NCBI GenBank assembly: GCA_021613535.1
Contig: CP075492.1
Location: forward strand, 15,562,001 to 15,626,000
Direction: 5' to 3'
Length of the DNA: 64,000 nucleotides
From: Adineta vaga
Lineage: Eukaryota > Animalia > Rotifera
Part shown: in pieces, positions 1-64,000 of the stretch
Position numbering within the stretch: the first letter of the stretch is position 1
Layout: every line of letters begins with the position of its first letter
The notes under the pieces: generated by a model
The model's input: the letters and a program-made list of their open reading frames with translations, nothing else
What the model was told of the DNA's origin: nothing
Databases searched by the model: none
Made by a program: the position numbers and the translations under genes

Positions 1-2374
1 ATCAATTTTACGAAATTCCTCTTCAATATCTTTCGAACGATTACGAATTAATGTTTTCAAAACTTCACAAAGCTAAAAGAATGAATTTTGAAAAAAAAAA
101 AGATAGTTTAGAAAGAAAACTTACTTCATCAATCGATCTTGTTCTTTCTCGTTCAGTGAAAATATTCGATTTTTCTCGTTGAGTTAATTCTTTTGGATTC
201 AATTTTTCTCGAACATTTGTTGAAACCATAAATTCATATTTAGGATTTCTAAAAATTCAATTTCTATTTAATCAAAGATAAAAATATACAAATACTTTGA
301 TTGACGTTGTTTTCCTTCTTGTAAATGTGATGCTCTTTCCAAGATTTGTTTCAAATAATCTCGATATTTAACGCGTCCATATTCATCTATCGGAATCTTT
401 TTTAATAATTGATGATATTCATCAGGTTTCAATGTATATTCAATCAAATCTTCGATAATTGATCGTACAGTATTCACAGTAACAAATCCACTTAGGCAAC
501 TATCAGCACGAATCAATAGATCTTCAACTCGTTCATAATTCATCGCAAGAGTCGTATCAATTTGTCGTTCTAATGCTGCTTGACGAGTTTCATCAATCAG
601 ACTAAAAGATAAAGAGATGGGAAGATTTTATATCTCTATTCAAATCGAAAAACAAAATACATTGGATTATCCGCATTAATTCGTTTCTTTGTTGGGTCAG
701 TTTTTTGTTTGAATGTATTGATTACTTCTTGATATGGTATTCCATCATTAGTTAATGCTAAATCAACATTTAATCGTTTTAAAAAATATTCTAATAATGG
801 AGTTTCCATATTTAAACCAAATCGTTTCAATTGCTCGAGAAATCGTTCACGTGGTAACTAAAATACATGAAATTTATCTATGTTTTAAAATCCAATCAAA
901 TTCTGTTTACACTGCCGGTTTGTTTTGTATCTAAACGTTCAAGTGCATGTTCAAGTTCAGAAAAACCATGTGGAAATTTAAGATTTAACCATTGTTGTAC
1001 TTGACTTTCATCCAAAACGCCACGTGTTGCTAAAGAAAACAAGAATTCGATTGAAATAATTGAAAAAAGAGATGGAGTTTTTTTTTACAATGAAGTCGAG
1101 GTGTTTTTAATTCAGAATCACGGTGAGTTGTTTGTACATGAGGAGAGTATGGCTTTTGTACAATGGCTTCTCGATGTGATTTTGTTCCTTCTTCAATTGA
1201 TTCATTGGATAAAAGTTTTAAAAATTTGTCGGAATTAAGTGCTTTGAATTCTTCGGTATCAAATCTTTATTGAAGAGAAAAACATGAGAATTTAAATAGG
1301 AAAGATTTTCAAACCCTACTTATCCCATAATTTATCGAATTCTGAATCTTTCATTCGATAACCCATGTCTTCAAGTGCATCATGAAAGTGAACTTTAAAG
1401 ATTCGTGTCGGTGTTCCACCACCTAATGCTGGACAAAGATTCATTAAATCTTTATCTCTAGTTTTCAAAAATAAAGTTTCTTCTTTTTCAATTGAAAATA
1501 AAATTTTTACTTTGTTCGAACTTTTTCTTTTAAAATTAAAAACATTTGTGCCGCTGTTTTTTTCGATGATTTTTCTTGTCTTGATGACATTTGTCGTGAG
1601 ATCCAATTCGGGAGATCTTCATCACCATTTGATAATGCTTGAACGAATTCATCAAAACTATTTACATATGAAAAGAATACAATAAATCAATTCAATTCTT
1701 TCAAACCTTATTTTAGTGGATTGTTTAAGTTGAAGTCGTTCTAATAGTTTATCAATTTGATGGGGTGAAACTTGTTTTTGTGTTCCATAAATTGTTGCAA
1801 TCAAATGTTGTAAAGCTGGACGATCAATTTTTCCACTGGGATCATTTTGAGCAGCATGACGAAATTTGGCACGAACATCATGAAGTTGTACACGAATTTT
1901 TTCTCTTAGTGCAGCTTCAAGTTCATCAATAGCAAGACGAGATGTTTCGCCTTTTTTTGAAGAAGCAATAGATGATGTTGTACTTTCTGGTCGACGACCT
2001 TTAAAAGAAAAGTTTTTGAAAAAACAAATACTTTTGTTGTTAGTTTTCTTCTTACCAAAAACAGGTAAACGAACTTTATTTCGATCTTCACCAAAGACTG
2101 TAGAAATATTTTCAGGAACATCATCAATATAATCTAATTTCAATGTTGATGATCTTCCTTGATGACGTGGTGATCGTGGCGTTGAAAGATCAGTTCGAAT
2201 TAATTTTCCATCACCTTGCCCATCTCTCGATTTTCCACGAACATCTAATACTGTTCTATAACTATCGATCATTCGTTTCGATGGATGTTCTATTTTTGGT
2301 AAAATCATCTTTTTATTTGGTGATGATTGCCTATGATCATAACCAATAAGAGGTCTTGGTGAAGCTACAGACAT
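1..2374 (-). CDS. EFCAB6: Multi-exon EF-hand calcium-binding domain protein 6-like gene (5' part; runs off the left edge)
   Basis: ORF fragments 268-543, 636-830, 1316-1606 and 1658-2395 are separated by short GT-AG introns. They contain EF-hand-like segments (FHDALEDMGYRMKDSEFDKLWDK|FDT, IPIDEYGRVKYRDYL, DPSGKIDRPALQHLI). Likely ATG at 2374 (MSVASPRP). Orthology is recognised from recalled architecture only. Confidence 0.65.
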
Positions 2375-2416
2375 TCTTCTCTTCAATAAAAGCACAACAA
2401 CGACTGATTTATTGTT

Positions 2417-2430
2417 GTTGCTATTGAAAC
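2417..2430. promoter_or_regulatory. Possible X-box (RFX site) upstream of the ciliary-type EF-hand gene
   Basis: GTTGCTATTGAAAC lies ~45 nt upstream of the ATG and resembles GTTNCC-N2-GGNAAC. The match is imperfect. Confidence 0.3.
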
Positions 2431-3543
2431 TGAAAAGTTGTGTTTGTTACACAAAACTACTGTAAGTAAATAGAAAAAAACGACATTTTGCTTTTCTCTC
2501 TCTCCTTCTCTCGTCGATAAACAGATAGAAAACTTAAAATAATCGATCATTTTGTAAAAGAAATGTTTACCATCGCTTTTAAGAACAAACATTTTAACAC
2601 ATCAAGTAACAGAAGAAGAAAAAAAGAGAGAGAGAGAAAGAAAAGAAAAGAAAATTTAAATAGAATGAATTGAAGTATATCTCAATCTTGATTTTTACCT
2701 ATGAGAGCAAATCATACAATTAATCCTTTGTCATATGTTCTTGAAATATATCAAAATTCTCTTCTAAATGATTATTATTGTTTTTTCCAGTCAACTCGTT
2801 CTATGAAATGATTAGAACGATGTAACGTGGATGAAGATCGATATGACAAAGCTAATTAATTCTATTAATATTGAGAATACTGTATCATTTTTTGTATAAT
2901 CTAAACACGGAACTTTTATTGAATCTTTCAATAATTAATCAACACTTTGTGAGAGCATTTTGGCATGAATTTCCAAACAGAGAGAATATTTTATTTCTGT
3001 TTACGTATATCTTTTACCATTGATGTCAAATGTTTCCTATATTTTTTTCTTAGATCAATGTTAGTTTAAAGATCACATGATCATCGATTTTTTAGTCAAC
3101 TCTTTTTACAATATGTAAATTTTTCGTCTGAAAAACAAGAACGTTAATTTATTGATGGAAATAATCCTTTATTGCGTCTACTTACATGGATTTTTTGAAT
3201 AGAAGATAGCGATATCCAATCGCCAATGATTGATTAAACTAACTGATGCATGTTCCATGTGTTTGCCGATAATTATTACGACATGAAATGGAAATCAAAG
3301 ACATTCATATTTGGAATATGATTTCAAATTAACCATTTCCAAAAATTAATTCACAATTTTTCTGCTTTTTTTCAAACCTTAGATTTAATTGAAATAAGTC
3401 AAAGTACTCCATGGTAGATCTGTTGTTCAAACTCATCCTCACCCACTCTTCTTAACAAAAAGTCGCCATCATCATCATCATCATATTTTATTATTTTATT
3501 ATTTTCGCATTGTGTCAATGCTCGAAACAAAGTTCTTCAATTT

Positions 3544-3849
3544 TTATTTACCAAGTCCACCTGGAACACAGATCGGCTTGTTTGAACCACTCCATGTTCC
3601 TGAACACTGACATTGATAGGCCTGAACACTTTTTCCGTTACATGTTGTTGTGCCTACTTGAACGCAACTTCCTGTTGCCGCATTCCTACAACCTTGACAA
3701 TATGATGGACAGCTTTGCCAAAGAATACCGGTTGCAGGAGAAGACCAACGTGTACACCGACTCCATGTTTCATAACAATCCCAGGCTTCTGAAATACCCG
3801 AAAATGAGACCACTAATAACAATGTCAAAGAATACCACGTAGTTTTCAT
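3544..3849 (-). CDS. Macin-family antimicrobial peptide (theromacin/hydramacin/neuromacin-like)
   Basis: Signal peptide, then DCYETWSRCTRWSSPATGILWQSC..C..C, ending YQCQC. The mature region has 10 Cys, the theromacin-type count. Intronless. Confidence 0.9.
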   Translation of the reverse strand: MKTTWYSLTLLLVVSFSGISEAWDCYETWSRCTRWSSPATGILWQSCPSYCQGCRNAATGSCVQVGTTTCNGKSVQAYQCQCSGTWSGSNKPICVPGGLGK

Positions 3850-4434
3850 TATAATGAACGTACCACCGATAAAATTTTATTCGTTGTTTACCGTTTCGAA
3901 TGAATATATATATATATATATATATTCAGTCTTTAATCGAACTTTATTCAGCAAAAATAAAACTAGTCATCCATAATACAAATGCGCACTTCGTTTTAAC
4001 TCAAGAGCAAAAAAATGCAAATATGTCTTTTGAAGTGCTATTATGGTTTGATTTAAGAATAGTTAATTATACATGCCGTTCCACTGATTCATGATCGAAT
4101 TGCATATAAAGATATGCACTTATACATTCCGTCATTTCCTGTTACCAGTGATGTTTTAACTATTGAAAGGTACTTGATTTTAAATTAAAAAATGAATAAC
4201 ACTTTATTAGTCTTAAGAATATGGATGAACAGCAGCAACAATATACTTTCTACATGTTCACATGAATGCTCAGATCTCCGTGTAAGGAGAAACATTTCTG
4301 ATTTGTGTTTTTACATTTATTATAATATAAGTCTCGTTTTCAAGATGTTCTTAAGATAAAAGTTTATTTTATAATCGATGATGTCATTCCATAGAGATGT
4401 TCACGACTGTCTACAATGAATGACTTTTGCTCAC

Positions 4435-7400
4435 TTGATTCTATTTTAGAGCATCACTCATTTTGTTGCCCCAGATATAGAGACTCGTAATTTTCTAGAA
4501 TCAAAGAAAAGAAAGAAGATATAACAGCTAATCAGTAAACGTCGCTCACTTGATTGATTTTTAGAACATCAAGCAGATAGCACGCTCCATTATCACCGAT
4601 TTCATTAGTGTCAAGATTCAGTACAGTGATAGTCTAAAAGAAATAAAAATAGCTACCATAGAATACATCAGTGGAGATGTGTTGTCTCACTTTATTGATC
4701 TTCAGAGCATCACCAAGATGGCGTGCACCTTCATCACCGATCTGATTGCACCCGAGGTTTAGTGTGTTGACTGTCTATGATGAATATAAGAAGCTACCAT
4801 ACACGATCCATTACTACAGATCTTTTCTCACTTGATTGGTCTTCAGTGCATCACTAAGATGACGTGCGCCTACAGTACCAAACTGGTTTTTGCGAAGATG
4901 TAATTCAGTAATAGTCTATGATTAATGATAGCGTTTTCGATGCGATAGATGATCACTGATTCTGCCTCACCTGATTGCTTTTCAAGGCATCACTGAGATA
5001 ACGCGCTTCTTCAGCACCGATCTCGTTTCGTTGCAGATGTAGTATCATGAGTGTCTATGACACATAAGAATTTATGAATATCCTATAACTGCGAACTGCT
5101 CCTCTCTCACTTTGTTGATCTTCAGAGCATCACTGAGACTGCACATTCCTTCATTATGAATCTGATTGCACCATAGCTCCAATCGAGTGATTGTCTGTGA
5201 TATATAAGAACGTTAGAAATATGAAAAATAACTGCTGATGTTATCTCACTTGATTGGTTTTGAGAGTTTCACTAAGAAAACATATTCCTTCATCACCGAT
5301 CTGGTTGTCTCCAATATGTAACGTGCTAATAGTCTATTATGAATCAGATCAATGAAACTATAACAGATTAGTAGTGAAGTTGGCTCACTCGATTGGTCTT
5401 GAGAGCTTCACTGAGAGCATACAATCCTTTCGTGTCAATTTTATTACTGTCAAGAATTAGTGTTGTAATAGTCTATGATGAATAAAAACCTTGTAGATAT
5501 GATAGACGAGCATAGATATGATCTGACTTGATTGATTTGAAGAGCATCACTAAGATCATGTATTCCTTTATGACTGATCTGATTTCTCGCAAGGTTCAGT
5601 ATCTTGATTGTCTATGAAGAATGAAGACAATGAAGATATGATACCTATGTATTGTATTTCGCTCACATAATTAATTCTGAGAGCGTTTGCCAGATAACTT
5701 GCTCCTTCGTCACCAATGTGGTTGTGTTGAAGATGTAGAGTAGCAATAGTCTATTGTGAACAAGGAACGTTGAATATGTAATCAATGTGTAAAGATCTTA
5801 TTTCACTTGATTGTTCTTGAGAGCATCACAAAGATGGCGCGTACCGTCGTCTTCAATTCCATTACGTTCAAGATGCAAAATAGTGATAGCCTATCATGAA
5901 TGAGAACGTTGAATGTCCAATCAATGCGCAGAAATCTTATCTTACTTGATTGTTCTTGAGAGCATCACCAAGACAACGCGCACCATCGGAACCAATATGG
6001 TCTTTCTGAAGATTCAATGTAGTAGTTGCCTATGATAAATCCAAATCTCGTATATTCACTAAACGTGCAGAGATCTTATCATACTTGTTTGATCCTAAAG
6101 ACAATAAGAAGACGACTTTGTTGCTCATGGTTAATGGAGTTATTTCGACAATCCATATTGATGAGTGTCTATGACAGATGCGAATGATGTCAGTATGATA
6201 GATGAGCAGAAAACGTGCCTCACATGATTCGTCCTTAGAGCATCTTCTAGGTGACTTCCTCCTTCATTGCCGATCTGGTTGAATCGAAGATTCAATGTTG
6301 TGATAGTCTATGAAGAAGGAAAATATTATGGATGTGGCATATGACTGGAGTAGGTTTTTTACATGATTAGTTTTTATGGTATCTGCAAGGTGACGTGCTC
6401 CTTCAACACCGATTTGGTTATTACTAAGATCTATGTTGGTGATTGTCTATAACAAGTAAAACTCTCGTAGAAATAATAGATGAGTAGAGATGCTGTCTCA
6501 CGTGATTAACTTTTAGGGCATCAGCAAGGCGACGTGTACCTTCATCGCTGATCTTGTTCCTCGCAAGATTCAGAATGCTGATGATCTATGGTAAATGAAG
6601 GTTTTGTAGATACAATAGATGAATAGAATACGTGTCTCACATGATTTGTCTTTAGAATATCAGCAAGATGATGTGCTCCGTCACTACCGATTTGATTATC
6701 ACTAAGATATATGTTGGTGATAGTCTATAACAAATAAAACTCTCGTAGATAGAATTTAATAGATGAGCACGGTTCTTATCTTACTTGATTGCTCATCAAT
6801 AAATTAGCAAGATGGTGGACAATTTTATCGTTGATCTGTCTGGACGAAAGAGACAATATCGTGGTAGCCTATGATGAATTAGAGTTTTGTTATTATACGA
6901 TGAGTGTGTATTTTGCTTTACATTATTGATCTGCAAAGCAATATAGAGACGAATATCTCCTTCATTGCTAATGGAATTAAAGTTCCAATTCAGATCAGTG
7001 ATTGTCTATAGAATATCAGAACAATGAATGTAGGAAAGATGAATACAGCTATGGTATCACATGGTTGATATTTAGAGTATCAGCAAGATGATACGCCCCT
7101 TTGTCACCAATCTTGTTATTTTGCAGATGCAGTTTAGTGAGAGTCTATCATAAAAGAGCACGCTATAAATATGATAGATAAACAAAGATACTATCTCACA
7201 TAATTGGTCTTTAAAGCATCAGCAAGATGATACATTCCTTCATCCCCGATCTGGTTATGTTCGAGATTTAATGCGATGATTGTCTGTGGTAAATGGGAAT
7301 ATGATAAATATGACAGTTGCATAGAATACGCGTCTCACATAATTGGTCTTTAGAACGTCAGCTAGATGTTGCGCTCCTTCATCACCAATGTAATTGCGTT

Positions 7401-7617
7401 GAAAACTCAATGTAGTGACAGTCTATGATGAATAAAAAGCTGGTGAATATGTTAGATGAACAGAGATCCTGTCTCACATGATTGGTCTTAAGAGCAGCAC
7501 TGATACGACGTGCTCTTTCGTGATTGATCAGACTGAATCCAAGATACAATGTAGTGATAGTCTATTATAAATTTAAATACCGATGATATTTTATCGAAGT
7601 TTGAGATGATGCACTAC
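4435..7617. repeat. Degenerate tandem repeat, ~139-bp period (84-nt exon + ~55-nt intron unit)
   Basis: Recurring motifs ctcac-ttgattggtcttcagagcatc, ccttcatcaccgatctg and gtgatagt-ctatga, at 137-144 bp spacing (mostly 139). Confidence 0.95.
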
Positions 7618-7701
7618 CTTGTTACGATGTAAGGAATGAAAAACACGGTTGACATCAACGATACCCTTTTTGTATAGGGATAAGGAGAAATCATTAAAAC
7701 T
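4435..7701 (-). CDS. Hidden multi-exon LRR gene: 22 intact 84-nt exons, each one 28-aa RI/NLRC3-like LRR, plus a divergent 84-nt leading exon and a truncated terminal exon
   Basis: Exons (+ coords): 7618-7701 (divergent), 7478-7561, 7339-7422, 7200-7283, 7061-7144, 6922-7005, 6785-6868, 6641-6724, 6502-6585, 6363-6446, 6224-6307, 6085-6168, 5946-6029, 5807-5890, 5667-5750, 5528-5611, 5389-5472, 5250-5333, 5111-5194, 4971-5054, 4832-4915, 4691-4774, 4550-4633, then 4435-4494 (60 nt, in-frame stop). Each is flanked by YAG and GT (mostly GTGAG/GTAAG) on the minus strand and translates without stops, e.g. TVNTLNLGCNQIGDEGARHLGDALKINK, TIIALNLEHNQIGDEGMYHLADALKTNY. The start codon is not resolved. 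Confidence 0.93.
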
Positions 7702-8099
7702 CTAAATTAAAGTTAATAGATTGAAAATTGTTCGCAAAATTTTCCTGACTTGTTCGTTCAGTTCATTTCGTTACTTTGATACGGTTTAGTTTTGGGGACA
7801 GGGAGAGGATTAATCATTTTACTTGGCTTTCGTCAACGATGCTCTATATAGAAATGCTGCAAGTTATAGATTCACGGACTTATAATACGGTCTTTGTAAG
7901 TGTTATAGACTCATCCTATATATCTGTACTGTAGCAAATCATTCCGTCATATTTTATTAGAATGTTCTGTTTTAGCTAGTACCAAATCTCTGTTCTACAC
8001 TTTCAAATGAGATCGATCTACAGTATCCGCTTCTCTTATTGTGAAACGTATGATACTGAAAACTGTAATGATCCTATGTTCTGTTCACAGAAACAGGTG

Positions 8100-9870
8100 C
8101 ATAATACTACCCACGGAAAAAAATTTCAACCAATACCGCGGTTTATGAAGGTTTCTAGGTTGAAGGCTCGAAATCGTTGTTGTACACCGCAAAAGTCAGA
8201 CCTTTATTAGGTTTTTAAAAACCACTACAAAGAGCGATATTCTAAAACCGCGGTTCTTACCGATTTTCAAAAGAAAACAAATTCATCGTGGTGGTAAATT
8301 ATTTCTGTCATCTGTCCTTTTATCCTTGACTTTCCATATTAACCACTAGTCTACGCGCAATATCGACCCGTTGATCCCACACCGCGGTTAACTCTTCTAA
8401 TACCACTATCTATTTTAGATTCAACTGATTCATGTTCGATTTGAACCATTTACCGTGCGATTGTCATTCACTAATTTCATTGAACCATCTGGCCATGTTT
8501 ATACTAGTATTAAATATGATAGTCTATCTGATTAGTAATGAAAAACCTTTTCATATCTAAATATACATATCATATACAGATAAAATCTTAATAACTTCTT
8601 GAATATCTCTTCTGACAACGGTATTTATAGTATACTTTGTATAGGATCTATTAGATTGTATTTATTCTTTATAGTTATGACCATTGATATATAAACACAC
8701 TTTATTCTTGTAAAATTATACCTGGTGAGAGGTAGAGATTGATCAGAATTTGTAGATATTTAACCGCGATTTTGTGCGATGCGATATTGAAACGTTTAAC
8801 TTTCGAGTAGAGTATTGCATTTTAGTAAATAGATGTGAATCTCAAAACTAAAACACATGTAACTTATTAAAAAAGTGAAAACGTCGCGATTTTATCGATT
8901 AACAAAACTAGTTTATGCATATTTCTATATCTGATAATGGACAAATTCCTGAATATTATCAGAAGTAGTCATCTGAATTAATTGTGACGAAGGTATTTGA
9001 TATGTTCACATTGTCTAAAATCTGCTAAATCCTTAAAGGTATAGTTGACGTTTATCAACATTTATTGTCGATTTGGTTTATTTTCTCTTTAGCTTCAACC
9101 TCTCAAATTATAATTGTTCTAATTTAAATTACAGTATATACTGTCATAAAAAAATCGAAAAATGAATTTGAATATTACCGTTATTTGGCATTTTATAAAA
9201 ACATTCTGTTTTTATTTCAAAATCACACGTTTCTACACTGTAAAACAGTGGGGAATAACCAACGATAAAAGCGTTTGTGATGGTCTCATAAACGTAGAAA
9301 AAGATTTATGAATTTTCAATGTGCAAAGAACTCCGTTTTTATTGTACTTGACGAAGATATAAATCCTTTTGGATTTATGAAGCACTTCTAGTAAAAGAAA
9401 AGAGGTTTATCATATGTTGCGAATCATCAAATCGTTATTTTTTACAACGTAGTTTTTTCCAACTTTCCATATTGTAGAATGATGGTAAATTTAGTTTTAG
9501 TCGATGAGAAAATGTTTTTATACCATACTGTGACTGTTAAGTAGTAAGTTTTAGTGATATAACCTTATTAGAAAAATAACGTTAGAAAATTCAGTCATAC
9601 TTTGAAAATAAATTGATTCAAATAATGATACTTTTCAAGACAATGCACAGATCGCGGTTTCTAATAGGAATTTCGCGAATAAAAATATCGTAAAAGATGA
9701 AGGTTTTATAATATCATAACTAGTTACCAGCATACCGTATTCTTTTGAAATCGCGGTTTTATTCAAGTATACCGCGGTGCGTCTTAATGGCGGTGTAACA
9801 TACCGTGGTTAACTACGTTGTTTACTACCCATTGCGGTCTTCAAGACAGTTTGTGATTACTACCCTAAAC
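8100..9870. mobile_element. Possible degraded DNA-transposon ends with (A)CCGCGG/TCGCGG subterminal motifs
   Basis: About ten ACCGCGG-like GC-rich motifs cluster near 8135-8390, 8760-8890 and 9650-9840 in otherwise very AT-rich DNA. No transposase ORF or clear TSD seen. Confidence 0.3.
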
Positions 9871-10696
9871 TTTGCTTTTCCAGATTGACTAAGGTAAACT
9901 GTCTGCCATAATTTAGTAAATATTTATTTGAATAATCATTATTGAGTTAAATAGAAAAGTTCTACGCTATGTAAGTTGTATCTCCAATTATGAGTAAAAT
10001 AGTAATCTTGCTCATCCAAAGTTAATTTCTTTGTTCAAAGTGGACATTGTTTGATTGCTAATATTTTGTTTCGGTTAGCCACAATGAACGAGCATTGTGA
10101 ATGGAGATATTAAATAAATGGAAACGGTGTTAAAATACAGGCTAACTATGATGGCTACTTCTATGAAGGGAAAAGTACTCATGTCTCAAATCGGAAACAC
10201 TCCTCATGAAAGCATTAAAAATTTTTTCGGAATAATTCAAAAGTCTAGGTAGACACGTTAATGAGGATCAGGATGTTTAACTAAATTCCTGAACTGTACA
10301 GAATTTTCTACCATTCATGTGCCTGTTTTTACCTAAAATAACTGAGCTGAGATAGTGAATCATTATCATTGTCCAAATGCAATTATCTGTGCAATTACCA
10401 ATTACTTGACTAGCTTTTTTTTACTATGAGATAAAATAGACTTTGACATGACCATCACTATCTTTCATTCGTGCAACAGCGAGCAGATCGTGACCTAATA
10501 AAAACAGTGAAACTGTGGACAAACCAACAGATAAGCGATTATTTTCGAGATGAAGATCCTGACTACAGCGAAGGAAATATAATGATTTGTCCAAGAGGAT
10601 GACTCCACAATATAAACAGAAACATTATCCTAGAAAGGTAATCAGAGTGGCTCAATTCACAATCCATTTTCTGACCATAAAAGACAGAAAAACGGA

Positions 10697-10873
10697 TCAA
10701 ATAATGATCAATACGAAAGATATAAATATGGAAAATGTGTGTATTATTTTATTGAATCGTATGCAAACATCTTGAATCGAAATAAGAATGTCGAAAGGAG
10801 TTAAATGATCCAAGATGCGATACATGAGTTCAACGGGTAAAATGTGAAATGATGGTTTAATGTTGCCAGCCAT
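10697..10873 (-). CDS. F-box domain exon (possible N-terminus of the LRR array gene, or a truncated remnant)
   Basis: MAGNIKPSFHILPVELMYRILDHLTPFDILISIQDVCIRFNKII matches the F-box consensus (LPxEL..IL.HL...D.....VC.RF). It runs into non-domain sequence and a stop, with no strong donor at the domain end. Confidence 0.75.
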   Translation of the reverse strand: MAGNIKPSFHILPVELMYRILDHLTPFDILISIQDVCIRFNKIIHTFSIFISFVLIII

Positions 10874-12380
10874 ATCGATATGATATCTGCAATGTTGCAT
10901 ATATGTGTATGCAATAGAACGGAAATGATTTTGTATCAGAAAATATGTGTTTATAAATAAAGCATTTTCAATTGTTTATGATGATGCAATGTTTTATGTC
11001 ATTGAAATAATAAATGAAAAAAGCACGTTATGAGAGAAAAGCTTAATAGCCGTCACTGTATGCAGCCATTTCCGTTCGTTCGTTCTGATCTTTTATTGCT
11101 ATTCTGTTGTTTTTCCTTTTTCTTTCGTTCTATTTAATATTTGTTATTGCATCAACAAACTGTAGCAATCATGTCTTTCTCGATTGAATACAAATTCATA
11201 CAGTAGGATAGATTCGCTCGAATAAACACTGTATACTTGTTACCACTATATTTGATGTTCATTCGATTCTGTCTATGCGTCATTTAGTTTTTTCTAACTG
11301 AAAAAGAGAGATGATAAGCAAGCGAACGATATTATTACAATTATCGAATAGATTATATTTCATTCTTGAGTTTTTACGACTATTTTCGACTTGATCAGTA
11401 GAATAAAATGGAGTTCTATGAAAAATACTAAATATGTGGTATGAGCAATTATACCAGAAGAATTATTAGAAAAAAATGGATTTCTATGTCTTTCAACATA
11501 TACCAAAGAAAGCAAAGTGTACCAAAATCTAATGTGTTTTTGAACTCAATGAAGTAACACTTATTAATTTGTACATATTCTTTTCTGAGTGATAATAGAC
11601 ATTGTTCAATAAAAAAAGAAATGTATAGTTAAGTTTAAACTACTTACGAAACTATATCAAACTATTTTATTCGAACTAAAACGGTTATTATCAAACAACT
11701 GATAATTGCTCAGTATGTCATGTATGTATGTATTTTCGTATGTAAATATTGACAGAAAAACAAACTTAGCTGAATATTCTTTTTAAGATAGATTTCATAC
11801 AATCGGAAATGACGCATTTGAATATAATTTATTTTCACCATTCGGTATTGGTTGTTTGTTTTATTACGAAACCATAGCCGACACTATTGTGGACATACAT
11901 AATAAAAGTTTAATAACTACGAAGAGAAAATTATTCAGATATATGAATGTGGATGATGAAATATCCTAAGATACGAATTTGACTGTATTAATTATACCTT
12001 CAAGAGATTTAACTCGTATTCTGTATCGTACGATGATGTATACAATACACTCACAACACAAAAACTACTAATTAATACGAAAGGGAAGAGAAAAAAAGAG
12101 TCGATGATTTCAGTGTTAAACAATAAAAAATACTATTGTTTGTATTCATTTAACATAAAATAAAAAGTCACGTGGTGATCAACGATAAAAAAAAGGGGCG
12201 AGCATGTATGTCCTCTTGTTAATCGTCACTTCTTCTTTTAATCAATCTGATTATATACAAGATAAGATCCAATCGAGAAAGTAACAATGAGTGAACCGAA
12301 GAAGATACCAGACCGTATCAGTTAGTGCAAGACTATATACGCGCTACATTGACAACAAAAAGGATTTTGTGCACCAAAAA

Positions 12381-12409
12381 AAGGTTTCGTAGAGAAACTA
12401 CGAAACCTT
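12381..12409. repeat. Perfect 12-bp hairpin, probably inside a small MITE-like relic
   Basis: aaggtttcgtag-agaaa-ctacgaaacctt. Confidence 0.55.
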
Positions 12410-13310
12410 CAAAAGGATTTCGTGTAGCACCATTTTCGTTTTTGCTCTAGAGCTATTTTATTATCCTATTCTTCAGGAAATCTTTTGTGCACCTTATCCA
12501 AATTGTTGACAGATCCTGCCATATGATTCTACCAGGAGTTCAACGATTCCTAATTAGAAAAATCTAACTTCATACTTCAGGATATTAGTAGATTTTCTTT
12601 GGCGGTTCCATCACATTTTTTTGACCTAGGCATTTACAGATTGCATCAGGTTTGCTGACAGAATCTTTACATGATTTTCGAAATAGAACAGACATTCTGT
12701 TTACATACCGATGAGTTCACTCAACTGAGTATCCCATGTCATTCTATATCACTTGAGCGTTCAATATCTTCAATTTTAGCTTTCTATGTGAATAGCAAAT
12801 AATTTAAAAACTTCTGGGAATGCATCAACATGTAAAGATCTACTTTAGGCAATGAAATTTTTGTTAATTTTTCAATCTTAGTTCTATCCAAAAACTATAC
12901 TTTAGCTTTTCTTGAATATTAACAAAGATATTTTTATGAGAAAAAAACAAGTAGCTTAACCCCTTCCAGCCGACTACCAGAAGATAGCATGCAAAAATTC
13001 TACTTCTTTACATGCTCTGCCTTTTAGGTGTAAAGGTTACCGAATTCCATTTTGAAATTTAAAGAACTGAAATCGAGTCGAATGCCAACATGTAACCTTT
13101 TGGCAACATCCGGTCGTGAAGGTACAAAAAGTTGGAAAAAGTCAATTACTTTTTCTCAGTGGAAGTCCAATAATTTGCTGTTAGTTTTAGTTCAGACTAT
13201 CCAACGAAAGCATACTTTATTCATCTATTCACTTCTTACAGCCTTAAGATGAAATATATTGCAATAATACTCCAAAATTTTGCAAAAATTACGCACATAT
13301 CACCTATTTT

Positions 13311-14228
13311 CCCTAGAAAAGTTCACGAATATAGTGAGATTCTAACACGATTTACAGCACATCATAATATTCCTATTCAGACTATTGTAAAACACAAGTA
13401 GCGCGAATTCAACGGATTCGCTCTCTCTTCTTATGAAATAAGGAAAGTACATCGTTGCATGCTTGCAGAAAAAATTCAGTCCGAATCTGCACGGTTTTTG
13501 CCGAATCAATATAGTCATATTCTTCACAACATTTTATAGAGGAGTTCGGAGCTTAACATTAAGGAGCAAGGATGGTTACAAAGTAAGACAGAAAACATGG
13601 TACCGTACAATATTGGGATTAATGTTTCATGTATGTATTTTATAGACTCACAGGAGCAATTTTTCAAATAATAGTATATACTTTCTTACGCTTTCAAGTT
13701 TGCTTTGTAACGTGCTATAAACGTACATTTCAAATTCTGAAGCAAATGCTTATGCTGGAAGTGTCGTGTTACGTAGACAAATGCATATAGAGATCATTAA
13801 GTATACTTACGGTGGAAACTAATGCTGAAATGTATTGAAGTTGTTTTTGCGTATATAGGAAGCAAGCTCCTTCATATCTTTATATTCAATAAAGCTGCTT
13901 GATTTTTTTCCAAGTAATATTTATTCAAGTGAATCAACGAATCGTGCAATTGTATACACACGCTTTTAAGTTGCATATGAAGTAATGTCTTTCATGCATG
14001 TGTTTTTTTCATGACGCTCCACTACACAGTTTGTCTTTCCTTTGTATTCTTCGTCTAATGTAAGAAAAGACAAACGTGTATATGCAACCTAAGTAAATGT
14101 ATGATACCAGCTTCGCTTAAATAAACCGACAAATTTTTAAGCGTTTTTGTACTCTGTATAACCCTTTCTTTCAGAAAAGGGAATTGTGAATCTTGTTAGA
14201 ATCTAACTAAATTCGTGAACTTTGAGGG
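13311..14228. mobile_element. Non-autonomous TIR DNA element (~920 bp)
   Basis: Imperfect ~48-bp terminal inverted repeats: ccctagaaaagttcacgaatatagtgagattctaacacgattta at 13311 versus the reverse complement of gtgaatcttgttagaatctaactaaattcgtgaactttgaggg ending at 14228. No coding capacity; TSD not resolved. Confidence 0.65.
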
Positions 14229-14234
14229 CATACA

Positions 14235-14645
14235 ATGGTCTATTTGAATTCTTTCTGAATTTATAAAAAAGAAAAAGGTTTCATTTCCGACTGAAATCAT
14301 GGATCTTCATAATTACGTACCTCTCTCTCTATATATATATAGATACATCCATACATGTATACCTTCATTCTTTATTAATTCTGAAGTGGCCATATCTTCG
14401 GGTCTACGAGTCTAAGCTTATAAGGATCAAAGGGTCTACGAGCGTTTTAATTTTAAATATGATTTATGAAGATATATGTAATCACTAATCGACTGAATGG
14501 TTGGGTCTGTGAGGTTTCTTGTTTGTTGATATGCAAATAAATTGTTACGTTTTCAACAGACCCGTAGACCCGTATACTCAAGGTTCTGTGAAAAAAATCA
14601 TGGTCTCTTGTGATTTTGAATTCAGAAAGAATTCAAAAAAACCAT
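14235..14645. mobile_element. Second inverted-repeat (MITE-like) element abutting the first
   Basis: atggtctatttgaattctttctgaatt (14235) pairs with aattcagaaagaattcaaaaaaaccat (ending 14645). Internal gggtctacg / cgtagaccc motifs occur in both orientations. Confidence 0.55.
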
Positions 14646-14652
14646 AGAGTCT

Positions 14653-14740
14653 CTGAGGGTGGGGTGGGTGTGGATGTGAGTGAAGAAGATATACTGAAAC
14701 CCAGGCCAACCCTCACCCACATCCACACTCACACCATCAG
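14653..14740. repeat. G-rich/C-rich inverted repeat built from telomere-like hexamers
   Basis: ctgagggtggggtgggtgtggatgtgagtga ... cctcacccacatccacactcacaccatcag. Confidence 0.55.
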
Positions 14741-14812
14741 AACTCTTCGGTAACTTCTATATTTTGTTTCTTTTCTTCAATATCCTATAGATACACGGCA
14801 ACTTCAAAACTA

Positions 14813-15808
14813 ATGTATTCTCGAAAATTGTTTCTTTTCGGTTCATTTAATTTTTTCATTTGTTTTATAACGTGCATGTTTCGTTTTATCAGAATATCGC
14901 CATCAAAATGTACCTCGAAGAATCAAACTTATGTACCCAAAACAGAATCGTATGAAGAATATTCCTACCGTACATGTAGGCATATGATAAAACACAACGA
15001 TATATCAAACAGCAGCAATCCATCTATGCATATCAAGATTCCTAGCAGAATTTCTGGTATTAGTCGTCTTTCCAAGAACTACTCATATGAAAACTGGCGA
15101 AATCACGCAGCAGTAAATCGAGCTTTAACTCCATGTGAACATCTGATCGGTATGAATGTTATTCGAGCATTTTCTACATTTTGCGAACGGTATAATATTA
15201 CATATTGGATGATTGGTGGTACTCTTCTGGGTTCACTGCGTCACTGGGATATTATTCCTTGGGATCATGATCTTGACTTTTTCGTACGTGAACGTGACAG
15301 AGAGTTTCTTGAACGTCAATTCATGATAGATCAACATAAAGTCCCTATGTATCTACGACCAGGTAGTCGAAAGCATGGCCCAACGAAGATTTTCCACGAA
15401 TCAAAATCGAAATTAAAGTGGCCGTCAAATTTTTATCCATTTATTGACTTATTTTACTACGAAGAGAACAGCACACATTTATGGGATCATAAGCTTTGTT
15501 GTCATCATCATATTAGAAAATCTGTAGTATTTCCATTAAGTATTCGACCTCTAGGTTCATTATGGCTTCCTGCTCCACGCAATCCATTCGGTTATTTTAA
15601 AGAGTTGCGCCCACCATTGTTCGCTCATCCTACAAATACATGTCATGTTAGAGGCTATGGAGCAGCTACGAAGACAATAATGTATAGATCGCCGATGATT
15701 GTACAATGCAGTACTCTCTCTCAAGTGTATCCATTCGTACAGAGAAAAAAGGGCAACTTGGAACATCTGATACTCGATGGAAAAATTCTACAAACAATGT
15801 CAAATTGA
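14813..15808 (+). CDS. LicD/fukutin-family nucleotidyltransferase, type II membrane
   Basis: N-terminal TM; YWMIGGTLLGSLRHWDIIPWDHDLDF (GTLLG...PWDxDxD LicD motif); PFIDLF; intronless. Confidence 0.9.
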   Translation: MYSRKLFLFGSFNFFICFITCMFRFIRISPSKCTSKNQTYVPKTESYEEYSYRTCRHMIKHNDISNSSNPSMHIKIPSRISGISRLSKNYSYENWRNHAAVNRALTPCEHLIGMNVIRAFSTFCERYNITYWMIGGTLLGSLRHWDIIPWDHDLDFFVRERDREFLERQFMIDQHKVPMYLRPGSRKHGPTKIFHESKSKLKWPSNFYPFIDLFYYEENSTHLWDHKLCCHHHIRKSVVFPLSIRPLGSLWLPAPRNPFGYFKELRPPLFAHPTNTCHVRGYGAATKTIMYRSPMIVQCSTLSQVYPFVQRKKGNLEHLILDGKILQTMSN

Positions 15809-17776
15809 TAAATATCGAAATAATTATTGATTACCATACCAGTTTGTTTTGAAAGACTTTTTTTTATAAGAATAATAAATTGGTATGCTACGATTTGTCT
15901 TGTCTTCCTCCTAATAATATTTCGAAAAACATCTTTATCGTGTTTCATTCTATCTATTCCTTAATACTATATACATATAGTTGTAAAAGCTGAGAATATC
16001 ATTCATCAATAGTAAAAAATTTTTGATTTTCGCAGGATATCATGTGTTCTCCTTCATCGTAAAGATGAAACTTAGGCGCAAGTATTTGAACGTGTAGCGA
16101 AAAATTGGATTCTCAATGGTATTGTCAATAATCAAGTAGAACAAACATCAATTGATGTTTGAAATACAAACAATTGTTCGCTTATTCGAATACCTTTTGA
16201 TTCTAATGAATAAGGATGCTGCAAGAAACTGTACTCGACGATGTGGAAAACTACAAACTAAACCTCAACGGATAATACCATTTTATAGTAATTATCTTTT
16301 ATCTCAATATAATTTTATTGGAAATATGCATCATGGAAATCTCAAGAGACAAAATTACTTGTCACTTCAAGAACAATAAATTTATACACGAGCACGTAGG
16401 CCCTATCAAGATATACTACAGTTTCTCGATAATCTCGATTTATAAGTCAAAGGAAGATATTGATATAAAAAACAAAATTATCGATTAAGTTGTTTTTGTT
16501 CTGTTAACACATACTTTTCACGAAAATAAAATAAGTGATCTCGATCAGTCTCGAGTATCATTCATCAACATGATGAATTTTGTAGTCGTTCAATGGAGAC
16601 CATCAATGAACTTTACTTCGTCAAGTGATGTTCTGATGATTCAGTCCACGTTGAGAATTGACAGAAGAAACATGAGTGATGTCTGATATTGGTAAAAATG
16701 AATAGGCAACATGTACGATGTGTCCTCACTGACTAGAAGCGATGATAAAACATATGATCATAAAGAAGATGTATGTATGCAGGATCATCAAGCCAATTTA
16801 GAATAGACTGAAAAGTCATTCGATGTAGTAGAACAGCAAATGCACCGTGTGTTTGTTACTCGATCAACATTGCAACATAGATCTAAAAGAATTATTTTTT
16901 AGATAGATTTTTAAGACAAGATCTTAAATTCTCCATAGTAAATCATTCATCTGAAGTTACACTTAGCAATGTTTCTTTACGTGAATGGTTACTTTAAGTT
17001 AAACAGTAGAAATGAATACATATTATAACTCTAGCTGGTTGTTATTCTAATGGATTGATATCAGCACATTTATTGGAGGTTGAATTATTATTAAAATTTT
17101 CGACTATAAGAAAAGCAATATTGTTATTCTTCATTGAATTAAGCTTAGCTGGAAAATCATAGATCTTAATAACATGAGCTTTATACGCCATATTCGATAA
17201 TTAAAACGATTTTTAAGAAGAATGTTGATCACATGGTGTCAAAGAGTACGATCGATTTATACTTTCTATTACATTTTTATAATATTACTATTAATAAATG
17301 CTTCCTACTGGTATTTCTCAATTCAAAATCATACATCTGAATCGTTACTGAATTCTAACATGAAACGACTTCAAATTGTTGTGGGAATTCAAACAGAATG
17401 GTTAGCACAAATGAAAACATTAGTCAATGCTTCACAACATACATTTTTTTTTTTTTTTTTTTTTTTTGGTAACAAAGCTTTATTGTAAAAAAGAACAACA
17501 CTGTAACATAAAGTCAACGGAAGGTATTGTACTTCTACATAAGCTGGAGTAGAGAAAAAAAAGGACACATGACGTATGTCTTTTGTCCGTGACATAGTAA
17601 TAAGAACGAGAAAAATTTTATATGCCAATAGTGAGTGTAGATGGGGTGACGCGTGTAAAGTCTTACATATGTGGTAGAAGAAAAAGAAAAAGAAAACAGA
17701 AAACAGAAGATATAGTGGTACTATATGGATAGATTGGAGAGGAAGAGAAAAGAAGCTGGATTGTATGTGACATGTT

Positions 17777-18064
17777 TTAAATCAGCAAATATATTGACTC
17801 GATTTCATATTGCATATAAGAACGAGCAAAGAATTTACTGGATATTGTAAGGATCAGCAAAGACGTTGACTCGATATCATATTGTATATAAGAACGAGCA
17901 AGGAATTTACTGGATATTGTAAGGATCAGCAAAGACGTTGACTCGATATCATATTGTATATAAGAACGAGCAAGGAATTTACTGGATATTGTAAGGATCA
18001 GCAAAGACGTTGACTCGATATCATATTGTATATAAGAACGAGTAAAAGAATTTGCTGTATACAT
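17777..18064. repeat. 66-bp tandem repeat (~4 copies, decaying further to ~18200) in the LINE 3' UTR
   Basis: The unit gactcgatatcatattgtatataagaacgagcaaggaatttactggatattgtaaggatcagcaaagacgtt repeats, giving a 22-aa periodicity in the spurious ORF. Confidence 0.9.
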
Positions 18065-18316
18065 GAATCGGTTTAAAGATTGGCTCGATATTATATTATA
18101 TATAAGAATGCGATCAATAAATAACTGAATAGAACGAAAGAACGATACAGCATATAGATTGAATCGACTTCTTATTTTGTATAAGAACGAGTTAAACGAA
18201 GTAGCTGAATAGTATATTTGATTGCGATATATCGTTTTTTACATCGATTCGACTGACACAAGAATAGTCTATTCTCTCGATGTTACTATTATATGTAATG
18301 GTTGGTGATTTCTTTT

Positions 18317-21007
18317 TTAAATTTTGTCTAAGATGCATTGTAGATGATTCTTCAGTGTAATGTCGTTGTTTGTTGTTGCCTTTTGAAGTGTATGTTTAAG
18401 TAGTCCTATTGCATAATCTTTGATTTTTGGAATGTTGCTGATCTTGTGGATATATTTGACAGATGTATATATGGGTAGTCCGAGTGCAGCTCTAATTGCT
18501 TTATTCTGCATGATTTGTAAACGGTCCCATACTTTTTGATCAGCAGTAAGGAGAATAGGATGTCCATAAATGATAACTGTGCGTACAATTGATTTGAAAA
18601 TATTTATCATCGTCTTGTTGTTGGGTTCATATGCTGTTCTCGAAAGATATCGAAGTAGACCGATCCGAGGAGCAATCTTGCTTTCAATATGTTCGAGATG
18701 TGCTCGCCATTTTAATCTTTTATCTATAATTACACCCAAGTAACGTGTGGAGTCCAGTGGTTTGATGATGGTGTCTTCAACTTTAACTTTCACTGGATTC
18801 TTGTAGTGTTTTCTTGGATGTATGCTGAAGTGTATCAGCTCTGTCTTAGTTGGTTGAAGTTTTAATTTCCATGACTTGCACCAACTTTCGAATGCATCTA
18901 TGGATTGTTGTAATCTGGTGTTAAGATTTGTTAAGGTGTTGCCAGATGTCCATAATGCAGTGTCGTCGGCGAACAACCCATGTTCTGTATGAGTTGGTAT
19001 TCCATTCATCGAATCTGCCGTATACATAATATAAAGTAATGGTGATAACGGAGATCCTTGTGGTGTACCGCTCTTCAGATTAAACGGACGTGATAATATA
19101 TTTTCGATTTCAATTGCAGCCGTTCTATTGCTTAAGAATGAGATCAGATAGTTGATGATGAAACAGGGAAGACGTAGATCATTAAGCTTGTATATCAAAC
19201 CATCGTGCCATACCGAATCAAATGCGGCTTTGATGTCGAAAAGAATGACAGCTGAGTGACGTCGTCGACGTGGTCGTCTAAGTTGTCCTGCAGCGTATCT
19301 TTCTAATCGCACGATGTTGTATATAGTGCTTTTACCTGGTCTAAATCCGGCTTGATGTTGTGGTAAGATGTTTCGTCGTTCAAGTTCGAGCATTAAACGT
19401 TGTTTGATTATTTTCTCCAATAGTTTGCCTAAGCAACTAAGGAGACTAATCGGTCGATAGCTAGACGGTTGTTGTTTGTCTTTCTTTGGCTTTAATAGAA
19501 GAATAATATTAGCCTTTTTCCACATTGCTGGAATATAACCTTGTTTCAAAATTGCATTAAACAGATTTGTTAGATGCTGTACCAGTAATTTTGAATGATT
19601 CTTCAAACATCGGTTATGAATGTTGTCTGGACCAGTGGAGCTATTTCTAAGTTGTCTTATATGATTTTTGACTTCTTTTTCTTTGATTTGCTTCCACTTT
19701 GGTGTGTTTGAAGAGGTTATAGTTTTACTTTTGACTTTGTTTGCTTGGCGTGTTACTTGATCATGAAGTGGCAACGTATCAGCAGTGTGAGAGTAGACTT
19801 CATTTTCGAAGTAATCTGCAAATAAGTCTGCTTTCTCCTTGTCTGATGTTGCAGTTGTATTGTTGTATTTCATGATGTTGGCGTAGGTTTGCTTGATCCT
19901 TTTGTTGTGGAACTTGCGCACCGTCAGCCAAACTTTGTCCGAATACATTTTCTTATGGCATAAAGATGACATTAACTTGTTGAAGTTATTTCTTCTGTCG
20001 TTTCTAAGTGAATTTGTAAGCAAGACTTTGGAATTGTAATATAGATGTTTATCTAAGTTGTTTCCAGTCTTCTTCCATTTTCGATATGCTTGATGTTTTT
20101 GTTTTATCAGGCTTATCGATACTTCACTTGGTGTATACGTTCGGATCATCTGCTTTGTTTGTGGAACGGCTTCTTTTGTTGCTTCTAGTATACTAGTGGT
20201 AATGAATGATGTATATTCTTCTATGTCTGCTGTTGAATCTAAATGATGATCATTTTTCCACAGCATCAGTTGTTGATCTAACTTGCACCTAAATTTTGAC
20301 CATTTTGCTGCTTTGAAATTAAATAAAATTCTTGACGAAGCCGGTTTGGGTTCAGCTCCGCAAGGAATATCAAATGTTAATGGTTTATGGCCATTTAATG
20401 CACCGATTGTTGGATGAGTCTCAACGTTTGATATGAATGAAAGAAGTGGTTGACTTGCTAGAATCCAATCTAGTTTAACTTCATAATCATTTTTTTCGAA
20501 AGTTGGACTATCATCGTCGACACAATCAATAAGACCATCTTTAAATAATTCTTGCAGCTGTCTTCCTCTAGCATTAGCTTGTTGTGATCCCATATTATAT
20601 AATGTTGCATTAAGATCACCCATGATAATGCAGTTGTTGTTAATGTTATAAAGTTCGTGGAATAAGTTGATATCGATCTTTGCTTTTGGTGGTACGTAAA
20701 TGGAGGATATTAGTATTGATTTGAATGATTTAGTTCGAATCTCTACTGCTATCGCTTCATTCTTGCAGGTTATTTTGTTCAGTACTTCTTGACACTTGAT
20801 ATGTTGTTTCACTGCTAGTAATACTCCACCCCCAGCTTGTCCTATTCGATCATTTCTGAAGATGTTATAACCAAAAAGAGTGAATGGTCTTTCGCTCTTT
20901 AGATTAGTTTCATTAACAGAGATAATATCGTATTTGGAGAATCTGGCTAGGAGTTCATCTTTGTGTTTGGTAATTGAGTTAATGTTGATATGGCATAAAC
21001 TAAGCAT
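18317..21007 (-). CDS. LINE ORF2: AP endonuclease + reverse transcriptase
   Basis: APE motifs (NETNL, IMGDLNA, LDWILA); RT motifs YRPISLLSCLGKLLEK, QAGFR, FDIKAAFDSVWH, GTPQGSPLSPLLY, FADD, YLGV. Intact 896 aa. Confidence 0.97.
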   Translation of the reverse strand: MLSLCHININSITKHKDELLARFSKYDIISVNETNLKSERPFTLFGYNIFRNDRIGQAGGGVLLAVKQHIKCQEVLNKITCKNEAIAVEIRTKSFKSILISSIYVPPKAKIDINLFHELYNINNNCIIMGDLNATLYNMGSQQANARGRQLQELFKDGLIDCVDDDSPTFEKNDYEVKLDWILASQPLLSFISNVETHPTIGALNGHKPLTFDIPCGAEPKPASSRILFNFKAAKWSKFRCKLDQQLMLWKNDHHLDSTADIEEYTSFITTSILEATKEAVPQTKQMIRTYTPSEVSISLIKQKHQAYRKWKKTGNNLDKHLYYNSKVLLTNSLRNDRRNNFNKLMSSLCHKKMYSDKVWLTVRKFHNKRIKQTYANIMKYNNTTATSDKEKADLFADYFENEVYSHTADTLPLHDQVTRQANKVKSKTITSSNTPKWKQIKEKEVKNHIRQLRNSSTGPDNIHNRCLKNHSKLLVQHLTNLFNAILKQGYIPAMWKKANIILLLKPKKDKQQPSSYRPISLLSCLGKLLEKIIKQRLMLELERRNILPQHQAGFRPGKSTIYNIVRLERYAAGQLRRPRRRRHSAVILFDIKAAFDSVWHDGLIYKLNDLRLPCFIINYLISFLSNRTAAIEIENILSRPFNLKSGTPQGSPLSPLLYIMYTADSMNGIPTHTEHGLFADDTALWTSGNTLTNLNTRLQQSIDAFESWCKSWKLKLQPTKTELIHFSIHPRKHYKNPVKVKVEDTIIKPLDSTRYLGVIIDKRLKWRAHLEHIESKIAPRIGLLRYLSRTAYEPNNKTMINIFKSIVRTVIIYGHPILLTADQKVWDRLQIMQNKAIRAALGLPIYTSVKYIHKISNIPKIKDYAIGLLKHTLQKATTNNDITLKNHLQCILDKI

Positions 21008-22468
21008 CGTTGCTGCTTGTTTTAAGTGTTTTGTTGTCGTTTATAGATGCATCAGGAGAGTTGTTGGAAGAAAGGGCTCTCTTGTTTGTATTGGATCCTT
21101 CTTTTTTATTTTGTGCGTCTTTTGATGTAGTAGGAGTTGATGGCATAGTAGGTTTATTTGAAGTGACATTCTCTGTTGTAGACGATTTGTCAGCTTCATT
21201 CTGTTGTTTTTTGGTTTTGGTTTGATGATCTTAACTGCTTGACTTTGTTCGTTGGAATCAGAGTCTGAATCAGTTAATATATATTTTTCTTCATTATTAC
21301 GATCGAGGAGTCCGAATGATTTTTCGATCTTCTTGATCTTCTGATGTAGTGCTTTGAATAGTCGATTGGTAGTTTTTTCGATGATGGTTTCCATTTTGCT
21401 GGTAAGAGCATTAATGATATCGTCGAATAAATTGTCCGTTAATAGTTGTTTTTGTGTTTGGTTGAATTGTGATAGAGGTGGGAAGTCATGTGTGCTGTAG
21501 ATTGATGGTGCTTGTGTTACTTGTTTGCTTGTTGTTGCATATTGGTTAACCATGTTTTGCATCTTCTTTTCTTGTTCTCTATAATGTGAACATTCTTTGG
21601 AAGTAGCAATATGATTACCTTTACAGTTGTAGCACTTGACTGCGTCATCTGTAACAGTACATTTGTCGTTGCTATGATTTTCACCACATCGACTACATAC
21701 TTGTTGCTTGGTTTTGCAGTATTTGGCTACATGGTTGTATTTTAAGCAAATGTAACATTGCACCGGTTTGGAATTTTGTGTCGCTGGTTCAGCGGTGAAG
21801 TGCATGCAATCCACTTGTAAACCAGTTTGCACAAAGATATTTCGATTTGTTGCATCGCTAAATGATATCTTGACTGTTCGTGTTGGAGTCTTACCATCTT
21901 TGCTTGTTAATCGAATAACTTCTGTTACTTCAAGACCAACGTTCTTTAGTGCTTCAGTTATTCGATCGTTTGGTAGTTCTAGATCGACTCTTTTTACGAA
22001 GGCGATCTTTTCTGTGTCCTTGATTCTTTGTATAGATCTTGGAACGTATACCGTGGCTGATGGTTGACCGTTTGACGATAATATTGATGAAAAGTCGTTT
22101 AATATGTTGTTGAACGATTTAACATCTCTTGCATATAATGTGAATATTCCATTTCGTCCAAGTTGGATGTCATGGATATTGACTTCAGCAAGATGTTGCT
22201 TCAATATATCATTTAGCTGCAATTTGTTTAAGTTAACACCCTCTAGAATAAGAGGGGCGATACTAAATGTTGGTTGGCTTGATTTTAAAGCATATGGTCC
22301 TGCTTTGCCATCTTGTGTTGTTCGTTGTGGGCTTTGTATGCTTTGTGAGCTTTGTGGCCCTTGTTTTCGTTGTGTGGTGGTTGCTCTTTGTTGGTTGTCC
22401 ACGCTGTGATAGCGTCTCTGTTGACCACCGCCACCCCTTCCTCTCTTGGAAGGCATTAAAATCAGCAC
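21000..22468 (-). CDS. LINE ORF1 gag-like protein with three CCHC zinc knuckles; apparent frameshift near 21210
   Basis: CYICLKYNHVAKYC, CSRCGENHSNDKC, CYNCKGNHIATSKEC. An alternative frame after KPKPK reads QQNEADKSSTTENVTS...KTSSNDA*, and its stop overlaps the ORF2 ATG (ATGCTTAG). Confidence 0.9.
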
Positions 22469-24083
22469 CAGTTGTTGATAATTTGATGTAGATTGTTTTT
22501 GTTTTCTTGTTTGGGTTGATGAAGTACAGAGGATCTCGATGAAAAACCAGTTTTTTTAAGTCCTAGGACTTTTTAGCTGGTCGAAAGAAAAAGTAGAAAG
22601 ACGAGAGATAAGATATATATGTTTATTTCACTTGGACGAATGCGACTGATCGCGACCAAGTCAACTAGACGAATGTCACAACATACATGGATTCGTCAAC
22701 TGACATATGATATTTTCTACTTTGTTGGAATTCGACACAAGATTGAAATGGAAAGTTCAGTAAATAAAAATATCATTTCATTACCCGTTATTGATAATGA
22801 ATATCCACCAATTAATAGATCATTCGCAATTTTGTCTTATTTTATGAAAAATATCTATGGAACTACGACTATTTTCTAATGGTTGATGTCGATACTTATA
22901 TTAATATTAAGAGCAGTTAGATTTCATGTTAAAGGAACTTACATGTCGTGAATGTTACATTGGTTTTCCAGCAATAGGTGAACGGTATGAACGTAAACAT
23001 CTCGGCCTCGTTCTTTCTTATTGTTTAGGTATGAGCTATGTGATTTCACAACATATTCTTCTGAAATTTGGTCCATATATTGATGCTTGTCGAACGTCCA
23101 CTGTTGCTCGACATTCAGATAATGAATTAAGACGATGTATATATATATATCATAATGTTCAGGGTTTGGCTTGTAAAGGTACTAAAAGCTTATTTGAACG
23201 TGTTATGTACACGGTGATTGATTCGAACAAAACAATTCAAGTAGCACGTAATGCTCGTAAACAACTTCAGATAGATTTTCTTGAATCACCACCAACTCGA
23301 TTTTTTCGAGCTGCTATAGTTCATCCTTTAAAAAAAGTACTTTTCCCCATCAATTTCATCGACATATGACTCTTGGATCAAGACCTATTCTTCCACATAT
23401 CTTTACTAACAATAGTTATGTAGCTAATCCAGTTATTCAACAAGAAATTTATCCTCAAAAGAAACTTATACTGGAATGCCCTTCACCAAAAATCATAGCA
23501 ACAATATGGAAGGCCGGATGGTTTACTACAGATAATTTAACTAGAAAACAGATGGTTTCATGTCGAAATATTGGTAAGAAAACTTTTGCATCATTTGTTG
23601 CTCTCTATCATCGAACTACATTTGAACCTATTCTCACATGGTTAGACACCAATATTAATAATTCATATGACTTTGTTTTTGCTCGTCTTGCTCGGTTGGA
23701 ATATCCTGTAAGAACTGCTATTCCTAATCTAGTAATTGCAGATGTAACGCATCCATCAGTTATTGGAGAGCATAACCATTCATCTTTTCACGATCCATAT
23801 AAACGAGCTCGTATTCATCGATGGAAACTTAATGACTATATGTTTACATGGTATTCTCGTTATTAGGAATATATCAGTATATTAGAAATAACAAAATAAA
23901 TGTTCCTCATACGAACAAAAACTTTTCCCCTACTAATGCATCATACTTTACATAAAATCATAATAAGTCAGTTTCAATGAAATTTGTTTCGATCGAAAAT
24001 ATGCTGATTATCTAACAAATCTCATTACAACGAAGTTAAATGATTATAATTTCGAGCAAAATAAAATACACAAATACAAAAAA

Positions 24084-26252
24084 TTACATTTTCTTCTTTA
24101 TACGTTCAAGATTTTCTTTTCGTATTTGTAAAATTGAGTCATCAGATGGTAATGACTTTTCTCCATTTTCTATAGCACGTTGTAAAAATGTACAAGCTTT
24201 CACATGATTATTCATGTTTTCATATGTTACACCGATGTTATTGAAAGATGCGCCAAAATCAGCATGATTTTGTGGTAAAGCTTTTTCTCGAATTGCAAGA
24301 GCTTTTTCATGATGTATAAGTGCTTTTGGATGATCATTCATGCTGTTGTATACTAAACCAATATTGTTGTATAGTTCAGCTAAATCAATATGATTGGAAG
24401 GAAGTGATTTTTGGCGAATTTCAAGAGCTTTCTCGAACGAACTTAGTGCTTTTGGAAAATTACCGGTATTGTAAGAGAGCATACCAATGTCCATGAAGGT
24501 TACAGTAAGTCAAGATGATTTGAAGGAAGAATTTTCTGATTAATTGCAAGTTCTTTTTCAAAATACGAAAGTGCTACTGGATAATCATTGATACTGACAT
24601 ACAATAAACCAATACTACTGTAAGATTTAGCTAAATCCTGCTGATTGGGAGAAGGCAATTGTTCACGGATTTTAAGAGCTTCCTTGTGAGATGAAAGTGC
24701 TCTAAAATTATTATCCATCTTAGAATAAGCCATGCCTATATAGTAATGTATATTTGCTAAATCAATTTGATTAGTTGTAGGAATTTTTTGATAGATTGCA
24801 AGTGATTTTTCGTAGAATGATATTGCTTCCGAATAGTTTTCTTCAATAGTTTTAATCCAACCCAATTGTTCATAAATAACTGCTTTTTTGTTCATATCCT
24901 TCGTTTGATCTAATAGGAATTGATAGACTTGTTCAGCTTTGTCGAGACAATTCATTTTAATTAAAAGTGCACCTAATCGATTCCAACCATCTTTCTCAGG
25001 AGAATTCTCTTGTCGAATATGATTTGTTAACACAACGAGATCTTTGTCTTTATCACCGACGAGCGTCAAATATACTTCTTGTAGTCGATTGTTTGCAGTC
25101 AATCGTTTAATGTCATTGATGCGAAACATTGTTGGCATTGAAAATAAGAATTCATCTTCTGTCTGAGAACAATTAACATCATGAATGGAAGCAAATGGAG
25201 TGCTTGATTGAGAAGGATCAATACTTATAATGAACATTATACCCACTGAATCATCCTTTGTCGAAATATCTTGAGCAGAACTAAGCGTCATCTTAGAATT
25301 TTTATTGGTTAATATAAAGTTATTAAACGAGATGAATCCACCTCGACTTTTCTTCAATTGTTCGAAATCGACTTTAGTTAAACCTTGAGCAAGATATACT
25401 GTAAAGGCTGCAGAAGGCGATTTTTGATTTACATATTGTTCTTGATGTAGTTGTTCTATCTGTCGATGAAGATCTGCAATAAAAAAACTTATACGTGTAA
25501 TTATATCTGGATCCATATTTCTTAATGCACGATTGAGCATAGGGGTTAAAAAAGAATTGTTTGTGTACCACCAGATCGGCGTTTGACTATGATATTTGCT
25601 TTCGAATTCTTTGACGCGAGTCAATTCTACGTCGCTGTGTGTAAATAGTTCACGGCAATAATCAACAAATTCTTTGATATGTTTTTCTTCGAAATTGCTA
25701 GTTAAGATGATTTCCTTGAGAAGATGAGTATACATGAAAGATAGATCTAATTGATCTAAATTCTTCGTCGAAGTGAGAAAACTAAGTGGTGTAGCACTTT
25801 GTTCATATTGTTGAACTGTTTGTTTGAGTGCTTCAGAGATGAGTGTTATATCTGTGAAGACACCTTTGATTTTCGACCAAATCTTAGTCAATTGTTCGTC
25901 ACGTTGTTTGTTATCAGAAAAGATATAAATTGAATCGATTTGGGCTATACCATGTATATGAGTTACGAATTGTTGTGCAACTGGAGCCAAAAATGACTAC
26001 ACATACTTTGATCTCGTTAATAGTCTGAATGAGTTCGATACATTGATCACTATCGGAAAATGTAATCATGTTGTAAATAGTATGTCTTATTTCTGCAACC
26101 GTCTGTTGCCAATCTTTATTGCTATTGGGATATAAACCGACCAACAAGACATTTCGAATTTTCTGAATATTAATAGAGCGTCGTTCAACACCATTTGCTA
26201 TTGTCGTAGATGATTGATTCTGATCTTTGATGCTTCCTGATTTTCCAGCACC
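24084..26252 (-). pseudogene. ART-like domain + TPR-repeat protein; two frameshifts and degenerate catalytic motifs
   Basis: Starts MGAGKS (myristoylation-like). PIWWYT...LNRALR. ART region TVYLAQGL / FNNFILTN / TEDEFLF. C-terminal TPRs (NHIDLAELYNNIGLVY). Frameshifts at ~25990 and ~24500. Confidence 0.8.
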
Positions 26253-26936
26253 CATTGATTTCCTTCGTTTTACGGTGGTAAATTTTCGTGATTTCAAAAA
26301 AGAAATTCATGGACAAAAGAATGATTACCAACCGCTCCTTATATAAAATTTCACTGCTATTTTAAACATTATGTTCTTTGTTACTATTGCATTAGTACAC
26401 ATTTTTTTCTCTTTCACCGTTCGTTTGATGTTACTATACAAACAATCGACATTAATGTGCTACTTTAACTGACGTCAACGAAATCCATGAATAATTTTCT
26501 TTCGTTCTATTTCGTATAGACGTCAGAAAATTTAAAGTACATATTAAACTAAATAGAAAAGAAATTGTGGGTGTGCACGTACGTGGGATGACAGAAGAAT
26601 AAATAAACTCCCACGCTCAAGGTTCTCACGAAACTATTTTATCCTGAAAGTAAACAAACATTCAAATAGAAAAGAAGATATTGATTTTCGTTGATCTTTG
26701 CAATGGTATGCATTCAATGAAATACCAATTCGTTACAAAATTTAAAAAAAAAGAATCCGATCTTCTACTTTTTTCTTATCTTATAATTCATTCGTTTAAT
26801 ATTTTTGATAAGAAGAAAAGGTGAGAAGACGAGGCAAGGAAGTGATGAAATATGTAGGAATCTGTTCTTGTGAATGAAAATAATGACGATTTCATTGGCT
26901 GTTCTTGAAAAACACTCATACGTATTACATTTTTAG

Positions 26937-29286
26937 ATGATAGAAAATGATGCTATAGAAATTTCATTAAATTCAAGCGTAGATCACATTCCAAATCAAA
27001 TTGAAACAATAAATCGAATCGGTACTCCGCGTGTTGCCACTGGTTATAATTCCAATGAAACTATTCGATTCTTCTCAACAAATCATGCATCTGAATCATT
27101 GAAAAATATATCAAATCAGATATTATTTGATAAGGAAATAAAAACATTAGTTTCGAAAAATTTCAATTTATTTTCTTCTTCTAACGATAATCGACATCAT
27201 GATTTCATTGAATGGTCATTATTCGGTAGAAACTTAACAAAAAAACGTGCTGAATTTCGTGAACAAATTGATTTATACAAAACTTATAATAACCAACATC
27301 ATTCCGTAACAAAAATGGTTATTGAAATTACTTCATATTATTTAGATGAATATTTAATTTCTCAAGAATGCTTTTCACAAGATAGAAAAGATGAAATAAA
27401 ATTTTATTTTCAAAAATCTATTGAAGAACAAAACTATCTCAAACGTTTTATTCAAGTTTACACATCATCGACTATTTTTCATCGGATTTTAAATAAACAT
27501 TTAGCTTCATATATATTAGATTATTTTCATATACCTTCTTATTCTTCTTCACCAACAAAATATCGTTTAATTAATTGTTTAGTTCATATCGTTACATTAG
27601 TTATCAATCATCCAGATATACATCTTTATGAATATAAAGGTATTACATATCGTGGTTTATTAGCAACAGAAGATGAATTACAGAATTATTATCTTAATAA
27701 TCAAGTATTAAATCGATCATTTCTATCAACATCAACGAATCGTACAGTTGCTCTAACATATGCTGGATATAGAGATAAGGATCTTTCAGAAGATACATTA
27801 GATAATCAGAATTCAACTCAAATATCTGTTTTATTTAAATTTTTAATTAAACAAAATCGAACAGGTATTGTATTCGACATATGTCGAACATACCAGATGA
27901 TGAAGAAGTATTAATCTTACCATTTTCAGTATTTGAAGTTAAAAGAAGACGTAAACGTACAAATAAAAATTCAACTATGTTAATTGAAATTGATCTGGAA
28001 GAATGTGTAGATGATGCACAAATTGAAGACACACAAAGGAAAGTAAGTAGTATTCATCATTAATAGCATAACATTTTGCATCGATTTATTCAGATGAATT
28101 GTTAGTGAATCGTCAGCCTCGAACAAAAGGAAGAAAAAAGGTCGCTACACAAAATATTTATGTATTACCATTGGTCTGTTCAATGTTAACTCTGATTGTA
28201 ATTATAAAAACTACCATGAAATCTCAATGAGTCAAAGAACGATGTACGAAGAAAAACTAACCGAGCAAACAATGGTCAAGATATTGAATCATCAAGTTAG
28301 TTAAGCGATACATCTTGCACTCTAAAAGCATTTTTTCTATGGTATATTCTCCAACGATTGTATTTTAATCCTTTTGTTTAGATCCAGTATGGAAACAAGT
28401 TGGAATAACTGTTGCTGGTGGAAATGGTCCAGGAAATCGATCAGATCAATTGTTTTTACCTGCAGGTATTTCTATTGATACGAGTGAAACAATTTATATT
28501 GCCGATTATGAAAATCATCGTATTGTTGAATGGAAATTGAATGCAACGAATGGACGAATAATTGTGGGTAGAAATGGAGAAGGAAATCAAACGAATCAAT
28601 TGAAGTATCCAGTGAATGTCATTGTTGATCAAGAAAATAATTTTTTAATCATTTCTGATGTCGGAAATAGACGAGTAGTTCGTTGGTCTCGTGATGATTA
28701 TATTGTTGGACAAATTCTTATTTCGAATATCACTTGTTCTGGATTAGCAATGGATAATAATGGATTTTTATATGTTTCCGATACCGAAAAGAATGAAGTA
28801 AGACGATGGAAACAGGGAGAAAAAGATGAAATAGTAGCAGGTGGACATGGACAGGGAAATCAACTTAATCAATTTGATAATCCTACATTTATATTTGTTG
28901 ATGATGATTATTCACTGTATGTATCTGACGAATACAATCATCGTGTCATGAAATGGACTAAAGATGCGAAAGAAGGAATTGTTGTTGCTGGTGGAAATAA
29001 TCAAGGAAATAGTTTAGCACAATTATTTTCTCCTCATGGAATAATTCTTGATTCGTTTGGTCAAATCTATGTAGCAGATTATTATAATCATCGAGTCATG
29101 CGTTGGTGTAAAGGAGATAAACAAGGAGTTGTTGTTGTTGGAGAAAATAAACATCTATTCAATCAAATACACAGTCCAGCTGGTTTAACATTTGATCAAC
29201 AAGGAAATCTTTATGTTGTTGATCATTGGAATCATCAAGTACAAAAATTTGAAATTGATTATAATGAAAATAATGCATTAGAATAG
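26937..29286 (+). CDS. ADP-ribosyltransferase (R-S-E type) + probable TM + NHL-repeat beta-propeller; one frameshift at ~27870
   Basis: TYRGLL, FLSTST, DDEEVLILPF. Donor gtaagt at ~28043, then a hydrophobic exon ~28095-28300. The NHL exon starts at 28382 (PVWKQVGITVAGGNG..., YIADYENHRIVEW). Joining the two halves into one gene is inferred. Confidence 0.7.
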
Positions 29287-29625
29287 ATAATACGAAGAAA
29301 TTTAGTTATTTTCTTCTTAATTTTCGTAAAATAAACAAAGAGAAGTAGATTGAGGGTTTAGGTGTTGGTTATAAAAGAGACTACGCCCCCACCTTGCAAG
29401 GATCGACGGTCGCTAATTTGCGAGAAAACTGTGTAGAATAAAAGCAATAGACATCAATCAAGAAAACAACGCATAACGATCGTATTGAAAAGTGATCTTT
29501 ATTTTGAAGTCAAAGTGAAAAGCACAGAAGCAAAAAGAAAGAAAAAAGGTATCTGTGAATAATTATCAGCGTAGATGCAAACGAGTGAGTATAAATGGTC
29601 AATGTAATATCGTTATCTTTATGAT

Positions 29626-32600
29626 CTATCTGGCAGGAGTAATGGTATTCGTTCGACAGTAGTTTCGAATCTTAAATATCATTCTGATTATAAGCGGAAT
29701 TGTAAATCGTAAAATAATAGTTAATCCTCCATATAAACCAAGAAGTTTCGATATTGTGTAAATAAGATAATCATCTTTTTCGATCACATAAGAACAATAA
29801 ATTGGAGCACATTCATTATAAAATGATGAATAAAAATTCTTTGCATTCCATTTCTCAACAAACAACTCATCGGCCATGTTTTGTACAATTGTGTTTGTTT
29901 CAAAACGACTTGTAGTAGTAGAATTAATAGTTGATACATCAACTTGACTAATATGTCTAGGTAGAGTCTTTCTCGCGATCATTAAGAGTCTTTCAACACA
30001 TGTTGAATCATAAAAACATTCCAATGATGAACGTAACAGAGTTTCAACAACTGAACATCCAACATTCCATCCAGGAATCGTAAATTGTGGATAGTTATCG
30101 AAATTAGTATGGATTCCTCCCGAATCAATACAATCACTTCGTCTTCCACATGAACATCCATTTTTTGTATAAGATGGAACAGTAACAATTGCATTAAAGC
30201 TATCAGTTGGTCCTTTCCGGTATCCCCAGTTTAAAGAGTAAGAAGATACAAAAGCATTTCCATTTATTATATCGCGTTGAAGTTTCACACTTCGAGCAAA
30301 TTTAGCTAAAGTCATTTGTTGAAATTGTAAAATGATATTATCAATTTGAATATCAAAATCAGATTTTAACATAATTTTTGTACTGATAAATGTTTCATTG
30401 AGAAATTGATCAATTGCATTGTTAATTATTGTTTGAGAAATTGTACATAATGTCATGAGAAATGTAAAATAGCTACCACCACGTACACGAATATCACGTT
30501 GATGATATTCATACAACTTTATATTACCAAACAAATATTGACTCCATCGCCTTATGCTAATCGAATCATTTGAACAGATATCATGAAAAATTGGATCGAA
30601 TTCAATAAAATATTTATATTCAATAGCTATTTTACTGCAAGGACATGTCAATGTTTTGTTATTAGCCATTAATAAATTATTGAATTCTTCTTCCGAAGGA
30701 TTTGAAATATATATATTTGTAATTCTCGTTGAAAATATTGTATAGATGCTTATAATACATACAGATATTAATAAAACCAATAAATAAATTCTTGTTGATA
30801 TTCGTTCACGACGAATTGTTTGAATATCATCTGATTCACTATCAAATATATTTAATATCGAACATTTATTGATCAATACATTTTTCAGATGTAATACACG
30901 ATTATATATGCTAGGGTTTTCTAAACAAAAAAAAGAGCATATGTTAATCTGAGTAGTGTGACATATCCTGCAGATCGGATATGCAACATTTTGTACAGGA
31001 TATGTGATACTACTGATATCACCTGACAATCGATAGTATTCTTACACCTTTTAGTACTTGAGAGATAGCTGATCATTTTACATTTTCGTCTATTCGCTCG
31101 TTTGAATAGGATGTGATAAAAATCGACAAAAACTTACCATGATTTATGTTTTGTACGATGGAAATTGGTGATCTTCTCTTATGTTTTAATATATAAATAA
31201 GTTTCAAAACGATCTGTATAATAAATGGAGAGATTAATCGAAGAATAATATTAATTCCACCAATAAGACTAATAATCATGGTGATCATGTAGATAAGATC
31301 AGTTTTCTTCTCATAAGTTAATAAACAGAATGATGGATTACATTTCTGATAGAACTTATGAAATGAATAGGAGTAATTCCATTCTTCAATCATAAGTTCA
31401 TTAAAGATTGTTTCCATTGAAGTATCCGGAGAATATCGACTAGATAATGTTGAATTAAGTGGAGTTGCGGAGACTGCGATAAAAGTATTTGTTCGATTGA
31501 TTAAGTCTTGAAGTTCATGTAAACATTCGCTTTTAAACCAACATATAATTGATGATTTTAATACTGAGTCCATAACAGAACACCCTCCATGTATTCCTTC
31601 CAGTGTCCAAGAGAAACATCGTCTACTTCCACCACTTACAATGCAATTATCTATAGTACAGGTTGAATCAAGAACACAATAACAATTCTGACCTTTTTCA
31701 TCTTCACTATAGATAGGAAATACTACCGGGTTGAAGTTTTCAAATACAAAAACCGATAGACCACTAAATAATTCTGAAAGATGAGTACTTCTTTTGAGAC
31801 TACTTAGATATTGATTGCTATCAATTAATGCTTTCGTTAAGGACATTCTATAGAGAAATTCGATTCGTGTTAATTGAATAAACGTATTTATCGATGTATT
31901 GATTTGTAAATCAAATTGGTTCTTTGATAAAAGTTGAGTATTAACAAAATTTGTTGTTAACAAACGTTCCATTGACTCTTGAATTGTTAGATTAGCAACT
32001 TTACAAAATGTTGCCAGTGTTTGAAAATATGATGAAGCAATTGATAGAAAATCCTGTGTATGGTAAAATGTTGCGAAAAGAAATAGTTGATACCACCATG
32101 GTTGAATGAAATCGCTTGAACATATTTGATGATATTTCACGTCTAATTCTATAAAATCTTCATACGGAACGGATATTTGAGTACAAGGACATGATAACGT
32201 TGAACTATTATCAAAATACAAAAAGAAAATCAACGTTGGGAAACAAGTTTCGAAAAAAAGTATTGAGGTTCGTGGTCAACAGATGGACTCTAAACTACTT
32301 GAATACCACTGAGGTACAGAGTACTAACCCTTACGTTTATTTCAGTTGTATGCAGAATTATTAAGAAAATCTTCTTTACAATTAAGATAATGGTTTTTCA
32401 AGATTTTGATATCGTACCTCAATTTCAGCAAAGACTTTTCTTCTAAATTTCTATATTCATCTTCAGATGGATGTATAATTCTTTCATTGATTATTTGATT
32501 TGATAATTGTGAAAATGTAATAATAATACATATTGTAATAAATAATAATAGGATATATAATCGTGTTGCCAAAACACCCTCATAAACACGTACTGCCTGA

Positions 32601-34119
32601 CGAGAATATTTCGTATATGCATTGAAGTTTATAATTTTATTTTTAATTTTTAAAAGTAGTTCTTTCAAACGAACTTGTATTCTCTTTTCTATAACAATAG
32701 AAATTGTGAAAAAATCTTCTTTTTTTTTTCAATACAAATCCTACCTTGGTTTTGTATAATCTGTTCTGATCTTTTACAAAAAAGCTTTTTCTTCAAAACT
32801 AAACCTAAACGAAGAAGAAGTGGAGTAATACTATGTAATACTGCTGTTATACCTCCAAAAAGACTGAAAAGATTTGTTAAAGTATAAATCCAATTAAACC
32901 GATGGACATAAATATAATTACAAATATCTGGTAAACATTGATAATAATATTTCGTATAATTGATTTCTTTGAAAATTTCTTCAATAAAAAGTTCATTGAT
33001 TAGATATTCAATTTTCGTTGTTGAATTAAAACGACTTGGAATAGATTGATCAAGAATTGAAATATTAAGTTGATTTTCATATGATGAAAAAAGAATATTT
33101 AAACATGATTGATTATAAAAGCATTCTAATGAGGACGAAAATGTCATTTGTAATGGTATACAATCAATTATTATACCAGATAAAGTTTTCTCCGGCTCAA
33201 GTACATTGAGATCATAGATGTCAAACTTTTCAAAAATTTTTTTCGAATAAATATTTCCAGGAATAGGACATGAACGATTCGATTTACAAGAACAAATTCC
33301 AGTTGAATGTTTCAATTTATATAAGTTACTATCAATGGAAATCAGATCAAAAGTACCACCACCATACGTATGTCCAGACTGGTCTATTTGACCAATGTAA
33401 TTTGTTAATAATCCTGACATTAATTGATTTGCTTGTGACAGTTCATGAACGATTGTTATTGATTGTCTGAAATTCGATGATGCCATGTAGCGTAAGAAAT
33501 CTAGAGCAGCTTGAACTTTAACTTCTAATGATTCTTTTGTCAATAATATTGAAGAAACCATTAACGAATTATGGAAATCATCGAGTGTATCCGTAGTTGT
33601 ATCCATTGCACTTTCACAAAATCCCTTCATTAATTGCCACATTGCACTCAAACTTGTTCGTACATCGATTGGTAAAGTATATATTAAATTCACTCGAAAT
33701 ACAAAATCAATCCATAGTTGAGAAATAAATTCACTTGAACAAACTTGATGAAATGATGGCACTGTTTCGACGAATTGTCCATAAGGAATGGAAATTTTTG
33801 AACATGAACATTGTAAACTATCAGAATATTTCTTTTGAAGATTTTTATACATAGATTGATTTGGTGATGGTACAGTTTTCTTTTCGATTCGTGCACTAAT
33901 CGAACTGTATGTTGTTAAAATAATAAGAGAAATAATAACAAGTACAATGTATAGACGCGTTCTTAAGATTTCATGACGAATAATCAATTGATCTGTTGAT
34001 CGAGAGTTAAAAAGATTCCATGTAAGAAATTTTTCACGTAGAATTTTCGATAACCATTGCAAAAATAATTTCAAGGACATAATGATACTTTCTAGAGAAT
34101 GGATCTCTTCAAAATTCAA
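29626..34119 (-). CDS. Large multi-pass membrane protein made of three tandem Cys-rich TM-ectodomain-TM modules (unknown function); module 2 interrupted
   Basis: Three homologous units, each with TRLYI..L TM, L.CPCS.ISI.Y..F, HQ(I/V)CSS.F, C.C...C, SSLECFY, RF...T....NELF.E.W, FY..C.P..C.Y and a C-terminal TM. They are linked by short introns (~32690-32745, ~30920-31136). An insertion sits at ~32205-32435. Confidence 0.8.
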
Positions 34120-36703
34120 TCAAATATATGAAATTAGAATTGTTAGATTCTCGTGTCTATGCTGTGAAATGATATACAGTATAAATCAAAAAACTGCGTG
34201 CTTTCATTTTGTTTTAAGGATATGAACTTCCTTCTTTTTATCAACACTAGAAGTATGTTCAAGCTTTACGTTTTATGGCATTCTTTGTTAAATATTGTCA
34301 TTGTTCTCTGCAAAACAAATTTTCACTTTCCCCAGATCTGATTATCAATAGAGAGAAGCAAATCTAACTAGTCGAATCAATGTATTTTGTTCGGTCACTC
34401 AACTCGTCATCAACCTTATCGATATATCTATAAAAAAAACATCCTCACTGTTCGACACAAGTAGCAATAGTAATATAAACGCTGTTAGATTCTTCTACTC
34501 AGAATACAATCCAGTTTTATGCTCTTTTCTACATAATTCTCATCAAGTAACTAAAAGTCAGCTAAATAAAACAATTAATATCTTTTCTTTTTTTAGCAGA
34601 GGCTGGCAACGAGCGATAACAGATTTAATGTAATTTCTTCTGCCAACATGCTCGCCTGCCAGGTGAGTTCTCAATCTGAACACTACACTGTCTCTGTTAA
34701 TGAAAAGAAGAAAAACACATGCGTCAGTGCATAAATTCATGTGCTATTTGATGGATGGAATGTTCGATGATGTCTTAAACAATCAAAGAAAAAACTTCGC
34801 ATACACATAGTTATTCTGAGTGAGATATGTTTATACGACTCGAGTGTTAAATTAGTTATAATGATTATACAATGTTTTACTCTGGTTATCATCTGATAAC
34901 AAGAACAGAAATGCACATCCAATGTCATTTTATTAGACTTAAATGTTCTCAAATTAATATATCTGTTATAGCTGCAATGAAAGCGAGAAATTCTATATAC
35001 ATTTTCAAAATACTGTAAATAGAATTTTTACTGAAGATATTTTAATTATCATGGGAGATGTCATTGATAGAATAGCAGATAAATAGCAATATAAAACATT
35101 ATATAATTGTATTAGACCGTTAACAAGTGATAAGGAGAACCAACATGGAACCAGGTTAATTGATTACTGTACGATGAAGAATATCTCTACAATATTCCAT
35201 GCACTTCACTGAAAAGATACACAATTGATTCGAATGTTATTTTGTAGACATTATTGCATTTATCATTTGTAAAAGTCCAGTTGCCGTGTTTTTCATCTAT
35301 CAACAAATTACACAATAAAATAAGAAGTGTGCGCAAATCAATAAGCTATTGAACAAGTAATTATACAATTAACATTCTTCTGGTGTTTTGTTGATAACAG
35401 TATTGTTTTTTATACAAATATCATTGTATCGAACAGAACTGAAATAGATAATTATACATACTTATAGTATCTTTATTTGTCCCTTCAATCAATTTTGAAA
35501 TGAAAATAAATAAATGTTGTAAGAATTGTTACACCTGCTCTATTTAGATAATGCAACTACATGAAAATGTCAGAACATACAGAAGACATAGTAAAAGTCT
35601 TTCGCGTATGACATCAAATATTTAATCAAAGCTCATCATTTGGTTTTTGTCACTTCGACGAAACTATTCAACATGTACTGCATAACTTCATCTATTGTTT
35701 TTCTTTTAATTTTGTATATTTTATCTAAGAGTAGTAAACAGACAAGTCACTTGTGACTGGATAGTCAAATTATCTCTTGAATTAGGCCATTGGCAACCTT
35801 TTCAAAAGTAAACTCTTTATCTTTGAACATCTTATATCCATTCAACTATGTATGTAGGCTTATTCAAAGTAGTATTCGGTTCTCACCCAAGATTGGGCCT
35901 GCCTACCACATGTAATTATTATAGTAAATTCTATTGATGGCAGCATGATCGACTGTTACAAGCGATTATCCAATAACGATAAGTGTAAACCTCATAATAA
36001 TGTATGTTGCGAATACGATGACTTTGTCAAGAACCAAATCACCACAATCAACTTTTCGGCGGCCATTATGTGCTTCTTTTCTGCTCATGATCAGTATCCA
36101 TTCGATTTATGTGGCAATGAGTCTCAATGGGATGTGATCGAGAATACAATTAAGCTAACTGTCGGTCAGAAGGCAGCAATAGTCTATCGTCAGACAGTAG
36201 ATGAAGCAAAAGATTAAGGAACGCAACACACCACTCTTGGTTTCTTACATTTTCAGCACATATTTACAGAGCTGCCAATCGTTGTTGCCCGCCAGACGGA
36301 GCAAATAATATCACGAAATGAAAAACCATCTCTATATGGATATCGCTCGCGTGTCAGAACAAAAAATAGACCATTCTATATTTAATCAAGATCTATTTCC
36401 TATCATGATCCTTTCTGAATTTAATTTTACACAAATAAAATCAACATAAGTTTTTAGCTAGATGGTTGTAGAATCTTGAGAATATGAATGTGGATGACAT
36501 TGATGTGCAAATATACTACTCACACCAACGAATGAAATAAATTTAAAAGATGTTCTGTTTCAGTGAACTATGTTGTTTTGTATTATAAAGTTGTTTCGAT
36601 AAGAGAGATAAAGAATCGAGACATGATGTGAATATTTTCGTTGTTTATCAATTCAACACACGTGTGTGTGATATGTGTCTTTGTTGTTTCTAACAGTTAA
36701 AAA

Positions 36704-37138
36704 ATGGTGAAAATAGATCAACTTTTAGCTTTACAAATTGTAGTTACTTTGAGTGCAATTGTTCCAATATTTGTTGGATTAAAAGGTATATATCTTGGTC
36801 CAAGTGGTATAACTCTTAAACCAAATCAATTATTTAAATCAGAAAAATACATTATTGAAGTCGATAGTCATTTTCGTTATATATCTGGATATCTTTTGGC
36901 AATGGGAATATTTTTATTACGAAGTGTTCCAAACATGCATCGAGATGCAACTGAATTACATCGTGCTTGTATCATTGTATTTATTGGTGGATTAGGACGT
37001 TTATGGGGTTTATTTGTCACAGGTTTAGAAATTGGTGCTGTTCTAGCAACGATTGTAGAATTATTTTTCTTCCCAATTATTTGTTATTGGCAAAAACAAA
37101 TTCAAAATCAGAATTATTTACGATCACATGTTAAATGA
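36704..37138 (+). CDS. DUF4345-like small membrane protein (bacterial-type)
   Basis: Four hydrophobic segments; DSHFRYISGYLLAMG and VFIGGLGRLWG match the recalled DUF4345 pattern. Intronless. Confidence 0.7.
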   Translation: MVKIDQLLALQIVVTLSAIVPIFVGLKGIYLGPSGITLKPNQLFKSEKYIIEVDSHFRYISGYLLAMGIFLLRSVPNMHRDATELHRACIIVFIGGLGRLWGLFVTGLEIGAVLATIVELFFFPIICYWQKQIQNQNYLRSHVK

Positions 37139-37639
37139 ACTATTCTATTCACTTCTTTTTTGACGATATCGTTTGAATTAACATATAAATAAAGTATGAA
37201 TCGAAAAATCCCATAATTTGTGATAGTATTTTCAAGAAATACTATTATATAAATATATATATATATATGTTCCTATGTCTGACATTTGATTATTATTATC
37301 TTTGATAAAATTCATAATAACTATCTTAGAATTGAGTAATCTTTGTTTTTGAAGACATAATTCTACAACGTGTTTAACATTTTTTCTTTGTAGAATATAC
37401 GTTGTCATGGTTAACAAGAGGAAGAAAAATTTTCCTACTAAAAGATCACGTTGGAGTATCGACGCATCTTTTTTTCTTCTTCTTTTTCTTTGCCGATACT
37501 TAACGTAAGGATTATTATTTTATATTCTTGCGACTAACCTAACATGTAACCTGAGTGACGTACATTTTCTTCAACTGACTTTTGTCGATTTTTCAACGAA
37601 AAATAGTCGAATAATCAGAAGAATTTCAATGATCTAAAA

Positions 37640-38572
37640 ATGTTAATTAATTTTCGAATAATTCGTCTGTGTATTTTAATATTAATCATTATTTTACTAA
37701 TCAAATTTTTATTTAAACGTTCTTCTTCGGAAAAATATTTAATTGAAAAAGATCTACTAACATACGGAAATGTTAGTTGGCCTAAACAACGTATTCCTCG
37801 TCTAATTCATCAAACATATAAAACATATGATATACCTCCCGTATGGAATCGATCAGTTCAATCAATCATTGAAACAAATTTTCAAGATTTTCAATATTAT
37901 CGATGGACTCATGAAGAAATGCGATTATTTGTGCAAAAATATGAACCAAAATTTTATCGAAAAGTTTATATTAATTATAAATATGAAATGCAAAGAATTG
38001 ATTCATTTCGTTATGTATTAATGTATCATTTAGGTGGAATTTATATTGATATGGATAATGGTTCAAATTATCCATTGAAATCTGTTTTAAGAACCATGGA
38101 AGCATTAGATCCATATTCACCTTATCTTGCACTTTTTCCATCTGAAGATACATTTGGTCTTCAAACAGACTTTCTAATCAGTACATCAAATCATCCTTTA
38201 TTTAAACAAATGATTTCAAATTTAGATTCATTTAATCATAATTATCTGGTTCATCATTTAACTATTTTACTTAGTGCTGGTCCACTTTATGCAACTTTTC
38301 AAGAAAGAATTTTTAAACAAACCAATCAACATGTTGTTAGAATATTACATAATCAAATTTATAAATCAATTTTTTGGAAAACAAATGGAGGAACTTGGTT
38401 TGAAAGAGATACTCTTATCATTCTTTATATTCATAAAAATCGATATACAATTCTTAGATATTTTATTGTTATTTTGATTTTTATTATTATTTTATTCATA
38501 AAACATCGATTCGTTTCAATGAAATCAAATTTTATTCGATTCATTCATATTAAATTTCATCGAAATAAATAA
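37640..38572 (+). CDS. GT32 DXD glycosyltransferase (SUR1/CSH1/OCH1-like mannosyltransferase)
   Basis: IPRLIHQTYK, RIDSFRYVLMYHLGGIYIDMD, HPLF, SAGP; N- and C-terminal TM. Intronless. Confidence 0.88.
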   Translation: MLINFRIIRLCILILIIILLIKFLFKRSSSEKYLIEKDLLTYGNVSWPKQRIPRLIHQTYKTYDIPPVWNRSVQSIIETNFQDFQYYRWTHEEMRLFVQKYEPKFYRKVYINYKYEMQRIDSFRYVLMYHLGGIYIDMDNGSNYPLKSVLRTMEALDPYSPYLALFPSEDTFGLQTDFLISTSNHPLFKQMISNLDSFNHNYLVHHLTILLSAGPLYATFQERIFKQTNQHVVRILHNQIYKSIFWKTNGGTWFERDTLIILYIHKNRYTILRYFIVILIFIIILFIKHRFVSMKSNFIRFIHIKFHRNK

Positions 38573-38688
38573 ATAATCAAATATTGATTTATTACATGTT
38601 ATAATATGTTGATTAAAAAGTTTTCTTGTGTGTGGATGGGAGCACTGTGTGTCTGTTACCAACATCCTCAAGTTAACTGTGAATAAAA

Positions 38689-39753
38689 TTATTCTTTGTC
38701 TATACTACTAGACTGAAGATGAATAATCCATCTTTCTTTGACAATATCATATGTACAGGATTGTATACTGAAAGAGAAGTATGCATTCAAAAGCATTTCT
38801 TCTTCGGGAAATTTTGAATAGGATGATACATCCACCGCATCGTATCGTGGTATAATATCAATTTTTAATATCATATTTCCGTCATAAATATCCGCTATTT
38901 CTTGATTACGACTTGTTGAAGTGAATGCAGGAAATACAAAGTCTTTGCCTCCTTCTAATTCTCGGTATCGATCAATCATATCTTCATCTAGCAATACTGA
39001 ACGGTAGACAGTCATTTTTTCTTCCGATCGATTTTCTGGAATTGCACTGAGAAGCAAAGCAAACGGACCTAACGTTTCAACTTTTGTGCTTAGAAACTTG
39101 GATTTTTCTTTATCACCATCGAGTCGCATGAATTCATTCAACTTACGATAAACAAAACTATCGCTTGTATACAAAGCAGCACATTTTGCTGTCACTTGTT
39201 CGAGAGTTCCATCTTTCATACTGAGTAATTCTTTTACTATCGTTTCACCCTTCTTATCGATTCCTTCACTGGTGAGACCTATAGCTGCTTTTTCGACCAG
39301 CGATCGACGAATGCATGGATCCTGTAATGACGAAGCATGGATATTAAAATGGTTAGAAACATCATAAAGGAAACAACCGATATCATCCTCACGCCATTGA
39401 GCAAATGATTTCATGGGTAGAAGAGGTGTTGGTAAGAACCGTTCATTTTCTGGCTGTGTTGCTTTTTTTGTTGACAATCCTGTCGCGCATGGTATCCGTT
39501 TGACCAAACGCTCTCTTTTATCGTTCCAATTGGAGATATGCATGAAATGCACGAAGTCAATACGATAATCGTTGAAAATGGCTGCTTGTTTCTTGTTTCG
39601 AAAACTTGTTTCGATATTTGCTGTTTCAACATCAGAATACGAATGCCAGTTATCATCTTCTATTTCATTTTGTTTTGGAAAGTACCATAGATCATTCTTA
39701 TTGATTTTCCACATCCACATAACAGGAGAAGTGGTAAAACTTTGTGCCGCCAT
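38689..39753 (-). CDS. WWE domain + ADP-ribosyltransferase (R-S-E type) protein
   Basis: WWE-like WMWK...WHSYSDVETANIE...YRIDFVHFMHIS...RLVKR. ART motifs LYTSDSFVYRKLNEFMR, VYRSV, FTSTSRN, PEEEMLL. Confidence 0.85.
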   Translation of the reverse strand: MAAQSFTTSPVMWMWKINKNDLWYFPKQNEIEDDNWHSYSDVETANIETSFRNKKQAAIFNDYRIDFVHFMHISNWNDKRERLVKRIPCATGLSTKKATQPENERFLPTPLLPMKSFAQWREDDIGCFLYDVSNHFNIHASSLQDPCIRRSLVEKAAIGLTSEGIDKKGETIVKELLSMKDGTLEQVTAKCAALYTSDSFVYRKLNEFMRLDGDKEKSKFLSTKVETLGPFALLLSAIPENRSEEKMTVYRSVLLDEDMIDRYRELEGGKDFVFPAFTSTSRNQEIADIYDGNMILKIDIIPRYDAVDVSSYSKFPEEEMLLNAYFSFSIQSCTYDIVKERWIIHLQSSSIDKE

Positions 39754-41305
39754 ATTTTCAATAGTATGCGTATACGACGGTTGAAAGAAAAATAAACCAA
39801 CAGATAATATTTCTGTCTTTAAATGTATATTACAGTGGAGAAAACCAAGCGCCAGTATCGATAAGGATGGGAAGAGGGAAAAGGTTGTTGCGTTATAAGT
39901 TATGACTCATCACTAACTGTCGAAAGAGAAGGCGAATTTATTCAGAGAGCATTACTGAAAATACTTTCAATATGTTTCAATATTCTCAAGAAATTCATTT
40001 CTAATATGGCAGAGTTCTCAGTGTTTTATATGCTTGAGTATTGTATCATCTTTTCTCATGGTGTAAGAAAAGTTTTCGTTAAAAATTCTGTATCAAAATT
40101 CCTCACACATGGCTCGAGTCATTGTAGCATATATATCTGCCTTTCGATATTGTATAAACCTATTTCTTGAATATTTATATTTTTCATTTTCTTTCTCTTT
40201 CTCTCACATATTATGCACGGAGCATATTTGATAACACTCATTCATGAATATAGTATTTTGATGAGAAGTAAAATCAACATTTAAAGATAAATTCTCATTT
40301 TTTCCTAAGCACATTTCTTCCCTCATCTTGATCATTGTGAAAGATTGAATAGAAACTTGATTGTCCACTCACGAGGTAGTGAAGATGCACTGGTAGTCTT
40401 TCGTTGACAATATTCGAACTAAGAAACAATGAAATATAATTATTATTATTTGTACTTTGTCAAAATAACAAAACCTAGATGAATTCTTGACTTTTCTCGT
40501 TTTGCTCGATTTTATGATTTATTAATAGATGATCTTATTGAAATTAGTTTTGCTTCTAAAAGAAAGAAAGAAAGAGAGATGTCGAAATCGTTTTTCTTGC
40601 TATTAACAGCTATAAAAGTTTTCTCTTTTTTATATTTTTGCAAGAGATGGATTAGAAATATTCTTCTGATTTGTTCATTTTATATATGTGAAAGAATAAG
40701 AGATTCTGTGTTGATCAGATCTATAAAAAAAAAGACGATGAACTTGACTATTTCATTAGTTGACGACAGAGTTGTTTTTATTTTTATTGCTTTTTTTAAG
40801 CTTTTGTTTGTGGTTTAGAAATTTTTTAAATTGAACAAAACCAGGGAAAAACCTTTTTTCTTCTTTCTTTTCTCTTTCTCTCTTAATAATGAAATGAGCC
40901 TTTTTCTAAATTTAGTTTGTGATACTCAGCAGCTGAAGGTAAAAGAGTTTTATTCATTGTAAAATAACATGCAGATCTATTTCCAAACGGGATACAATAA
41001 TACTTTTTTTGTCTCTTCTCGTTTATGTCGGAAAAAGACGAGCGTACACAACAAAGATAAAGATAATAACAAAAGTGATGCATCGACTAGTGGAACAAAA
41101 GAAAGTCATTTTCTTTTCAGTCAGTTCGAAAAAAGAGTGAAATTATTCTGTTATTTTTGCGCTTTGATCTTTTGAATCTTCTGGAAAGTAATTCTTTCTT
41201 ATTGGACGATTAACATTATTCTTATAATAACTATCGAATGGTGGAAATATCAGGAGAAACAGTGACTTTCTTCATATGTTATTTGTAGATTTAAACAGTT
41301 TGACT

Positions 41306-44300
41306 ATGAAAACAAAGATCTTTTCTTCACTCGTCGTCATTTACTTGTAAGTTAAAACAATCAACTTAATGATATTTTTCAATGATGAAAAGTAACAATC
41401 TTTTTTATTAAAGATATTTGATTACTAAAATCTTCGCACTTAATTTATGTCCAACAGCACAATGGTCAATAAGAGGATCAACAGTAGCTGGTGCATCAGG
41501 ATCTCAAGCAACACGTCTTTCTAGTCCAACAGATGTTATTGTTGACGAGACAAACTCAATTTATGCTCTAGACAGTGGAAATTATCGTATATTGAAATTT
41601 TCTCCTACAAATGCAATAAATGGTACTGTTATCATCAAAAGCTCAAGTGGAACTCAATTAAATCAATTTTCATCAAGTAATGTTCGCATATCATTTAGAT
41701 TTTTGCTGAAGTAATCGATTTCGTTTTCTTAGTGGATATGATAAGTATGGATCAAGATGGAAATTTCTATATATTAGATAGTGGTTTATCACGTATAACA
41801 AAATGGAATCTATCGATGAATACAACAGATCTTGTTATTAATGGAAGTTCATTCGTCAATTCTAATATGGGAAATGATGATTTTCTTGATGAACCAATGG
41901 GAATGTTTATTGAAATGAATACAATGTTTATATGGATTGCTGATACAAACAATCATCGTATTGTTAAATGGTTGAATTCGACAACAGTTCAAATTATTTG
42001 TGGTAGTTATGGATCAAAATCAGATCAATTCAAATATCCGCAAGATATATTTGTTGATGTGAATAATAACTATGCATTTTACGTCGTAGATACAGATAAT
42101 CATCGTATACAAATGTATTTAGCTAATCAAACAAATGGAACAACAGTTGCTGGAATAACAAATTATTATGGAACACAACTTAATCAATTATTTTATCCGA
42201 CAGCAATTTGTGTTGATCAAAGTCAATTTATGTATATTGTTGATAATGAGAATTCACGAATTCTTCAATGGAAAGTTGGTAATCCATATGGGAAACTTAT
42301 AGTAGGAACAGATACTTATGGTGGTTCAACATCGGATAAACTTTCACTTCCCTTGAGTTTGACATTTGATTCAAGTGGACGACTTTATGTTGTCGATAAT
42401 GATAATAATCGTATTCAAATGTACAATGTTACTTGTTGTAAGTTTTGTGATTTTCTTTCTTTCGGTGAATTGTTTGTTTTTGTTAAGTATCAACAAATGG
42501 GACGATAACAACAACATCATTACCATTAACGACAACGCAAAGTAAGAAAGCTTTTCAGTAGTCTCTTTTAAGCTAAAATGTGAAACTCACATTCACTTAT
42601 TTTTCCTGAGAAAATATATGTGAGTTTCACAAAATTCGATCCAATGAGTAGAATAGAAGCGAAGAGTTTTGTTTCTCTTTCAGCAGCTGGTTCCTTATCA
42701 CAATGCGATGGACCAGTTTGGTCAACAAATGCAGTAACAGTCGCTGGTTCATCCATAGGTGAAGAAGGTTCAGATTCTTCTCATTTGAGCTATCCATATG
42801 ATATGTGGTTGGATTCAAATGACACAATTTATGTATTGGATACTAGTAATTATCGTATACAATTATTCTATTCAAATCAAATATCAGGAACAACAGTTTT
42901 CAACGCAACTCAAGGAAATGGTGTCAATCAATTTTCTAACAGTAGATGTTGTTGCTGTTTTTCTTCTGATTAAACTATATGTTCTTTTCTTAGTGGTCGG
43001 ATTTAGTATTGATTCTAATGGAAATATTTATATTCTTGATGATACAAATAGTCGGGTAATAAAATTCCCTCCGGGATCATCGAATGGAACAATCGTTGCT
43101 GGAGGAAACGGCCGAGGTAGTGCATTAAACAAATTAAATTATCCATCTGGATTTTTTCTTGAACCAATTACATCGTACATTTGGATTGCCGATACAAGTA
43201 ATTGTCGTATTGTTAAATGGATGTCATTAACAAATATTTCATTGGTTGCTGGAGCATCATGTGGCGCAAAAGCAAACCAATTTCGGTATCCTTATGATGT
43301 CTTTGTCGATGTCGATGATTCTAATACAATGTACGTTGTGGATTCAGAAAATTTCCGAATTCAAAGATGGTTTCAAGGTGCTTTTAATGGAACAACTGTT
43401 GCAGGACAATCAGGTGTTGAAGGAAGTGGACTGAATCAACTATCATATCCATCAGGAATGATTTTAGATAAAAATAAAACAATGTATATTGCTGATGCAG
43501 GTAATAATCGAATCATACGATGGATTATTGGATTAAGTTATGGTTCGATTATTGCTGGAACAAATACATATGGAAGTTTGCCATATCAATTATATGGACC
43601 AGAACGACTTCGATTTGATTCCATGGGAAATCTCTGTGTTGTCGATTATGAAAATAATCGAATTCAAAAGTTTTCGTTAATTTGTTGTAAGTTTAGCGAA
43701 CTAATTTCGTCCTTGTTACGATGATTTTTTCAGCTCCAACGATGGTAAAAACAACATCGATAGTCGATATGTCTACTTCAAGTAAATTGAAACATTTCTC
43801 TAAATTCAATGTCATATCTTCGAGGTTTTTTAGATCCTACAACAACAACTTCTAATCCACTGATGACAAGCAATCCACCATCAACAAGTAACAGAGAAAT
43901 AAAAATGAATTTGAACGAAAAAAAATCAATAAATTTGTTTTGTGATTATAGCATTAATGGCATCTTCGACAAAAATGACAATACTATCAACAACACCGAG
44001 TACAGCATCCATTACAACACCGAGTACAGCATCCATGGCCTCATCAACAACACCGAGTACAGCATCCATGGCCTCATCAACAACACCGAGTACAGCATCC
44101 ATGGCCTCATCAACAACACCGAGTACAGCATCCATGGCCTCATCAACAACACCGAGTACAGCACCCATGGCCTCATCAACAACACCGAGTACAGCACCCA
44201 TGGCCTCATCAACAACACCGAGTACAACACCCATGGCCTCATCAACAACACCGAGTACAGCACCCATGGCCTCATCAACAACACCGAGTACAGCACCCAT

Positions 44301-44700
44301 GGCCTCATCAACAACACCGAGTACAACACCCATGGCCTCATCAACAACACCGAGTACAGCACCCATGGCCTCATCAACAACACCGAGTACAGCACCCATG
44401 GCCTCATCAACAACACCGAGTACAACACCCATGACATCATCAAAATTAACATCAATATCAACACTTCTTCAAACGTCAATGAACACATCCATGGCTTTAT
44501 CAACGACGCTAATTACAGCACTTATGACATCATCAAACACAACATTCATGGCATCGTCTACGTCAATGCAAAATTCAACAATATCTGGAAATCTATCAAC
44601 ACCATATCAATCATCATCATCACTATCATTATTCGATTATTTTAATTTTAAAATATTTACAATAATTATCAATATTCTGATATATCTTTCAAATAGTTGA
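41306..44700 (+). CDS. Secreted/anchored protein: signal peptide, two NHL beta-propellers, Ser/Thr mucin-like stalk, hydrophobic C-terminus (multi-exon)
   Basis: MKTKIFSSLVVIYL|ILITKIFA signal. NHL motifs WIADTNNHRIVKW, YVVDTDNHRIQ, YIADAGNNRIIRW in two blocks. STTPSTA(S/P)MAS repeats. Terminal FKIFTIIINILIYLSNS. Confidence 0.85.
43987..44434 (+). repeat. 33-bp coding minisatellite (~13 copies) with a 99-bp higher-order unit
   Basis: Unit tcaacaacaccgagtacagca(t/c)ccatggcctca; variants ordered AS then (AP,AP,TP)x3. Confidence 0.95.
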
Positions 44701-45516
44701 ATTGTTCTATTTTGACAATATTCGCTTTCTAATGCTTTCATTGTTTAAATATATATTTCATTTGCTTCTTGTTGAAGTCAAATAAATCATCGCTTTTTCT
44801 CGGTTAAATTGATTATTGGTGAAATTGTTAAGCAAATATCAATAGGAACAGAGCAAAATTTGATGCATAATTTGTTTGTAAGATGAACTGAAGAATATTT
44901 CAATAAAAGTCAACTAATGAACACTTTCACTCGTATTTAGTTCCTTATTCTTTTATACATTATTTTCCATATCAACGAATAACAATTTATCTCGAAAGAA
45001 AAAAGTAATTTTCTATAATTGTTTGAAGTTGATTTACACTTTTTTTTGAGCAATTTTCAAGAATGTCAAATTCTGACTCTAAAGTTAGTTAAAACATTTT
45101 TTTTGTTTGATGGAGAAGTTAATTTGAAGTGAGTAAATAAGGCTTTAGACAATAGGGAAATTTATAGAATCGTTCAATATGAACTATCAATCTGATAACG
45201 AAAAAATGGACGAAGATATCGTTATATAGATTGCATAATTTATTTACTTTTTTTGTTTGATGGAGAAGTTAATTTGAACTGCATAAATAAGATGAATTTT
45301 TCTTTGTTTTGTAAGAATTATTGTATGAAAGAGATTTATTGAATAAAGTATCCATCCATCACTCAAAATCAAAGTGCTTCAACACCTTTATATCTATGGA
45401 AACGAAAGGTTATTACAAATGATAAGTAAGAATGTGAGAAATGAATGAAGTATATTCCATTCATTAAATCGAATATGTGTTAAGTTTTATTTTCATTATC
45501 ACTTCTATGCAAGTGC

Positions 45517-46743
45517 TTGGAATTTAGTGAGTATATAATCAAAGATTTTATTTTATTCTCTTATTCATTTAGTATGACTTCTTCTCAGCATTCTCAAATG
45601 ATGAAATTATCTAACAAAATAGCTCGGTTATTTCTGATTCTTTATTTGACCAATATCGTGATTCCGATCAAACTTCCCTCTATTGCTAATGTGATTTTAA
45701 AACCAACTTATCCTTCAAATAGTACTTTCTTTAGTAATATGACATGTCATCAATGTCTTTGTATTTCATTCTTATCTTATTCTCTTGCTTCGAATTGTTT
45801 TCCGAATAATTCTTGTCAATTATTCTTTTCATTTCCTTTGACATATCAAATTGAACAGAAACAAGGCGCTCGTCTTTATTTTCCACAAAAACGTTTTCCT
45901 AATCGTTCTCAATGTTGTATGCCGAATATTAATTCGTTACTATACAAATTAAACATGTCTACAATCGTATCCGTTAATATTTCTCATCCGCGTGATATTG
46001 TTACTGATTCATATGATCACATAGCATCAATCGAAGAGTTTACCAATGATCTTGTTCGTTTTGATCCAACAAATTTGACAATCATCGATCGTTCATCAAT
46101 TTTAATTCCACCGCAAATGACTATGACTTTCTTCAACAATGCTTATTATATTGCATCATATAGTGGATTTATTATAGTGATTGATAGTCAGAATTTAACA
46201 ATGATATCAAATTTCTCGTCGTCTGTATATGGATTACGTGGAATAATATTTGTTAATCAAGGTCAAATGATGATTTTAACTTCTTTTGAAAATAATTGTC
46301 TTGTCTTTCTCAATCGAACGAGTCTTTTTCCAATTCAATATCAATATTCTTTTCGTCAGACAACTTCTTTTCCTGGTCCACATGGGATATGGCGTATGAA
46401 TGATTCATTCTTTTACGTTACATCATATACAAATAATGCACTTTATTCTTATCGAACCAATGATTGCGGTCGATCATGGAATGAAACATTCGTTCTTCAA
46501 ATGGCATATATGAACAGTGGAAGTGCGAATTCACGTTTAACAATTGATGAATGTAATCGATTTTGGTTTGCATTTGAAACAGATACAATCTTAATTTATG
46601 ATCAAAATGGAACAATGTTGGGTAATTGGATATTACCAAATTCACTAGTATTTGATGTTAAAATCATGAATAATTATTTAATGTATGTTAGTGAATCGAA
46701 TAGGAATCGAATAAGACGTTTTCAGCCAGCAATTCAATGTTAA
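45517..46743 (+). CDS. Secreted or type II protein with a Cys-rich N-domain and a beta-propeller-like C-terminus
   Basis: Hydrophobic N-terminus; TCHQCLC...C....C motif; PRDI, GLRGI, GPHGIW, LTIDECNRFW, YVSESNRNRIRRF propeller-like blades. The true ATG is probably downstream of 45517. Confidence 0.65.
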   Translation: MEFSEYIIKDFILFSYSFSMTSSQHSQMMKLSNKIARLFLILYLTNIVIPIKLPSIANVILKPTYPSNSTFFSNMTCHQCLCISFLSYSLASNCFPNNSCQLFFSFPLTYQIEQKQGARLYFPQKRFPNRSQCCMPNINSLLYKLNMSTIVSVNISHPRDIVTDSYDHIASIEEFTNDLVRFDPTNLTIIDRSSILIPPQMTMTFFNNAYYIASYSGFIIVIDSQNLTMISNFSSSVYGLRGIIFVNQGQMMILTSFENNCLVFLNRTSLFPIQYQYSFRQTTSFPGPHGIWRMNDSFFYVTSYTNNALYSYRTNDCGRSWNETFVLQMAYMNSGSANSRLTIDECNRFWFAFETDTILIYDQNGTMLGNWILPNSLVFDVKIMNNYLMYVSESNRNRIRRFQPAIQC

Positions 46744-46959
46744 TTCTTGTTTTTCGTTTATTTATTCGTTTAAAGTAAATTCTTATGACGCTATTTAAAC
46801 TTTTCAATTCATGTGATATTATTTAGGCATTGGTCGTGCTATAATCATTATTCCATTTGTAGGCATCACATCATTTGGTTTGAAAAAAAGGCAACACAAA
46901 CGACATTTGACTTGCTAACGAAATCTACTTGAAACAATAAGAAATATATAAAAAGTACC

Positions 46960-47680
46960 TTAAAAACACAATGAATGTATTAATTTGAAGAAGAAAAAGT
47001 ACTTTGAACTCATTCCAGCATCGAAAGCACTGAGAAAACCAGTTACATTTGCTACCAAATGCTCAATACTCCTTTGTTCCAGAGTTTTAATTATGGACGC
47101 TGACATATATATCGCTATCCAAGTATGCCAAATGTACTGATCATAACGACTGGAAATATAGTGTAGAAAAATCAAAAATTAAGATAAATATTATAGTTTT
47201 GCCAAAATGAATCAAAGATGGTACAGACAGTCGAATTAAATAAATAGAATATAATCAAAAATTCACTTCATTCGATTGTTTTTCACTTTATAGAATAAAG
47301 AAAAGAGAAGTATATATTCTTCAATACACTGCTATTCCTTATATTCAGACCTACAATATAGATAAGAATACAATCTTAACTCACCGTTAATCAACAAAGA
47401 TTCAGATACGGTATACATTCAAGTATCCAGAATATAATCACACCAATACTAAAACGATGAGCATATTTGATATGACTTAGTCGTCGTAAATGTAACACCA
47501 CAAAATTGACGTAGTACTAAAATCTGTATCAAAGCCTGTTGCAAGATTTCGCATCAATAGTGTATTCACCAATTGAATGAAATGTGCATTGCTTTCGTAC
47601 GATACCAACATAGCGTGCATACATTTGAGTGATATATATCCATGATACCATCGTATGTATTTGACTTTTCTCAATGCCAT
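46960..47680 (-). pseudogene. Possible degraded rhodopsin-like GPCR fragments
   Basis: Fragments such as YIRWYHGYISL, SIGVIIFWILECIPY and IAIYMSAS...EHLVANVTGFLSAFDAGMS, in mixed frames with stops. Confidence 0.3.
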
Positions 47681-48214
47681 TAGATGAAGAAAATGTCATC
47701 AAACAAAAAGAACATTAAAGAGTAAATCTTATTTGAATATTTTTATAGAAATATCTAAGCTATTAAGTTGACCGACGATGACAGTTCATTAACTTAAAAG
47801 GAAAATATTAGAGCGCAATTTTTTTCCGTCAATCAGAGCCGATGATTATGAATGTACTCCATTTCATAGTTTGAAACAATTGTTACAATGTGCAAAGACT
47901 TTGGCAATGAATTAGAAATGTCAGATTAATCAAAAGATAGATGAAAGAAAAGAACACTTTGTATAGAAATTTGCAGAACAAAATTATAGAATAAAAATAC
48001 AGAAATCATTTTTCGAAAAAATAAATATCCAAGATACGTTACAAATCATGAGGTTTCTGTTTCGCTCTCAAAAAAGATTGTTGAAATAATGTATTTTCTA
48101 TGTAGCGATAACTTTATATTTATTATTCATTTATAATTAAGTATATTAATAATGAATATACTCTTATTTCAAGAAAGAACAAAGACGAAATTTAGATTTG
48201 AAGAACATGGAAAT

Positions 48215-48667
48215 TCAAACAACCATATTGGTACCGGGTATAACTGAGCCTGCTTTCATGTAACAAGTTCCCATTTTTTTGTAAACCATTCGATTGCCGT
48301 TCACATTCAAATGATATGTTCCTGAGCCCATTTCTTCACTCATCTTAATCATTGTGACAGATTGAACAGGAACTTGATTGTCTACTGCTGCATATCGAAT
48401 AACTCCATGATTCGAAGGTTTACCTGCTGGTATGATTGAATTGGGTATTTCATGAGGTAGTGGAGGTGCACTAGCATGTCGCATAAAAACAGACCCTATA
48501 CGGTTATATCGAATGGGAGTACTGATGCCAGGTATTGTCACTTGATATATACCTTGACCACGACCACCTGCTTGCGAGACGATATTTACTTGACTTTCAT
48601 CAACTTCGTAGTCGAAAGCTACCAAACGTGTTAACGATGATGTGCCACCAGGAAAACAATTGCCCAT
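48215..48667 (-). CDS. Small protein with an MGNC lipid-anchor motif and two copies of a ~50-aa domain
   Basis: MGNCF start. LTRLVAFDYEVDESQVNIVSQAGGRGQGIYQV...RYNRIGSVFM aligns with VIRYAAVDNQVPVQSVTMIKMSEEMGSGTYHL...VYKKMGTCYM across a Pro-rich linker. Confidence 0.7.
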   Translation of the reverse strand: MGNCFPGGTSSLTRLVAFDYEVDESQVNIVSQAGGRGQGIYQVTIPGISTPIRYNRIGSVFMRHASAPPLPHEIPNSIIPAGKPSNHGVIRYAAVDNQVPVQSVTMIKMSEEMGSGTYHLNVNGNRMVYKKMGTCYMKAGSVIPGTNMVV

Positions 48668-49881
48668 TTTCAATCTGTATTTTTAATATAGATCTTCAAT
48701 AAAAAAAAGTGGAAAATGTGAAATATTTAATTGCTATTCATCGCATCAGGTTACGGTCACTCACTTTTATATATGCTAGTCTTACTTTTGGTTGTGAAAT
48801 TACGTATCTGATAAAGACTTGACACATTTTTACGTACTTTGCATGTATTTAACAGAAAAAAGCCAACTAGTTGTTATAAATTTTATCTCGAAGATACGGG
48901 TATGAGTTCCTATTTACTTATCCACTCTCACTCTTTCTCTTTCTATGATTTTCTTTTTTTTTGAAGTGAAATACGTATATATTGATTGTATAGTTGTTGT
49001 GTTTCTTTTAATAAAATAGAAGCAGATACTAGTTCAATTCATACTAATATTTCATATACAACTATGATGGCAGAGGCAGCGCAATAGAGTTGTCAATTAC
49101 AGTATGATGCCTTGATAATTTTTAGTCATTTAATTTTTTTCGTTTGTGTGAATGCATAATAAATAATTATAACTGAATACTCATAATGTTGCAATTATAC
49201 AAGCGGAAGTAAATATTTTCTATTTAATCATTAAGATTCATCAAGACATATATAAGAAAATGGCACTTTTGCTGATTTACATTCAAATTTTCTACAATCT
49301 CACTAATATCTCGAGCAAATGTTCGCTAAATCGTTTCCAGTCATCTCGAAAAATTGATTGAAAATGCTCTATGTATTTCATTATTCTTGATAACAGTAAA
49401 CAATTTTTTTAATTATTTTTCACACTGGTTAAAAACTGTTAATTCTTCTTTGGTTTACCTTCAATCCTTAATACTTATTTTATTTTGTGAAACCACCATA
49501 CAAATGTTATCTTTGCACATTATTAGTCTTCTCTCAAACACAAGATTGTAGATAAGTGCAAAAATAGAAATATTATAAATTCTCATCGATATTTTTACTC
49601 TCGATTCTTTTGAAAATGTATTGGTGTACTAGTTCTCGTCACCATTTTCTTTTACTTTCCGTTGACGAGAAAGAAAAGGAGAAAGAAATTTTTTACGGCA
49701 CATTATGATTCTAGAAGAGAATAGAGAAAAAGTAACTGCCGTCGTGTTTTTTTTCTAAGCAAATAGAAAAAAAAATGACAGAACGGTACAACTTTTTCCT
49801 TTTCACATATTGAAGAAAAAAGGGGTCACTTTCCTGTGACAATGAGGTTATCGTACCTACGATGATTTACAAAATTACTAG

Positions 49882-50997
49882 ATGTTTACTCTATCTTTTT
49901 TCAAACAACTAAAATTCTCATTAATTATTATTTCCACTATATTTCTTCTCTTCTTATACAAAAGTATTTATAACCTCAAATCGAATACAAAATTAATCCT
50001 TGAAGAACAAACGTCCCCTTCTGAGAAGTATCTCAGAACGAAACTATCAAATAAAACATCGAACATTGGTATCATCATTGTATCTGATCAAAATGCACGA
50101 CTTCAATACAAACAGTATAGTCAAAATGTCGAATGTTATGCCAAACTACATAAATATTCATTTGTACTATTCGATCCAAAACATTACTACAACTGTTCTC
50201 ATCTTGTGAATTTCTATTTTCAAAAGCATTGTACGGTGATGAATTATATGATTTCAATGCCCCATGTCAATTGGTTCCTTGTGTTAGACGGAGATACGTT
50301 TGTTCTCAATAGTTCAAAATTAATTGAAGATTTCATTCCGATTAATCCAAATATTCATGTCGTTCATTATGAAAGATTTTATACGGGAGAAGTCATGGCT
50401 GGAAATTATTTAATTCGAAATCATATTTGGTCACATGCTTATTTATTGACATGGGTGAATTTTTATTCCAAATTACCTCAAACAGGTTATCATAATCATG
50501 ATAATGGTGCACTGCATATGGTGATCTTACAAATGATTGAGAAAAGTAATGAAATACAAACAAAATGTTATGGAAAATATCAACAATCAAGAAATGAACA
50601 TTATTATTATAAATATATCCGCTGTTTTCGTTGTGCAATTGGTGGACAAAGAATATTCAAACATTTTCAGTTATTGAGAAGAGGTCATGGTTTTGCAAGA
50701 GATTTTCATGTACCATTTCTGAATGATTTTCTTCTACATGGATATAAAAGTGATCTGAACAAATATTTCTACAATTCAAGTAGATGTACAAATGATTGGT
50801 TGTCTAATGTACGTGAAAATTTATTGATTACGAATATGGAAATAGCCAAAAATATGACAATAGAAAAGGATGTGTATGCAATTGGAAGATATTCTGAATG
50901 TCTTGGAATTGCAGATATACGAGATTGTTGGCCAAATTGTGATCAAGAAATAACTGGTGAAAAACTAGCGAAATATTTGAATGCATTATGTCTGTAG
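49882..50997 (+). CDS. DUF273-like nucleotide-diphospho-sugar transferase, type II membrane
   Basis: N-terminal TM; VECYAKLHKY, FQKHC, WFLVLDGDT (DXD), YERFYTGEVMAGNYLIRN, HNHDNGALH. Confidence 0.8.
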   Translation: MFTLSFFKQLKFSLIIISTIFLLFLYKSIYNLKSNTKLILEEQTSPSEKYLRTKLSNKTSNIGIIIVSDQNARLQYKQYSQNVECYAKLHKYSFVLFDPKHYYNCSHLVNFYFQKHCTVMNYMISMPHVNWFLVLDGDTFVLNSSKLIEDFIPINPNIHVVHYERFYTGEVMAGNYLIRNHIWSHAYLLTWVNFYSKLPQTGYHNHDNGALHMVILQMIEKSNEIQTKCYGKYQQSRNEHYYYKYIRCFRCAIGGQRIFKHFQLLRRGHGFARDFHVPFLNDFLLHGYKSDLNKYFYNSSRCTNDWLSNVRENLLITNMEIAKNMTIEKDVYAIGRYSECLGIADIRDCWPNCDQEITGEKLAKYLNALCL

Positions 50998-52626
50998 TGT
51001 AAGATTATGTATTATTTAATAAAGATGATAGGTATAGAAATATAGATTCTCGTTTATACTTGTAATCGATCTCTATGATTTTGAAGCTTTGAAAGATTAC
51101 TTAGACAAATAATATTATAGTATCGATTACTTTAAAAAGATCTATACATCAGAAAAGTAGTACTGATAAATACGAATCGTGAAATTTCTAAGAGAAAGTC
51201 ATTGTTGATTATGGATATGAATTGCATGTACTGTTACATGAATGAATGAATGAATGAATGACTTTAACTTGAATAGATATAAATAGTTAAATATTAATCA
51301 ATGATAGTATTTCTCTCAAGAATTTCGCTTATGCAACATTCACATGTGTTCAAAAAAATATTTATAGAACTAAAAGTTTCGTCCTGCTTCTGTGTCGATC
51401 CAAAAGACTAGTATCAGAAAAGTCAGTATTCCAATGACGCCAAGATATTAGAAGACGAAGTATTTTGCCACCAAATATCGTTAGCGAGTTTCACATGTTC
51501 TGCATTAGTAATACTAATTCCTTGCACACACTTCAGATTGTGCTTAAATCTGGAATTACGTTTAGGAGATAAGTTTCATGAAAATATGCATCTTTACTTC
51601 AAAAACGAAACACAGATTTCAGTTTGTTGACTTTAGATTGTCACAAGACAGTATAGTTATGTATCAGTTGATAATAGTCATGATTTATAAGGACAATTCA
51701 AAGAGAAAAACTTTCTAACTTTTCTGATGAGTAAACAAGTCATATTTACGTCACACAATATTGAATTGTGCATTTAAATGATTCTATACAGGTAACAAAC
51801 ATATTATGTTTTTGTACTCTTCTGCATTAGTCCTTAATATTATTCGTAATACGATGATTGTTGGAGAAAACGGTTCCCAATGGCAAAATTATGAATACGC
51901 TGGTAGTCCTTTAATGTGACATTAAAAGAGCTTATTTACTCTATCTAATAACATGTGTTCATTTTTGCAGATTTATCACAGTTGTATTGAAAATTCACTT
52001 CGCATCGCTAGTATGGTGAAAAGAAGAAGAAAGCAATCGTCGCGCTAATGCAGGTGGGAATGTACACTTTGAAATTAAAACTCTATCAGGACATGAACAA
52101 AGGTTGACAAGATTTACGAATCTTGAATATGTAGACATCCGTATCGCTGGTTTTTAGAAGAAGAAGAATGTCGAGTTACAAACAAGTGTATTTTGATTTC
52201 ACAAAAAATTGTTTCGTATTCAAAAGAAATCAATGTTTTTTGTTATATAAAAAGTCTTTATCATTTTATTCCAATATCTAAGTTAAGAAGAATGTAAAGA
52301 AAATATGACGTGTAAAATGTTTACAGATTTTAAAGATGTCAATGCTATTTTAAGTAAGTTCATCAAAATTTTAAAAATGAACTTCAACCAGTTTTTCATG
52401 AAAGAAAATATGACGTGTAATTCAAATTTTTGATTTAGTCTATATTCACGTAACCAGAATGTACGTGTGAGTCATTCTTTTCTTCTTTTACTTATGCACA
52501 CATGTCCTTCACTGAGTCAACGATACACGAATGAATTACATCATAACACAACAATAACAGTAACTCGCTTGATAAATGTTGGTTTTTCTTCTTTGATATC
52601 ATCATTTTAAAACACGTAAGCCTACG

Positions 52627-54474
52627 ATGTCACATCCGAAGTTGTACGAGATTCGTGGTGCACATTTCAATCATGAAAATCGAACGACTCGTTTCTGTTT
52701 ATACGCACCTAATGCAAGAAATGTTTATCTTATATTAATTGCTTACGGTATACAACAATATCGATTACAAATGACCAGAAATCATGAAGGTTTATGGGAA
52801 ATTATAACAGATCAAGCACCACCTGGTCAAAGTTATCTCTATTTAATTAATGATTATCATGGAAAAAACAAATTACGAATAGATCCTATCAGTTTTTCTG
52901 TTGTTTCTAATATAATAACTCGACAAGTTCAATCAATAGTTCATGATGAAAATGTCTATATGTGGGCTGATCAAAACTGGATGAAACAACGTGTTCAAAG
53001 AAATCCATTGAAATTCCCTTTATCTATCTATGAAATTCAACCCAAATCTTGGAAAAGTAGTGTTTATTGGCCAATGAATTATCGTCAAATAACACATGAA
53101 TTAGTCAACTATTGTATTGAAATGGGATTTACTCATGTTGAGTTGTATGGTATCTTAGAACATACTGATCGATGGGAATACGATGGTTATCAAGTATCGA
53201 ATTATTTTGCACCTTCTCGTTTCAATGGTCGATGTGATGATTTGAAATATTTAATTGATCATTTACATCAAAATAATATTGGTGTCATTCTTGATTGGGT
53301 TCCAACACATTTTAAGCATTATCATTTTTTTCATGGTTATTCAACATCTTTACATGAATATGATGGTACAGATTTATATGCTAGTGCAGCATCTCAATGG
53401 TCGACACTTTATTTTGATTTTGATAAAGAAGAAACACGTCAACTTTTAAGAGCAAGTGCACTTTATTTTCTTGATCGCCTTCATTTTGATGGAATTCGTT
53501 TTGATGCGGTAAGTCAAATGATTCGTCGAAATCAAACAGATATTCCAAGTGCTATTGCATTCTTGCGTGAGCTTAATTATACCATTCATACACATTATCC
53601 AGGTGTCTTATGTATCGCAGAAGAAACTGAAGGCTATCCAAATGTTAGTCGAACAATGAATTTTGATTTGAAATGGAATTTTGTTTGGAGTAATGATGCA
53701 CGAAATTTTCTTCGTACACCTTATGCAGAACGACCAGGACATTGGAAACAAAAGATAGTAGATGTTTTGAATTGTGCTCGATGGAATGAAGATAAAATGA
53801 TTAGTACAGTAAGTCATGATGATACTGATACAGGTCCATTTAATGGTCGAAATATTCTCTTGAATTGTGTTTCTCATGCTCAAAATCAAATGGATAAATT
53901 TGCTGATCTAAGAAATTTCTTTGCATGGCAAATCTGTATGCCAAGTCGTGGTCATCTGATTCATATGGGTGATGAAATTGTTCAACCTATGTCTTGGTTT
54001 CAACGATGTATTCGAGGTAAATCAAGTATGGATTGGCCATTATCGAATACAAAAACACTACATGGACAAATTCAAAAATGTATTCGAGATCTTAATCATC
54101 TTTACATTCGTTATCCACAATTTTGGGAATATGGTGAAGAAAGTTATTCCTTAATCTATGAATATGCTGAAAATCTAATCATTGCATATCATCGAGGAAT
54201 TTCGAATCGTCATCGAATTGTTGTTATTCATAATTTTTCAAATCGTGGTTACACATCTTATGATATTCCATTACCACGATCAGATCCAAATATCGAACGT
54301 ATCCAACATGTCACAGAAGTATTCAATACAAATCATTCGACATATGGTGGATCAGATACTTTTCAGAATGAACGCATAGAATTCCATCATGATCATGAAC
54401 AAAATATCAAACTTACAGTTGCTCTTCCTCCTCTGTCAACACTCATATTAGATGAAACATTGACTTCATACTAA
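52627..54474 (+). CDS. glgB: 1,4-alpha-glucan branching enzyme, GH13, bacterial-type, intronless
   Basis: CBM48-like FCLYAPNA; PLSIYEI; GYQVSNYFAPSRFNG; GVILDWVPTHF; catalytic DGIRFDAV, IAEE, SHDD; LPPLS terminus. Confidence 0.9.
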   Translation: MSHPKLYEIRGAHFNHENRTTRFCLYAPNARNVYLILIAYGIQQYRLQMTRNHEGLWEIITDQAPPGQSYLYLINDYHGKNKLRIDPISFSVVSNIITRQVQSIVHDENVYMWADQNWMKQRVQRNPLKFPLSIYEIQPKSWKSSVYWPMNYRQITHELVNYCIEMGFTHVELYGILEHTDRWEYDGYQVSNYFAPSRFNGRCDDLKYLIDHLHQNNIGVILDWVPTHFKHYHFFHGYSTSLHEYDGTDLYASAASQWSTLYFDFDKEETRQLLRASALYFLDRLHFDGIRFDAVSQMIRRNQTDIPSAIAFLRELNYTIHTHYPGVLCIAEETEGYPNVSRTMNFDLKWNFVWSNDARNFLRTPYAERPGHWKQKIVDVLNCARWNEDKMISTVSHDDTDTGPFNGRNILLNCVSHAQNQMDKFADLRNFFAWQICMPSRGHLIHMGDEIVQPMSWFQRCIRGKSSMDWPLSNTKTLHGQIQKCIRDLNHLYIRYPQFWEYGEESYSLIYEYAENLIIAYHRGISNRHRIVVIHNFSNRGYTSYDIPLPRSDPNIERIQHVTEVFNTNHSTYGGSDTFQNERIEFHHDHEQNIKLTVALPPLSTLILDETLTSY

Positions 54475-54631
54475 CTAAACAAATGTAGCTAATTCTTGTG
54501 TGAGTTTTCTCCTTACATACAATGATTAATATAGAGTAATGGGTTTGTTGTTATAAGAGATAACATGCCTTATCTTTCTGTTATTCTATAAGAATAATAA
54601 ATATAAACGTGTAGATAAATATTCTTTCAGT

Positions 54632-55938
54632 ATGATGCATAAAAATTCTGCGTATGTCGAATCTGCCACGAGAAACACTAAACTATCCAAATGGTGGAAT
54701 CATCGTTGGTTCAAGATTATATTGATTTCTATTTTTATTTTGATAATTTTTGTGGTTACTCTCTCTCTATTGCTAAAGTTCGTTATTCTCATTCCGAAGA
54801 AGACACAAGACAATACAACTACTATAATATCAACGACATCGTCAGTAATAACCACGATTACAACCATTCCGCAGTCGCGTAAGTTTTAGAATCAAGTTTT
54901 TTTTATTAGGCTGAAGAGATAATACAGAAACAAAATCTTACTTAAGGATGGTCTAATACTGGTAATATGCATTATACACGACGTATTCATACAGCAACAC
55001 CATTAACAAATGGAAAGGTATTAGTTACTGGTGGATATAATGGTTTAACTTTAAAAAGTGCTGAATTATACGATCCATTAACAGGAAATTGGACAATAAC
55101 TCACAGTATGAATAATATACGATATGGACATGCAGCATCTCTATTATTGAATGAAAAAGTGTTAGTCACTGGCGGATATAATAATGGATTGGTTTTAAAT
55201 GGTTCGGAATTGTATGATCCATCAACAGAAAGTTGGATAATCACGACTAATATGAATTATGCACGAAATTTTCATACAACATCAATATTAGCTAATGGAA
55301 AAGTATTAGCTACAGGTGGAGTTCATGGCCTAGGTGCTCTAAACAGTGCAGAAATATATGACCCAATAACTGAACGTTGGATAATTACTGGTAATATGAA
55401 TTATGCACGAAATGGACACACAGCAACTGTATTATCAGATGGAAAAGTATTGATTACTGGTGGAAAAGATCGAGATTTTACTTTGAACACAGCTGAACTA
55501 TATGATCCATTGACAGGCAATTGGACACTGACTGGTAATATGAGTGAAGCACGAGGAAGTCATACAGCATCTCTGTTGTTAAATGGAAAAGTATTAGTTA
55601 CTGGTGGACACAATGGTGAACTCATTTTAAATAGTGCTGAATTATACGATCTATCAAAAGAGATTTGGACAAAAACTGCAAATATGAGTCATGCATTAGA
55701 AGTCCATACAGCATCTGTGTTATCAAATGGGAAAATTTTAATAACTGGTGGGTATAAAGGTAATTCAGCCGAATTATATGATCCATTGGAAGGAATTTGG
55801 ATAAGTGCTGGTGAGATGAATGATACACGCATGTCACATACAGCATCTTTATTATCAAATGGGAAAGTATTAATTACTGGTGGATATGACGCACATAATT
55901 ATTTAAATACCGCTGAATTATATGATCCAGTCCATTGA
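54632..55938 (+). CDS. Type II membrane protein with a Thr-rich stalk and 7 Kelch repeats
   Basis: Exon 1 has a TM and TTT stalk, with donor gtaagt at 54879. The intron runs to ~54946. Seven R..HTA..L.NGKVL.TGG....SAELYDP..W units follow. Confidence 0.88.
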
Positions 55939-56130
55939 TTTGAATATTGATAAAATATTTCTTTTTCTTTTCATTTAAATTTCTGAAAGCTGATTATGAA
56001 AACTAATTGACTCATTCATACCTCCACACTTGAATCGTTACCTTTTCATATTCTTTTATCAAAATGAAGTATGTAAGACAACATGGATTTAAAAGCAAAT
56101 ATAGACAATAACGAAGATTTAGATTGAATA

Positions 56131-59100
56131 TCAACTAGTAATAAATAATCGATGAACGCTTTGTGGCATAATAGTTTTCATAAAGTCACACATTCCTTTT
56201 CGAAACACTTCCGATGGTAGAATAAATACGAAGACAATAGCCATACATGGTAGAAAAGCCATACAATAGCTTATTAGAGTAATGTATGGTTGCTGATCAA
56301 GTTTTTTACATACAAATATAAAACTTAGAACAAGTCGAGGTACAGTAAGACAGCTAAGTACAATCGGTGCAATTAGTATATGTTTATGTTGACTGATTGA
56401 TTTTTTTATCATGTCCATTTGTAGTTTCAGTCGTGCGCTTTTGCTTCGATCCGGCGCAGTGGTTTTTTTCTTTATCTGATTTTTTGAAGCCGTTGTTTTC
56501 TGAATAATAATGATACTACTAGCAAGATTAATTATCAATGGTAATATGAACAAGAGAATATTCGAAACTGAATATAGGACAAGAATAACTTGTCGATCAG
56601 CATTTAATGTAAGTACACACCAAGCTCGTTCATCATGTGTATCAATAACAATGCGACGAAAGATCAATTCTGGAGAAGAGATAAGAGCAAGAAATATGAA
56701 TACACATCCGACAATCCATTTAGCACGACGTTCACTTATTGCGCGAGTGTATTTGGTTGGATAGCTAACAGCTTGTGTCCGATCCATAGCCACACATGCA
56801 TCTATCCATTCACAACTTGTTGGCCACCATTTAAGTAAAAATTCAATAAGAGAACAACAAATATTGGTTTGTTTGGGGTTTAAGATTATGATTATTTTGC
56901 ACATGAGTACTATCATAGTTAATAAGCCGGTAATGGATGAGACAAACAAGTAAAATCCACATCCAGATTCGCGTGTCTTCTTCTGAGTAAATGTACCAGT
57001 AGCCAACGTATTGAAAATAAAACCAAATGCAATCAATATGCAAAGAACTAGAACAGCTATTTTAATCGTTGTACTCTGTTGAAAAATATTCTTTGCGTCT
57101 AATCGAATATGTGAACCAATAATCGCATCGAGTGATAAACTATAACCAGCTCTTGAAAATTGACAAACTGATCCATAACTACATGGTTCACAAATACATA
57201 CTGCAACAGTTGGACATGTTTCATCATCTTGTACACACATACCACGATCATGACATTTATTCCATAAACATCCACGAGGTGTTGTCTCAAAATTAAAACA
57301 AATAGCATGATTGGTTTCATCGCATAAGCACATGAGTTTATCATCGTAGAAACATTTTGATTGTTGATTGAGACATGGACGTTGATAATTCTTTACTCGA
57401 CGTAGAGGTAACTGAGCAAGTATAGTCTGATCGAATAGTTCGTGGATTGAATGGCATCGATGAGAAGACCGAATTTCGGTACTGATTTCAAGTAAAGGTG
57501 GTATTACAGTATTTTTACGTAACAGCAAAAGATAGTAATCAAATTGATATTGATGTTCATATAGTTGAATGAAAATAAGTTTGGGTACTCTTAATCTATT
57601 ATCCAAAAAGAAAGTAAAATTCACTTTGTCTCGATGAAATCGATGAAAGTATGTGAAAGGACGAGGTTCAATTACCACACCCATTTCCATAATATGAATA
57701 AAAGCGATATTTGATGATGGAATACTGATATCTCGAGAGAATGAAACATAAATCCGTGGTTTCACTTTTTCACATTGTTCACCGAACCATTCCTCATCAC
57801 ATAAGCACATGAATTGCCTTACTGGATCATGACGTATATCAAGTGGTATACATTTTCCATGTCCATTACAATTATTTTTCGTACATGGATCGAAAACAAT
57901 GAGACAGCGACGGCCAGTACGATTTAAAGGACAAACACAAATTTCTCGATTAAGATCAATATCATATCCAAGACATAGAGAATTACTCGAACAAGTTGTA
58001 CAGTTAGGATAAGTTATTGTTGTTGTCAACATTGATTCAGTAATCATACTCGATATGTTTGTCACAAGAAGTTCTTTTGCTATACGACGAACAGGTAAGA
58101 ATTCAAATGAGAGAGGAAAATGCCAAGAAACAAAGTGTTTTAGTGTTGTTAGAATGAATGCATGAATATATATAGTATGATTAACAAATGATAACGATGA
58201 ATCATCAATTGGATAGAGTAATTCTATCATATATTGTGGCAAACAATGTTGTTGTGGTGTATAAATAAATTGTTCATGAGATATAATAGACGATGTAGTA
58301 TTATGTCGCACTAATAAAACGACAAATTTGAATATTGGAATTTGATTATCAACAAAATTTCCTATGCGAAGGTAAAGTATAAGAGAAATTCGTTTTCGTT
58401 GAAATTGGCAACGATCACCATAATAATAATTAGGACAGAGACAAAAAAAGCCAGGTGGATGAATGGTTGAACGAACATACATACCAGAATTACACTGCCA
58501 TAAGACGATATTGGTCAATGTTGCTGATTGTTGTTCTGAATCTCGATATTTAAGTACATGGTTAACGTTTTGACTTGGATACTGAGGAAATTTACTTATA
58601 TCAAATAATGGTGCACTTTCATGATTGTTAACTTCACAGAAGAGAAGATCTTCACCTTCTGAACACTTATTAACACCCGTACAGAAATCTATATCAATCA
58701 AGGTATCAATCATTTGATTAAAAAGGATGTTTAATTTGCTAAAGGATGTATTTTGATCAACATGATTTAAGAAAATTAACAATCTATGATGATGTATCTC
58801 ATTCCTCGGATACTATGTTATCCTACTGCTCCCATACATGTATTTCTCTTACTGTTCATAACAAATAGATGGTTATATGAACATTTCTGAACGAGAACTT
58901 GACACAAACTTTGATGCTTTTCCTCCTAGAGAAATTTAGACATGATAAACTACTTACTGCTATTTATATATCGACCATCTCGGCATCGGAATTTTCCAGA
59001 ATCACACAGAGTCTGTCGATCATTATTGAGCCAGATACATGCAATTGTTTCATCATCGTTGCTGGGACAATCTCGATGACAATCACATATTTGTTGGCGT

Positions 59101-61201
59101 CGGATACAAATATCCGAATTCTGGCATCGAAATCGACGAATATGTTTGTCTGGATATTTCATTCGACAAAATTCTTGTTCATCAATGGCACCGATACAAT
59201 CGATGATCCCATCAGCAGCTCGTGTTTTTGGCAAACATCTTGGAAGACCAGTACGAACATCCAAGCAAAAATGCTTCGAATTATTACAGTGAAGAGCACT
59301 TAGAGTAGTAAATTCACAGCTGTTTAGTTCATCACTTCCATCTGGACAATTCCATATCCAATTACAATCGGTATAAAACGTAGAACAAGGCCATCCGCTT
59401 TCGGTACAGTGTGATTCATCTGTATCGTTTGACATATGAGAAATTCGTTCGACAACGCCATTGCAAAGCTCAGAAAAAGTTAGGTTAAAACGAGCTGACT
59501 TTCCTCGATGAATAAGACATTGGTCGCTGAAAGAGTCTAAACATACGTTCAGATGTCCAATATGTTCATCAGTCTTGTCAAAGCACTGAGACTAAAAATA
59601 GGTTACGTGCGCGTGTTTAGAATTTTTCAAATTTACTTACAATGCTATCCAACAGAAGTGATCTAGGTAGACATCGTGTTTCATTATCACATTTGAATTC
59701 ATAAGGAAGATTGAATGAACATGTATTAGGATGACGTTCATCTTCTTCATTCGCACAATCACTAGTACCATCCAATAGTCGATGATAGGATAAACATTTA
59801 CTTTGATCATCACATTGAAATAATGAACATTGAATTGTTTGACTATCTTGTGGTAGCAGTGAGCATGAGCGTATGAAGCGTTTGACGTCTTTCAGCATAT
59901 CGTCGAACTTAACATATGTTTCATTAGTAAATGTATTGAATAATCGACATGTTAAACTATTATGTGTTTGAGTCATTGCCATTTTGTTCTCAATGGCAAG
60001 ATATGGACATAATGTCTGATTAAAACAGATCGCTTCTGGTTTAGTATCATTATAAATCAAATGTATATGTGAATATAATATGAGTGTTGATAGTGGCATT
60101 TGTTCTAAATAGAGACGATCTCGTTGAGTTATACATCGGTCATCATGTTGAACATTCGGTCCATCATAACAATGACCATCGCCACACGAAAACAATAATG
60201 AAGCGCATGCATGATTTTCACAGCCCATCAAATAATCGAATAATTTACAATATTTAATTGAAAATGCGATCTCATCAGATTCATCCATACAGTCAGATTT
60301 AAAGTTTCCATAGAGTTCATTATCGATACATTGTGCATTGAGACAACGATATTCAGTTTTTGGATCACATTCATTCATTTCAAGTTCATGACAATAATAC
60401 TCATCGAATCCATTACTACAGTCGATTTTACCTGTAATCAAAAAAAGAACGAATTAGTTTTTACTGAGAATATGAGTGAGAATTAAAGAATTAAATGTAA
60501 GCTATACTCCTATAATACGATAATTGATTTCTATATACTCGTACTGGTGTAGTTTTCTCGTAATTTGTGGAATTCGGATAGATCTCAGAATGTATTTACT
60601 AACCGTCACATATTTCACGCCAGTCCAAACAAATGACAGATTTACATTCTTCATAGTGCATGATATAACAAGTACCATTTGTAATAGATAAGACATCGTT
60701 AGTCGGGTGTTCTTTCTTCGTTTGTCGTTCTTTGACAATATTTGTAAAGGATGCATTTGAGTCGAACGTATATTCACATTGTGTTCCGAACCAAAGATTA
60801 GAACAAATGAAAACGAAGCCCGTTTCTTTGTTTGATACATATTCTTCAATGGTATCCAATGGTACATACCAGTCAAGTAATTGATGACTTGAAATATTCA
60901 TTTCACGCAATTGATTGAATGTTAAATGTCGACCATTAGCGGTAGTTTTATTATCATTAAGTAACCGACCAATAGTTTTTTCTGTCAATCGACGACAATA
61001 TCGCACTATCTCAAAGGTTACTTTAAGATCGACATTCGTAGCAGCTATGAATTCATTATCGCTAGTTGTCACAAGATGTAAACAATCGAATGCGCTATTA
61101 TAACCATTTGTGTCGTACATTAAACGAGAAGTAGTACTTGTGTTGCATAGAACTGATATGAAAAACACAGCTCTAAATTGTTGCCTGACGTTAAAACACA
61201 T
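56131..61201 (-). CDS. Giant multi-exon receptor: LDLa repeats + EGF domains + rhodopsin-type 7TM GPCR
   Basis: LDLa motifs (ICDGKIDCSNGFDE, DCMDESDE, NCPDGSDE); EGF motifs (CLCPNYYYGDRC, CNGHGKC..CLCDEEWFGEQC); 7TM with CVAMDRT (DRY-like). Confidence 0.88.
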
Positions 61202-62443
61202 TTGATTGATCTATATAAATTAATTGAGCGATTTTTTGTCACAAATAAACTTAAGTAATTAAGCGGGAGAAACTCTGCATCGTATCATCCTTCTATCTAT
61301 AGAGGTAGAAAAGGTAGCAAATTATTGAACTTATAAAATAATCGAAAATCAAGAATATTCTGCTTCTACACTATTAGGAGATCTCAAGAGATGTTCATCA
61401 CACTATCAAAGAACTACATCGTCATTTTATACAGATTGCCGCCTTATTTCTCGAACAGTAGCTTTTTTAGTTTTAAGTCTCTGTCTAAAAGGAATATTCT
61501 ACGGATATTCTTTTAATAATAAAAACGTTTTGTCAATATCGCTTTTCATTCGTATTTATTGAAAATTTGGCAAACCTTGGGGGTCCATCTGTATGTAAAA
61601 TCATGCTTTAACTTTAGTTTTCCCCCTCCTATTTAACCATTAGGATATGATTGTTAAAACGGAAAACATAGAAAATGTTTTTTTGTTGATAAAAAGACAT
61701 GCCATAAGGCATTCATAACAATTTAAAATCTCTCCTTTTCTAAATTTATTCGACAGTGCATTTTTCATTTTAAACTATCAAAATTTTAATCTGTTTTCGA
61801 TCATTAATATACAAGAAGAAAATACAGATTTGGATAAGGATGAAAATGAAGATAGCTGTGAAAAGTGTGTGTGTGTGTAATAAAACATCCGTTTTCTCAA
61901 CTTCCTCTCCTCATATCGCAGAATTAAGCAACTCAGTTCTCGAGCTGAAATCGATTGAATTGAATTGCATTCAAAAAATCTATTAAGCAATTTCCATACA
62001 TCATAACTATAAATAACACTCGCCAAAGGTGACGCGTTTAACCTTCTACTGAAGAATTAACATATTCTTCGTCGATTTTGAAGAAAAAGAAAATCTTATG
62101 TTCTAGGATTCTAAATAGAAAGAATTTATTCAAAAAACAATTTTCTATTTTATCTTACAACGAATTATTGATTGATGATTATCAACATCAGAATAAGATG
62201 AAATCAGCGTTTACAATATTAGAAATGAAAATAAATCTAAAAAATGTCTTTAATGACAAAAAACCTTCAGAAAGAAAAAAATTAATGATTTTCCTTCTTT
62301 TCCATAAGAAGAATTGTGTAATGAATCACATAAAAACATTTAAGAGATACAATTAACGATAAAATAACGACAGAAGTTTCGGGAATAACTACATTTGGTA
62401 TCTTTTCTACATATATAGAAACAAAAACTAACAATGATGAACA

Positions 62444-62610
62444 TACCCAGGTCGAACGATGCGGTCCGTTTTGTATCCGTACATAGCCGAAAATTAGCCG
62501 TTTCGGTGGAGAACACAGTGCGTTTACGATGCCGTAAATCTGTGACTGTGATTACGCAACAAAACGGTTCATTTTCGGCCGTAAAGTCACCATTTTGTTA
62601 CGGTTTACAT
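62444..62610. mobile_element. Older MITE-like relic (cccagg start, ccgt/acgg motifs) into which the hAT MITE inserted
   Basis: GC-richer block starting tacccaggtc with repeated ccgt(a)/(t)acgg motifs; right end not found. Confidence 0.4.
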
Positions 62611-62739
62611 TAGGGGTGGGTCACTTAACGCTTAATATTAAGTGTTAATTTTTTTTCATTAAAATGCAAAGACTTAATATTGAGCGTTAAGCCAAAACAC
62701 TTAACTTAATTTTGAGTTAAGTTAAAAGACCCACCCCTA
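62611..62739. mobile_element. 129-bp hAT-type MITE
   Basis: Perfect 12-bp TIRs taggggtgggtc / gacccaccccta. 8-bp TSD gtttacat at 62603-62610 and 62740-62747. Internal ttaa-rich inverted motifs. Confidence 0.92.
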
Positions 62740-63130
62740 GTTTACATTCCGAATACAATAAATACTAATAAAGATTTTACCATAGATACAAAAAATATTA
62801 AAAATGATTCTAACGGATTTCAGACTTTTATCTCTTTCCTGGGAAAGAGATCTTTTTTCTAAAAACAATTCTAATGCTTCATTTCCAATATGACGTTGAA
62901 TGCAATGAAAACAATAGTCGTCGTTTTTTGTTATATTTACTAAAGAACCAAATAGGCTTTGAACACGAATATAATGATAAACATCAGATTGATCCATTAA
63001 TAATGGATATGAATAAAAACCACAAAGAAGAGCTAATATCACATAGATAATGAGAAATAAGAGCAAAATCCAAATAAATAAATATATTCTGTTGGTTGCG
63101 CGTAATAAATGGTGATAGTATAGAGTCTAA
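62737..63130 (-). CDS. Probable coding exon of an unidentified membrane protein
   Basis: Open frame with a TM (LLLFLIIYVILALLCGFY), flanked by a plausible acceptor near 63127 and donor ggtaaaa near 62781. No family recognised. Confidence 0.4.
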
Positions 63131-63437
63131 ATGAAAAAAAGATTTAATTGGAGAGTAGATCAAAATCGAAAAGAATTTTTTCCTCTAACAACTATGATGT
63201 GATGTCAATTGATTTGTTCACGATAGATCTCGAACGTTTTTTTTTTGTCATTTGAAATAACTATTCGTTTTCATACCATAGTGATAAAACCCAAATCAAG
63301 ATATTCTGGCATCAATTAAGCTGGTGTTCCCTTTAATGTATAGAGTGTTCCATGACTAATTGAAATATACTTACATATACAATGTCAGTAGAGATAGTAT
63401 TCATATTAGTGTGCTCCTCTGTTAACGACGAGAAAAA

Positions 63438-63487
63438 GAGGGTGTGGGTGCTAGATACATGTATTACCCTCACACACCCACACCCTC
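63438..63487. repeat. Perfect 13-bp inverted repeat of telomere-like hexamers
   Basis: gagggtgtgggtg (63438-63450) ... cacccacaccctc (63475-63487). Confidence 0.75.
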
Positions 63488-64000
63488 AAAATGGGCAATT
63501 GTTCATTTGCTTCCACTAATTGCGCCACTGAACCTGATGGATCGCCATAGTTTGTCCAGTGTGGCACGAACTAAAAGACGCTAATAGTTTTTACATTCTC
63601 ATTGCTATATAGGATATTTTTTAAAGCTTCTTAAGAATATCATATGTTTGAATAGTTCCATTCATACTAAATTGACAAACATCTCATTTAGAAAAATGTA
63701 GTTCATTTCAGAATGAGTGTTATTTTAGAAACTTTGATGAGGAATGACTTGCATAATATTTTAAATATCAACAGATTGTACTTGATCTGACATTTGTTTT
63801 ACAAAATGAGAGAAAGAAAAACATCTATGTAGTCAAACAAGGAAAATAATTATGAAAATGTTCTGGACAGACAATAATTTCATCAAATACAAGTTCTTTT
63901 AATTGATTACAATTGATTTGTGTTGTAACATTAGTAAAATTATCTGTAACAGTAAGTAATTTATCATATTGTATTTTAAGTATAGAAAGCTTTGGAACAT

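What the first reader, a model, noticed from the sequence alone, without database searches (positions are those of the whole stretch)
4435..7701. Hidden array of 22 interchangeable single-LRR exon cassettes: candidate combinatorial recognition system
Seen: what looks like a non-coding 139-bp satellite, absent from the ORF track, is 22 consecutive minus-strand exons of exactly 84 nt. All are phase 0-0 and stop-free, and all keep AG/GT ends. The scaffold is conserved (T(I/L)xxLxLxxNxIGDEGaxhLxdaLkxN), while the residues in and next to the beta-strand (xxLxLxxNx) differ in every exon: ELHLRKNQ, RLELWCNQ, TLILDSNK, ALNLEHNQ, TLSFQRNY, TLNLRFNQ. Established: these positions form the ligand-binding concave face of RI-type LRRs, and one-repeat-per-exon structure is known from NLR genes. 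Inference: any subset of exons can be skipped, duplicated or swapped without breaking frame. The locus could therefore generate many binding surfaces by alternative splicing or by recombination/gene conversion, like a Dscam/VLR-style diversifier in a microscopic invertebrate. It sits next to a macin gene and downstream of an F-box exon.
Basis: partly seen in the sequence, partly recalled or inferred. Interest (0 to 1): 0.93.

Follow-up and report, generated by a model that had tools for sequence, protein, structure and literature searches.

The report
One copy of a rotifer F-box/LRR family
The "hidden satellite" is a real string of 23 small exons, each coding one leucine-rich repeat. It is one diverged and possibly decaying copy of a large rotifer family of F-box/LRR ubiquitin-ligase adaptor genes, and I found no sign that it shuffles its exons to make many receptors.

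Summary
On the minus strand, 23 exons of exactly 84 nt (7701-4550) keep AG/GT ends and are stop-free, spaced about 139 bp apart. A truncated 60-nt last exon with a TAG follows. Seventeen exons match Pfam LRR_6 singly.

- **Family:** every similar array I fetched has a homologous F-box exon upstream. The genome holds at least 150 such F-box exons, and the scan has 17 notes of such arrays on other DNA of this genome.
- **Exon order:** it is collinear with a paralog 54 kb away (L023).
- **Splicing:** the only spliced RNA contig laid here belongs to that paralog. It joins six exons in genomic order, with none skipped.
- **Expression:** no spliced transcript of this locus was seen, although the neighbouring macin gene was.
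- **Lesions:** the ancestral exon-1 donor is lost. Intron 1 is 3 kb long and holds a 1.7-kb dispersed repeat. The last repeat is shortened and ends in a stop.
- **Selection:** against the paralog, omega is 1.0 at binding-face codons and 0.21 at scaffold codons, so there is no excess.

Slow germline change is real: a conversion tract with L023, one exon-to-exon conversion, and different exon counts between paralogs. Younger sister arrays show strong amino-acid diversity at face codons. That is the interesting lead.

The parts
10715..10873 (-). Exon 1: the F-box. ATG at 10873. The open frame runs on to a TGA at 10699-10697. A possible in-frame cryptic donor GTATTG lies at 10714 (inferred). The ancestral donor ('HTYxxYQ|GTAAG' in the paralogs) is missing.
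   Evidence: Pfam F-box and F-box-like. 76% amino-acid identity to the F-box exon of L023, and homologs upstream of all ten other arrays. Comparison of the exon ends.
7702..10714 (-). Intron 1 (inferred), about 3.0 kb. In the paralogs it is roughly 0.1-0.2 kb (L024, L016, L015) or about 1.26 kb (L023).
   Evidence: No ORF or domain of note inside it.
8110..9845 (-). A 5'-truncated copy of a dispersed repeat (transposable-element-like, no long ORF) inside intron 1.
   Evidence: 58 other matching places in the genome at 67-94% identity. The same 3' end '...CCGTGGG' in three other copies. Boundaries from BLAST against five copies. Raised DNA depth in run X2.
7618..7701 (-). Exon 2 (array exon #1): an 84-nt degenerate N-terminal cap repeat ('SFN...HRNK'). 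It is homologous to exon 2 of the paralogs ('TFN...RNK').
   Evidence: No Pfam match.
4550..7561 (-). Array exons #2-#23: 22 exons of 84 nt, phase 0-0, each one 28-residue RI-type LRR, separated by 53-60-nt GT-AG introns. Exons #2, #6, #7, #12 and #13 are degenerate.
   Evidence: Pfam LRR_6 exon by exon.
4435..4494 (-). Last unit: a shortened LRR exon (24 nt shorter than in the paralogs) with an in-frame TAG at 4443-4441, two codons before the ancestral donor. The C-terminal cap exon found in distant paralogs is not recognisable downstream.
   Evidence: Alignment of the 3' ends of five loci. Sequence.
4689..5088 (-). Tract of 88-96% identity (per 100-column block) to the inverted paralog L023 (C3:15507000-15516500), against 58-78% over most of the rest. 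Most likely gene conversion.
   Evidence: Sliding identity. Introns after #20 and #21 are 53/55 and 57/57 identical.
6363..6724 (-). Exons #8 and #10 are 82% alike but only 68% like their positional orthologs in L023. This points to exon-to-exon conversion or duplication after the paralogs split.

Best explanation
The stretch is the LRR part of an ordinary germline gene. It belongs to a large, lineage-specific family in this rotifer genome (100.8 Mb in 6 contigs, 32% GC; consistent with Adineta vaga, from memory).

The family gene plan is:
- one F-box exon;
- an 84-nt cap exon;
- a run of 84-nt phase-0 exons, each coding one 28-residue ribonuclease-inhibitor-type LRR;
- introns of about 55 nt between them.

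By homology the product would be the substrate-recognition subunit of an SCF ubiquitin ligase. The F-box would dock on Skp1, and the concave face of the LRR solenoid would bind the protein to be ubiquitinated (inferred).

The exons are spliced constitutively, in genomic order. This is shown only for the closest paralog, over six exons.

Variation arises slowly in the germ line through tandem exon duplication and loss, and through gene conversion within and between paralogs (shown). It does not arise through alternative splicing or somatic assembly.

This copy has an altered 5' end (donor lost, repeat in a 3-kb intron 1) and an altered 3' end (shortened last repeat with a stop). It gave no spliced transcript. 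Whether it still works is about even odds.
For: **Anatomy:**

**Domains:** the F-box, and LRR_6 in 17 of 23 exons.

**Family:**
- Similar arrays occur on all six contigs.
- A homologous F-box exon lies upstream of every array fetched.
- The genome has 150 scored F-box-exon matches out of 258 candidates.
- The scan holds 17 notes of such arrays.
- Annotated F-box + LRR_6 proteins with the same 84-nt exon period occur in two other NCBI assemblies.

**LRR class:** the relatives' repeats are closest to LRRC34, ribonuclease inhibitor, NOD2 and the NLRPs.

**Fixed order:** exons are collinear with L023.

**Splicing:** a 1346-nt contig of run X6 joins exons exactly at the predicted borders (skips of 57 and 55 nt, CT..AC on the plus strand). 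All 14 of its variant letters in 4730-5283 match L023. The letters between its pieces decode to L023 exon #21. So it shows L023 exons #20-#25 in order.

**Constraint:**
- Omega against L023 is 0.35 overall and 0.21 at scaffold codons.
- There are no stops in 644 codons, and all 46 splice dinucleotides are kept.

**Germline exchange:**
Against: - No RNA of this locus was seen. In X6, the neighbouring macin gene gives an exact contig and the paralog gives a spliced one.
- The ancestral exon-1 donor is gone. The in-frame GTATTG 12 nt further on is only a guess.
- The F-box exon and the array are not shown to lie on one transcript here.
- The F-box scores sit at Pfam's cut-offs.
- Skp1 binding and any substrate are untested.
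- The RNA evidence consists of assembled contigs, which drop rare isoforms. Low-level exon skipping cannot be excluded.
Confidence: 0.6

Rival explanations
1. Dead or dying copy. The locus is a recently inactivated or silent paralog of the F-box/LRR family. The open exons are simply not yet eroded.
For: - The ancestral donor of exon 1 is lost.
- A 1.7-kb dispersed repeat sits in an intron 1 that is 3 kb long, against roughly 0.1-1.3 kb in the paralogs.
- The last LRR exon has a 24-nt deletion and a TAG before the old donor. The C-terminal cap exon is unrecognisable.
- There is no spliced contig in X6, although the paralog and the neighbouring macin gene are present.
Against: - There are no stops in 23 x 28 codons, and all 46 AG/GT dinucleotides are intact. 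By my rough estimate, about 4-5% of random substitutions create a stop. On that basis neutral drift beyond about 2-3% divergence would probably have introduced one.
- Omega is about 0.33 even inside the young conversion tract.
- An in-frame GT exists 12 nt after the old donor.
- The expressed paralog L023 also lacks the C-terminal cap exon.
- An intronic repeat need not harm a gene.
Confidence: 0.35
2. The 84-nt phase-0 exons are interchangeable cassettes, combined by alternative splicing or by somatic recombination or conversion, so that one locus gives many binding surfaces (Dscam/VLR-like).
For: - Any subset of exons could be skipped without breaking the frame.
- Face residues differ between exons.
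- Conversion between cassettes has happened in evolution.
- Sister arrays show an excess of amino-acid variety at face codons.
Against: - Exon order is conserved between paralogs.
- The paralog's mRNA contig joins six exons consecutively.
- This locus gave no spliced RNA at all.
- Every cassette has ordinary GT-AG sites inside a complete ORF. That is unlike VLR donor cassettes or Dscam's mutually exclusive clusters (established knowledge).
- Omega at face codons against the paralog is 1.0.
- With at least 150 germline family members, diversity is already explained.
Confidence: 0.04

Closest known systems
F-box/LRR (FBXL-type) substrate adaptors of SCF ubiquitin ligases, such as Skp2, FBXL2 and plant TIR1 (established knowledge)
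   Same: An N-terminal F-box followed directly by an LRR solenoid. The Pfam architecture is F-box(-like) + LRR_6. The presumed mode of action is the same: the F-box binds Skp1 and the LRR binds the substrate.
   Different: The repeats here are 28-residue ribonuclease-inhibitor-type ('NxIGDEGAxxLaxaLxxN'). By sequence they are closest to LRRC34, RNH1, NOD2 and the NLRPs. No FBXL structure appears among the 60 best matches listed. Other differences are the uniform one-repeat-per-84-nt-exon plan and a family of at least 150 members.
Ribonuclease inhibitor and the LRR domains of NOD-like receptors
   Same: The repeat class and consensus match. Repeats correspond to symmetric exons. From memory, the RNH1 and NLRP genes carry repeat-sized or two-repeat exons; I could not confirm this in the papers held.
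   Different: There is no NACHT or other nucleotide-binding domain. In all paralogs the F-box exon leads straight into the repeats. Here all repeats are 28 residues, rather than alternating 28 and 29.
Expanded, fast-evolving F-box gene families of nematodes and plants
   Same: These are large lineage-specific F-box expansions, with positive selection reported in the substrate-binding part and a proposed role in defence (PMC8120010). Here there are at least 150 F-box exons, and the sister arrays show an excess of amino-acid variety at face codons. Expansion of LRR and other repeat-protein families in Adineta vaga has been noted in general terms (PMC3846280).
   Different: The substrate domain differs: RI-type LRR here, against mainly FTH/FBA2 in Caenorhabditis (my knowledge). 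The cassette-exon gene structure also differs. I found no paper describing this rotifer family.
Lamprey VLR assembly and insect Dscam1 alternative splicing
   Same: Modular units whose variable residues lie on a binding surface.
   Different: VLR starts from an incomplete germline gene and copies flanking, intron-less donor cassettes into it somatically. Dscam1 picks one exon from each cluster of alternatives. Here the cassettes form one complete ORF with ordinary introns, and in the paralog they are joined consecutively.

Membership tests
F-box/LRR SCF substrate adaptor | F-box domain at the N-terminus | tested here: met
   Pfam F-box 23.4 bits (cut-off 20.5) and F-box-like 24.3 bits (cut-off 24.3) on 10697-10900, minus strand. 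The LPxE(L)xxRILxxL motif is kept.
F-box/LRR SCF substrate adaptor | LRR domain C-terminal to the F-box, in the same protein | tested here: inconclusive
   They lie on the same strand in the right order. Exon 2 is homologous to the paralogs' exon 2. Annotated relatives carry both domains in one product. For this locus no transcript was seen, and the ancestral donor is lost.
F-box/LRR SCF substrate adaptor | Binds Skp1 and recruits substrates to Cul1 | not testable with these tools
   No complex prediction was run. It needs co-immunoprecipitation or yeast two-hybrid with the rotifer's Skp1.
Ribonuclease-inhibitor-type LRR | 28-29-residue repeats with LxxLxLxxNxIGDxGaxxLaxaL, matching LRR_6 and RI/NLR structures | tested here: met
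   17 of 23 exons match PF13516 singly. The consensus is TITTLNLQRNQIGDEGARHLADALKTNQ. Family relatives hit LRRC34, RNH1, NOD2 and the NLRPs at E 1e-34 to 1e-10.
NOD-like receptor (NLR) | NACHT/NB-ARC nucleotide-binding domain upstream of the LRRs | tested here: not met
   Between the F-box exon and the array there are only intron sequence and a dispersed repeat, with no ORF of note. In the paralogs the F-box exon is followed within roughly 0.1-0.2 kb (1.26 kb in L023) by the cap exon and the LRRs.
Dscam-like alternative-exon diversifier | Transcripts that include different subsets of the cassette exons | tested here: inconclusive
   The one spliced contig, from paralog L023, has six exons in genomic order with none skipped. 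There is no RNA for this locus. Contigs drop rare isoforms.
VLR-like somatic assembly | Incomplete germline gene plus flanking donor cassettes without splice sites | tested here: not met
   All cassettes have AG/GT ends and together form an uninterrupted reading frame within one gene.

The most novel reading that the evidence does not exclude
This locus alone is not the device. The family it belongs to may be a bdelloid-specific intracellular recognition repertoire: at least 150 F-box/RI-LRR adaptors built from exon-sized cassettes.

In this reading, germline gene conversion and unequal crossing-over keep exchanging and homogenising the units. Selection keeps the concave-face residues different, which yields many substrate specificities, perhaps against pathogen, foreign or transposon proteins.

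Three results hint at this in the young sister arrays:
- In L017 and L022 the introns are more alike (0.93) than the exons (0.83-0.87).
- Among-repeat pN/pS at face codons is 1.0-7, against 0.3-0.5 elsewhere.
- Distinct variants at the five face codons are 99 nonsynonymous to 6 synonymous, against 111 to 68 at the other 23 codons.

The same pattern appears faintly in the conversion tract here.
Probability: 0.3. Interest if true: 0.7.

Novelty: new member of a known kind. Interest (0 to 1): 0.33.

Why it matters
As a single locus it matters little. It is one diverged copy of a big family, and it may be decaying.

The useful outcome is the re-reading. The many 'hidden cassette arrays' that the scan flags in this genome are F-box/LRR genes with a fixed gene plan. 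Their mRNA is ordinary: exons are joined in order.

If the family-level signal holds, bdelloid rotifers would join nematodes and plants as lineages that expanded F-box adaptors, possibly for defence. The signal is amino-acid diversity focused on the binding face while introns are homogenised. Here the gene structure would make exon-sized exchange especially easy. That is testable with long-read cDNA, comparison of clones and species, and Skp1 and substrate pull-downs.

Tried and rejected
- **RNA search:** no listed run is on record as RNA. The RNA-guessed runs held next to none of the array's words. A spliced transcript should keep about 39% of them (my estimate).
- **Read laying, one call:**
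  - X4 gave nothing, not even the macin gene, so it is uninformative.
  - X1 gave two unspliced 151-nt pieces (4429-4579 and 4729-4879) at depth about 3. These could be DNA or pre-mRNA and are uninformative.
  - Three 'joints' in the DNA run X2 (5505 to 7538, 6683 to 7164, 7010 to 7552) have sides of only 21-28 nt. I take them as mis-laid paralog contigs, not exon-number alleles.
- **First reading of the X6 contig:** I first took the spliced X6 contig and the variant X2 contig at 4830-5249 for the other haplotype of this locus. I rejected that, because all 14 variants match paralog L023.
- **The search of protein representatives with the F-box exon:** it returned mostly short exon-level ORFs. 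Only a few spliced family proteins came up, and no product of this locus.
- **Paper searches:** searches for a description of the family and for one-LRR-per-exon NLR genes found nothing specific.
- **NLR reading:** rejected, because there is no NACHT domain.
- **The intron-1 repeat also lying next to another F-box exon at C3:742011-742154:** I considered a shared origin and left it as probable coincidence. That copy starts at a different point and is no closer than other copies.
- Exons were searched one by one by reference. No structure or complex prediction of the joined product was made. Joined exons were used only inside local scripts for identity and dN/dS counts.
Full report
**1. What is there**

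Reading the minus strand of 4200-8000 and scanning for AG + 84 nt + GT without in-frame stops gives 23 consecutive exons. They run from 7701-7618 to 4633-4550, with starts 137-144 bp apart (mostly 139) and introns of 55-60 nt.

A 24th unit lies at 4494-4435. It is only 60 nt long and carries a TAG at 4443-4441.

Tandem Repeats Finder sees only 2.8 copies of the 139-bp period, because the units are about 60% alike. This explains why the array looks like a weak satellite.

Chance is excluded. Outside the array only 17% of AG-84-GT segments are open, and none are periodic. A 2013 DNA run holds an identical 3363-nt contig over 5226-8588.

Searched one by one, 17 of the 23 exons match Pfam LRR_6. 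Exons #1, #2, #6, #7, #12 and #13 do not. The consensus, TITTLNLQRNQIGDEGARHLADALKTNQ, is the ribonuclease-inhibitor type.

**2. It is a family, and the F-box belongs to it**

The window is G000:C3:15562001-15626000. The genome has 100.8 Mb in six contigs and the window is 32% GC. That fits the chromosome-level Adineta vaga assembly (from memory, not tested).

A DNA search of the genome finds similar arrays on all six contigs, many with an exact 141-bp period. In ten fetched regions I found 12-23 LRR exons of 84 nt each. In every one, a homolog of the window's F-box exon lies upstream on the same strand.

In the intact paralogs the plan is as follows:
- exon 1 is about 150-153 nt and ends 'HTYxxYQ|GTAAG';
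- a short intron follows;
- an 84-nt cap exon 'TFN...RNK' comes next;
- the LRR exons follow.

The window's first array exon ('SFN...HRNK', 7701-7618) is that cap exon.

An F-box exon used as query finds 150 scored matches out of 258 candidates in this genome. The scan itself holds 17 notes of such arrays elsewhere in the genome, none followed up.

Annotated proteins with F-box-like + LRR_6 occur in two other NCBI assemblies, GCA_905250015.1 and GCA_905250095.1. One of those loci shows the same 84-nt exon period. Their repeats are closest to LRRC34, ribonuclease inhibitor, NOD2 and the NLRPs, not to FBXL structures.

**3. Are the cassettes interchangeable?**

The closest paralog, L023 (C3:15507000-15516500), lies 54 kb away in the opposite orientation. 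It is collinear with this locus exon by exon, including the degenerate exons, apart from a few whole-exon gaps: at least 25 units there against 23 + 1 here. The last three or four exons keep their identity even in paralogs only about 65-70% alike on C1, C6 and C3. So the exons have fixed positions.

Exchange does happen, but slowly:
- Identity to L023 rises from 58-78% to 88-96% in 4689-5088, introns included. This is a conversion tract.
- Exons #8 and #10 are 82% alike but only 68% like their positional orthologs. L023 shows the same effect at another register: its #10 and #12 are 86% alike.

**4. RNA**

No listed run is on record as RNA. Four runs were laid on 3450-9400.
- **X6** gives an exact 293-nt contig on the macin gene, which serves as a positive control.
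- **X6** also gives a 1346-nt contig spliced exactly at the predicted borders (4774 to 4832 and 4915 to 4971, with CT..AC ends on the plus strand). That contig carries 5-9 other letters per exon.
  - All 14 listed variants in 4730-5283 match L023.
  - Its loose 3' end and the letters between its pieces decode to L023 exons #25 and #21.
  - It is therefore the paralog's mRNA, with exons #20-#25 joined in order and none skipped.
- **X1** holds two unspliced 151-nt pieces.
- **X4** holds nothing.

No spliced contig of this locus was found. Contigs cannot show rare isoforms or low expression.

**5. Is this copy intact?**

For intact:
- 644 codons are without a stop, and all 46 splice dinucleotides are kept.
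- Omega against L023 is 0.35 overall and 0.21 at scaffold codons. It is 0.33 in the young tract.

Against:
- The ancestral exon-1 donor is missing. Only an in-frame GTATTG 12 nt further on could replace it.
- Intron 1 is about 3.0 kb. It contains a 1736-bp, 5'-truncated copy of a dispersed repeat (8110-9845) with 58 other matching places in the genome.
- The last LRR exon lacks 24 nt and stops early. The C-terminal cap exon seen in distant paralogs is gone, though it is also gone in the expressed L023.

I put the odds that it is still functional at about even.

**6. Selection on the binding face**

Against L023 (positional exon pairs among #2-#18):
- face codons (positions 4, 6, 8, 9, 11): omega 1.01;
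- scaffold codons: 0.21;
- other codons: 0.31.

dS is about 0.9, so the estimate is rough. The face is unconstrained or mixed, not shown to be positively selected. Among the repeats of this array everything is saturated.

In young sister arrays (L017-L022) the picture is sharper:
- Among-repeat pN/pS at face codons is 1.0-7, against 0.3-0.5 elsewhere.
- Distinct variants are 99 nonsynonymous to 6 synonymous at face codons, against 111 to 68 elsewhere. The arrays are related, so the pooled P value is not independent. Single arrays give P = 0.002-0.07.
- In L017 and L022 the introns are more alike than the exons.

This family-level lead lies outside the finding's coordinates.

**7. Verdict**

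The thing is an F-box/RI-type-LRR gene of a large germline family, presumably an SCF substrate adaptor. It is constitutively spliced as far as the paralog shows, and it evolves by exon duplication and conversion.

The Dscam/VLR-style reading is not supported for this locus.

General expansion of LRR and other repeat families in A. vaga has been noted (PMC3846280). Expanded, positively selected F-box families are known from nematodes (PMC8120010). I found no description of this particular family.

Exons were searched singly by reference.

Noticed in passing
window 3544-3849 (-): A macin-family antimicrobial-peptide gene (Pfam Macin 5.8e-11; 101 aa with a hydrophobic N-terminus). It is present as an exact 293-nt contig in the RNA-guessed run X6.
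   Followed up: partly
window 8110-9845 (-): A dispersed repeat of about 1.74 kb, 5'-truncated here, with no long ORF and many 'AACCGCGGT'-like motifs. It has 58 other matching places in the genome at 67-94% identity and a shared 3' end '...CCGTGGG'. Another copy sits just after a different F-box exon at C3:742011-742154.
   Followed up: partly
L017 (C4:14586000-), L020 (C6:12110000-), L021 (C2:15714000-), L022 (C1:1355000-), L019 (C5:7942000-), L018 (C1:13781000-): Young, homogenised F-box/LRR arrays of 12-23 exons, mostly with a 141-bp period. In L017 and L022 the introns are more alike (0.93) than the exons (0.83-0.87). Amino-acid variety is concentrated at repeat positions 4, 6, 8, 9 and 11 (99 N to 6 S distinct variants, against 111 to 68 elsewhere).
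   Followed up: partly
L025 3001-5359 (GCA_905250015.1): The annotated 258-aa product P0005 leaves out several intact 84-nt LRR exons that lie inside its gene range (for example 4343-4987). This is probably a gene-prediction error rather than evidence of exon skipping.
   Followed up: no
window 43942-44700 (+), tandem repeat 44014-44443: Thirteen copies of a 33-nt unit, 97% alike. In one frame they read as a Ser/Thr/Pro-rich 11-residue repeat (TTPSTAPMASS), which looks mucin-like. An NHL-repeat-like ORF lies just upstream at 42798-43724.
   Followed up: no
window 54967-55938 (+) and 56131-58782 (-): A Kelch-like gene with repeats of about 48 residues (144-nt period), next to a large EGF-like plus multi-pass membrane ORF of 883 aa. 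These are further examples of the repeat and receptor families said to be expanded in this rotifer (PMC3846280).
   Followed up: no
window 17781-18108: A 72-nt tandem repeat, 3.9 copies, 94% alike. Not examined.
   Followed up: no
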